Shown here in pieces: positions 1 through 64,000 of a DNA stretch of 64,000 nt. Each line of letters begins with the position of its first letter. Position 1 is the stretch's first letter. A program made the position numbers and the translations under genes. Source of the DNA: Lama glama. Taxonomy: Eukaryota. The notes under the pieces are model-generated. The model did no database searches, was not told the DNA's origin, and saw only the letters and a program-made list of their open reading frames with translations. The stretch covers positions 70,248,001 to 70,312,000 of the forward strand of contig CM052816.1 in the NCBI GenBank assembly GCA_028534125.1. Reading direction: 5' to 3'.

Positions 1-741
1 CTATAATATTATTCACGCCCAGGTTTTTCCCTTTCATTTTTATTTCTAGTTGTATATAGAACCCAAACTGAATTAAGGCCAGGAATGGGAGTGGGAGGGT
101 TATAAATATATTATGTTTGAAACTTCTTGCCATAGGTAGACAAGGTCAAAGTTCTTTTTAGTCAAAATGTAATTAGCTTTTCCCCTCCTTGAATCACGTG
201 TTGCTTGTGTGAACAAAAGGAGATTATACAATGAAATTAGAATCCAGTAAAAACTTACTGTTTGGGGTTTTATAAAACACGGTCGGCCAAACTTGTCAAG
301 TGACTGCCAAAGTGAGAATCTAGGTTGGTTGAAATTTGGCTTTGTTTCCTGAGCCTGAACTTAATTTTTAGGTGAATACCTGGACTGAGTCACGATGTGA
401 ATGTTCATTAGCACTTACAGGGTGTGACTGCTTTGTAACTGCACATGCACACGTGGCCTTCCAAGCTGATCCAGAGGGATGCCTCTTTGCTTCATCATGC
501 TCACCTCCCATATTTCTGAAATGAAGCTTATTACCCAGAGAGGATAAAACTCCTGGGAAAATAGTTGAAAGACTTTGAAACTACCAGCAGTCTTGGCTTA
601 TGCTATCACATGACTCTGAAAGCCTTTTGCTGATAGAGTCATAGGGCTGGAAATGATGGAAGGAGGTCACTTAGTTCATTTTCCTGCCCACGCCAGAGCC
701 ATAAATGTACACTGGTGGCCTTACTTCTTGTTAAAATGGTG

Positions 742-1860
742 TTTTTTTTTTTTGTTTTTTGTTTTTTTAATAAGAAGACACCTTCTTTTCCCCCCAGTAA
801 TCACAACTTCTGTTTACTTTTGTTTTGGTCATAGTAACTTTGTCTCAGTGTTTGCTGCAGAACAAAAAAGAGATACCAGCTACTGAATGATTAAGTTTCA
901 GTTTTCTTTTTTAACCAAGTGACCAAAAAAATTTTTTTTTGACAAATTCTGTTTCATGCATAAGCATGACAGTGTCCCCTGTTTAATTATTAGACTTTGG
1001 CAATAAAAAACAGAAACAAAAAATAAGCAGCTACTTGTAGAGAACATGCCAATGGTAAGGGTAGGCTACAGCTTTACTGTAGGATAATTTTTTTTTTTTA
1101 AGGCCTCTCTCTCTTTGGCCATATCAATAATCAGTTCAGACTATTGAATACAGACAAATTTTCAGAATCACTTCTTCACTTCTCCAAAGTCTTCGATGCT
1201 ATCATCATCCACCTTTGGCCGTTTTACCTGAATGGCATCAATTATGTCATCTGTAAAGTCTCCCTAATGATGATTTCATCCTCCCCTGCTACTGAGGCAC
1301 CACAGGAGAATTTCTGAGCAAAAACCTTTGTGCTTCTTTAAGATCAGTTTCAAAAGTTGCAAGGCCACACATTCATGTTACATATTTCTTCTTTGCTCTG
1401 GGAATTTTGGCTGTCATAACCTTTTGGGGTACAGTCTTCTGTTTTTGTTTTATTTGACCCCTCCCACTTCTCTTTTGTTTTCTCTTCTTTTCCTCTTCCC
1501 CTGCTGTTCCTTGACCCTCACTAATTCCAGCTTCTTGTTTGGGTGAATTTTCTACAGTAGGTTTTGCAAACTCATTTGGAAAATTCTTGTCAAACCATTG
1601 TCTACATTTAGCAGCATCAGGTGTGTAAGCGCAGTACTCTGTTGGTAATGAACAGACTCGGCCGTGAAGGACTTGAAGTGGGTAATCGGCATCTAACTTG
1701 TTATTGCTCCTTGGGTCTCCTTTACAGTCATGCCCATTGGAGTCACAAATGTCTGTGGCTATTTCACAAACCCAGGTGGTCGTACAGCCTCCACTCCTGC
1801 CACTGCTGCCAGCCGAAATGACACGGGCGGCTCCTCTTTCCTGGCCAGAGCCGCTGGGAG
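742..1860 (-). pseudogene. DENR: DENR (density-regulated re-initiation and release factor) processed pseudogene; CDS remnant 1168-1762
   Basis: Minus-strand translation reads (M>I)[31 protein letters not shown]...[63 protein letters not shown]...[14 protein letters not shown]. Intronless. Start ATG>ATA (1760-1762), premature TGA (1373-1375), 1-bp deletions near 1322 and 1266. GC-rich 5'UTR to ~1860; T-rich tract at 742-768 is the likely poly(A). Confidence 0.95.
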
Positions 1861-1872
1861 ATTGGGTTTCTT

Positions 1873-1990
1873 TTTTTTTTTTTTTAACATTTTTATTGAT
1901 TCATAATCATTTTACAGTGTTGTGTCAAATTCCAGTGTTCAGTACAATTTTTCAGTCATACATGGACATATACACTCATTGTCACATTTT
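1873..1990 (-). mobile_element. Very short 5'-truncated young L1 3' end with 15-bp TSD
   Basis: Poly(T) followed by L1 3'UTR-like sequence similar to 46990-47070; GAGATTGGGTTTCTT at 1858-1872 and 1991-2005. Confidence 0.85.
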
Positions 1991-4199
1991 GAGATTGGGT
2001 TTCTTGTAGAATTAATTTGTACCACTAATGAAATTAAATGGTTGAAATGATCAGATAGGATAATAGCAAACTAATGTAGTTATAAGTACACACCCACACA
2101 CGTCATACTAGTAATGGTATATTGTCACAGACGTATTTCCAAAAATCAATTTTTCAGTAATTAAAGTTTGGGGAAAAGTGTATGAAAATCTCCTGGAGCG
2201 TTTTGCCTCGTCCAAAGCTTTTGTCCTACATTAAACTATGAAAACAATCAACTTTTTACATTTTTCTCATTCATAAAAGCAATCAATTCTAGAAGAAACA
2301 AATAGAATTCATAAAAAAATTTGATGCTTCCCTAAGTTGAATTCCCTAAGTTGAATTCATAGTTTTAAAAAAAATCAACTTTCATGCTTTGCTTCTTCTA
2401 TTTCTGCCTCCAAAATATATTTTGAACAAAAAGACTCATGCAAATCAATGCAAGATTTTCTGGTCACTTGGAATGAACTGCAGACCAAAATAAACTCACA
2501 TATAAGCACTACCCACAAGAAGATAACAACTGGATTTGGGAATTAAGACATAAAGAATTAAAGAAGAAGAGTTAACATCAGACTCTTGCAGACAGCGTAT
2601 AATGAATTACTAGATAGTGATAAAGAATTGCTTAAGGTCAAAGGGGTAGAAGATCAGTCATCGTCATCTCCATCATAAAAGAGTCAGAATAGACAACCTT
2701 TAGGGACCCTTCAGGTTGTAATTAAATGATACTCGCCTATTCACAGTCAGTGTGGTGTGGCATGACCAGGCTCACTGATACTGTATTTCTCTCCTTGAAA
2801 CTACCGAGAAAAACATAAAGAAAAGGCATTTTCTTAAGGCGTTTATTGCCTTTATTGTTTATGGTCCCCTGTATGAGAGACAAACATGTAAAGATAGAAA
2901 TAATGTACAGAATTTATCTTGATGCTCTGCCTTTGTATACAGCCAACCATGAAGCCCATTCTCATTAAGAGTAAGTGCAGAGTTTTCAAGCCCCTTTAGA
3001 GGTAGCCATCTTGGCCCACCCATTTGCTTCTACCATGCTCTTAATTCTTTGTTTCATCACTGCTCACTATATCCCCCTTGCTCTAATCTTTTTAGATTTG
3101 TCTCCTATGTCTGGCTATGTGATTTCCTTTGAAGTTGGTGGCAACTTTGGCCTTTATAATTTTGACTCTGGGTAGCTTCTGGGGCATATCTGCTACTGGC
3201 TTTTGGCTCTTCTGGCTATTGAATCCTCTGTCTTGTCATCAAATCCTCCCCAGTCTCAGCACCTACAGGGCTGTATTTGGATTATATCTCAAAGGATGAA
3301 CTGAATTCACAAAAGATAAATGGAAGAACTTTCCAAACCAAGCAGCAACATATTCAAAGATAAAAAAGAAGTTGGCACATTTACTATGCTGAGATGGTAT
3401 ATTCAGATATTAAATCATCTTCAGAGGGACTTCAGTGGCTCTATATGCAATTTGACTGGCTTGAATCTTGGCAGAACCTACAAAGAGGGCTGTTAGAGTT
3501 GCTTTAATGCCAGTGCATCCCTACGCTGAGCTAACAGACATAATCTTAGTACCACAAGTCTATCTTTGTCACTAATGGCACTTTGAACAAGACTGTTCAC
3601 TTCAAAGTCTACTGTAGGTCTCTCATGATCTTTTGAGATGTTTTCTAGTTCCCCCGCCACCTTTACTGCATCTTGTCAGAGCAAAGCCTTCAATTTTCAT
3701 CCTACTTCTGAAGAATCATCTTGAAAGAACTTCAGGTTGGCATGTGCTGCATCTGTATCCTCACATGCATATTAATGCTGGATTTTCTGATCACTTGAAA
3801 TGACCTGAAGACCAGACTAACATGCAGACTCTGCCTGTAAGAATATTACAGTTGTATTTGAGAGGTATTCCTTTAGTACAAAATATTTCCCAATATCTGA
3901 CACCTACTTTCAGAACCACTGAGACACCTAGCTTCTCAGGGGAAATTTATAGCAACTTAATCCATGCCTGTTCTTTAAACAATTTTTTTTTCTTGCAGTA
4001 ATGGTGTACCCCACTCCCTACTTCCAAACCCAGTTGCTGAATGATCCCCAGATGCCTAATAAACTTTAGAAAAATCTTAACAGATCTTTCAAACTGCTTC
4101 TTATTCTTTAAAAAAGAGGTAAAAAGACACAACCAGAATGTCATACATGCCAAGGAAAGTTAGATGTCCACATCAGAGGAGAAACTTAAAATCCTAGAG

Positions 4200-4480
4200 A
4201 AAGAAATGATTGAAAGCACTAGGGATGTTATGGCTGGAGAAAAGACGGAATACAGTTGTCTTCAAATATTTGAATGTTATGTCTGAATGAGGGACTCATA
4301 CAGAGACTCATCCTGTATGTTCTCCAGGGATAGAATTAAGAACTAACATGAAAGACATAAGGAAACAGACTTCAATTTAATATAAGTAAGAAATACCTAA
4401 TAAATAGTATTGCAGAAACATTAGACAAGCTAAGTTGGGAGCTCCCTGTCACTGAAATTATAGTAAATGCTGGATTCAAA
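4200..4480 (+). mobile_element. CR1/L3 LINE 3' fragment
   Basis: Motifs 'gtcttcaaatatttgaa', 'gacttcaatttaatataagtaagaa', 'gagctccctgtcactgaa' typical of L3 3' ends. Confidence 0.7.
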
Positions 4481-4569
4481 CATGCAGGGAGGTGAAGAGT
4501 TGGGGTGGGTCTTTTCTATAAGAGCAAATTATTACTCTATAACAATCTGCCATAGATTCAGGCTTAATT

Positions 4570-5950
4570 TACTTATTCACTTAAAACAAATCTTTGAGTG
4601 TTTTATTATACTCCTGCCATAGTGTGAGAATCTAGGAATTTAGAAGTACATGAATCATAGTTCCTGACTTCAAGAAGCTTTCAATCTAGTGGGAGAAACA
4701 CATGACAATTGAGACAGATATACAAACAAATGCAAGGCAGTATCATCAGATTGTAACTGATGTTTGACTATCTGTCTCTCTCACTGGGAGCTAAGCTTCT
4801 CAAAGGCAGATTTATTCTCTGTTTTGCTCACCATTGTACCTCTAGCACCTAGTACAGTGCCTGACACATACTAGGCACTCAGTACATTTTCTTGGCTGAG
4901 TTCATTGAATAATACAGTGCCTATTATGCTTATGATTAATCTAATGGAGTACTAAGGAGGGAATGTTTAATGTTATTTGACAAGATGGTAAGTAGAGTTC
5001 AGGGAGGAGGTGATTCTCCTCCATCTCTAAGCTCAGAGCAAGAATGTGATGTGAGATAGAGGAGGAGTTCATGATTAGGAAGAGGGGGCATCTAAACTTG
5101 TTCAAGGGCAAGGATATGAAACTGCATTGTACATTCTGAGATGTACAAGCAGTTTCACATTGTTAGAGCATGTGGCTTAGGGCAGTGAGTGGTAGGAGGT
5201 AAGTCTAAAAAGGCTGAAGGAGATTGAATCATTAGGTACATTTTATCTATCAGAGATAGTTAATGAATAGGGTAATATGATCGGATTTTGCTTTCAAAGG
5301 AAAACTCTGGCAGCAGTGCAGAGGACATAGAAAGGCAGATTAAGTCCAAAGGGGAGATATAGTAGGCTCCTAGGAAAGAGATGAGAAGTGTCTAGAATAG
5401 TGGCAGCAAAGACAGAGGGATAGAGATAAATTTGAGATATTCAAGGGGCATAATTTATTGGACTTTGTAATGATGGGATGTGGATGGGGGTGTGGTAAGG
5501 CTGGCTATGTGGCTATGGTGAGGAGTAAGAGCACAACATCTATGGTAGTGAGTCATGGCAACATAACAGATATACTATATGGAAATACAGGAGATGGAGG
5601 ATTGGGGACCCTGTGGCTTGTTGGAGAGAGTCTAATAGTGGGCATTTGATTTTTATGGAATAATGGTCTGAGCAGAGAACATACATTGTAAATCATCTAC
5701 ATATACCAAGGTGAAGTGAGTGTGGATAAAGTCACCAAAGGAGAGTGTGCAAGGTAAAGTAAGGAGAGAAATGAGGAAAGCAGCTGAGAAACATGAATGT
5801 TGAGGTCGTTGAAGCTTATTACCATGTAGGATATGGCACCAGTACGAATCTCATTTGTTAGCAGGGAAATCATTAGAATTTGGCATTGAAACATGAGATA
5901 GGATACATTCACAAAGAGATATTTAGTTTTGATTGACAATATTTATCATT
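4570..5950 (-). mobile_element. L2 LINE fragment (minus) with a nested plus-strand L2 3' end at ~4745-4905
   Basis: 'ttattcacttaaaacaaatctttgagtg...aagctttcaatctagtgggaga' (L2 3' end, minus), interrupted by 'tagcacctagtacagtgcctgacacatactaggcactcagt', then purine-rich L2 body resumes. Confidence 0.7.
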
Positions 5951-8006
5951 AATAATGCCACCAGTAAAGGTGAAGCATAATTACAAAGTGATGTCAAATG
6001 GACGAATGGTAACATTTTAGAAAGATCTTTCATGGGAAACCCTGAAGAGCCGCATTCTTAATTTACAAAATAGCAGTAAGATCCAAAGTAGAGATAATGA
6101 GCTATTCAGGGAAAAGTTCAGATGAAGAATGTGCTAAATCATGTTTTGCTATTTTTTCCAAATTCTCGCATTCTGACTTCAGTACATATATTGCCATATT
6201 TTCTTTTTTTAGGCCGTTCTTTCTCCATAGAGCTATGGGTCCCCAAAGTTTATGTTCTCACTCTAGGCTGGAGATGATGACAGTCAGAAATTGATAGATA
6301 AGGTCAATTTACTTAGTTTGCAAGGGCAAAGAGTGAGGTTAAACTTGAGTGTGCTCTAAAATGGACATCATCTGGTAATAAGATGCCTCACTGCCGAACT
6401 TCATGAGTCCCCAAAGCTCTCTCTGGTGTACAGGGCATTCCTTGGTTGTCTCTAATTCTTACATAAAAACACACACACAAATAATATGGAAATGTACTCA
6501 TTTCTTTTTTTCTAATATACGTAAGTTTTTTGCTTCTTTATTGGCAGCTGGTTGGCCTCCTGAGACATAGTTCTGGACAATATCCAGAAACAAGTTTAGC
6601 GCCTAAGGAGGAACATTGTGAAATCAGTAAGAAAGCAACCTTGCTGATCCAAATGAGCAAAATAGTTCTTTGGTTGGTGAGTGCTCCAAGCAAAAATGCT
6701 TAAAAAATCCTTAGAGTTCTACTTTTCACCTGACACAAGGTGAGTTAAATTTCATTGCTGTTGAGTTTTGGGTCACGATTGGGTGAAAGTGTTGCTCACT
6801 ATAGAGCAACGTGGTCATTTCCATTGACATATGCTTTTGTTTTGCCATGAACACTAAGTGACCTCAAACACATTTTTTTCTAAAATTGTAGCAACAAGGG
6901 ACTTGAAAAAACTCATGAGACAGCTATCTCTCTTGGCTCCTGAAAAGGCTCCTTCTTAATTGCCCCAAGAAGAATGAAATGATGTTACTGATCCCATTTC
7001 TCAGGAATGATAAGTGAATAGCTTCAGCAATAAATGCAAGAATAGATACTGGCTAAGAAAGCTTTCAGAGTTTTATTTTTGCCTTATATGTTTATCATGG
7101 ATTCAACCAATTAAAAGCTGAACCAAACTAGAGCTCAAAACATCAGTTTTTAATGTTGCAAGGATTTCAAATATAAAATCACTAAAGACCTTATATGCAC
7201 ATTGAACATCTCTTTCCCTCCCCAAGTTCTATGTAAGTAAAATATGTTTCTTGCATTGTACCATTAACTGTGCCAGAACATCAATTTTTCTGCTGAACAA
7301 AGTTTGGATGCTTTCATTACAACCTCCTTACAATGTAATTATGATAATTTTGAAGGAAATAAGAAGTAATCAGGAAACATTAAAAAATTACTGGCAAATA
7401 TATATGCTTAATTCTGGAATTAACCAGGATTAGATTGTGAGACAAAATGATAGAAATTACTATATCTCTTATTTGGTTATTTAGAGAGTGAAGGAATCTT
7501 TATTCCCTGCAAAAGGCAAGCAAAATCCTCTTTCTCTAATCATTAAGTAAAAGTTCTTTGTGGTGGAAGGTGGCAATGGCAGAAAGATTCAAGAATTCCT
7601 TTTGTTTATTTTTGTGTTGATTTATAGCTTACATTTTTTCCCTCAAAATGATTTGAGTTTACTAGGAGAATATGCTTGAAAGATTCAAAAGATTGTTACA
7701 GAAAACATCAAAGTATGTTACTTAGCAGTTGCATTCTGAACAAAAAAGGAACTTTTTTAATGGAATAATTTGAAGGAAAGTTTCTTTCTACCTATTTATC
7801 TACTTTGGTATTTATTTAACAAATGTTTATTGATTATGTTCTTTGCACAGTTTTAAGCACTGGGGACGAAAGTGTAAGATTGAGGTGGTTCTTCAGCTAT
7901 TTCATGTGGGAGATGAGTGGTCTTCACTTCCCTGAGAAATTGGAGAATTATTATTTGTGATCAAAGAGACACCGTAATTATCAGATATTTAGTTGTTTTC
8001 ATTAGA

Positions 8007-8175
8007 CCAGTGTTTTCCTGAACTTGGCTAATCATCAGATCATCAGAGACACCTCTGAAATGGAGATTCCTAGGCCTCATCCTGGAATCTTTCATTCGGG
8101 GCCTGGGTGGTGGGGTGGGAATCTCTAGTTTTAAAAAGGAGCCAGGTGATTTGGATACTTAGCAGAATGTAAACA
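8007..8175. mobile_element. MER5-like hAT-Charlie MITE
   Basis: 'cagtgttttcctgaacttggct...gattcctaggcctcatcc...ggtggggtgggaatctctagttttaaaaag...ccaggtgatt'. Confidence 0.65.
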
Positions 8176-8184
8176 ACATGGTAT

Positions 8185-8292
8185 GAGAGTGTAAACTTTG
8201 CCTAGGCAGGGACTATATCTTGTTTACCTTGGTGTTTAGTGCAGAATAGTGCTGGGCACATAAGAGGCACTCAGTAAATGTTTGCTAAACAC
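8185..8292 (+). mobile_element. L2 3' end
   Basis: 'ggcagggactatatcttgttt...gggcacataagaggcactcagtaaatgtttgct'. Confidence 0.65.
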
Positions 8293-10109
8293 AGTAGTAG
8301 CCACCTCCACAAATAGCCTTTCTGGAAGGACTCATTTTTGCTATAGTTCTAACTTCATTGCTGTCTGTGCTCTTCATCCCTTGATGCTTTTCCCGTGTGA
8401 TGTAAGCAGGGTGTAAACACTTCTCTCTGCTCACCATGTCTTAGCATCCTCATGTCATTTTGATCAACAGCACCAGTTTGAATAGAACATTAATTACCTA
8501 GCAGGATATTACTCATGTCTTTTGGCCTTCAACTAGAGGATCTTTATGTAGCAAATCAGTGTCTACAGAGCTGGGTGTAGATTGGTATTAATAATATTGT
8601 AACTTCTGTTTGTGTAAGATCCTTCTCTCAGGACTGAAATCCTTTTTCAGACATTATTTAGCAAGTACAATCCATTCATCCCTCTGTAGGTGTGTATGTT
8701 GTCTTAAGGATGCCTTACACATGAGTCTAGTTGATGGGACCACCAAGAATTTAGTGGCAGTGATTCTTCCACCTGGCTGCTGGGCCTCAGGGTGCTTGAA
8801 AAAGGTGTGTCTCAACAAGCAAAGGCATCTCCCCTTCAGACAGGCAATAGTTTGACACTTAGTTTATAACTAGGTGTTACCTTAGCTGGAGGGGTTAAAC
8901 AGGGTTGGGGCAGGCCAAGGGAGGAGTGTCTTGGCAAAGAAGACATGGTCGATGGTAAAGGCTTGTGACAGACTGACCTGAATCTCATATGGGAGGACAG
9001 GAAGAATCTGATCCAACAGGTCGGAACTGACAACTGGTAGAAAGTGAAGTTGAAGACTGGCAAGCTGAAGAGATTTCCCCGAGGTCACTGACTGGTTGAC
9101 ACAACCATGGATAAAATTGAACTTTGACCTAAAATCCAGTCACCAAACCACATCCTGTAGAGGGAATTCTCCACATCCTCAAAGGTCTAATCAGTGAACC
9201 TGTCTGGGCAAGGCTAACTGAAAGTTAGTTCTCTGAGAAGTTCCCCCCTCACCCCCACCCCCCACCGCCACCTCACCATTGAGCCCCAGATTCTCAGAGA
9301 AAAATTCCTGAGTTTATTCATCCCATCACTTCTTGGAACATATATATATATGGAAGAACATGTCTTAGTCAAGATGAATTTCCATAGACAGTTATCAAGC
9401 ACTAAGGCTTTTCCTGACAAGGCATATATTTCTATGCTGTTGGTTGGTAACCGATACCAGCTAGCATCAGATGATATTACATCAAATTTCTCTTCATTTG
9501 TGGCTTGACTTTTCCATATTCTGAGAAGACAGGTATGAATCACAGGTATTCAAGCTATCTAACAGGTTCCCAGTATTTGCCAATCTCTGCAGTAACTTGA
9601 AATTTTCCCAGTTGGCTTCTAGCCAGTTGCCCTGTAGGCAATAGAAGCTGCTTATGGAAACCCAGTGTGTGCAGATTACTTCCAGGATCTTTGAACCCCA
9701 CGGATGGTAATGCTTTATGGAGTAAAGAATACTAAGGAGATGTTTAGTCCTTTACCCCACAACTCTTGCCTTCCCTTAGCTGTGAATCTTACTCAATATT
9801 TTGATTGAACTCATTAACCTCACCCCTATTAAGGCTGTGGCTTGTGGAGTGAGAATTAGCTTCTCAGAGACTTTATAATTTTCCCTCCAGAATCAGAAAT
9901 CTAATGACATAAGCATTGAAGAGAATTTTTCTAGAATGGATAGTGGGAAGTCTCATTTTCAGTATAAGGGGAGAGTCAAGTGCTGCATGTAACAATCCCA
10001 TGTATTTTTTTTTTTTGACTCATTATGTGATATTGTACAAGTTCTTTTTCTCCTTTCCCTGGTCTCAGATAAACCTTAGGAAAAGCCTACTATGGAGTCC
10101 AGTGAAGCT

Positions 10110-10300
10110 GCATTTGTTAAGTAACTTTCTAAGAGCAGGAAATTTATTCCACATCCTCTGTAGGATAGGTATTTTCACTGCTATTTTATCACAAAAACTA
10201 AGCCTGACAGAGGTTAAAAAATGTTATAAGATCACACGGTTATCAGGAGGCAGTCAGTGCTAGGACTTAAATCTGTGTCTGCCTATCTTCAGAACCCAAG
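10110..10300 (-). mobile_element. MIR SINE
   Basis: 'ggataggtattttcactgctattttatcacaaaaactaagcctgacagaggttaaaa...aagatcacacgg' MIR core. Confidence 0.65.
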
Positions 10301-11109
10301 CAGCACAACTCAGAAAAGGAAGTTAGGGAAATAAATGAGGAGTTGAAAGACCATAGTTTTTGGCTTGGCTTCACAACCAAGTGTGTGGATTTATGAAATT
10401 TTGTTCTTTCCAGTATCTATCCCTATCTGCACACAGCTTGCTCTTATTTTATTCCACAGTTAAAAATGTGAGAGGCCTATTGACAGCTCTGGTAGCAAAG
10501 TTTCAACCACAATGAGAAATCCAAGAGTGTGGAAGAAAACTCAACACAGCCATATTTAGTTACAGAAGACAGAGACAAAGAGGTTTGACACAGAGGACAT
10601 TCTCTGAAAGTGAATGTTTAGGTAACTGCCCAGCTGGCCCTTGCATTTTGTCTTCTGAACTCCTGTGTTTAGTGGTTGAGTGTAGTTCTGAGGGTTGTTC
10701 TGTTTCTCTAAAGCCTTTAGAGAATTTCCAGGCCTGCCTCAGTGGAGTAAAACAGTGGTTAATTAAAGAACTGCTGGTGGCCCCTTTTAAGGTTTTCTAA
10801 ACTATCAGTGTTCTGGGAGCTAGGGTAAAGTGCTCAAGAAATTTGAGTTTTCACCTTTGAAGAAATGTGTGACCTGAAAATATAAACTTTATGAAAAAAA
10901 TAAATCAGAAAAGTCACTGTATGTTAGGCTTTTTGAATAAAAGAGTGATTTCTGATTTTCATTTCACTTGGAATGTTTTCTAGTGCACTCAAAATAGGAT
11001 TTAACTTTCAAAAACTTGTTTTTCACACAGCTTTAATGGGCCGTACCTGTCTTCTGCAGCATCTCACAGTGGCCAGTGTCCTATGTTGTCTGTCAGAAGA
11101 TTTACATTT

Positions 11110-11255
11110 TTGTCTTGGCTCTCCTGTTAGCTGGCTGTTTGTCCTTAAGCAAGTCACCTAACCTTTCTGAGTTTCGTGGTCATTATTTGTTAATAAGGGC
11201 ATTGGAGTCTTTGAGATCTTACAGCCTTTGCCAGATCTACACCCTGTGATCTTAT
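11110..11255 (+). mobile_element. MIR SINE
   Basis: 'cttggctctcctgttagctggctgtttgtccttaagcaagtcacctaacctttctgagtttcgtggtc'. Confidence 0.6.
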
Positions 11256-12019
11256 TTATGGTGTGCCATTTGGTTTCTGGTTTAAAAAAAAAAATCCCTA
11301 AATTAATGATTTACCTATAAGATTATAATATGTCATATTTATAATTACTATTAATAATTCCTTGTTAATTGTTTTCTAGAATGCTATAATATAAATTTAT
11401 TAGTCATTGGGAAGAGCTCAGGAAATAGAACCTCATGTACACATTTTTATTTAAGGGGAAGAGTGTGCAGTTCCAAGTATTTTATAAAGAATCACATGTC
11501 AAACTTCTCTGCTAAGCTGTTTAACCCACACAAAAAGGTACATGGGCTGTGGGAAGCTGGGAGTGACTTTAATTTTATTCAGGAACAAACATTTTATTTC
11601 ACAATATTTTAGTGTTAGAATTGTGATCATGTCTTTGTTCTCCTCTTCCTTCTTTTCTGGCCATAAAGCAGACCTGTTGTTTTACATAGCAAGGGTGTTG
11701 ATGATGTTTGAAAGGAAAACAATCTGATTTTTGAGCAGATTGTTTTTTATGGGTCAGCACTTTTGTGACTGTAACAGACTGTGACTGATTAAGACAAATG
11801 GTTGTTAGATGACTTGAAGGAAGGAGAGGTTCATTCAGTGAGCAACTAGAGAGGGTAATAATTCTGGCTTTTGAGAGCTGCCGGGAGTCTCTAGCCATCA
11901 AACACAAATTCTAGCTATAGATACTGAAGCTTGGTGATACCGAGTCTCATTTGGAAAACTTTTTTCTTATACTGGGACCTGTTAGATTTTCAGTTGAAAA
12001 GAAGGACTACTGAAGATAC

Positions 12020-12421
12020 TGTAATGAAAGGCAGTTCTGATAAGACTAATGAGACGTGATAACTAAATGCAAGTCATGATCTTAGGTTGAATTCTGGACT
12101 GAAACGCAATTGTGTAAAGAATGTCACTGGGACAAATGGCAAAATTGGATTGATGGCTCTTGATTAGAAAATAAAATAATACATTTCCTGATTTTAGTTA
12201 TTATACTGTGGTTATGTCAGAGAATGCTTTTATTCTTAGGAAGTATACATGAAAGTATTTAGGAGGAAAGGAGCATGATGTGTGCAAATTATTCTTAAAC
12301 AGTTCATAAAAAATAACATACATAGGCACATATGGAGATAGTAACTGATAAAGCAATTTTGCTTGCAACTTTTTTTGTAAGTTTGAAAATAAAAGGTTAC
12401 CAAAACAAAACAAAAAAAAAC
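12020..12421 (+). mobile_element. Old L1 (L1MC/L1ME-type) 3' end
   Basis: 'taactaaatgcaagtcatgatctt...ttcctgattttagttattatactgtggttatgt...gtatttagg', then AATAAA and an A-rich tail. Confidence 0.75.
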
Positions 12422-13794
12422 AACCCTGCCTGATTTTACAGAATTAGGGGAAAATGTTAACAAGTTCATCACATTCTCTTTGGCCAGAACCAGCAAGCTG
12501 GTGAACTTCTAAAGTAGACTTTCAAGGATTTAGTTGAAAATAAAAGCCTTAAGCTTATTGGTACCATGAAACCATAAGCCTTGCCCTCTCTCCTTACTCA
12601 ACATCGCAACCTGTTCTTTTGTATCATTATCCTTTGTCCTGGATCAGTCTGGGTAAGAGCTTGAGTTAATCAGTTCCACTCCTTCAGAGTCTTTCTAATA
12701 CTCTGACCTAAGTCAGAAGAAATATGTGTAAAATCTCCCCAGGAATTGGGGAAGACTTCAGTATTTTTCAGTTACTGGGCCTTTTTTGTTGTAAGCCAAG
12801 GACTGTAGATTATATTTCACTTCTCTCTCCATAGCTTAGTCTCTTCTCCCTTTTCTCACTATAAAGGGAAAAGCTGAAATCCTGGCTTTTGTGAAGCCAT
12901 TTTTTTGTATATGGGTGTGGGTGCAGTTTCAGCCACCCCAATCACCAGGAACAATAGTGCACAATTAATACTGTGCAACAATCTGTTGCCCTCCCAAAGG
13001 TCAAATTAAAATTGGCACAACTAATCCAGTTCTCCCCTCAGGGAAAGGCAGGTTGCTTGGGGAAGGCATTGGTGGGCTATAGAAAGAGGGCAGCCTGTTT
13101 GGGTCTTTTATTTTAATGGAAGTATTTGTTTTTACATGTGGCTTTTCATTGCTCCTGGAGTATTAACAACATAATGCTGAAGATGCCAGTCTCATATTTG
13201 CAATTCCCACCCAAAGAGCTACCTTTGATCTCATCTGGAGTTCATATTCTGGGAGTCTTGGGGAATAAAAGTCTTTTCTTGCTACTTCATGGCTGTAAAA
13301 GCATGTCTGATTTGGGGGCTTCATATAAGCTGCCTGTGAAATAGAGGCTGCTTTGAAGGAATCTGGTCAGCTGTAACATTCCTGGAGGAGCAGGGCGTTC
13401 AGAGAATGCGGTTCTTCTTCGAAACAAAGATCCTCATCAGAGTTGTGAGGCTGAGGGAGGTTAGAAGGATACTTTTGCCTTCAGGGTGTCCCATCTCAGC
13501 CTCTGGGTACCAGTCTGGGCAGGTTACTAGTCTGAGCAGACTATGCTTTAGTTGACACCTTCAGGATGAACAGACAGGGAGAAACTTGTAGTCATTTTTC
13601 TTGGCAGAAGCCACAACCCAGCCCAAGTTAATTATGTCTGAGAAGAAGAATAGTGTCTGGGCACCTGCAATTTTCAATTTGGTACCTCATTTTCGAGTGC
13701 CAAGTATTCTATCAAGCCATTCACATGTGTCGTCATAAAGTCCCTTCCTGGTTTCACATCAGACAATGGGAACACTGAGTTTAGAAACTTCTGT

Positions 13795-14020
13795 GTGATT
13801 GTCACTGTTTACTGAGAGCTTTGTATGTGCCAGGCTGGTTAAATAGCTGTACATGCATCCTGTCATTTAATCTTGATAACAACCTTTTGAAGGAAGTATT
13901 ATTATTGCCCTCACTTAGGAGTTGAGAAAAATGGGGCTTAGAGAATATCTTGCCCCAAATCACATGACTAAATAATGTGGAACTGGAGCTTGAAATCTAG
14001 CCTGCCAGATTGAGAGACTC
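13795..14020 (-). mobile_element. MIR SINE
   Basis: 'tttactgagagctttgtatgtgccagg...tcatttaatcttgataacaacc...gcttagagaa...cttgccccaaatcacatgacta'. Confidence 0.75.
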
Positions 14021-14370
14021 AAGATTTGTAGAAAGTTCTACCTGAGAATAAATGTTTTTTCTCATAACATTCCTATGAATTAGAGGTTCATCAATTACTG
14101 ATTTTGATTTTGTAGCCAGATCTAACTTTAGGGATATTTATTCAGAACTGTAGATTTGTTAGAGCTAAGCACAGAGCTGCTTTTCTCTATGCTATTAAAA
14201 AAAAAATCTGTTCCTTTTCCTAATAATAAATGTCACTGGCAATGTATTGTCTTTGGAAAGGCTCTGACTTACGGATTAGGAAAGGCTAGGAAAATTACAT
14301 TCAAAAGTGTATAACTTGTTTCTCAACTGACTCCTTCCCCACAAACCATAAATATGCAAGTCTCTCTTTT

Positions 14371-14445
14371 AAAACAAAACAAAACAAAACAAAACAAAAC
14401 AAAACAAAACAAAACAAAAAACAGAACAAGAAAACAAACAAAAAT
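14371..14445 (+). repeat. (AAAAC)n microsatellite
   Basis: About 9 perfect AAAAC units followed by degenerate A-rich units. Confidence 0.95.
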
Positions 14446-14571
14446 CACCTCTTTCAATCCCGCATCTTTCTCTATATGTAGTCTTATCTGTCTCTTTCTC
14501 TCAGCAGTCAGGTTTCTTGAGGAAAAATGTCGACAGTTAAACAGTTTACACTTTTTGGAATCCTGTTCATT

Positions 14572-15155
<584 letters not shown>

Positions 15156-15277
15156 TCATTCTTAAACCCACTGTGATCTGTGCCTACACACATCTCCACA
15201 CTGCACTAAAACTTTTCAGAAAATGTCATCAATTTACCCAATGTCAGGTTCAATGGATCCTCCTTTCCACCGCCCCA

Positions 15278-15520
15278 ACATTTTATTATAAAATTTTCAA
15301 TCATTCAGAAAAGTTGAAAAAACTCTATAGGGCATATCCATATACCTAGCCCTGAATTCTGTAATTAATGTTTTCTTATATTTTCTTTATCTGTCTATCC
15401 CTCCATCTAGCCATTAATCCATTCAATTCCAAGTAAGTCACAAGCTTCAGTATACTCCACTCTTAAGCCCTTCAGCACGCATGTCATTGACTAGAGTTAT
15501 AGTGCATTCTTTTTCGTATT
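15278..15520 (-). mobile_element. Old L1 3' end fragment
   Basis: 'ttttattataaaattttcaatcattcagaaaagttgaaaaaac...atatccatatacc' typical of L1M 3' UTR. Confidence 0.6.
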
Positions 15521-15804
15521 CTTCTTTCCTGACTTTAATTTGGCATGGTATCTTGTCATATTTCTACGCTGAAACTCCCAAATCCAGGCTTATCCTCTTC
15601 TGACCCTGGTATCCAGTTGCCAAATTAACAGTCAGATAACAGAGTCTTCTTATAATTCTCTTCTCCTTGCCACTATTTCTTCTTTATTTCTATGGCTTTT
15701 CCCTTTCGATATATTCTGTCCCTTTTTCTTCTACCCACTCCTTAAACACTGGTGTGTTTGATCTCTCTGACTTGGTTATATTCTCTCATATCTCTATCAT
15801 TTCT

Positions 15805-16030
15805 CTGTATCTTAGGTTATGTTCCCTATGAAGCAGATTATAAGATGGAGATATGCATGTAGGAAGTTAGTTGGAGAGTGCTCTTAGGAACAACACAAAG
15901 TGAAGGAAGCAAGATGCCATTATTACAGAGGGCACAGCTGTCTCCAAGAAGAGCCCTGGAGTTTGAACTTTTAGAACTGTCCCAAATCAAGGGAAGGTGG
16001 CTAGGCCTTCTACCCTTACCTCAGGCAGTG
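15805..16030 (-). mobile_element. ERVL-class LTR fragment (LTR16/LTR33-like)
   Basis: 'ttaggttatgttccctatgaagcaga...gtgctcttaggaacaacac...tagaactgtcccaaatcaaggg...ggccttctaccc'. Confidence 0.55.
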
Positions 16031-16156
16031 ACTCGAAATCCAGTGTTCACTTTATGACTTTTTGCTGAAGGCTCTGTAGTGTTATGCTAAACAAAAACCC
16101 AGATTTTGGGAAATCACTACTGTGTGTTGTTATATAATATGGCTTGCCCTGGTTAG

Positions 16157-16397
16157 AGACTGCACTGTCTCTGAGAATTATTATTTGCTCAAGGAAATCT
16201 GTGGGTGTGTGTCTATCCAAAGTTACCAATGAGAAACTAAAGAATTCGGAAGGGATTCAAGAAGATTCTGAGGACAAAGACATATCTTTATTACTCTCTA
16301 ACAGAGAGGCCCTGAAGTGTGCCTAGACTGGGAAATGAGTCTGTCACATATGGCAGTGTAGGCTGTGTACTGTGTAACTCCAGAGATTACCTTTCAT
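16157..16397 (+). repeat. Left arm of a ~240-bp inverted duplication; the inner ~60 bp is a MER91-like half
   Basis: Aligns with the reverse complement of 17597-17828, e.g. agactgcactgtctctgagaattattatttgctcaaggaaa vs agactgcactatctctgagaattatgatttgatcaaggaaa. Confidence 0.9.
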
Positions 16398-16429
16398 CTT
16401 GTAACTAAACTTACTGTCCCATTCAAATG

Positions 16430-17592
16430 ACCTGTCTTCCCCAGTTATTTCGAGACAAGTTCATTCTTGAATTTTATAATTTGCTCCCCCTCATTTTTAT
16501 CCTTACTAATTTTTGTCTACTTGTGCTATCAATTATTGAGAGAGGATATGTTGAAACTTTTGACTATAATTGTGGGCTGTCTATTTCTTCCTTTAATGTC
16601 TGTTGGTTTTTGCTTCACATATTTTCAAACATTGTTTTTTAAGATGCTTATATATTTGTAATTATTATGGCCTCTTGACTCCTTTATCATTATTAAATGT
16701 CCCTGTTTATCCCTGATATTTCTTGTTCTGAAGTTTACTTTCTCTGATATAAATATAACCGCTTTAGCTTTCTTATGCTTAGTGTTTGCATAGTGTATAT
16801 ATTTACATCCTTTTACTTTTAACCTATTTGAGTGTTTTTTTTTAAAGTGAGTTTCTTGGAAACAGCATATCATTGAGTTTTGCCTTATTAACCAATCTGA
16901 TGATCTCTGCCTTTTAATTGGAATGTTTAGGCCATTTACATTTAATGTGGTGGTTGTAGTTCTGCTTAAATCTATCACCTTGCTATTTGTTTTTGACTTA
17001 TCCTGTATTTCCTTTGTTCCGTTTTCCCTCTTGCCTTATTTTGATGAACTACATATTTTGGATAATTGTACTTTCTCTACTGTTGGTTTATTGGTAATAC
17101 CTTAATTCCTCTTTATTTCATATTTTTGGTAGTTGCAGTAGAACTTACAGTATACATCTTTAATTATCACAGTTTGCCTTTAAATAATATTATACCACTT
17201 TATATTTAGTATAAGAATCTTACAACAGTATTTGTTCATTTTCATCCCTCATCCTTTGTGGTATTTTATATATAAGACCAATGATAGAATGTTATTATTA
17301 TTGCTTTAGCTAGTTATTTACTTTTTAAAAAGATTTTTGAAAGTTCTTTATGTTTACTTACACATTTACTGTCCCTGGTCCTCTTTATTCCTTTGTGCAA
17401 ATCCAAATTTCCATCTGGTATTATTTTCTTTCTGCCTGAAGAACTTCCTGTAGTGCAGTTCTGTTGGTGATGAATCTCTCAGCTTTTGTTTGTCCCAACA
17501 ATCTTTATTTTGCCTTCATTTTTGAAAAATATTTTCCTGGATGTAGAATTCTAGGTTGACAGTTGTTTTCTTTCATCACTTTAAAGATGTCA
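16430..17592 (-). mobile_element. Old L1 internal fragment: ORF1 C-terminus, inter-ORF spacer and ORF2 endonuclease N-terminus
   Basis: ORF 16625-16978: TLNVNGLNIPIKRQR..DW...ICCFQETH...RLKVKG..IHYAN (L1 endonuclease). Around 17400-17590: DIFKVMKENNCQPRILHPGKIFFKNEGKIK (ORF1 C-terminal domain). Confidence 0.9.
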
Positions 17593-17596
17593 TATC

Positions 17597-17828
17597 ATGA
17601 AAAGCAAGTCGTGGAGTTTTGTGTTACACAGCCTGCATCACCATATGTGTCAGTCCTGTGTCCCAATCCAGGCACACTTCAGGGTCTCTCTGCTAGTGTG
17701 TGATAAAGATATGTCCTTCTCCTTCCAATTCTCTTGAATTCTTCGAGTTTCCTACTGGCAACTTTGGATAGAACACACACACACATGTTTCCTTGATCAA
17801 ATCATAATTCTCAGAGATAGTGCAGTCT
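17597..17828 (-). repeat. Right arm of the inverted duplication; the inner part is a MER91-like half
   Basis: Reverse complement matches 16157-16397. Confidence 0.9.
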
Positions 17829-19341
17829 AATTCCCTATTTAGGCAGAGAAAGATTTTCCTTAACATGTTGATCTCCACGTCACCCAAATCTGGGTGACAG
17901 TTGTTTCCTCAGGGGCCCTGTCACCCACGTATGGGTGACGCTGTCCTTCATCCAATTATGCAGGTTTTTACAAGTAATTTGCAACAGTTTTCATTTGTAA
18001 TGTAAGTACTTAATAGTAACAACATATAAGTATATATGCAGATAAAAATATTTTCTTTTGAACAAAATGATGTAATATTGCTTTACTTTCTTATGATATT
18101 TGCTGAAACAGTTTATACAACTCTGTGGTGTTTTGGGACAACTAGGACAATATGTTCCTGTTTTTTTACATTTTTTTCTAGATTGTTACCATTCCAAATT
18201 TTGCCTGCTTTTCTGATAACAGAAGATGCATATTCTTCTGATTGTTTTGCTTGTGGATTTTTTCTAATTTGTAGATTGTAAGTTGCTTCTCCTTTATCCC
18301 TTTGCATATTATTGGACCTAATATTTGGAGAATATAACCATTCCTTAACTAAAATTTCCCTATATTCTGATATTTTAATTTTTTTATTTGCCTTTGCCTG
18401 GGATGTGCATTTAGAACAGAAATCCCAATAAGTAGATGTAGTGCTAATTTCTGGTACCATTTGATACTTTTTCATAATGTCATTGCATACAAAACCATCT
18501 GGTCACTTCTATCAATGCTACACTTTCCTTTATTATAATCAAGTATGGCTAGTGGCTTCATTTTTATAAGATTATGGTGATAAGCAGATGAATTTGAATT
18601 GGACACCATCATGGGTGCATGTTTTGCTGAAAGTATTCTTATATCTTAAACATCTTTCCATTTCAGAATGTTGTCTTCTTGCTACACCATTTCTTTTTAG
18701 AGGATAGGATGTAACATCTTTTGACATCAACTTTTTATTATGCTGTACAGTCCCAACAACATGAGTTTTCAAACTCAAAAATTTTAGGGCCAATTCATAG
18801 CTGGAGTAGAAGTTACCTACATACAAGTTATGTCCTTCATTCAGTAATTTTTCTGCAAGCTCACTGAAAACATTTTAAACTAATCCAATTTGCCTGACTC
18901 TACTAGTTTCTCATCCAGAATATATTTTTATCGACCATGTATAACCTTCATTTGAACATAACTTAATTTTATTCCATACTTGTGTGTCTTAATTTGTATA
19001 TATTGCCTAAATATAAGCCTTCCCTTCCAAGGAACTATTGTCTCATTGATTATGAGATCTGGGCCTGGTGAAAAAATTTTTTGATAATTTTCAAAGTGTT
19101 AATCAATGGCAATAGTTTTCCAAACCTATCACATCTTTCAATCATTTCATTCTTTACAAAGTGTAAATTTGATAATAATAATTCAAAACAATTACAAGAC
19201 ATTATGGTACGCAGCAATGTGAAATTTTAAAGGAAATCTTTTGACCAATATTTAGTCATAGATATTGGTTTCACTAGACCCATCCAAATCAGAAGAGCAA
19301 GGAATTTTTAAATTTCTTCAGAAGTTGGTTTCCACTTCTTT

Positions 19342-20002
19342 TTTTTTTTTNNNNNNNNNNNNNNNNNNNNNNNNNNNNNNNNNNNNNNNNNNNNNNNNNN
19401 NNNNNNNNNNNNNNNNNNNNNNNNNNNNNNNNNNNNNNNNNNNNNNNNNNNNNNNNNNNNNNNNNNNNNNNNNNNNNNNNNNNNNNNNNNNNNNNNNNNN
19501 NNNNNNNNNNNNNNNNNNNNNNNNNNNNNNNNNNNNNNNNNNNNNNNNNNNNNNNNNNNNNNNNNNNNNNNNNNNNNNNNNNNNNNNNNNNNNNNNNNNN
19601 NNNNNNNNNNNNNNNNNNNNNNNNNNNNNNNNNNNNNNNNNNNNNNNNNNNNNNNNNNNNNNNNNNNNNNNNNNNNNNNNNNNNNNNNNNNNNNNNNNNN
19701 NNNNNNNNNNNNNNNNNNNNNNNNNNNNNNNNNNNNNNNNNNNNNNNNNNNNNNNNNNNNNNNNNNNNNNNNNNNNNNNNNNNNNNNNNNNNNNNNNNNN
19801 NNNNNNNNNNNNNNNNNNNNNNNNNNNNNNNNNNNNNNNNNNNNNNNNNNTGATGGACATTTAGGCTGTTTCCATGTTTTGGCTATTGTAGATAGTGCTG
19901 CTATGAACATTGGGGTGCAGGTGTCATCCTGAAGTAGATTTCCTTCTGGATACAAGCCCAGGAATGGGATTCCTGGGTCATATGGTAAGTCTATTTCTAG
20001 TC
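19342..20002 (-). mobile_element. Young 5'-truncated L1 inserted in the piggyBac, mostly covered by the N gap
   Basis: Poly(T) before the gap; after the gap, L1 ORF2 C-term (DTCTPMFIAALSTIAKTWKQPKCPS); TSD TTGGTTTCCACTTCTTT at 19325-19341 and 20003-20019. Confidence 0.9.
19351..19850. other. Assembly gap (500 N)
   Basis: Run of N. Confidence 1.
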
Positions 20003-21294
20003 TTGGTTTCCACTTCTTTATTCAAGTATATTCTGTATTCAGATGTTGAAACAATTTTTGTTCTGCATATCTGTCTCCTTTACCAGAAGGTTTTTATTTA
20101 ATCATATAAAAATAGCAAAAGAACTTCGCCTGGGCTGATAGCACAAGGGAATTCTGTCAGAAGTCCACTTTTTCCTGTCAATATATATATATATATGACT
20201 TTTGTCTGCCAGTAAACTCTTTCTACTAAGTATTGTCCAGTGCACCATCATCAAGATCATCTATTTCTTTCTCTACAACTAATTGTTCTAAAGCCTCCTA
20301 AATGTTTTCAACTTCAACATCATCTTTCTCCTCATTCTCTGAGCTTGAACTTGACAAAATTTTATTTATGTACCTTCTTCTGACATGGATCACTTCATCA
20401 TCACTACTAGTGTCACTTTCGGCTGTCTTTTTACATTGTCTGACAGACATTGTAAGGATACAAAAAAAATCACAGAACGATACTTGAAGGATGCATAGAG
20501 TTTGAGATGCAGAATAAAACTGCTGAGCCAAATCAAACAGAGTGGCGAACAAAAAGTACCGTTCTAAACAACTGGTTATCTATCAATTCCACTAATCAGA
20601 TCATATATCACTCTTCAGTTAACGAATATGAAAGTAACACCACAGCATCCCACACTATTCCATTACCCGAATTAATTATGTGCAGAATAATAACATTCCA
20701 AGAAGAAATAAAACTGTAAAAGGTTGAAAATTGAATATAAGAAATTGTTTTTTAAAACAATTCCAATTATACTGGAAAAACAAAAAGATTGATTTTAAGT
20801 ACATCTATTGTTAGTGTGTCACACTGTGGTGAAGTGTGAATTGGGGACCCCACAGGAAACACACCTGATCCACAGTAGGTGATCAATGTGTTCAGTCAAT
20901 GTTATCTGCCTGCAGCACTTTACGTAATCATCCAGAGAACATTCAGTTCCCCCATCTAATGTTCGGATTCATACTGTGTCTTGCCTTGCACAAAATATTA
21001 GATTAATAGTATGAGTAGATAACAGGATTATCTTCTGACCTCCTCTTTTGCTTACACAAAGAATTGGTAAAAATTTTGAAATGATTTAAATTGGGCCACA
21101 TCAAGTTCTTAGAAAAGCTCTGTAATTCAGGGTTGCAGCTGCCCAATCTCCTCTTAATTAGAGGAGATGTGACTGTGTGTTTGTTTTTAATTTTCCGTTA
21201 CATTTGTATAATATCATTCCTCTCCTGTTAAAGAGAGGACTGATTATTCTCTCCTTTCGGGTCTCAGTATATCCTGAAGATCAATCATAACACC

Positions 21295-21450
21295 TGTAAT
21301 ACTTCACTGCATTTGTTTATTTACAAGTTACTTTTTTCTGTATATCTTTAGAAGAGGAAAATCAGCAATTTATTTTTGTTTCTAGAACATTACATAATAC
21401 AGGACATAATCTCAGAAATATTTGTTGATTGAATTAATGAATGAATGAAG
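21295..21450 (+). mobile_element. L2 3' end
   Basis: 'ctcagaaatatttgttgattgaattaatgaatgaatgaa' L2 tail. Confidence 0.55.
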
Positions 21451-24400
21451 TCCTATGTAATTATTTTAATGTTACTTCCTGAATCCTGATATGAATCAAG
21501 GATGTATAATGGTCATTGTTCAAAGAGTTTTGATTTTAGCACTGTCAGCATGATTTCATGATATACATAGTTAAACAGTTTTATGAAGACAATATGAAAA
21601 TTACAACAAGAAGTATGTTTGGTGATATAAATTTATAATCTCTGGGAATGTCTTTCAATGTAATCAAAACACTTAGAGAATTGAGTTAGTAGTTGCTTTT
21701 GAGGATATCTGCTGTTTTAAAAAAATGAAACCTCTAATAGGAACTGGATGGAGAAGTGGTTTGAAATGGTTAAATTCTTTAATGTATGAGGCCAAGCCAT
21801 GATATAAAAATGTGCCAAAAAGGTTTGGAAACATGGCAGTGGTGTAGATCCTTTGAGAATTCAGGCCTCTTCATTTAGACCTCTCCAGATTGGTGCCAGA
21901 GGGGCCAGGAAATCAGGGCAGAAGAGTCTCTGCTATCTCTTCTTTTTTGTGTGGAGTCCAAGTGGGATGCTTTGGCAGAACCCTAGAGGCCAATGGTTTG
22001 TCCAATCTAAATATATTGAAAGTTACCCTTCTGAATGAACAGTAGCCCACTGATTCTTGATGCAGTCCACAGAAAGTTTGTTTATTTTATAAGCTGGTCA
22101 AATATCCGTCCACAATTTCCAGGGTTAACATCACAGAGGCAACACAATAGGACTCAGGTATATGAAACTATTTAGAAAAGAAACAGAACATTGCTGCATG
22201 CATGTTACCAGTGGACTCCTGGGAGGACATTTATTGGAGGTAAACAGGGATGTTCAGAATTTTGTGTAATTTAGTTTGGGAGCTGTTTGTACTGAGAGAA
22301 TCTTGGCAAGGACTATGAACTATGGACTCAGACTTTATTTTTTGGAAAAGGAACAGTCTTGCATGTTAAAGAGGACAGCAGAATTAACACTAAAATTGCC
22401 CACTTTTTGGGTCACATCTGTTCTGCAGATTTGGCTGTCAGTTGAGTGGGTTGCATTTCCTAGTCTTAGATCTGGGAAAACATGGTCATAAGTTATTGTG
22501 ATTATAAATACAGCCTATGAAAATGCACACATGTGTGTTCAAACACAAGCATAGATGCCCTCACATGTATCTTCTAAGATCTTGTAGGTTGCTATTTACA
22601 TGGTTTTTTTCCCCTCCAACAAGTGACTGAAATTTAGAAGTTACTTGTAAACTAGTTATAGCTAGAACTGTAAACACAGAAACTTTTAGGACAGAATGTA
22701 TTTTAATTTGATGACCCTAACTTTTGGTGTGTGTGCTTTGGTTTTTTATATTTTACTGCTATGTGCAAACAAGTCAGATTGTTTTTAATGTTGTTCTGGG
22801 ACATGTGCAGCTAATAGTCTTCTTCAGATATGATTTATGGGCAGTAGTGGCCTCTTTAGCATATGATGTGAAATCTGAGCCTTCAGCTGAGAGGTCTCAG
22901 TGATGGTTCTCAGTGTGTCCTGTCTTGGTGCTTTGCAGTTGTGCTCACATTTGCAATTTGGATCTTCAAGATGGAGCATAGCTCATGCCCAAATAGGAAT
23001 TATTCTTTCAACTGTATTTCAAAACATTTTAAGTCCAGAAATCCAGATCCCCTTGTATCTGTTTCTAAGAGATTAAATAGCATCGCCTTGACCTTCTTGA
23101 TAATTTTGCATAGTGATTTAAAGCATATTCTCTGGAGTTAGCTTGATTTTATGAGCTGATACTACTACTAATAAGGCATCTATTTCGTTATTACTGATAT
23201 GTGGCTATTAATTGCATCTAAATTATTAAGTTGTTTTGAAGATCCTGTAAAGTGCCTCTCACAGTGCTTGGTACCTGGTAAGCACTCAGTAAACATAAGC
23301 TATCCTTATTATGATTAAAACAATTATTATTTTAGTTCTGCTACACGAAGGGCTTAAGCAATATCTGTCATCTGTTTACTCTCTGAGAAAGGTCTGTTGA
23401 GGTACTGGTAAATGTCTAGCTTCATGGAGATCAGGTAAATGTAAATTGCAGTGTTACGTGCGTCACAGACACAGGGAAAGAAGCCAGATATGGCCATAAA
23501 TTTCACTAGGGCTTTATTTATTTTTTTTAAAGCATAATGGTATGAAAAATCTAAGTCAAATAAAGAGAATTATGAGATCAGCACTATTTTAATATAACAT
23601 TAGCAATTACATGGGATTATCCTAGAGTGATTTCCAAATGGCTTATTCTATAACCCAAACCAGTGCATTTTGTACACACATACACAAGCATACACTTGCA
23701 CGTGAGCATGTAACATCCAGTCACTGATTTAGGAACAAAGACTCCCCGAGGGAGTTTCAAAAACTCTGCTGTGTCCCAGCATGCGATTCTATATTTTATG
23801 TCCATTTCGGAGTCAGCAGAAACATGTGTAAAATCATATAAAGTCTGATAACTCCCCTGCTAGTCTGTGAAGCCAGAACCCACATATGGGGGTGGTGTGA
23901 ATTACTTATCCTATCCTAGGTCTGGAACATGTCATTACCACAAAATTCATTCCCTATGCAATCATCAGGGTCGATGGTAATATAAGAACAGTTGGGGCAT
24001 GAAACCACAGTAGATTGTCAGGATTGTCTAGCATATGGAGGACCAGAAACAGAGGTACTGCCTTCTGATCGCTGGGGAAGTAATACTGTACTGTAGGCTG
24101 GGTATCAGGCCACTAACTTGGGGGCAGAGAATTCTAATCATTCTTTTGTCACTAGTCTGTGGTGTGATCTGCAGCTAGTCACTTGGTTTCTTTTTATGTA
24201 CATGAGCATACAGTGAGAGGCCTAATGTGGTTGTATGGCGTCTTCAAAATAGGCATTAAGGCAAAATTCGGGAACCTCATTCCAAAGTCCTCAGGCTGTA
24301 AGGGCCAAATCAACAAACCATTCCAGTAAGGAGCAAAGGCTATGCTGTCCCACTTTGCCTAGCAAAATGTTGTGGGAGGGTGATGATAAACCAGCTGTTC

Positions 24401-24514
24401 AACTCTCTTTATCCCATGAAGTGGCATTTCTGCAGATTTATCTAGTTGGTACAATCCTATGGTCCTTTTCAGTGGCTTTCAGTTTGCTCAGGGTATTGCA
24501 GAATAATGGGAATC

Positions 24515-24750
24515 AGCATAATACGGTGGTAAAGAACTTGGGCTTTGGAGACAGATGGTCGAGCGATTGAATCCCAGTTCTGCCATTTACCATTGCCTGA
24601 CTGTGGGCAAGTGACAACCTTTTTTCAACTGTCTGCTTACCTATAAAATGGGAAAAATATTTGGACCCTCCTCATGGTGTAGTTATGTGGATATAGAAAA
24701 TCCTTGGTATATTGCTTAGCTCATAGATAGCTGTTAATAATTGTAAGGTG
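24515..24750 (+). mobile_element. MIR SINE
   Basis: 'gggctttggagacaga...ttgaatcccagttctgccatttacc...gggcaagtgac...ctataaaatggg'. Confidence 0.8.
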
Positions 24751-25274
24751 ATGATATGGGTATGCATGCAAATGGATGAGGCAGTTACCATTTTAGACTG
24801 TAGCTCAGACTTCATAGATGTTAATCCCAAGAGGATTCTGAGGTTTATCTGCCAGGAGGATTCCATGAGCCCAGGAAAACAAAGTGAGACTTTAAGGATA
24901 GTGAATGGTCTGTTTATGTCAGCATTATGAGCTGTTGCAGGAAATCTCCAATCCTAAAACAATTTAATAATATTTATTCCCGAAGGTTGCTGCAAAATAA
25001 AAATGAGACCAGGTACACAAAGTGCCAAGCACAGTGCTTGGTATGTAGCAGGTACTTAAGGACAGCATTTTCCTTCTTTTATTTATTGGTAATAGTTGGC
25101 TTAGACCTGCAGCTTGAGTTTATCTCAGGAAAGCTGGGTCCACCATAGTAGCTGACTCCATCTCAGGGGTTTACAGTAGGTGTCTGAGCCCAAAATGAAG
25201 TCCACCTGGAGGACTTCTAGGCTATTGGATTGATCACAAGACCACTTCAGAGAGAGGGATCCTTTGAGAGGAAA

Positions 25275-25480
25275 GCAGTATGATACATGAGAAAGAGCCT
25301 AAGGAGAACTACTCAAAAATGTTGTGTTCTAATCTTAGTTCCAGCACATACTGGCTTTGTGACCTCAGTGTTTTACCAGTAATCTCCTAAATGTTGTTTT
25401 CTTCGTTGTTAAAATGGAGCTCATATTCCATGTCATAGAGTCCATGGTGACAGTATAAAAACCAAATGTGAAATGCAACT
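25275..25480 (+). mobile_element. MIR SINE (degenerate)
   Basis: 'gttctaatcttagttccagcac...gtgacctc...gttttcttcgttgttaaaatgg'. Confidence 0.55.
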
Positions 25481-25794
25481 TAATGAGAATGCTTTGAAGA
25501 TGAACACATTTAAATGAATGAAAGGTGGGAAGTAGGTATGTTGATATTAACCTGGAGCCCCTTAAAGCTAGATCTTGATCAGGTTGTTGGAAGTGGTGAT
25601 GGATAATCCCAAACTCAAGTTTGTTCCTCCTGAAACCTCTGCCTGCACTTCTATGGGTCTAAGCTTGAGAAAGCAATTCAGCTCAAATGCCATCTCCAGT
25701 AAGTCTCTTTTGATCCCCTACCCCTTCTCCCTCAATGTGGGAAGTAATTGCTAAGATTTCTAAACATCTATAATCACTTATAGATGTGAAATAT

Positions 25795-26110
25795 AAACAG
25801 AAATATAATATGAGCCACATAAATAATTTTATATTTTCTAGTAACTGCATTAAAATGTTAAAAAGAAACAAGTTTGAGTAATTTAAATATTTTACTTAAT
25901 TTTAATACTTTAAACATTGTATTTATGCCAAATGTTATAATTTTAATATATAATCAATATAAAACAATTTAATGAGCTATTTTACATTTTTTTTCATGTT
26001 AAGTCTTCATAGTCAGTGTGTACTGGATACTTCCTGTACATCTCAACTTGGATAAGCCAGATTTCAAGTGTTCAATGGCCGCACGTAGCCAGTAGCTACC
26101 ATATAGTCTG
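25795..26110. mobile_element. MER33-like hAT-Charlie element
   Basis: 'agaaatataatatgagccacata...tttcaagtgttcaatggccgcacgtagccagtagctaccata'. Confidence 0.75.
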
Positions 26111-27019
26111 CACGAGTATCTACCCTTCATGTGGCATTGAGGTGTGTCTTGTATTTGAAGTATTCATGTAGGTGCTACAGATGTGTTATTAAACTGTGGA
26201 CTTTTTGCGGACATGATCTCTGTATGATTTGTCTTTGTTTCTTTCACAATGCACAGCACTTCACTTTGCATGTCCTGGGCACTCACTTAGTGGATTGAAC
26301 AATTTAATATACTAGCAAAAGAACACACAAACAAATGAATATAAGAAATGGAAACTCTGAAGGGCCAGTTTCTTTAAAATTTGGGAAAAATCATTTTACT
26401 CAATATAGTCATATAGTCTCTTAGTACTGGGCTTCTTCTACTTAGTGTTTACCCAGCACCTCCTGTAGGTGAGGCATGTACTGAGTGCTGCAAGGCCCCC
26501 CATGTTGAATAAAGATACAGTTCTTGCTCTGAGTTACCTTAGTTGCAGTGGCCCCTAAGTTAGGGATAAATTACAGTGTGCTGTGTACCAACTTTGAAAA
26601 AAGAGACATAACTCATCATGCTGTCCAGTAATCTAGGGTCTTGCATACCTAAACAGGTAAATACATTTGCCTAGAAACTTGCCATTTTAATTATGTCAAA
26701 CAACTTTTATAAAAGATGTGTTATTTTTCCATATCCTGTCATTTTAGCGACAAATAAAATGAGGGAATATTTTAAATTCACATTACTGACTTGCAGTAAG
26801 TTATCCCTGAGGAAATTAAGAACTTAATATTATTTTGTGCTTCAGGGGGAAAAATTAACTCTGAGTCCAATAAATATATCAAGATCTAATCCAATTCAAT
26901 GGCATGGGCATGTGAATTCCCTGGGTGAGTTTCAAAATCCATGTTCTGGCCCTGAATACTTGGTTATGTCTTTGGGCTTTTAGTCAGTAAAAAAAAAACA
27001 AAAACAAAAACAGAAAACA

Positions 27020-27225
27020 GTTTGCTTGACTGATGCTTTTCCTGAATTGGGAGTTCTTTGAGGGTCAAGAGTATCAGTGTGTCTATATGTCTGCCTATCT
27101 ATCTATCTACCTACCTATCTACCTACTTACCTACTTACACCTATCCATCTGTCTATCCAATTGTGCACCTAGTACAATTCCTGGCACATATTTGGAATTC
27201 AGCAAATGTCTGTTGAGTGAATAAT
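27020..27225 (+). mobile_element. L2 3' end with an internal (CTAT/CTAC)n microsatellite
   Basis: 'gttctttgagggtcaaga...gcacctagtacaattcctggcacatatttggaattcagcaaatgtctgttgagtgaat'. Confidence 0.7.
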
Positions 27226-29024
27226 GCATAGTAAATCCATGATGATTTTCATTTGTGATTCACTACATGGATATTCTGAGATTAGTAGTCTGAGGAGAAA
27301 AGGTGAATGACTAGGGTTGTGTACTCTATATACTCTCTTTTTCATGACTAACTGTGTTCACAGATTTGTGGTGTACTTTCCTATAATGTTTTTATTTCCT
27401 CACACCTTTTCCCCTTCATATGACTCACATTGTTACAACCCTTACATATTAATCATTTCGAAACCACAGTGCTCTGAATCACAGATGGATCCCGGGTTAT
27501 AATGAAATACATCCACTAGGTAATGAGAGCACTTCTAGGAAACATGTTAGTGCCACGTGGCTCTTTTGATAAGGTTCCAGGCTACCAACCTGAGTTCATG
27601 TAGAGGAAAGCACTGGAATTGATCTTAGTATTCCTGTAGGGAACTGAGAAGCACAAGAGTGGTTATGAATACTGGCAGAGTCTCTCAAGGCTATTGTGTG
27701 AGTGTGAATATACTGCCCTTTACACTTATCTCAACCACTTTATGCTTTTTATAATTAAAGGGTATATGAGTGAGAAGTGAGTTTTTACACCACAACTCTG
27801 CAGTGGACATCAGACTGGCTTCTTTTTCCTGCTCCAGATTCATTTGCATGTCATTAGGAGCTGAACTTCTGTGGTTTGTTTCAAGATGTAGAACTTGGTT
27901 GTCAAAGTCTCTTAGTCCAGGAGTCTTTAATCTTCCTATCTAACCATCTTAACATGGGTTATGTTTGTTTTCATAAATATTCTAGGGAGAGAGTGGAAGC
28001 AGTTTGGGCTCCATGAGAAAGAAATATGTTGAATAACTGAATGGATTATTGGAAGGCTAGAGTGAGTGCTTTCTTGGTTGTGAAATCAAAGGCTGTATAA
28101 TCTCCAGTGATGTGTAATTGTCATGATGTTCTGCTCACAGACTGGGGGGTGGGGGGGTTACACATTGCATCAACCTCAAATTTTAAGACATTCTACATCT
28201 TTTATGTTATTACTCATCACTAATATCTCAGTACTTTCATTTTTCACAGTTCAAGAGAATTTGCTTTTAACTTTTTTTAAAAATGTAATACAGGAGCCAA
28301 TTCTTTGGAAACATTTAAAATTTCTTTTGGGACTATAAAGCTCTACAGGATCTCAATTTCCTCTTGAGCCAATTTGGTAAAATAACATATGTTGCCAGAG
28401 TATTGAAAATTGGGACTCATAGCTTATAATCAAAGCAACATTATCATTCCACATGCTCCCATCCAAACCCGTTCTGTGGATCTGGTTCTTCCCTGCTCCT
28501 GGCCCCATATTTTTCCCACTCACTCTTAGAAATCTTTTCCCTTTCAGTTACAAGAAGAGTTTCATTTTGGAATGAGTATATCATGCCTGCTGTAATAATT
28601 AAAAGACATACAACTATTGGGCCTCAGTCCAAATTAAAATTTAGTTTCCCTTGACTTGGGCCTGCCTCAGTCAGCTTGCAGGACGCAGGGAGGGCTGATG
28701 TCTTTTCTAGTTCCCTTGCCTTGTTCCTCCCTTTCTCCACTCCCATTTCCCCATGTGGTTTTGACTCCTGCCAGCGGAGGAGAAATGGGGCATGAGCGTC
28801 CTACTGGTAGGACACAGCAGCAATCTGGCCCTGAGTGCCTCTGGCTGAGGGAGTTGTTTAAATCAAATCTTTCATCCTTGGGGTACTTTGTAGGCTTTCC
28901 AGAGATGTCACTGCAGGGCCCCCTGGTATACCTCTCTTGACCCAGGCAGAATCTTGCCTTCAGTTGGTCACATGACCTCTTAAATCTCTTTCTTTCCTTG
29001 GCAGGTAATCTCTTACGTGGTGTT

Positions 29025-29447
29025 TGTTGTGGGTTGACTTGGGTCCTTCTAAAAGATATATTGAAGTCCCACCCACTGACACTTGTGAATATGACCTTAT
29101 TTGGAAATAAGATCCTTGGAAATGTAATTCTCTTAAGATGAGTTCGTTAGGATGGAACCTTATCCAGTATGACTGGTGTTGTTGTAAGAGGGGAAGACAG
29201 AGACACACAGGATGAACACCATGTGATGACAGAGGCAGAGATTAGAGTGATGCCACTGCAACTGAAATGCTAGGAACTGACAGGCAGAAGCTAGGAAGAA
29301 GTGAAGAAGGAGTCTGCTCGTAGACTACAGAGAGCATGGTCCTGCTGGTACCTTGATTTTAGACTTCTGGCCTCCAAAATTGGGAGAGAATAAATTTTTG
29401 TATTTTAAGCACCTACTTTGTTACAGCAGCTCTAGGAAACTAACACA
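29025..29447 (+). mobile_element. MaLR solo LTR (MLT1C-like)
   Basis: TG...CA ends; 'tgttgtgggttga...gtgaatatgaccttatttggaaataag...ccttgattttagacttctggcctcca...gttacagcagctctaggaaactaacaca'. Confidence 0.85.
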
Positions 29448-29839
29448 GACAGAATCCCTTTTGAGATGACTCCATCAGGAGTTTCTGAATGCAGTTTTCC
29501 CAGTTTTTCTCACATCTTTACCATTGGTAAGAAAGGATTAGCTTTCCAACTTTGTTTTCTGGGTGAGTTGGATAGCAGTCTGTTGTGTGTCCTAGACTGC
29601 CCAGGACACACTTACCCTGTGCCGGGAGGAGGAACTGCCAGTGAGCCGACACCCTTTAATTTCCAAAAGCCTCAACCCCTTCACAGCCTCTCTTGGATAG
29701 CAGGTGCATGTAAGAAACACATGACAGGGTCTGCACAGGTCATTTAGTGTCTCACTTTGGAGATTGGGAGTATTTGCACCTGTTCTTTTAGTGTCTACCT
29801 TTTGGAGCCTCCACCAAAACTGAAATGGAAATGTCCCAC

Positions 29840-31015
29840 TTAAATATTCTGATTTAAGTCTAAATAATCTTCTGTTAGGTTTTTAAGTTTATTGATGTTA
29901 AGTTGCACAGAATAGTTTTTTTTAATTAAAAAAACCATCTCTCTATTTGTAGTTACGTTCACTTTCTGGTTCTTAAGTTGCTTATGTTTGGTTCTCTCTT
30001 TTTTTTCGTGGTCAGACTTGCTAACCTTTATTTTGTAGTCTGTATTAGTCTTTTTAAAAAAAATCAGCTTTTGATTTTATTGATAATTCTACCAATATTT
30101 GTTATTATCAATTTCATCCATTTTTTTGTTTTAATTTTTATTAATTCCTAAATTCTTTTTTGGTTTATTTGGTTGTTGCTTAACTTCTACAGGTGGAGAC
30201 TTGGTTTTTATGAGAGTTTTTTTTTCTAAGTGTACTTTTTTCCTGAGTGTCAGTTTGGCCATGTAGCAGAGATGCCCATCCAGTTGTCATCTGCTCTGCC
30301 TTTTCCTATTTCCTGCTTCCTAAGAGGACCTTGCATTTGCTTAGGAATCCTCCCTACACTTACATATGTAGAGCTGTTAAGTTACTTCTTTTCTAAATAG
30401 TTTCCAACTTCCGTTTGACCCCTTCCTTAACCCAAACGTTATACAGAAGACTTTGGTTTTTGTGGCTGATGCTCAGGAACCACTGCTGGCCTTTTCTTGT
30501 TACCTTTTGGGTTGCTGACCTTTTGATGTTAACTTTTAAATTTTAATTGGATTTTATTTTATTGGATTTCAATAACATTTTATTAGAGTTTAATCAGGTA
30601 GTATGGTCTGTATGACTTCTGCTTTGAAAATTTGTCAACGTTTCCTTTATTTCCTAATACATGGTAAATTTTTGGTGAATGTTTCATGTGTTGTTTATTT
30701 GTTGGTTACAAAGTTGTAAAACAACTTATAGATTAAGCAGTTTGTGTATTATAAATTCTCTATGCCATAATTTGTTCATTTTTAAAGATACATGTGTTAA
30801 TATCTCACTGTGATTGTGGACTGGTCAATTTTTCTTTGTATTTTTATAAGACTTTGATGTTATAGTTAAGTTGTTAGTAGCAGGAATATCCATGACCCTA
30901 ATAAAATTTTAATAGATTTTAGTTTTCATTAATATGAAATATCCATTTTTGTCCTCTTTAGTAATTATTATCCTGAATTCTATTTTATCTTATATTAGTT
31001 ACTGTATATGCTATT
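29840..31015 (-). mobile_element. Old L1M ORF2 fragments
   Basis: T-rich antisense L1 motifs ('aaatcagcttttgattttattgat', 'tatctcactgtgattgtgga', 'atatgaaatatccattttt'). Confidence 0.6.
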
Positions 31016-31019
31016 TAAA

Positions 31020-31920
31020 ATTTTTTTGTTGAGGTCACAACAGTTAATATGAGCTCTACCATCTTAACAAATTTTTCAGCAAAGGAAACAATCAGCAGAG
31101 TGTAAAAGCAGCCTATGAAATGGGAGAAAATATTTGCAAATCATTTATCTGATAGGGAATTACTCTATAGATTATACAAGGTATTCTTACAAATCAATAA
31201 CAACAACAAAACCCCCCCTCCAATAACCTGGTTAAAAAATGGACTAAAGACTTGAACAGACATTTCTCTAAAGCCATAATACAAGTGGACAACAGGTATA
31301 TGACAAAATGTTTAATGTCAGTAGTCAGGAAAATACAAATCAAAACTACAGTGAGATCACTTCACACCTGTCTGGATGGCTATTATCAGAAAGCAAAAGC
31401 AACAGTAATCAAAACAGCATGACACTGGCACAAAAAGAGACACAGAGATCACTGGAACAGAATAGAGAGCCCAGAAATAAAACCACACCCTGATGGCCAA
31501 TTAATCTATGATAAAGGAGGAAAGAATATACAATGGAGAAAAGACAATCCCTTCAGTAAGAGATGCTGGGAAAACTGGACAGCTACATGTAAAAGAATGA
31601 AATTAGAACATTCTCTAACACCATATACAAAAATAAACTTAAAATGGATTAAAGACCTAAATGTAAGACTGGATACTATAAACCTCTAGGAAAGCATAGA
31701 TGGAACACTCTTTGACATAAATTGCAGCAATATGTTTTTGGATCAATCTCCTAAAGTAAAAGGAAGTAAAAGGAAAAACAAACAAATGGTACCTAATTAG
31801 ACTTAAAAGCTTTTTGTACAGCAAACAAAACAAAACAAAAATTTTAAATGAGTGAAAATACCAAGTGTTGAAGAGGTTGTGGGAAAGCTGTAATTTAGTT
31901 CATTGCTGAAAGGATCATAG
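31020..31920 (+). mobile_element. Composite or rearranged L1 ORF2 3' fragments
   Basis: Minus-strand L1 tail 31020-31076; plus-strand 'cagcaaaggaaacaatc...aaatgggagaaaatatttgcaaatc' 31077-31398; plus-strand 'acagtaatcaaaacagcatgacactggc...aatagagagcccagaaataaa' 31400-31840. Confidence 0.85.
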
Positions 31921-32069
31921 ATGTGTACAGTCTTGTAGTTAGATTGGTACAAACTTTAAAAATTTTTGGTTATTTCCGTTAATCTAAAATGTAAGTAACT
32001 TATTACCTAAGGGGACCGGGAACTCTGCTAAAAATTGATCTCATAGAAATAACATGTTGACTATTTAAA

Positions 32070-32205
32070 GACAGCCTTCCTTTCTTTCAGCAAATGTTTT
32101 TTGAATGCCTATTAAGTGTCAGGTATGTTCTATGCACTTGAGATATGTCATTGAACAAAACAAAAATCCTTACTCTTGTGGAATATACATTCCTGTGAGA
32201 GGAAT
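32070..32205 (-). mobile_element. L2 3' end
   Basis: 'ttcagcaaatgttttttgaatgcctattaagtgtcaggtatgttcta...gaacaaaacaaaaatcc'. Confidence 0.7.
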
Positions 32206-33544
32206 CCTCTAAATTTAAGCAATTGTTTCTGAACTATTCTCAGTTTTCATCTCTAGGCTGTGCTATTACTTGGACAGGAAGGCATCTGTAAGTAGCCAAA
32301 ACCAAAGATGTTAATGATGCTGATTCATGTAAATGTAAAATAAATATTTAAAAGACCACCAGAAATATTTAAGATATCTTCATCTTATGTGATTTATTTC
32401 AGATTCAGTATATTTAATTTAATATGATATTTAACTTATACATCAAATCTTATCATAAAATAGTTATTCCAATTAATTGTCTTCTTTCATCTTATGGAAT
32501 GATGAATATCATTTAATATCTTAGCAACTGATATTAATTTAATATATTAACATTAAGTGATACTCATTTTATATTTTCAATCTTATTAATATTTTTGTAT
32601 TTTCAGCCCCTTATGAAAAAAAATATGCTATCTGATGGTCTTAATAGTTTTTAACTGTATATCTTTCTCTTTTATCACCACATAGATATGTTTTGATTAT
32701 GATGTATAATTAAATTACTAGAGTTATTTCTGATTTTTATGAATTATTCTTATTCAATTATTCCTTAAAACTGAACAGTGAAGTTTGATGTATAAACACA
32801 TGTATTTATAATGTTCTTCAAATAATAAATAACTTATGATTTAGTCACTTAAAACATTGCCTTTTTATAAATTAACTAATGAAAAAAGGCATATTGATTA
32901 ATGTTTTTTATAACACATTGTAAATGGATGTATTTATTATATTAGATTTATACCATAATAATGACTTTACTGCTATTAGTAATCTATAATATTTTCTCCA
33001 TAAATTTATTTCTCCATAACTTCATAGTTTATAGAACTTATATTAACATGTTTATTTTAACTTAAAAATAAAGTTAGGTTTTTATCCTGATAGAAAATAA
33101 TCTGACTTATCCAAATGATTTGACAACCATTACTGGCTTTGCCAATTAAGTTATGTAATGGAGACCTTCCATATAAATGATATGATGAAAATGGTCAGCT
33201 TCAAGCATATAGCAAGCATAAAGCACATAAAATAAAAATAATTCTATTTTAAAAGTTATTTTGGAAAAAATATAATAAAATGAACAGTAATTCAGTTTTT
33301 CAATCCTTTCTGAGCGTATCATGTTACAACAGGCCTGTAACTGAAAGGGTAACAGATATAGTTAATCATACTTGATAATTTGCTTATGTGAAACTGAATG
33401 ACAAGTGTGTAGGTAATAGATTTTGCAAGTCAGGTGGTTTATAATTCTTTGCTTTCAGCAAAATTTCAGGATTTCTTAATTAGGCTGTCAGCTGATAGAT
33501 CAAAATAATTTTGGGGAGTGATCACTGTGAGATATTTGGCATTG

Positions 33545-33743
33545 CTAATAATTTAATATTTTAGTTTTTGTTTATTTAGAAAGGCATTAAACAGCAAATA
33601 AGGCTACTTATTTGTGAGGTCTCAGGAGAAAAGAAAAGAGTTTGTATATTATTATCTTTATCAGCACTTTTCCCATGGTTTTAACCAAAGGGCCCTGCAT
33701 TTTCATTTTGCACTGGGCCCTGCAAATTATGTAGCTGATCCTG
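33545..33743 (+). mobile_element. MER45-family (hAT-Tip100) 3' end
   Basis: 'gggccctgcattttcattttgcactgggccctgcaaattatgtagctgatcctg'; upstream resembles 63880-64000. Confidence 0.8.
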
Positions 33744-34204
33744 CTCCTGCTTTTATTTGGAGCCAACAAGTAAGCTTAACATAGGCCTGTCTTGAGGAGT
33801 GGGTGGAGATGGGGAAGTGGGGGTAAACCAGCAGAAGCTCCAAGTTGCATGGTTGTCTGGCTGTTTTTCCAGTGACTGAGAGGCAAGTTCAGTGCATGGT
33901 GGAGAACTAGACCCTTGACTCCAGGCCACGTTCTCCAGTCCATCTGTACCAGTAACATGGTGACAGTTTGATGACCATCTGACTCTGGTGTTTCCTTCTG
34001 AAATGGAAATAGAGTAAAATTTCAGCAGAGATTGCCTTGTCTCTCAAATAGACTTCAAAGTCTGAGGATATGTTTGTCATTAAATAATTTATTAGTAAAC
34101 AATACAATAACAATCCTAATCTTTTGAAAGAACTTTCATAGTTGCCAATACTAGACTCAGGGGACAGATTTTAGTAGGAAGATAAGGGAATTTCTTGCTG
34201 GAAT

Positions 34205-34420
34205 GGTTCAGGGACCCTAGAGCCACACAGTGTAGTAGTTGAAATTGAATATGAGGTTTTGGAAACAGCCCCAACTGAAGTGGATCTGCCCCTTCGCAAA
34301 TTATATAACTGAACACTGTTTCCTTCATGTCTGTTTTGAGGATGAAAAGAAGTGATATATGGGAAAGCCTTAGAACAGGATGTGCTAACAGAAGTTCTCA
34401 ATAAATAAATGTTAATTTAT
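34205..34420 (+). mobile_element. MIR SINE
   Basis: 'cagtgtagtagttgaa...ggttttggaaacag...tgtttccttcatg...gggaaagccttagaacagg...ctcaataaat'. Confidence 0.6.
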
Positions 34421-35789
34421 TGTCTTTGCTAAGATTTGGGAGTAGTTTCACACAGGAAGGGCTGTGATTCCTGGGCTGTTTTCCACCCCCCTGTTATACT
34501 CTCTACTCCTATTATTCCCTGTGCTTTTGCTCTCCCCCCTCCCCTGATGACGCCATTCATTAAGAACATAGAGTCATTCCTTCAAGTAACCAATGTGTTA
34601 AACAAAATGTCTCTATTTTTATCAAGATAAAATAAAATTGAGTTAAACTATGTTTAGTCCTAATTTCTGATTAACAGCTTCTTAAATATAAATTCTAAAC
34701 AGTGGTAAGGAATCATTTTTCTGGGAGAGAACACGAAGACCAGTAAAACAGTGCTAATTCTGAGGGATGACAGTGATCCAGTGTTCACACTGGTACTGTG
34801 CCCATATCAGATGATTGTGTCTGTAATTGGAGAGAAATTATCTTGTGAATTTAAGTCAAGTTATCCTATGAATTCAATTATAGTGGACAATTAATTTTAA
34901 TAACCCAGGCTTTTGAATCTTCCTTTCTCTCTTATAATAGAACAGTTTTGCCTGAATTATCAGGATATTGTTTACATTCTTTTTATTTCATTCTGTCATT
35001 CATTCTTCCATTCACTTGTTCATTTACCCAATATTTATTGAGCAGTGTTCCAGGGGAGGGCATTACCAGGCTGGGCTTAAAATAATGAATGGACCTGCTT
35101 CCTGCTCTCAACTGCTTACAGTCCATCACATGACATTTAACTCTCTCTTTAGCTTCAAAATAATTTGAGAAACAGAGCTTAAATATTATTTCAACAACAT
35201 GAATTTAAGGTTAACAGAAGTTTAGTGATAGCAGTAGGAAATATCTGTGTTAATAATATAATTCAAGACTTTCAGTACATTGATTTTATTTATAGTTCAG
35301 TATTTAAATATAAAAAAATTAGTAAGGACTGAAATGAGCATTATTTACTCTGCTCTTGGGGTTTCACTAAAAACAGTTTGTGGTTCTTTAGAAAATGTGG
35401 AACAGGTTAATTTTATATGTAGAAAAAGCAAAACTTTCCTGTGCAATAAAAAGTATACAAATTCTATTGAGAGATTCAAAAATACTGTATCTCATATGTG
35501 GTCAAAGCCTTATCTCTGTTTATATGAATACACCTTTATATAGTAAGTCTATTTGAAATTGAAAATTAGATTCTTACCTGCTAAAAAAAAGAATGGAATC
35601 ATGAGCCATGATTGCTGTTGGGAGAATGCAGAAAAAATATTCAAATGACACATTTACATTTAGGCAACGTCCTGCCTCAGGTAAGATGAGTAAAAGGAAT
35701 GACTCTCAGACATTCTTCTAGTTTTGTTTCGTGATTATCAGTGCCCCTTTGTAGTATGTACATAGTGACATAGTGATTAATTTTCCTCC

Positions 35790-36900
35790 CATCAGTCTTT
35801 TCTTCCACAAATATTTGTTGAGTGACTACTTTGCTTGCCTGCAAGGAAGTTATATATATAGTCTAATGGCTGAGCAGCCTTACAATTTTAATGATATGTC
35901 ACTATATAGAAGGAGGTAGTGAGCATGAGGGCAACAGGTGGGATGTCATCTAACACAGTCAGAGTGATTTCTGGAAAGCTTCTTGGAATCCTAATTAAGT
36001 TAGCTGAATTTCAAAGATAGAAGTTAGCCAGGTGGATAAGGATATTGCCAGCTTCAAGGGCTGCAAGTGCAAAACATGGAGTTCTGTGAGAACTTTGTGG
36101 GTTTTGAGAACTAAAAGATTGAGCAGTGGCCACTTATTTCCCCTTGTTTCAGAAAGCACATTTTTCTGTTCATCACTTTATACATTGTGATGTCTAGAAA
36201 ATAAGAATTAGAGACCATTTTGTAATCACACAGTGACTAAAATAAACTTGGGGGAGAAAAAAAATCTCTTTGGCCTAAAATGATTTTGTTACATGTTTCA
36301 TATACTCAGAACTAGTGAAAAACTTTACCCTGATGTGATTGCTTCATATCTCTTTATTAAATGACTTATTCTGTATTGATACCATTTTTCTTAAGAAAAA
36401 CCTACTTTAGTCGCATATCATGCTTATGAAGCAATAGATTTATCAAATATTGCCATTACCTCATGGTAATGACTCACCATTCCAACCCCTGGACTTTACA
36501 TCCCCTTGAATGACTTCTGTTATTTATTTGTGGAAATTCCAGTGGGGTGGAATGCAATTTTTATCTCTACTTTCAATTCATGATTTTGCTCTTTAGTCAT
36601 ACTTCCTCAACGGGTACATACTGGTCACTTACTCTGTTTCAGGCACTGTGCCAGACACTGGGAATAAAACCATGAACAAGAAGACTCCGCTTTTAAGCAA
36701 CTGACAGTCTAATCTGTGTGTTTAGTAGTGGGGATGGGGCTGAAGGAGGAGTAGGATGAGTGGACAGTGAGGATACAGAAAGGTTGAAAGGCAGTTACAA
36801 TACAGCTGTAATGAGGAAGATGAGGGCGAACATGGGACGATGCCCAGGGTGCTTTGGGAGTACCCAGGAGAGAAGAGTAGCCTGGCTGAGGTAACTCACC
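35790..36900 (-). mobile_element. L2 fragments (~35790-36110 and ~36595-36900)
   Basis: 'ccacaaatatttgttgagtgactact'; 'caggcactgtgccagacactgggaataaaaccatgaacaaga'. Confidence 0.55.
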
Positions 36901-36989
36901 TCAGTGAAGCTGGGGAAGAATAGAGGAAAAGATATGATTACAAGCAACTTTAATGTTTAGAATCTATGGAAATTCACTGATAAAAGAAG

Positions 36990-37206
36990 TCCCAGAGGCA
37001 TGAGTGAGGTCTTGGATTTTCCTGTCTCATTCAATTCTCCAGACAATCACAGATGCTTGAGCGACTAAGAGACTAGATGAACCCAGCAGAAAGACCACTG
37101 CTATGTTCAGCCCCAGTTTGCAGAATCATGAGCAAATCGGTGGTTGTTTTTTTTAGATCACTATGTTTTGGGGTGGTTCATTACACAGTAATAGATAACA
37201 CAAACA
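36990..37206 (+). mobile_element. MaLR LTR 3' part (MLT1H/I/J-like)
   Basis: 'cagaatcatgagcaaat...cactatgttttggggtggttcattacacagtaatagataac'. Confidence 0.75.
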
Positions 37207-38748
37207 TCTGGGTTAATTATCCATCCAAGCATGAGTTCCTTCACAAACCCAGTCCTCCATGTCATTCACCTGGAAAATCTTTCACAAGGTGTGTCATTTT
37301 ACTATCCCTCTGGGAGCTCATGGCTTGGGGACAAAAAGATCTAATGGTTCTTTAGTGCCACTTTCCCAGTTTCAGCAAACACTCCTTGGCCTGAAACACT
37401 GGTGTAGAGGGAGCGCTTCAGAGGGTATAAAAGAGCCCATTCCAAGTTGCAGTTTTCCTCTTGGTTTTATTTAAATGCGGTTTGTTGTATTCCCACTAGA
37501 AAGGCCACAGACATACGAGAATGTCCCTGAATGATTGAAAAAATTGTGTTTGTTGTCAACAAGGAGGCATGCCTTCTCAGTGTGATAGAAGATTTATTTT
37601 TCCCCCTGTAGAGCAGTTAATGAGGAGTGTGCGAACAACCCTTAGAAACATCTCTAGTTCCATCTGAGGTATAAGTGGTAAAAGATGTCAAAGGAAGAAC
37701 CAAGCTTAGCTGGGATGGAGTGGAGAGCAGCCCATTCAAGAATCAATTTTGTATTAGAAGAGGAGCAACTTGGATTGTCTTATAATTTCCTACATCTGAA
37801 AGTGATTAACTTTCTTAAAGGAACTGAGATGTAGGTAAGGGTGGATCATGGGTTTGTCATCTTTCTCAGGAAGATCATTTAAAAAAGTTTCCTTAATTGT
37901 GTACCCCCAAATTATGAGTTGTCTTCAATCATATTTTGCAATAGCAAATGACAAGTTTTGCTGAGAGAGGCAGTCTTCACTCTGACAAGGTAGTTCTCCA
38001 GAGTCTTATTACACAATAAGAGATTACAGAATCAGCACTTATTCTGGAAATTTGCAACAGTTTGTGCTGAAGTGACCCTCCCTAAGCCTTGAGTATTTTG
38101 GCAAAGAGAATGAGATATAAAAGGCAAAACAGAGTTCAGCTATTTATTTCTTTATTAACTAAATGTAACCTAAACAGAATCCAAGGATGACTCCATAGCA
38201 GTGAACTAGTTTTGCTTTGCAATGATTTGATGAAATATTTGATCATATGATAATACTTGCCATTACATCATTGAAACTTGAGACAAATGTGAAAGGACAG
38301 TGTAGTGTTCTTATCACTTCTAAACGCTAGTATAAGATGACTTTGATACTGTGTTCTATTTACATGACTTACATAGTTAAATTTCTCTGGGAAAAAAATT
38401 TTATTACATACTGGACCTTATTCAGGGTGATTTCTGACTTAAAACTCTCCTGACAGAATCCTCAATAACATCGCCCCTTTGTTCTCCTGACACCGATCTA
38501 TTCAGCAAACCTCTAATCAACTGAGATATTTGCTGGTGTTCCTCCTACAACTTGGCTGCCAAAGGAAGTGATACAGTTGCACAAAATGGTACTACTAAAA
38601 GTTTGTAGATAATTTTCAGTTTAGTGAAACAAGTTTTTTTGACATCCTATGTCCTTTCTTGTAGTAACTCACCAAAAGAGCTATTTCAAATTGTTACCAT
38701 TCTTCTCAAGTCCAAGGCATACTGCTGTCTTTCTTTTAGCAAATGACC

Positions 38749-39184
38749 ATGTCAGACAGAATCTGTCAAGAAAGCAGAGACCATAGTAGGTATTTTGACA
38801 GAGGAAATTGACTGTAGGAGATGGTTACAGAGGAATTGGAAAGCTGGAAAAGCAGAAAGGAAATGTGAAGATAATACTGCAGAGATAATAACCGCAAAAA
38901 ACCAGCCACCATCTCTTGAGACCAGGAAAACAAAAGGGGAAAATGGGTATTGAACCTAGAAGCTTGTAGGAGGGGCTCTGTAGAGGTCAGACCTCTGAGG
39001 AGGGAATCTGACCTAGACGTTGGCGGTACCCCTAAAGAGATTCAGTGAGGCTAAGTGCCAAAAGAAGCTGGCAAAGAAATTTGGGTAATATATTTGCAGA
39101 GTCTCAGTGCCAGCACCATAGAACACAGGATGGAAGATATATTTGGAGAGACAATGGCCAAATAACTAGTATAGTCCACCCTTT
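38749..39184 (-). mobile_element. ERVL-class LTR with adjacent polypurine tract
   Basis: Minus strand reads aaagggtggac|tatactagttatt (PPT then LTR start); LTR-like purine-rich body. Confidence 0.55.
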
Positions 39185-39284
39185 CCTCCATGTCTTTGCC
39201 TGGGTTCTTAAAAAAGCAGACCTTGAGACAAAGGTTTATGTGTTACTATGTAATTGAGTAGCAGGGAGGCAGGAGTTAGGGAAA

Positions 39285-40830
39285 ACGGGAGCATTCTCTG
39301 ATGCTCGATTCACATCCCCTCTGTAAGGTCAAAACACCTATCACCAACTGCTCTGAGTTTTAGCTTTCAAAGGATCAGAGTTGCTTTGTGCATGGAATTT
39401 ACCCTTGACTGAAGGAAACTGTCTCACGCAAGGTTACTCTCTTTCCCATGGTATGGCCCGTGGTCAGTGTCTGGGCACTTAGCCCCAAACTCTTGTCTAA
39501 ATTTGAGACAACTCTAAGAGCCATGCTGGCTTCAGAGCTTCTCATAGGATTGTCTGTCTTAGCTAAAACTACATTGCAGGTCAGGTCTTCACTCTGCCTT
39601 CCAGCCACTCCTGCTTTCTTCACTTCCTTACAAGTGTATTTCACAAGAGCATCCCCCACCCACTCTGCCCCTGGCCAGCCAGCCTGCATGCAACTTTCCC
39701 TCTCTGTTTCCAGGAAATGTATTCAAGCCAGTGGAACAAGAATGATTCTGGAAACAGTCTCTAAAATGGAATCATGAAGATGGATTACTCAGTGATAGGT
39801 TGTCAGTGAGGCCCTCATCACTGGTGGTAAGTGGAATGTGGCTAATCCCTGCCATGCAAATGATGTGCAATTGTTAAAACTTTCACCAGGGATGAACATA
39901 CAGGTGGAAGGAGACATACGGAGCAATACAGTATTTTTGACACTTGAGGGGTATGAGGGAAGTGGTAACTCTAATAACTATGGAATTGGTTGGCTTTCCT
40001 GAGAACCACTGAATCATGGGTGGTATGGTGACAATTGTAAAGTGCTTATTTACAGATCAAGGTAAAATATAAAAGCCAAATTGTCTTCTTGTGAGCATTC
40101 AAGGAAACCTTTACTCTTCTGCAGCCAGAGGACAGAGTAGAACACCAGGCTTAGGCTTAATCATTAGAGTAGTGAAGTTTGAGAAGGTTGAATTCTTATA
40201 CCAGTAGGTATTCTACATCGAGCTCAGGGCACAAATAGGGAAGGAATGGGACACTGGGACTTAGAATGGGGACATCTGAGTAGATTTACTTCAGAACCTT
40301 GAGCTCCTAGAATCTCCTGAAACCTCCAGTCTCTTTGAAGTGGTTCATTCCCCTGTTAGAAAATAGTGAGACCATTAGATTTGAGATAGGGACATCTGGG
40401 TAGGTCCACTCCAGAACCTCGAGCTTCAGAAGTGGTTTATTCTCCCCATTAGAAAATAGTGACTGCCTGTTGCTTTAAGATGATGCAAAGGCCTCAAATG
40501 AGCTAGATGCTTACAAGAACTTGTTCTCCTCAAGATCTAGATCAAATTCTCCTTAAGGCAATCAGAGTCAAATCCCATAGTCTGGCAGCAATACTCAGAT
40601 CCCAACAGAGGCAGGCTGGACTCTGTTGGTCTGCCAAAGGAGAAGAGGGATTTTGTGCCAAAGAGGCTGAAGAATATGCCTGCAGTTTTGGAATACTTTA
40701 CATTGGAACGAAACTTGAAGATGCTGGATGAAGGAAGGTAGAACATATAATTAGATATGGGAGCATTCTCTCTTGATATAGCATTTAACACTCTGGTAAG
40801 AATTCTAGTAGGCATTGTTTTGTGTCCACG
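39285..40830 (+). mobile_element. ERVL/ERV16-like provirus remnant: LTR16-like LTR (~39285-39730), PBS and degenerate gag-region internal sequence
   Basis: LTR16-like 'gagacaactctaagagccat...ttccaggaaa', then a PBS-like 'tggaacaagaatgattct'; the internal region is colinear with 53690-54650. Confidence 0.7.
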
Positions 40831-40899
40831 CCCAAAGGTTCATTCACTTAGTTTTTCTCCAAACCATCTTGCCCTAATCCAGTTTTGTTCCCTACAGAT

Positions 40900-41205
40900 C
40901 CATGAATTATAAAAATAGGCAAGATATTATAAACAGGCAACTCTCAAAGGAAGACATACATTTGACTAAAAAACTCTTTTTTTAAAAAAAGAGTCCACTC
41001 AGTAACTCAAAACATATAACGTAAAACAACAGATTTTTTCACCTATCAAATGGGAAGAGATTTAAAAAACTGAGAAAATTATCTGTGAAAATGATGGGAA
41101 TTGAGAACTTTCATTTTCATGTATGGCTAGTGATACTTTAAATTGGTACTGTATTTTTGAGGGTTTATTGACATAAATGATCAAAAATGTAAATACATAG
41201 ACTTT
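40900..41205 (+). mobile_element. Old L1 ORF2 3' fragment
   Basis: 'aaataggcaagatattataaacaggcaactctcaaaggaagacatac...tttttcacctatcaaatggg'. Confidence 0.65.
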
Positions 41206-41379
41206 TACTTCTGATCATGATGGAATAATAGTGATTACATTTCTTTTTTTTTTCACTATTTGGATATTTTTATATTTTCCTTCTAGATTTATAAGAGCTG
41301 TATGAATGACAATTACCTTTTTTTGGCTTGTCATGTATGTTACAAATATTTTCCATAATTTCTAGTTCCTTTATTTATT

Positions 41380-41534
41380 ATGGCTGGAACTAGGGTAAGG
41401 CAAATGGGATGCCTAGGGTGAGAAGTTTAAAGAGGCTCTCACTTGGGCTGTCACATCTTGCATTTGCATGACCCTAAAAATGAATGCCTCCTTAAGAATA
41501 AAATGCCAAAAGCTTCACCCTAGTCCTAACCCTG
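41380..41534. mobile_element. MER53-like palindromic hAT MITE
   Basis: 'ggctggaactagggtaaggc...tttaaagaggctctcac...tgaatgcctccttaa...caccctagtcctaaccctg'. Confidence 0.75.
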
Positions 41535-41789
41535 TTACTTATAATAGTTATTTTCTGCTATAAATGATTGGAAAATCGAGCAAATATGTGAAATAATCTG
41601 TTTTCAGACAGTGCAAACCTTGATCTCTAAGATAAGGGAAACAAATGAAATGTGCCCTATGATACCTGTGGGTTTTGCTTGGTAATACTTTCTGGATCAT
41701 TGTGCAGGGAAGAGGTCCCCCCAAAGTATGCCACTTTCACTGAGTTGAGGAAGTAGATATAAGAGTTCATGGTAGTTAGGGCAACAGGA

Positions 41790-44420
41790 AGTGTGATGCC
41801 TCCAGCTTTATTCTTCTTTCTCAAGATTACTTTGGTTGTTCAAGGTCCACCATGGTTACATACAAATTTTAAGTTCTTTTTTCCATTTGTGTGCAAAATG
41901 CCATTGGAATTTTGATAGGGATTGTATTAACTCTGTAAATTGATTTGGGTAGTATGGACATTTTAAGTATTCTTCCTGTAGATGGATGTTGGTGATGGTT
42001 GCACAATAATGTGAACGTACTTAGACAAGTATCCCTCATGAACAAAGAAGTAAAAATCCTTAATAAAGTATTAGAAAATTGAATACATTTATGTCTAAAA
42101 ATAACAATATACCATGGCCATGTGGAGTTTATCTCAGAAATAAAAGTTACTGTAACATTAGGAAATCAATAAGTATAATTCACCATGTAAGCAGGATAAA
42201 ATATAAGAACAATATGATTGCAGTAGATACAGATAAAATATTTGACAATGTTTAACATTTATTCATAATAAAATTATCCAGCAAACTATGAAGAGAATCC
42301 CTCAAAATGAAAAAGAAATCTATAAAACCTTACCATCATCATACTTAAAAGACTGATTCCTAAGCTGAGGAACAGGACAAGGTTATTCACTCTCATCACT
42401 CCTAATATCATTTTATTCAAGATCCTAGCCAGTGCAAAAAGGCAAGAAAATGAAAGAAGAGGCATACAGAATGGAAAGGAGGAATTAAAACTGTTTTTAT
42501 TTTCAGGTGATATGATTGTGCCTGTAGAAAATACTAAGGAATCTATAAACAACAGAATCAGAAGAAGAATTAGGATGTTGTTTGGATACAGGGTTAATAT
42601 ACAAAAGTTAATTGCATTTGTATGTACTAGCAATAACAAATTTGAAATTGAAATTTCAAAAATTTGATTTTTAATAGCTTCAAAACCTGGAGTATTTAGA
42701 ACTAAATGTAACACAATATATGCAAAACCTGTATACTGTTCCAAATATGAATAAGAAAACCCAAGTAAGACCTAAAAAATTGAAGAAATATGCTGATTGA
42801 TTAGAAGACTCTATGTTGTTAAAATATTAGTTCTTCCCAAGTTGATTCATGTATTCAACCTAATCCCAATCAAAATCCCTGCTGGCTTTTGGAAGAAGTG
42901 CACAGATGGATTCCAAAATATAAGTATTTGTGCAAAGAACTTAGAATTGTTAAAACAGATTTGAAAAAGAGAACAAAAGTTTAGAACATAATACAACTTT
43001 ATGTCAAGACTTACTATAAAGCTATATCAATTCAAGTCAGTATATTACTGGCATAAGGATGCACATTTAGGTCAGTGAAACAGAATGGAGAAACCCATTG
43101 GTCAATTGATATTCAACAGAGATGCCAAAGTAATTAAATGGAGAAAGGATAATCTTCTTAAAAAATAGTACTGGAAAAACTGGATATCCATATGGAAAAA
43201 AGAAAGAATCTTAACCTTTATACCATACAGAAAATTTACGCACCACACATAAAAATTAACTCAAAATGAATCATAGGCTTAAACATAAGAATTAAAAGTA
43301 TAAAACTGCAGGAAGAAAGTGTAAAGAAAACCTTCAGGACTTGGGTAGGCACAGATTTCTTAAATGGCATACCAAATGCATGACCGATCAAAATTACAAA
43401 TTGTCTATCATCAAGATTAAAAAATTCTTTTTTATGAGAGACTTAATTAATAAATTAAAAGACAAATCATTGACTGAGAAACATTTTACAGCACAGATAT
43501 TTTTCAAAAGACTTGTATCCAGAATATATAAAGAACATTCACAACTCAGTAAGAAGAAAGCTCAGTTTAAAATGAGGAAAATATGAATAGATACTTTCAA
43601 AAATGAAGACATAAAAATGATGATAAAGCACATAAAAATATTCAACAATATTATTTATCAGTAAAATGAAAATTAAAAGCACAGTGAGGTTGTACTACAC
43701 ACCATATCCCAGTAGAGTAGCTAAAATTGAAAAGACTGAAGATATTAAATGTTGATGAGGATATGGAGAAACTGAAACTCTCACATTGCTGGCAGGAATG
43801 CAAAATGATAAAACTACTTTGGAAAACAGTTTGGCAGATTTTTTATAAAATTATGTATATATTTACAACAAAACCCAGTTATTACATTCCAAGGTATCTA
43901 CCCAGAGAAATGAAACTGTATATCCACATGAAGACTTCTCTGTGAGTAAGACATCTTTGTTCATAATAGCCCCAAATAGAATTAAAACAAATTTCCATGA
44001 AGAGGTAATTGGTTAAATATCCTTGCTATGGAATACTACTCAGTCATAAAAAGAATGGACTACTGATTCAGGCAGTAATATGGATGAATCTCAAAATATG
44101 CTGAGTGAAAGAAACCAGACACAAAAGAGTACATACTGCATAATCTCATTTCTGTGAAATTCTAGAAAAAGGAAATGAGGTCAGTATTGACAGAAAACAA
44201 ATTAATGATTTCCTAGGGCAACTTGTGGAGTTGAGGTTGACTGTAAATAGTAATGAAGAAACTTTTTATATTGATACATTCTGTATCTTGATTGTGGTTG
44301 TAGTTACATGGGTATATTTGTCCAAATAAATTTGTCAAAGCTCATTGAACTGTGCACTTAAAATTGGTGCATTTTGTTGTTTGTAAATCACATTTCTATA
44401 AATTTGGTTAAGAAGAATTA
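41790..44420 (+). mobile_element. Old L1M ORF2 3' half and 3'UTR (plus, 42025-44420), preceded by a minus-strand L1 piece (41790-41970)
   Basis: Degenerate RT and C-terminal ORF2 motifs ('ttttcaggtgatatgattgtg', HCWQECKMIKLLWKTVWQ); L1M 3'UTR 'ctcattgaactgtgcacttaaaattggtgcattt'. Confidence 0.85.
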
Positions 44421-44761
44421 AATGTGAATGTTATTTGAAACAATAATCCTATTTCTCAGAATGTATAGTAAAAAATTGGACAATTATGAGAAATATATGA
44501 ACAAAAATATTTATTGTTGTTGTCTCTAAAATTCTTACAAATTGAATTCAAATCCATTTCTGTCAAGAGAAGGTGGCTGAATAAATCCATAGAATAGAAT
44601 ATTCTGCAGCCATTGGAAGGTATGAACTTTATAAAGCTATGTATATAGACAAAAGATTTGTCTATAATAAAGTAAAGAGGGAATAATGCAGAATATAGGA
44701 TGGATTTGTACATAAATTATAAATGTGTTTATCTCTCTCTCTCTCTCTCTGTGTATGCATG

Positions 44762-45263
44762 TGTATTAAGAGTTCTCCCGAGAAGAAGAAAAATAGAATG
44801 TGTGTTTTTGCATATATATATATATATATGTATCTCTATATCATGTATATAATGAGACTTATTTTAAGGAATTGGCTCATACAATAGTGGATGCTTGATG
44901 TCTCCAAAATCTGGTGGGGGAGGCTGGCAGGTTGGAAATTCAGGAAAGAGCTGAAGTTTGAGTCTAAATGCAATCTGTTGTAGAAATAAGAAGAACCAAT
45001 GTTGCAGATAAAGTACTGAGGTAGTCTTCTGCACAGGTCTCTCTTGCTCCAGAGAGGTCAGCCTTTTGTTTTATTAAGACCTTCAGCTGATTGGATGAGG
45101 CCCACCCACATTGTGCAGGGCAGTCTGCTTTACTCAGAATTCACTGATTTAAATGTAAATCTTGTTCAAAACCACCCTTGTAGGAACAACCAGAATAATG
45201 TTTGACCAAATATCTGGGCAATCCATAGTCCAGCCTAGTTGACACATAAAATTAACCATCTCA
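44762..45263 (-). mobile_element. MLT2-like ERVL solo LTR with an internal (TA)n
   Basis: 'tgtattaagagttctcc...aaggaattggctcatacaat...gattggatgaggcccacccacatt...agttgacacataaaattaaccatctca'. Confidence 0.85.
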
Positions 45264-45419
45264 GTATACATGTGCTTATCACAGAAATATTACTTCTTTG
45301 TTTTTTAATGCTATTGTGGTGGGTTTTTTTTTTAAATCAAATCAGGAGCATTTGTTGTAATCAGAAAAATCATCAAGATCTGTTTTTTTTAAACTGTTTT
45401 CAATATATAGAATTATTTA

Positions 45420-45670
45420 TTTTTTATTAAAGTAAAATTGGCATACAACATTGTGTAAGTATAAGGTGTATGTGTTGATTTGATACATTTATAAATGGCA
45501 TTTGTTTTTAAATTCCTTTTTATTGTGCTAAAATATATGGTATGTAATATTTACCATTTTAACCATCTTAAGTGTAGGGTTCACTTATGGCATTAAGTAC
45601 ATTCACATTATTGTGCAACCATCACCAACATCCATCTGTAGAACTTTTTCATCTTCCCTAATCGAATCTA
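45420..45670 (-). mobile_element. L1MA/MB-type 3' ends
   Basis: 'tttaccattttaaccatcttaagtgtagggttca...cattaagtacattcacattattgtgcaaccatcacca'. Confidence 0.7.
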
Positions 45671-46964
45671 TTTGTTTTTAAATGTGGCATTAATTGAGTA
45701 AAAGACACACATGTAAAATGCCAAGATCTGATTCTGAAGGTGAAAATCATGTGTCAACAACTTAGATTAACTGGGATTTCAGTAGTCCTGTTTACTTATA
45801 TTGTGCCTCCCAAACCCCCTTTTAAATTATATAGTCTGTTGATTTATGCATAATTCTCCAGTAGCAGAAATGGAGAGCCTGCATTAGGTTTTATTAGGGG
45901 TAAACAGTTGTTTCTTATTTCTTCTATTTCCTTTCATAAAAAGATTCTTCTGTTAAAATAATCTTGGCCTCTCTCTGCTCTTTCATTCACCCTTCCCCAG
46001 GGAAGGAGAAGTTACTTTCTTATCTGATTGATGTATTTGGGAGAAAGGTCTCTCCCTATCTCTCTTTGAGATCTGCCTGTCTGCAGAGAGCACATCTTCT
46101 CCTAACCTTTGCCCATTAGATACAAAGGCTCTTCCTCTACTGGGAAGACCTGTGTTTTTCCACTCTAATTATGGAGTTCAGAACCCAATTTTGTAGCATG
46201 TCTAAACCACATTCTCCAACATCAGCTTTAATGGTAATACAGCTTGCATTTTGCTTTCCTATGTCTAATGTCTGTCTCTCAGTTGGATTTGAACACCTGT
46301 GGGTTACTGAGGGGGTATTAATGTATTTTTTATTTACCTCCTTAAATTTTAAGAGGAGAGTGTACATTATATTCATCTTCACTAGAAGTTGAGTAGACAC
46401 ACTCTACCTACGCTACTCATTGTAGATCCTCTTGGATGCATATTTGCTGATGGGTGACAAGTTGCCACAACATTGCATTGTTCATGGAAGTACCACAAGA
46501 GTGCTCTGAACCATGGCCCTCTTGGCTTTTAGGATACATGAAACTTAGTCAATGGCAATAATACATTATCACCCTTTGTGTGTGAATTCTTGTGTAAATA
46601 TTTGTACCTATAAAGGGCATGTATTATGTTTTTGAATAAAATTGTTAGACTAAGAATTTAGCAGTTTATATATAAGAATGTTACCTATTCAAAGCATTCA
46701 GAATTGAGGTCAGAATATAAAATACCTAAAGTCACATGTAACCTTTCAATTACTCTGTTTTTCTCAATGGATAAGTTAGAATATTTTTTATTTTCATCTG
46801 CATTGTTTTATATACTCAAGAAAAGCTTGCCAAATCTTATAAATAGACATCTAGTTTTATTAGCCCACTACATTTTTTCAAGCAACCTACATTCCAATAA
46901 AAATGTCCCCAGGTGCTAAAAATGAAAATTGGTATTCTTATCTAGTCATCCAACAGAAATCGTT

Positions 46965-47790
46965 ATTTTTTTAACTATTTTTTTTTACTGAATGTTGTGT
47001 CAATTTCTGGTGCACAGCATAATGCTTCAGTCATACATGAACATACATATATTCATTTTCGTATTCTTTTTCATTATAGGTTGCTATAAGATACTGAATA
47101 TAGTTCCCTGTGCTCTAACAGTAGAAACTTGTTGTTTATCTATTTTATATATAGCAGTTAGTATCTGCAAATTTCAAAATCCCAATTTATCCCTTCCCAT
47201 CCCCTTCCCCCCGGTAACCATAAGTTTGTTTCCATGTCTGTGAAACTGTTTCTGTTTTGTAAATAAGTTCATTTTTTTAAGATTCCACATATAAGTGATA
47301 TCATATGGTATTTTTCTTTCTCTTTCTAGCTTACTTCACTTTGAATGACAATCTCCAGGTCCATCCATGTTGCTGGCAATGGCATTATTTTATTATTTTT
47401 TATGAATGAGTAGTATTCCATTATATAAATATACCACAACTTCTTTATCTGGTCCTCTGTTGATGGACATTTAGGTTGTTTCCTTGTCTTGGCTATTGTA
47501 AATAGTGCTGCTATGAACATTCAGGTGCATGTATCTTTTTGAATTAGAGTTCCCTCTGATAATATATGCCCAAGAATGGGATTGCTAGATCAAAAGGTAA
47601 GTCTATTTTTAGTCTTTTGAGGAATTTCCATACTGTTTTCCAAAATGGCTGCACCAAACTACATTCCCACCAACAGTGTAGGAGGGTTTCCTTTTCTCCA
47701 CACCATCTCCAGCATTTATTGTTTGTGGACTTTGGAATGATGGCCATTCTGACTGGTGTGAGGTGATATCTCATTGTACTTTTGATTTGC
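46965..47790 (-). mobile_element. Young 5'-truncated L1 (ORF2 C-terminus and 3'UTR)
   Basis: [50 protein letters not shown] and MFIAALFTIAKTRKQPKCPS..KLWYIY; 3'UTR similar to 1873-1990. Confidence 0.92.
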
Positions 47791-50339
47791 ACCAAAATAC
47801 TTATTAGCATTAGAAAATCAGTGAGTGTCTACCAATAGGTATGGCAGCACATAAATTTAAAATGGGGAAAACAATGATACCAATTTTAGTATTGTTAGTA
47901 ATTGAGATGGATATTATGTGCTTTGGGAAATATGTTTGTGTTACATGTCAAATCCTATTACAAAATATGTCATTAGAATGGAAAGATTCATAGCAGAAGG
48001 CATGTCCACACCCCTGGCCAATGGCCCGTTTATTTCAAGCAACATCCAATACAAAACAGAGACATTTCCACTGTCTTTGGAATTCACTAATAAAATTTGG
48101 CTTGTGTTACCATATACCTCCTGCCAAAGGATTCGTATCTAGTACACATTTTCCTGTGCGTTGATCCTGGAACTGAATTCTCCACGATCCCTTTCCACAC
48201 TCTCTTGAATTCCCTCTCCACATTCCTGCTAGACCCTCGAACTAGACTGTAGATTTTACTTCTCTTGAAGGTTTCAAAATGGGTGGAAAGTATTTTGGGT
48301 AAGCCAGAAATTCTCTAAGAACTTTGCTGAGATCTAATTATTCCAGATGATAAAGCATTGCCTTCCAATACATGTCAGGATTGGGTAGCATAATCTGCTG
48401 ATACCTGAGGAATGCAGCTGGGCAATCACTTGAGTCTTAGGGCTTTCAGAGGATTGATTTAGATGGGTAATGGTTCCAAGTCTGAATCAGAATCCAGTTT
48501 TAAATACAATTTTAGCATCTCTGGGAATATAATGGAACAAGATATAATATAAATGTCCAATTGAACAAATTCCCCAGATAGGAAGTAGTATCTTATAGTT
48601 CCTGGGAACTAAAACTTCTTTCTGAATCTACTGATTTTACACACAAAGGTTGCCACTTAAATTGTAAAGTGTCACAGCTGGAAAATGAGGAACTAGATCT
48701 CAAAGACAAAAGTCCTGCTCGGCGTTCTGATGGACAGAAATAGGAAAACACTTGAATAACATCTGAGAGGCTTGATTGGAAAGAATAGCCAAAGCATGGC
48801 TGTAGCTGCTGCAGGACAGGTGTTGCACTTGCCAATACTAACTGCAGGAACCCTTCTTGAATGGAGATTATTTTAAAAAGTGGCAATGTATTAGAAAAAT
48901 TTTAAAAATCAACTAAATCCTAATTTAGAATTATCAATCCATTGCATCATTTTCAGCAGAATGTTGAATATTTATTTGTCAAATGCATCTAAAGGTTTTC
49001 TTGGTAGAGGTATAGAAAACTTGAAGTTATCTGGTAGTTGTAAGTGGTTCCTGTTGGAGGGAAAAATCGAAAACAAAACAGAAGCCTTTTTTGATGTTGC
49101 TTTTGTGTATGAATCTTCTGTTGTATCATGTTGAAACTGTGTGAATAGATTTTCCTAGGTGGAATTGCTCTGTAGCTCAACTCAATAATGTTCCAGAAGA
49201 AAAATGGGTGGGAGAGTTAAGAAAAAAATATTTCCAGACACCCATTTGCTCCAGTAGGATATTATTCCTTCCACTCTCTGTGGGGTTCTTAGGGTTTGCC
49301 CTTCAGTTGGTCATGCCATAATTTAGTGCTTTTGCTGCCCCCCAAAGTATTGCCCTGGTTTTCTAGTCCAACAGATAACAGTGGTTCATTGTGTCACTCC
49401 TGATATATTAGAGACCTTGGAAAGTTGCAGTCCTACTTACTTATCAAAAGCCAGCTCAAATGCTCACCATGAACCCGAAAGTCAAGGATGCAAATCCAAC
49501 ACTCAAAGTCCTTTATTTCAGTGCCAGCGACTTTTAGACAGACCCTTGACAGCTCCCAAAAGACAGCAGGTAAACAGCAGCTTTTGACCTAAAGATTTGT
49601 ATAATTTTTGGCCAACAAAAATCTTATATGAAGGTTCTGCTAAGTACACATTTCTTCTTAACAACCTGTTCAGTTGAAATTAGAATTTTCTTCTCCCAAT
49701 AGCACTTAACATAATCAAAATTATACTTCTTAATAGAAAGAAACAAGCCCACGTTATAATGTTGTGTTTTTATTATCTCTAAGAGTAAATGATACTGGTC
49801 GCATTGAAAAAATTCTAGGTAATCAATAAGAAATCCTTACACAACCATGTGAATTTTTCTCTGCATTATTTATCTTATTTTACACTTCAGAGAACATCAA
49901 GAGGTCACAGGACTTGTTCCGTCGTCCTCACAAGGTTAGTGAGTGGCTCAGGTAGAATGAAATCTGACAGCCCAGACCACTTAATCTGTGGAGAATCCAG
50001 GTGCCAGACACAATGGGGATAAGTGTCACAAGTGAAAACAATCGCAAATGAGCCTCTGAAAACCCATGAATACCCTGTGTAAGTGTTTATTTTACAGACT
50101 GAAATGGTAGTGCATTTATTGGTTTTCTTTTCAAATGGTCCTTGAAACTGAAAGCTTATTCACTTCATAACCTCCAGTGAACTTGTAGTGACTATAGAAT
50201 TCATCAAATGACTTAATATGGAAATATGGAAATGTTGGAGATGGCTTTGCATTTTTAAACTTGAAGGAGGACGTTCAGACACTAGGAAAAACTAATTAGC
50301 TCAACCATTTGTAACAGAATAACTGACTTAGAACTGAGG

Positions 50340-50666
50340 CAGTGACATACTGGAACTGGCTTTCACGGGCTCACAAAGGCCCAGTGTTAAACTTTTGGGA
50401 ATTCTGCAACCTGATTGGTATTACGACCACTATTAAAAATTGAATGATGTAAAATTATAATTAAATAAATTGTATCAAAAGTGAAGGTAAATATATTTAA
50501 GAATCATCATTTCCTAATTATTTCACCACATTTTATTATAACCTGCACTCCTGAGGTTACATACCTGTAGGGGAAATACTATATTATATTATGTTAGTGC
50601 AATCTTTTCCCAGTTCCCCAAACTGTGGCTGAAATGGTCTATCTACATGCTGTTTTAGCACCCACT
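50340..50666. mobile_element. MER63-like hAT-Blackjack element
   Basis: 'cagtgacatactggaactggct...attataattaaataaattgtat...tttcctaattatttcaccacattttattat...tagcacccact'. Confidence 0.65.
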
Positions 50667-50952
50667 ACATCTGCTGTTTTTTTGTCAAAGAGTCATGCCA
50701 TATAGAGATGCTTTCTGGAGTCCTATATCTGCTGTTTCTTTCTGTAAGTTCTAAGACAGCAAAGTGAACATTTCAATTGAGTCTCCAAGCATATGGACGA
50801 TTCCAGGAGTCAGAGAAAAGATTAAGGATAGTCCTCCAGATTGAGAAAACAGTATGACTTAAAAATAGAGAAGGAGAAACATAGAACATGTGTAATGTTC
50901 AAAAAGATCTCTGTAACCCAGATATCATCTAGATCTTCCTACCTTTTTAGAT

Positions 50953-50966
50953 TATCTGTCTGTCTA

Positions 50967-51024
<58 letters not shown>
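50953..51024 (+). repeat. Compound (TCTG)n(TCTA)n microsatellite
   Basis: Seen directly. Confidence 0.95.
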
Positions 51025-51026
<2 letters not shown>

Positions 51027-51044
51027 ATTGTCACCATTTACCCT

Positions 51045-51200
51045 TCACGCTTCTCAAATTGCTCTCTTAAATGTGCATATAAATCAAATTCTAATTCTCT
51101 AGGCTAGAGTTGGTGCCTGAGATTCTGCATTTTAAACAAACTCCCAGGCCAGGCTGATTTTACTGATCTGTGACACATACTTCACAATGCAAGGACCTAA
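51045..51200. mobile_element. MER5-like MITE
   Basis: 'gcctgagattctgcattttaaacaaactcccagg...gcaaggaccta'. Confidence 0.65.
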
Positions 51201-53369
51201 TACATACATGCATGCATATAAGCATGCACAGAAGTTTGATGCGAGCATTCGTCGTTGTTTCGGTAGAATTTATGGGAAGGGGCTAAACACCACACCTGGG
51301 TGATATCATGTGGACTATGGAGTAACCTGCACAGGTTAGAAAGAAAAATCCCTAAACTCAGCTAATTTGAAAGAAAGAGGAACTCAAACTCAGAGCCATG
51401 ATACTGTAACTCTCCTGGAAATTCAGCCTTGCTGGAATAGAGTATTGGACTTCTACGGGATGTGGACTAGTGTATTGAATCTACTTTATTGAAAGGAGTG
51501 GAAAGATCTAGATCTAGACATCTGGGTTACAGAGGTCTTTTTGAACATTACACATGGTCTGTGTTTCTCCTTCTCTACTTTTATGATCATGTTGTTTTCT
51601 CAATCTGGAGGACCATCCTTAAGACCCTTTCTCTGACTCCTGGAATCATCTATGTGCTTGGAGACTCAATTCAAACGTTTACTTTGCTCTCTAAGAACTT
51701 ACAGAAAGAAACAGCAGATACAGGACTCCAGAAAGCATCTCTAGGTCTTCATCTCTGTATGGCATGACTCCTTGATAACAAAAAGCACCAGCTGTAGTGG
51801 GAGTTAAAATAGCAAGTAGGCAGACCATTCCAGTTACAAGTAGTTGTATGGGTACCACTTAAAAATAAATTTGCTGAGGGGATTTAAACATACAAACCTG
51901 GAGTACTAACAACATTTGAGAAAAGTGAGATCAGTGGTTAATTGACATTTATGTCTCCATTTCACTCTTGAATGAGGTGGTCAGACCATTAGCCTAAAAC
52001 ATCTTTATGTGGAGAGACAACATCTCTTTAGTCTCTTTCTCTGAAGTTGCTTTAGTAAGTTATTCATAGACATAATGATAAGTAGTCAGGGAGAGTTCTA
52101 ACTGAATTGAGGGCAGTTGTATGTCAGGCAATGGAGGAATAGGGAAAGGGTATGAGTACAAACAGCACTGGCAACACAGTAAGAAAGCTCAGAATCTGGT
52201 CCTGGCTCCGATGCCGAGACTGTTTGTAGACTCTGCTTCTTTGCCTCTGGGCGAAGGGTTGTATCCCCTTTCTAAATTTCTTTTGTGATCAATCACGGGA
52301 CCATAGAATTTTCCAATTCACTAAGAACCTAAAAGGTTATTTGCTTTGAGACCTGAATAGACCCTCAGAACTTCTATGACTCCTCTGAGCTTACACAATA
52401 TTGAATCCAACAAATTTTTGTAACTTAGAGACCAATTATTTTGCTCATCTGGCCATTTAAAAGAAAAACCCAACTCTTTCCCCTGAGTACCTACAGCACT
52501 TTACTCTTGTCTGGGCTCAGTTTTATCAGCACTGCTATTTTATTTCATTTATTGGAATAGAGTGGATGCATTAGTTCCTTGCATTTGAAACAATTACTAA
52601 ATAAAGACATTCCTCCTCTAAAACTGGTGGTGCTATAACCTGGAATAACCTGCTTTCTTCCTGGTAACAACATTACAGGAAAACTAAGAATACTTATCAG
52701 AGATCAGGAATAATTTTTACCCTCCAGAGTGAACTGGAGGTTCCTTCTGAGTCCAGCCTACTGAAAAAAAAAGTGAATTTTTGTTGAAAGTCTGGTGAGG
52801 TTTATTTCTGACTTCCTTCTGCCTTCTCATAGGGGTATGGCTAATGATGAACCTTTATCAAAGATGTAGTTTCCTCATGTTACCTTTTGCTTTTCTAGGT
52901 CTTCCCGACATTCTGAAGTTATTGTCTGTGTCTCAAACCTCCCTCCTTATTTCTCCCTGAATATCTATTCTAATACTGGTCCAGTTAGAAATACCTGATA
53001 ACAGAATTCACAGTAAAACTTTGATGACTTTGATTCTGTCTAGAAAGTTTACATTCCAGGGCCCTTTGATTAAGCCAGAACAAATGAATACTTTTGTTAG
53101 AGTAATCAAGAAACTAGATAGCACCCCTAAAATCCAAACCAAACCTCCATTTCTCCTACATCTAAAGGTGGCCCTTGTCCCAAGTGGGAATTAAGGACAG
53201 TCCAGAGTTCAGTAGGTGACAGGATCTGACAGGCATCAGTCAGAGCCCCAAGGAAACTGCTGTTCAGTTTAACCAGCATTATTTCTCCAGCATATCCAGG
53301 TATGTAGTAGACTCTTGGTACCAACCCAGACCCCACTACCACGCTAGTGTACCCATCCCTCAGTTATTA

Positions 53370-55800
53370 TGAGTGTTAGCCTTCTCTAGAGAACTGCTCT
53401 CAGCCTAATGGGAGCTGCTTCACCTTGGATGTTATACCTCTGGGGAGAGGAGGGTCATTGAAGAAAGTAGCCCACACATCCCTTGCCTGAAGGTAGGAAC
53501 AAATCTGTGATATATTCATGCTGCAGAATTCCTTATAAATCAGGCAAAGTTGGCATGCAGCTGAGACTACATCCTTGTTCAGTTTTACCATGGCATAACC
53601 TGTTACCTTTACTCCTCTGCTCCTGAAAGTCATCTGTCAGTAAATCATTCTTACAAGAATTTCCACCTCAGGCTCCACTTCTAGGGCATTTGGTACTAGG
53701 AATAGTTCTAAGAAGCAAACTCTACAGATGGGAGTCCTGACTTGGATTATTCACTGGCCAGGGGGCAGTGAAAGCACCATCCTGATGGGTGATGGCCTGA
53801 TAGTTCCTGGCACACTGCAGAGGTGCACTTGTGGAAGTATCTACCTGTGGGATGATTCAGTGTCTCTGGCATCTGAAATGTATAAGGAAAAGAGTAACTC
53901 TGTGGATGGTGGGATGGTTTGCTTTTGCTAAATATGGCATTTTTATGTTGAAGAGAGATCGTGATCGTCTAGTATCTATTAATCATTAGTTCAAAGGAAA
54001 ATATGAGTCAGAGATCGTCCTTGGCAGCATTTAAAAAAACCTGAATTTCTGTGGATGGAGGGCAGACAAAGCTGATGGCCTGGAATAGGACTTAATTGTA
54101 AGCGGCAGAAAACTTCAGAGAAAGTTGAATTTTCAGCCTAGACAAGTCTCTTATGCCAAAGTCAGAGCTCTGATAAGGAAAGAAGTGGGAAACTGAGATG
54201 GAGATATCTGGGTAGATGCACTTGAAACCCCAGATTTTCCTGAACTTCCTGGTCTTCAGATTGACTATTATCCTTTATTGGATGATACTGTTTCCTCTTC
54301 CCTGTTTAAAGACCATATAGAGGTCTCAAAAGAGATGGGCATCTTTAGGAAAATCTTCCTTGTGAGCTGTTCCCCCACTGCTTACCAGACCCATAACTTG
54401 GTCAGATTGTAGAAGAATTAGACTGGGGAAGTGTTAACCTTCCTAAAGCAGAAGAGGTATTAAATACCAAAAGAACTCCTGGATCTAGTTAACATGTACT
54501 GGCAGGATCAAAGAGACAGTGCCTGAGGGTGGGTCCTGAAGCTACCAGGGAGTAATATAAAGCTGGATAAGGGATAGTGTATTGATGTGGGAACATTCTT
54601 GTGTGACACAGGATTTAACACTCCAGCAAGGGTCCCAAGAAGCAGTTTTTTAATGCTCTAAAGGTATGGCTCTTAGAAGATTGGAAAAATGATGCCCTAC
54701 ACCCAATGTCAGCAATTTTTTTCTGTGATGGGCTAGATAGGAAGTATTTTACACTTTGAAAGTCACATGGCCAATATATAAACAAAGAGGTGTGGCCAAT
54801 AAATTGGGCATTTCAATAAAACTTTACTTACAAAAAAAAAGGAAGGGCACTGAATTTGGCTCAAGGGCCATAGCTTGCTAACTGCTGCTCTACCTTTAAT
54901 GAAATAGAGGTACCAACACTTCTGTGGAAGACTATAAAGGAAGGTGTTAAGAGTTCAGGGAGTGGGTATCCTATTATGGGCCTGTTATATATGACTGGAA
55001 AAGCCATCATCTGATTATACTCCTTGGGAGGCCTTAAAGATTTTATTTATTAAAATCACATAGAATGTGCTGGTGAGGAAAAACCAGTATCTTTAAGAAG
55101 TGTTGAGGTGGCTGTGCTCTGTACACAGAGTGTACACGACAGAGTGTACATGGTTGAGTGTGTATGTATGTGTCTGCTGTATAATCACATATACTGATGG
55201 CTATACTCACCTTCACTTCCATTGACCCATTTGGGGAATTTGTGCTTCTTGTTCCTACAACTCTAAGCTCTGTGAGTCTGGAGGTCCTGGTTTTCAGAGG
55301 AAGGACTCTTCCTCCGGAAGACCCATAAACATTTGTTCTGTGGTCATTGTGCCAGTAGATCAGCAGGCTAAAGAAACAGTTACATAACTAGGATAACTGA
55401 CTCCAGTCATGAGGAGGTAGGGCTGCTGCTAAATAATGCAGGCATGAAGCATAATTTTGTCACTAAGTTAATCTATTTTGGCATCTTTTGGTTTTCCCAT
55501 GTCCAGTTTTAAGTGTAAATGCAACCACAACAATCCTGGCCTGATAAGGACATGGTCACTAGGGACTTCAATTCTTAAGGATGAGGATCTACCAAGCAAA
55601 TCACCTAGCCCCTCCCCACCCTATCCCTTGCTTTTGCAGTCAGAGCTTTTACATGGATATAATAATTTGTGAATAGTGAAAACAAAAAGAATGATAAGTT
55701 CATCTGCCCTGCCTTGCATGCCTTATTCTCTTTCTCCTGATACCACTTTCTCAATTAATCATTGCACCAGAATCCTCATCAAAGGGAACCTGATCTAGGG
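53370..55800 (+). mobile_element. Second ERVL/ERV16-like provirus remnant: LTR16-like 5' LTR (to ~53690), PBS, deleted internal region and a probable 3' LTR remnant (~55700-55800)
   Basis: LTR end 'cacctcaggctccacttctaggg', then 'tggtactaggaatagttct' (tRNA-Leu-type PBS); internal sequence homologous to 39730-40810; 'agaatcctcatcaaagggaacctgatcta' resembles an LTR16 end. Confidence 0.7.
54705..54891. mobile_element. MER58A-like hAT-Charlie MITE nested in the ERV internal region
   Basis: 'tcagcaatttttttctgtgatgggctagatag...ttcaataaaactttacttacaaaa...ttggctcaagggccatagcttgcta'. Confidence 0.75.
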
Positions 55801-55910
55801 TAAGGTTTAAGGCAAATTTCTAAGAATCTTGCTGGTTACTAATTTCAGACACAGAACAGAGGGATTTCTCAGTAAGGGAAGGTTTGATCAAAGAACTACC
55901 CCAAAGATGT

Positions 55911-55912
<2 letters not shown>

Positions 55913-55943
<31 letters not shown>
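55913..55943 (+). repeat. (CA)n microsatellite
   Basis: Seen directly. Confidence 0.95.
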
Positions 55944-55945
<2 letters not shown>

Positions 55946-58510
55946 AATATATATGTACATAGATGGATTTGAATATGTATAAACCACCAATATTTTGTGT
56001 ATTTCAGTAGATGAATAAGCCAAGCTCCTACTCACCCAAATGGCTTGGGAAATTTTATCTTAGCATTCAGGAAAATGAAAGGTTCAAATCCTGAGTGGTG
56101 GGCATGCCTGTTTCAGTGACTTGTGGGCACATGTATCTTCTTGAAAAGGAATGTAAGCTGTGTTCCTGCATGGGAGTGCTGGGGATGAATGCGTGACTCA
56201 ATCTCATGTCTTGGAAAAGAACCAGCAGGCACATGGCCTGCTGAGTAGGGCACAGGTGAAGTAGTTTTGATTTACAGATGTACTTTGGGAATATTTTATA
56301 TTAGGCAATAATCACAACCATCAAACTAGTCCTGGATCTAATTCTTTGGACTTGGATGTAAGTGGACCTTTGCAATGAGAGATATTGCAATTAATACAAT
56401 AATTTTTAAATAGCTGAAGTGAAAAGGATGATAAGATCATCTGCCCCGTAGACACAGATACATGTATATTTGAAAAGTTATGATGAGAGAAGATACCCAA
56501 TGACTTGTAAAAGTCAACATCCCAGCAGGAATAAACAAAATAAGTCAGAAGATCTGAAACTGAAAACTCCAGAATTTTGAAAAACTGCTTTATTTGCATG
56601 CTGGAAGATTTACTGAAGCCACATGTGTGGTTATTGAAATATTTGATAAATGTCAACGTGAATCTGGCCCAACATTTTAGTATATTTGATTTAGTTTCAT
56701 TAACTATATAATTTTGAAGTTGGACTTGTCAGCAATCTCTCATATGCCAAGAATAAGAAAAGAAAACTTAGGCAATTGATTTTATCTAATAATAAATAAA
56801 GGTTGCTCAGGCCTTCTTCCATGAGGACAGGAATGCTTCAAATCCTTTGGGGGATTTACCAACCAAGGTATTTAGGGTGAGGAGAACAGATGAAAAGAAT
56901 GTCAGGGATGAATAAGAAAGCTCCACAGGAGCAGAGGAGGGAGAAGGGGGCCAGGAGAGCGAGGTCTGAACGTTTGCTCTAGAAGGGTGAAAACTTGCAG
57001 TGCAAAAAAGGAGTTTTGGGTTGCAGTCTTGATAGATTCTACATGCTAAGGGCCTGATGGAATTTCTTTCAGGGCTTTGCAGTTCTGTTTCTAATAGCAT
57101 TTCCTTCAAGTTCAGCTATATGTGGTTGCCCTGTTATTCCTTCCTGTTTGACTATTTCTCACCAACTTGACTAGGAAAATACCAATCAAGAAGATCGCTG
57201 TGGCAGGCTTTCCCTTTCTATTGCAGGACAACTCAGATAACACAGACTTCGTCCTCTGAGTCATCGGCATGGGGTGGAGGTTTGGCATCTGGATAGGAAA
57301 TGATCTAGGCAAGTGATAAGCTGACATCAAAAGACTTGACGCTCAGGTCTATGGAAGCACCTAAGAGGATGGACACTTCTCCAAACCCCAAATGCTCTTG
57401 AAAGCCAGCAAATCTGGACTGGAAATCTTACAATAAGATAATTTCCCATGAAATTTCTGGTACTTTGTTTCCCATCAGGTCATATATGTCGTGAGAACAG
57501 CTTTTCTTGTATTTAAATTTGTGCAGTGCCAGTTTAGGTCTTGGTCCAGAGCCAAACATTCAGATAGGGGAAGACATTGAAAGAAAATAAGTCAGTTGAC
57601 CATTTTGGGAGAGCCCAGAGAGTTCTGTGCACATTCTGATCCAGAAGATGCTGGGAAGGATTCTTAGTTTTGTAAGCTGGTCGCCTCATCCCTCTAGCAA
57701 AGCAAGAGATGTGTACAGTTCGGTGGTTCTGACAGGTATCTGGCTGAGGGCCTCTACCAGAGTCATCTTTCTGCTGAGAAGTGACTGTTTCAAGTGAATG
57801 GTGTTGGGACTCTAATAGGGGAATCTCAGCTGGCACATAGCTTGTAAATCGTTAGTCATGTGTAAATAGCCAAGAAACACACTCCAGCTGAAGATTTAAA
57901 TTGTCTTCTGAAATGTGAGGAACCACTGGGCTTGCAGTATTGGAACATATAGGAATAAAAAGACAGGTGCGATTGTGAAGGTGGAAGTTGGTACTGCAAA
58001 GTGTACAGATGGGACCCTTTAGGTACACATGACTCCCCCAAAAATGATGGGTGTGGGAAAAGGGAGGTTGTGGTGGTGAAGAGAGGCCTAAGTGTGGAAA
58101 GAAGTACATCTTTGCTATAAGCCCTCTAATTCCCTAAGACCAGATCAGAACCTGGTCTCTTGGAGACTGGCCTCTATTGAGATCTTTTATATATGACTTT
58201 TAACTTTTTAAAAGTCGCTGAAACAAACATGAAAGAGGACAGTAGATATGAAGGTAGCAAGCACACTTTGATTGATTTCATTAACTCCTCATTTCATCTA
58301 CCAGAAATTCCAAGTAAAATAACTGTTCGAAAGGGCACATGCTTATTTTCATTGCAAATGAATTCTACTTTTCTCTATAAGTTACTGGAAAATTCTGGGG
58401 CCTAATGGTTTATTGGTTCAGTCTTTCAGCATTCACTTACTGAATGTTTACTTTCAGACACTGCTCTGGGGTTACACGTGTGAAGGAGACAAGGATGGTT
58501 GCCCTCTGAA

Positions 58511-58666
58511 CGGGGCTGGCTGCCCGGGTTTACATCTGCAGGGATGCAGGACCCCTCCTGGGAGGCCCGATGTTTGGCTTGATGCACAGGTGTCACTGTC
58601 TTGACATTCTTAAAGATTTTTGATTTTCATCTACACTAGGCCTTGCAAAGTATGTAGCTGGTCCTG
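58511..58666 (+). mobile_element. MER45A-like MITE nested in a minus-strand L2 (~58415-58800)
   Basis: 'cggggctggct...gtcttgacattctta...ttttcatctacactaggccttgcaaagtatgtagctggtcctg'. Confidence 0.7.
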
Positions 58667-60739
58667 CTTCAGAGGCTTAAGAAAAAAACGTATGAATAAA
58701 TAGCTATAATACAAAAATAATCTCATACAATGTGATCATGTTACAAGAAAGAAAACAGCTAGCATATACCAAGTGCTGTGTTGTGAATCCCAGAAGGAGG
58801 TGTACCTACTTGTGCTTGTAGGAGGTTGTATGTTTTAATTTAGGATGTGTCATTTTAGTGAGAATTCAATGCAGATTTATACCTTATGACTGTTTCTTTC
58901 CATTTTGCCAAGACACTGCAAAGTTGTACTAATTTGCGATGATTAGTTTAGTCTAGCAAAGCCCACAGCGCAGACAGCCAGAGGTTATGACTGGCTAACT
59001 TGTCACAGGCTATTCTTACTTCCCATTGACTATCATATGGAGCAAGCCTTGAGGGGAGGGGGCAGAGATTATGATGCAAAGAAGTGTGAATGTATGTGTG
59101 TGTTTGTATGCATAAAAATGCACACAGCATTTCAGCTAGAGACAGACAGATAGATAGTTGGTAATTAATTGTTTTGCACTGCGTTGGTAAAAAGCATATT
59201 TTAGTAAACTCCAGTGACTGGATTGTTGGGGAGAACTGCTAAGGGTAAGTGAAGGTAGGGATTTGGTGCTGATAAAGATCTGTATTTAGAGACAGAAATT
59301 TAGGATATAAAAGGATAAAGATAGCAAGAAACTGAAAATAATGATACTACCCTATATACAGTAATATAGAAACTCTCTGTTTTGTATTCTAATCAGTTTC
59401 TCTGGCAAGTTAACAACAATAGCCTTTTGTCTTTTCATCAAGTGGGAGGATGGGAGGTTTTTTTTTTAGGAAGCAATCTAAATGTCAGAGTTGAGCACTG
59501 GAACACCCAAAATTACCATTCTCTGCAAAGATGTTTTTTGAAGCTGTTGGCATAGAGGATTGTCTTTAGAGATGTTTTTACTACATTGTGTGAGCAAATC
59601 TTAAATTTTTTTTTTGTTATAGAAGTTTCCCCTTCATCCAACATCATCCCTCTTTAAAACTGAGCTTTCTTGCACTTCATCTCCAAAGGGAAAAAAAAAG
59701 CAGTCAACTCAAATGCCATGCCATTCAGAAAAGAGTAACACTGCTTTTAATTTTGTTTCCATTTATTTTAAGAGGATTGGTTTTTGCCTGAGCTGTAGAC
59801 TACACATCTAGAATCTATGTTTAGTAAAAGGAAAAAAGAATGGATTTTGAAAGAAAAGACAGAGGCCTTGATAACAATTAAATGTGATAAAAATGGAGAA
59901 GAGATCATAAACCTATAGGCTTGGGCAGGAGAGAAGAGATAGACACAGTGGGACCATTGTGTTTTGCTGGCAAGCATTATGATATAGTGGGCATTGTCAC
60001 CTCACCTTTGAAAGCAACATTTGCTTTCAATGCAAGTTTCAAACCAAGTTAATAAGTGAGATGTTTTGTGGACATAAAAAGTTTTGAGGAAAGGAACATA
60101 CTGAAAAAAAGTATAAAAATTTAACATAGATAAGTCCTACAGCATGTTGTTATGTCACACTGAAGTGTGCCTGTGCACTTGTCTTTTTGGAAAATAAAGC
60201 TGCATGAATAATTTTTACAGTTTTGCATATCAGAAAGACATGATTGATTAAAGTATGGTTTATTTGAATAGTACGGGAGTATTTGTCCCAGTTTCATAGA
60301 TAAGACCAACATGCCCAGAAGAAAGAGCACACAACCTGGGTGGTGGCTCTGCGACCTTTATCACTATCACCATCAACACCATTGGGCAACTAGGATACTG
60401 TACATTTTGGCATGTTGAGCTTCACAACTGTGATACAGATATCAGCTGCCTGGATGTTTTCAATTCTCCCAGAATACTGAGGTCACCCTATTCAGTCAAC
60501 TAGGAAACCAACATCCTTGACCACATTCCTTATTTCCAAAATCTCTAACGATGCTTAGGGTTGCTGTTTTTTTCTCATTACTACCATCTCTGTTCTGAAT
60601 CTTTCCTTATGTGACTGTTGGTCTCTCTTGTTTCCATACCACTTTTACCCATTCTGGACACTGCCTTGATTATTTCAGTTCCCCAAAGTGCCAGTAACAC
60701 AAGGCTGAGTCTGTAGCAGACTTTTGCTTTGAGAGTAAT

Positions 60740-61084
60740 TGATATGGTCTGAATGTTTGTGTCCTCCGAAAATTCGTATTTTGAAACTTTAATTTCCAAT
60801 GTAATGGTATTTGGGAGATGGGGCCTTTAAGATGTAATTAGGTCATGAGGGTGGAGCCCTCATGATGCCATTAGTGCCCTTTTAAAAAGAGACACTCAGA
60901 GTTTGCTTATTCTCTGTGTGCATGCACCAGAGAGAGGCCATGTGAGGACACAGCCAGGAAGAGAGGGCCCTCACCAGCAACCAAACCATGTTGGCACCTG
61001 ATCTCCAGAATAATGAGAAATAAATATGTATTGTGTAAGCCACCTAGTCTATGGTCATTTGTTATAGCAACCGAAACTAAGACA
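60740..61084 (+). mobile_element. MaLR solo LTR (MLT1A-like) with 5-bp TSD GTAAT
   Basis: 'tgatatggtctgaatgtttgtgtcc...ttgttatagcaaccgaaactaagaca'; GTAAT at 60735-60739 and 61085-61089. Confidence 0.9.
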
Positions 61085-62289
61085 GTAATGAATTAATGAA
61101 GTGATTACACAATATAACTATAGAGACAAAACAAGAAATAGAATATTAATCTTCACTGCTCTAACGTTCATTAGCAGTTCCCTACCCGAACACATTTTTT
61201 TCTTTCTGTATACCCTCCTTATGTTTTGGCTGCCTTCATCTTTTTGTCTCTGGTCCCACTCTGCCTGCTAGCCTCCAATCCCCAAATTCCCATTAATTCT
61301 TTATGAAATATGATTTAGCTTTCTTGCCCCTACTCTAAGGTGGGTATATGACTGAGCATGTTTTAACATAAAAGACTTTCTATTGCGGGTGACTGCCATT
61401 TCACAGCACAAAAGTTTTAAGGATCTCTGCTAACCTAAAAGGCTTTCTACCATGTGTGTCTAAAATTTAACAGTGCAAACAAACAAAAACAAACTAGCAG
61501 AAGCTCTGAAATTTCATTTTTTTCTTTCAGCATGACCAAAACCTTTGATAAGCTTCCCTCTGCCTGGTTAAAGCACAGACATGGAATATTTTGTTCTCCT
61601 TTCTTTTGGAGCACAGATTAAACACCAATGATGCTTGTAGTCTTAAGATTACAAACTGAAACAATTCAGTGTAAATTGGGTAAATAAATAGAAGAATCTA
61701 TTCATACAAAAAAAATTTAGGAAACTCTAGGTCAGACTTTGTGCTCTAGACTTTCATATACACTATTTCTTTAATTTTTACAACAACCTGGTAGGTAGTT
61801 TTTAGTCATCTCGATTTCACACATCCTAAGATATTGAGTGGCATTCAGTTAGAGATGTTGACTAGTGGATCACTACATTTCAGGATGTGTACTCAGTTTA
61901 ACAAATTAATGATTTATACAATTCCATATACTTTGAAATGATCAGGATTTCAGTAATGGATTCACACTACCTAAATCCACAAAAGGCTGATAAAAAGTCC
62001 CCAAATGCCAAAATTTTAACTTATAATAAGGTACATCTATTCCCGATGATCATAACTTTCGTGTTTTTCATCCTTGGAAACTATTTCTTCCCTCCTGTAA
62101 TCAGTATATTCAGGAGTCAAACCATTAATCACAAATACGTAATTAGAAAAATAAGAGTAAATGTTTGGAGATATTTTACCTACTTTCAGCAAACCTTGAT
62201 GAGCTATTACTACCCCAGTGTTTCCTCCAAGGAGACAGTGCGAGCCAACCTCTTTCCCTGATACATATTTTCTTAAGATCGATTATGTT

Positions 62290-62450
62290 ACTGGCTTATA
62301 TATAGTCAGGTTGTTAATTCATGGGGCTGAAAAAGAGTTCATTCCTCAGACTTCTGGATTGCCCCCAAGTCCTAGTTTTTATACACCACAGAGGAAACGG
62401 AAGGCTGAGATTAAATGACTCATCCAGTGTCACACAGGTAGCAGGTGCCA
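62290..62450 (-). mobile_element. MIR fragment
   Basis: 'cagaggaaacggaaggctgagattaaatgactcatccagtgtcacacaggtagcagg'. Confidence 0.5.
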
Positions 62451-63109
62451 GTGCTTTTTGCTGCCACACAGCAGAGGGAGAGCCACTGTTTGGTTAACTA
62501 AGAGAGGCTATAACATCAAGAGCAGCACAAGTGAGTGGGCCTTGATTTATATAAGAGGAATAAAATTATTTATGTGTAACTGGAACACAAAACATGGCTA
62601 CAAGTGTTCTTACAGTCTGTCGCTTTTCCCACTCCCATGAGAGGAAAAGATTCTTGCCCTCTGCTCAGTTTCCGGGCTCCCCTTTGGGGTAAAGAACCTT
62701 TAGTAATGGGCAGGAAAAGCAGAGAGGAAAAGGAAAAGAAATCCAAAAGACTGAGTTGATTTACAGAAGAGCTGGGTGGTAGGGGGGAGAGTAAAGGGAG
62801 GAAGCGAAAAGCTTTATGGGCTTGATGTCAGAGAGAACTTTTGTTGCAAAATGGCAAGTGGGAAGCAAAGAATAAAAGAGTCTAGAGCAGCTTCTCTGAG
62901 GGGGAACTGGAGAGCAGAGACCAGGAGTTTAAAAATTCTTGCTCTGGGTTATGAGTTAGATTCTTTTATTAGCCTCAGTTGTTATTAATGAACTGATTCT
63001 TTGAGCGAGCCACCTTGGCAAGGCTGGGTCACTTGGAGCCCTGGAGTTTTTTGCATCGCAGTTAGAGGAAAGACACATTGTTCTTGAAGACATACCTTTG
63101 AAGTAGGGT

Positions 63110-64000
63110 TAGGACTGCCATCATGGGCATGTGGCCAGTGCAGTGGCAAACGTCCCTGCACTCAAAGGATTCCATGTTTGCCAACTGTATTGTGAAGTTC
63201 TTGATAAATTTATTTTTGACTTGATATCTTTTGAGTGAAGTCTGATGGGACAGTGGAGCACGGGTGCAGAGGAGGGCTGGTGGCAGTTGGGCAGCAACTG
63301 GGAGTGGGGCATGGTGGCGGTGGTCCCAGTGCCCGAGATCTGGAGCACCAGGTGGCACAGCAGAGTCTAACGTTTTTGCCCATCCTGATCCAGGAACTGA
63401 GGGATTCCCAGTACGGAGGTTTAAAGATCCTTGGGGGCTTTCCAGAGTTTGGCTAGAGGGAAGGGGAAATGCCTGACCTGACTTCCTCCAGGACAGCTGG
63501 TGGGAGGTGGGCCTGGCAGCATGAGACCCGAGGGAATCCACGCAGCGCTCCAGCTCTGCTCTGTGTTGCAGGGCTGGATTGCCAGGGCCTGGGGTTGGGC
63601 GGCGGGAGTGGCCTGAGATGTCTATCTCCTGGCAGGTATCTCTGTGGCCTAGAGGGCTCCCTTAACCTGCTCTGTGCTTGCAAACATACTCTTTTTCTAA
63701 TTCCAACCATCCTGAGCCTAACTTGTGTTTGTCTCTTCTGATCAGCTCAGAGGGCCTCTGGGGAGGAACCACGAAATGCGAATTGCAAAATTCTGGTAAT
63801 TCTCCCTACCAGTTAAATACTCTGATATTTCCATGTAAAACTCACTGCACAATATAAATTGATGATAACACTCATACTAATAATTTAAATTTTTAATTTT
63901 CTTTACTTAGAATGACATTGAATAGTAAATAAAAACCAACATAACAAGTCGAGAGAGAGGTCATTAGAAGAAAAGACAAAGCTTTATGTTTTAGTACCTT
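63110..64000 (+). mobile_element. MER45B/C-like hAT-Tip100 element running off the window end
   Basis: 5' end 'aggactgccatcatgggcatgtggccagtgcagtggca'; 3' region 'tttctttacttagaatgacattgaatag...aagtcgagagagag...gctttatgttttagtacctt'. Confidence 0.7.

Follow-up and report, generated by a model that had tools for sequence, protein, structure and literature searches.

A full-length piggyBac element in the llama window

The window, the whole stretch of 64,000 nucleotides of Lama glama DNA that was analyzed, contains a dead full-length piggyBac element on the minus strand. The piggyBac proper extends from 17864 to 20890 and measures 2,349 bp once an inserted L1 is removed (Table 1), in line with the ~2.35 kb given in an earlier note on this DNA. 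Every coordinate in that note held up on direct reading of the sequence, including the flanking TTAA (17860-17863) and TTCA (20891-20894) on the plus strand. It had traced a minus-strand transposase from the ATG at 20450 and set a match to DDE_Tnp_1_7 (PF13843) as the test of identity; when we scanned six pieces of the transposase, four matched this profile above the cut-off, in the profile order 36-113, 116-158, 165-248, and 297-349. The other two pieces, the N-terminal one and the cysteine-rich tail, gave no Pfam match. The tail, also described previously and located by us at ~18093-18230, aligned to Polistes protein P0006 through three CxxC motifs plus a His, and P0011, a relative, gave a sub-threshold match to zf-Tnp_2.

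Table 1. Features of the piggyBac element and its L1 insert (window coordinates)
Feature	Coordinates	Strand	Basis
TTAA target-site duplication, element 3' side	17860..17863		Sequence; present at the same end in 7/7 full-length copies
3' terminal inverted repeat, 13 bp, family majority CACGTTGATCGCC	17864..17876	-	Multi-copy alignment; end profiles, 41 + 36 rows
Subterminal 20-bp palindrome 1, retained in 83-bp miniatures	17879..17898		Sequence
Subterminal inverted repeat, 3' copy	17902..17918		82% complementary to 20845-20861
Subterminal 20-bp palindrome 2, missing from 83-bp miniatures	17920..17939		Sequence
C-terminal cysteine-rich domain remnant	18093..18230	-	Translation; aligns with Polistes P0006 tail; no Pfam match alone
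Transposase core remnant	18382..19341	-	PF13843 in four pieces; codon table
L1 target-site duplication, copy 1, 17 bp	19325..19341		Exact duplication
5'-truncated L1 insertion, poly(A) end	19342..20002	-	ORF2 C-terminal piece 19851-20000; N gap 19351-19850
L1 target-site duplication, copy 2	20003..20019		Exact 17-bp duplication
Transposase N-terminal part, acidic, Ser-rich	20020..20450	-	ATG at 20450; alignment of family majority with P0006 begins at residue 1
5' untranslated region	20451..20877	-	Alignable across full-length copies
Subterminal inverted repeat, 5' copy	20845..20861		Pairs with 17902-17918
5' terminal inverted repeat, 13 bp	20878..20890	-	Multi-copy alignment, end profiles
Target-site duplication, 5' side	20891..20894		TTCA on plus strand = TGAA on element strand, one base changed

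The catalytic codons read as before: AAT at 19045-19047 (D1 to N), GGT at 18815-18817 (D2 to G), and an intact D3 codon, GAT, at 18511-18513, with a second intact Asp codon, GAC, nearby at 18502-18504. An alignment census of the window copy counted ~13 in-register stops, 9 frameshifts, the two triad changes, and the L1 insert, which bears out its earlier description as dead. The terminal repeats of the window copy alone agreed at 10 of 13 bases, a likeness that does not go beyond chance, with eight such pairs found within the window under relaxed flanks. The element ends were set by multi-copy alignment and not by the window copy alone.

The identity of the interruption as an L1 was confirmed by a match to L1 ORF2p (E 2e-15), a poly(A) end, and an exact 17-bp duplication beginning at 19325 and 20003. 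The 678-bp span previously assigned to it does not stand as a length, since an assembly gap (19351-19850) fills 500 of the 678 positions with N and leaves the true length of the insert unmeasured. The same assembly has two small contigs in which the L1 3' tail is joined to the downstream half of the element.

Full-length copies and miniature derivatives

We searched the genome itself with each half of the element and scored the best 40 of 230 candidates and the best 40 of 45 candidates, respectively. These searches found at least seven full-length copies including that in the window, the six others being uninterrupted and 2,295-2,368 bp long, together with two long cut-short copies and many internally deleted ones. 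The full-length copies lie on contigs C1, C2, C8, and C14 in unrelated flanks and end at TTAA; this target site was present at the 3' end in all seven and clean at the 5' end in five, with TGAA in the window copy and a damaged end in copy L003. As the earlier note had proposed, genomic copies were collected and a majority built, here from seven aligned full-length copies. Its view of the window element as a rarely preserved complete copy was overstated, given the six uninterrupted copies, one of which (L002) retains all three catalytic Asp codons.

Miniatures fell into size classes of about 83, 330, 495, and 726 bp. Among 41 distinct loci, 16 shared the junction of the ~330-bp class, which joins the first ~224 bp of the element to the last ~102 bp, and other internally deleted loci were ~495 and ~726 bp. 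A 24-base end pattern gave 31 matches, compared with 0 for its control. We fetched 20 of the 31, all new loci, and 19 were miniatures of 78-84 bp; TTAA was present on the unselected 5' side in 16 of the 20. Because only 4 of 36 known 3' ends fit this pattern, the 31 matches lead to a crude estimate of ~280 copies for the family, so that the genome likely holds a few hundred miniatures. With a 14-base terminal pattern, matches numbered 44, versus 10 for its control.

In the end profiles (41 and 36 rows), the 13-bp inverted repeat CACGTTGATCGCC was perfect between the majorities of the two ends. It agrees with the short terminal repeats beginning CC or CAC that characterize the piggyBac superfamily. 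The ends are otherwise asymmetric; a subterminal repeat is common to both, and the 3' end carries two 20-bp palindromes. Cys-rich domains bind subterminal palindromes in piggyBac and piggyBat, according to PMC11707139, and by this analogy the 20-bp palindromes are likely equivalent sites, putatively bound by the Cys-rich domains of the family transposase. The 83-bp class retains ~30 bp from one end of the element and 54 bp from the opposite one, with both terminal repeats and one palindrome. As this class keeps these features and seems to be the most abundant form, its ends were likely sufficient for mobilization in trans. Judged from its sequence, the 83-bp miniature may thus represent naturally minimal ends, with ~30 and 54 bp and a single palindrome having sufficed.

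The ancestral transposase and its decay

The earlier expectation that an ancestral transposase could be read from the copies was borne out. The majority of the seven full-length copies, which suffice to read back the family transposase, yields a 577-codon frame with a DDD triad, a Cys-rich tail, and three residual stops, two of which are TGA where other copies read CGA or CAA. Among the seven copies, D1 is retained in four, D2 in four, and D3 in three, with only D3 left in the window. D1 and D3 stand in CpG context and are therefore frequently lost. In four cases, an Asp GAT following ATC had turned into AGT (D3 in L003, L004, and L006 and D1 in L005). CAAT to CAGT is a mutable context in human mutagenesis work, and CpG decay followed by this mutation would explain the change.

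Each of the seven copies carries at least three stops and at least seven frameshifts. The pooled dN/dS relative to the majority was 0.62 (0.47-0.71 per copy), which falls within the range of a frame-blind, context-matched neutral simulation (0.66; 0.57-0.74) and indicates that the copies decayed neutrally. With this same mutation spectrum reproduced in simulation, a dN/dS below 1 could be dismissed as a sign of selection. Private changes numbered 64-90 per copy and changes shared by a pair only 3-11, and the tree of copies was near-star, with short, weak inner branches; together, these observations point to one burst followed by neutral decay. Neutral decay after entry is also reported for DNA transposons in PMC7070016. 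Of the seven branches, that of the window copy is the shortest (0.072). We considered a subfamily of the window copy and L007, which have the D1 to N and D2 to G changes in common, and rejected it, the five non-CpG changes shared by the two lying inside the 3-11 range of all pairs.

Insect relatives of the family transposase

The insect affinity of the family and its miniature derivatives had both escaped the earlier note, which was right in describing an autonomous, dead, L1-interrupted piggyBac. The first matches of a piece from the window were bee and wasp proteins at 54-65%. Among 103 proteins, the majority protein matched best over its whole length to P0008 of the mason bee Osmia (63.7% over 573 aa), followed by Anthophora (62%) and Polistes (58-60%; P0006, 58%). 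In a careful 20-row tree, the family was sister to seven rows with support of 100/99, and the six named sister rows are all Hymenoptera (bees, wasps, an ant, and a sawfly). Proteins of Dufourea, Papilio, Cataglyphis, and the cat flea join these in a wider insect clade around the family, likewise supported at 100/99. A constraint that grouped the 12 insect-clade rows to the exclusion of the family was rejected (p-AU 9.5e-5) in a test whose group was chosen after the first tree had been seen. A 49-row tree built in quick mode gave the same placement as the careful one, whose 20 rows left out others and included no known mammalian element; the protein databases from which both could draw are rich in insect proteins and nearly devoid of dead mammalian copies.

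The closest relatives are hymenopteran transposases annotated as "PGBD4-like", namely Osmia bicornis XP_029054531 and proteins of Anthophora quadrimaculata, Athalia rosae, Polistes spp., and Dinoponera, which are 58-66% identical to the family protein. These transposases, of the same length class (559-571 aa), are colinear with it along the entire stretch between start codon and Cys tail. Like this family, the hymenopteran group commonly has CAC-type ends and lengths of 2.2-2.4 kb, and many hymenopteran piggyBacs in Table S1 of PMC13416829 end in CACGT. The hymenopteran copies are intact whereas the llama family is dead, and the comparison of the two is one of protein sequence. At ~0.6 substitutions per site, none of these relatives is the donor. 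Osmia P0008 and Athalia P0010 are 92% identical to each other, and the 90% cluster of P0015 brings together proteins of the cat flea, Cataglyphis ants, a sawfly, a Polistes wasp, and a Megalopta bee. Such near-identity across flea, ant, sawfly, wasp, and bee shows that the clade moves between hosts, with recent transfer among insect orders likely from these sequences.

PiggyBat (piggyBac1_ML of Myotis lucifugus; PDB 9c0f) and Trichoplusia ni piggyBac (PDB 6x67/6x68) resemble it in their DDD core, use of TTAA, short terminal repeats, subterminal palindromes, and asymmetric ends, but both are active and belong to a different lineage; P0006 scores 172 and 93 bits to them, and the core piece of L002 scores 40 and 38 bits, respectively. 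The mouse-lemur elements piggyBac1_Mm and 2_Mm with npiggy1-3_Mm are likewise mammalian fossils with non-autonomous partners and a record of horizontal transfer, as described in PMC2997546. The ends of npiggy1_Mm begin CCCTTTGCAC, unlike those of this family, and the lemur miniatures are 240, 276, and 348 bp, with ages up to 38 My.

Three distant piggyBac-derived sequences in the llama genome (C1:575416-576618, C17:17611823-17613070, and C23:4960543-4960968) match P0008 at 26-29%; two are without stops and one has two TAA stops, and by sequence they are probably the host's PGBD genes. Looper, MER75, MER85, and PGBD1-5 are remnants of the piggyBac superfamily in placental mammals and have their superfamily membership in common with the present family.

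In wider searches, metagenome contigs yielded 16 protein loci, all distant at ~40% identity and with ends that did not match, and no match to the 24-bp end pattern, a negative of little weight. Eight of 120 short proteins were nearest to the majority protein, at 44-61% only, and the ESM Atlas gave generic PGBD4-like clusters. Neither protein nor end pattern found a relative in viral contigs, and a viral carrier is therefore without support. Searching protein databases for family copies in other mammals recovered only P0005. This 236-aa database "protein" is the orthologue of the dead copy L004 with TGA read as Trp, a gene-calling artefact.

Age and origin of the family

Half the mean pairwise distance between copies was 0.087 over 1,628 gap-free columns (95%, 0.080-0.093) and 0.071 (0.066-0.077) without CpG columns; twelve 83-bp copies gave 0.091 uncorrected. 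The camelid branch since the pig split amounts to 0.083 over 64 My in Table S3 of PMC10162687. Measured against it, the depth of the family would place entry 55-67 My ago, a date that leans on a camelid host and on this one published branch length, with a generic rate of 2.2e-9 giving 32-40 My instead. P0005 and L004 differ at 11 of 235 residues (~2% at the DNA level, with TGA allowed as Trp), close to the published Camelus-Vicugna distance of 0.020, and this supports the slower scale provided that P0005 derives from Camelus, as may be the case. A depth of 0.071-0.087, where the camelid branch as a whole measures 0.083, makes entry near the camel/pig split probable. The window locus itself was found in 20 runs from five organisms and eight studies, which contained 0.75-0.89 of the sampled words.

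The nesting of the family within an insect clade, far from piggyBat, makes horizontal entry from insects likely. We therefore consider it highly probable that the window holds a dead full-length member of a piggyBac family that entered the germ line horizontally from insects ~55-67 My ago, near the camel split. The nearest insect protein diverges by 36%, which means that the donor itself has not been sampled; a further host in between, be it another vertebrate or an arthropod, is possible, and a blood-feeder such as a flea as carrier is only a lead. The founder would have been ~2.35 kb long, with 13-bp terminal repeats, and its 577-codon DDD transposase would have ended in a Cys-rich tail. By established piggyBac chemistry, this transposase would have bound the ends, cut at TTAA, and inserted the element at new TTAA sites, and it would also have moved internally deleted miniatures in trans. 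A single burst would have been followed by death of the family and neutral decay of each copy, with the L1 landing later in the window copy.

How widely the family is shared among hosts, and whether it is already catalogued, are the points on which other readings come closest. Patchy host distribution would be the usual proof of horizontal transfer. We slightly favor an entry confined to camelids. Entry that preceded the divergence of camels from pigs, ruminants, and whales, and would make the family common to all Cetartiodactyla, has a substantial likelihood that falls somewhat below even. The all-site depth of 0.087 (0.080-0.093), which is at least the 0.083 of the camelid branch, favors it, as does the time scale borne out by the P0005-L004 difference, but the non-CpG depth of 0.071 (0.066-0.077) is less than that branch. 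Cattle, pig, and sheep have been sequenced much more heavily than camelids, yet among 391 fetched proteins P0005 alone gave an out-of-frame match to the family, at the DNA level; this and the empty search of metagenome contigs with the 24-bp pattern count as weak negatives against the wider distribution. There is close to an even chance that the family or its miniatures already have a Repbase or Dfam consensus that papers have not discussed. PMC8605555 counts four piggyBac-like MITE families per camelid genome by Repbase homology, and camelid genomes were run through RepeatModeler in the Zoonomia work. The copy number of the family is low, however, and Zoonomia manual curation, as given in bioRxiv 2022.12.28.522108, centered on repeats below 4% divergence, whereas this family stands at 7-9%. 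Moreover, no camelid or artiodactyl piggyBac family is described in the literature searched, which lay outside Dfam, Repbase, and most subscription papers, and none in the available parts of PMC10140906, PMC12400950, PMC3514880, and PMC6675863. The narrowest reading, that an uncatalogued family jumped from a bee- or wasp-associated insect lineage into the camel stem alone soon after its split from other artiodactyls, is rather unlikely.

Other readings fare much worse. The databases searched contain no consensus proteins of mammalian fossils, which so left no competitors in the tree, but we regard it as very improbable that the family is an old mammalian piggyBac passed down vertically, Looper-like or PGBD-related, and stands close to insects through sampling. 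The depth is only ~0.09, a 64% identity to bees over the whole protein including the N-terminus would be hard to keep since the insect-vertebrate split, and the intact piggyBac-derived genes of the genome itself match P0008 at no more than the 26-29% given above. That closest relatives are insect proteins might also suggest insect contamination of the assembly, an explanation rendered scarcely credible by copies on chromosome-scale contigs amid mammalian L1s and pseudogenes, by their CpG decay, and by the recovery of the window locus across organisms and studies. A domesticated or still functional gene, with the frame retaining coding sense, has a practically negligible probability; raw dN/dS is below 1 in each copy, but it equals the neutral-mutation expectation, and stops and frameshifts occur in every copy. 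Domesticated PGBD genes are recognized as single-copy intact ORFs under purifying selection, a description that this family does not fit.

The mechanism is that of an ordinary piggyBac, and the interest of the family lies in its likely insect-to-ungulate transfer at a datable node, its readable ancestral protein, and its natural 83-bp minimal element. Mammalian piggyBac invasions on record in PMC2997546, PMC10162687, and PMC5381638 are mainly those of bats and primates, and recent gain of DNA transposons is linked to carnivory in the Zoonomia analysis. An ungulate-line family with a clear insect sister group would add an independent entry with an identifiable source clade. If the jump was camelid-only, it would be a piggyBac invasion of a herbivorous ungulate line, beyond the bat and primate cases. 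An age at the camel/pig split would also make the insertion sites ready-made presence/absence markers for that node.

Other features of the window

The element adjoins one of two copies of an LTR-like repeat (17625-17863 and 16157-16369), which are 78% identical and in opposite orientation and flank an old L1 fragment at ~16500-17600. A look for an empty site by way of this repeat found a sole other copy, which stops short of the junction. At 39399-39722 (minus strand), a 107-codon open frame has the look of a coding exon, without a Pfam match. A DENR-like intronless frame at 1373-1900 (minus strand) matches DENR_N and is likely a processed pseudogene; beside it, a short piece at 1867-1990 resembles repeat sequence in three fetched loci. 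Finally, a processed pseudogene of the ribosomal protein S17 family, which we take to be RPS11-like, lies at 14646-15017 on the minus strand.
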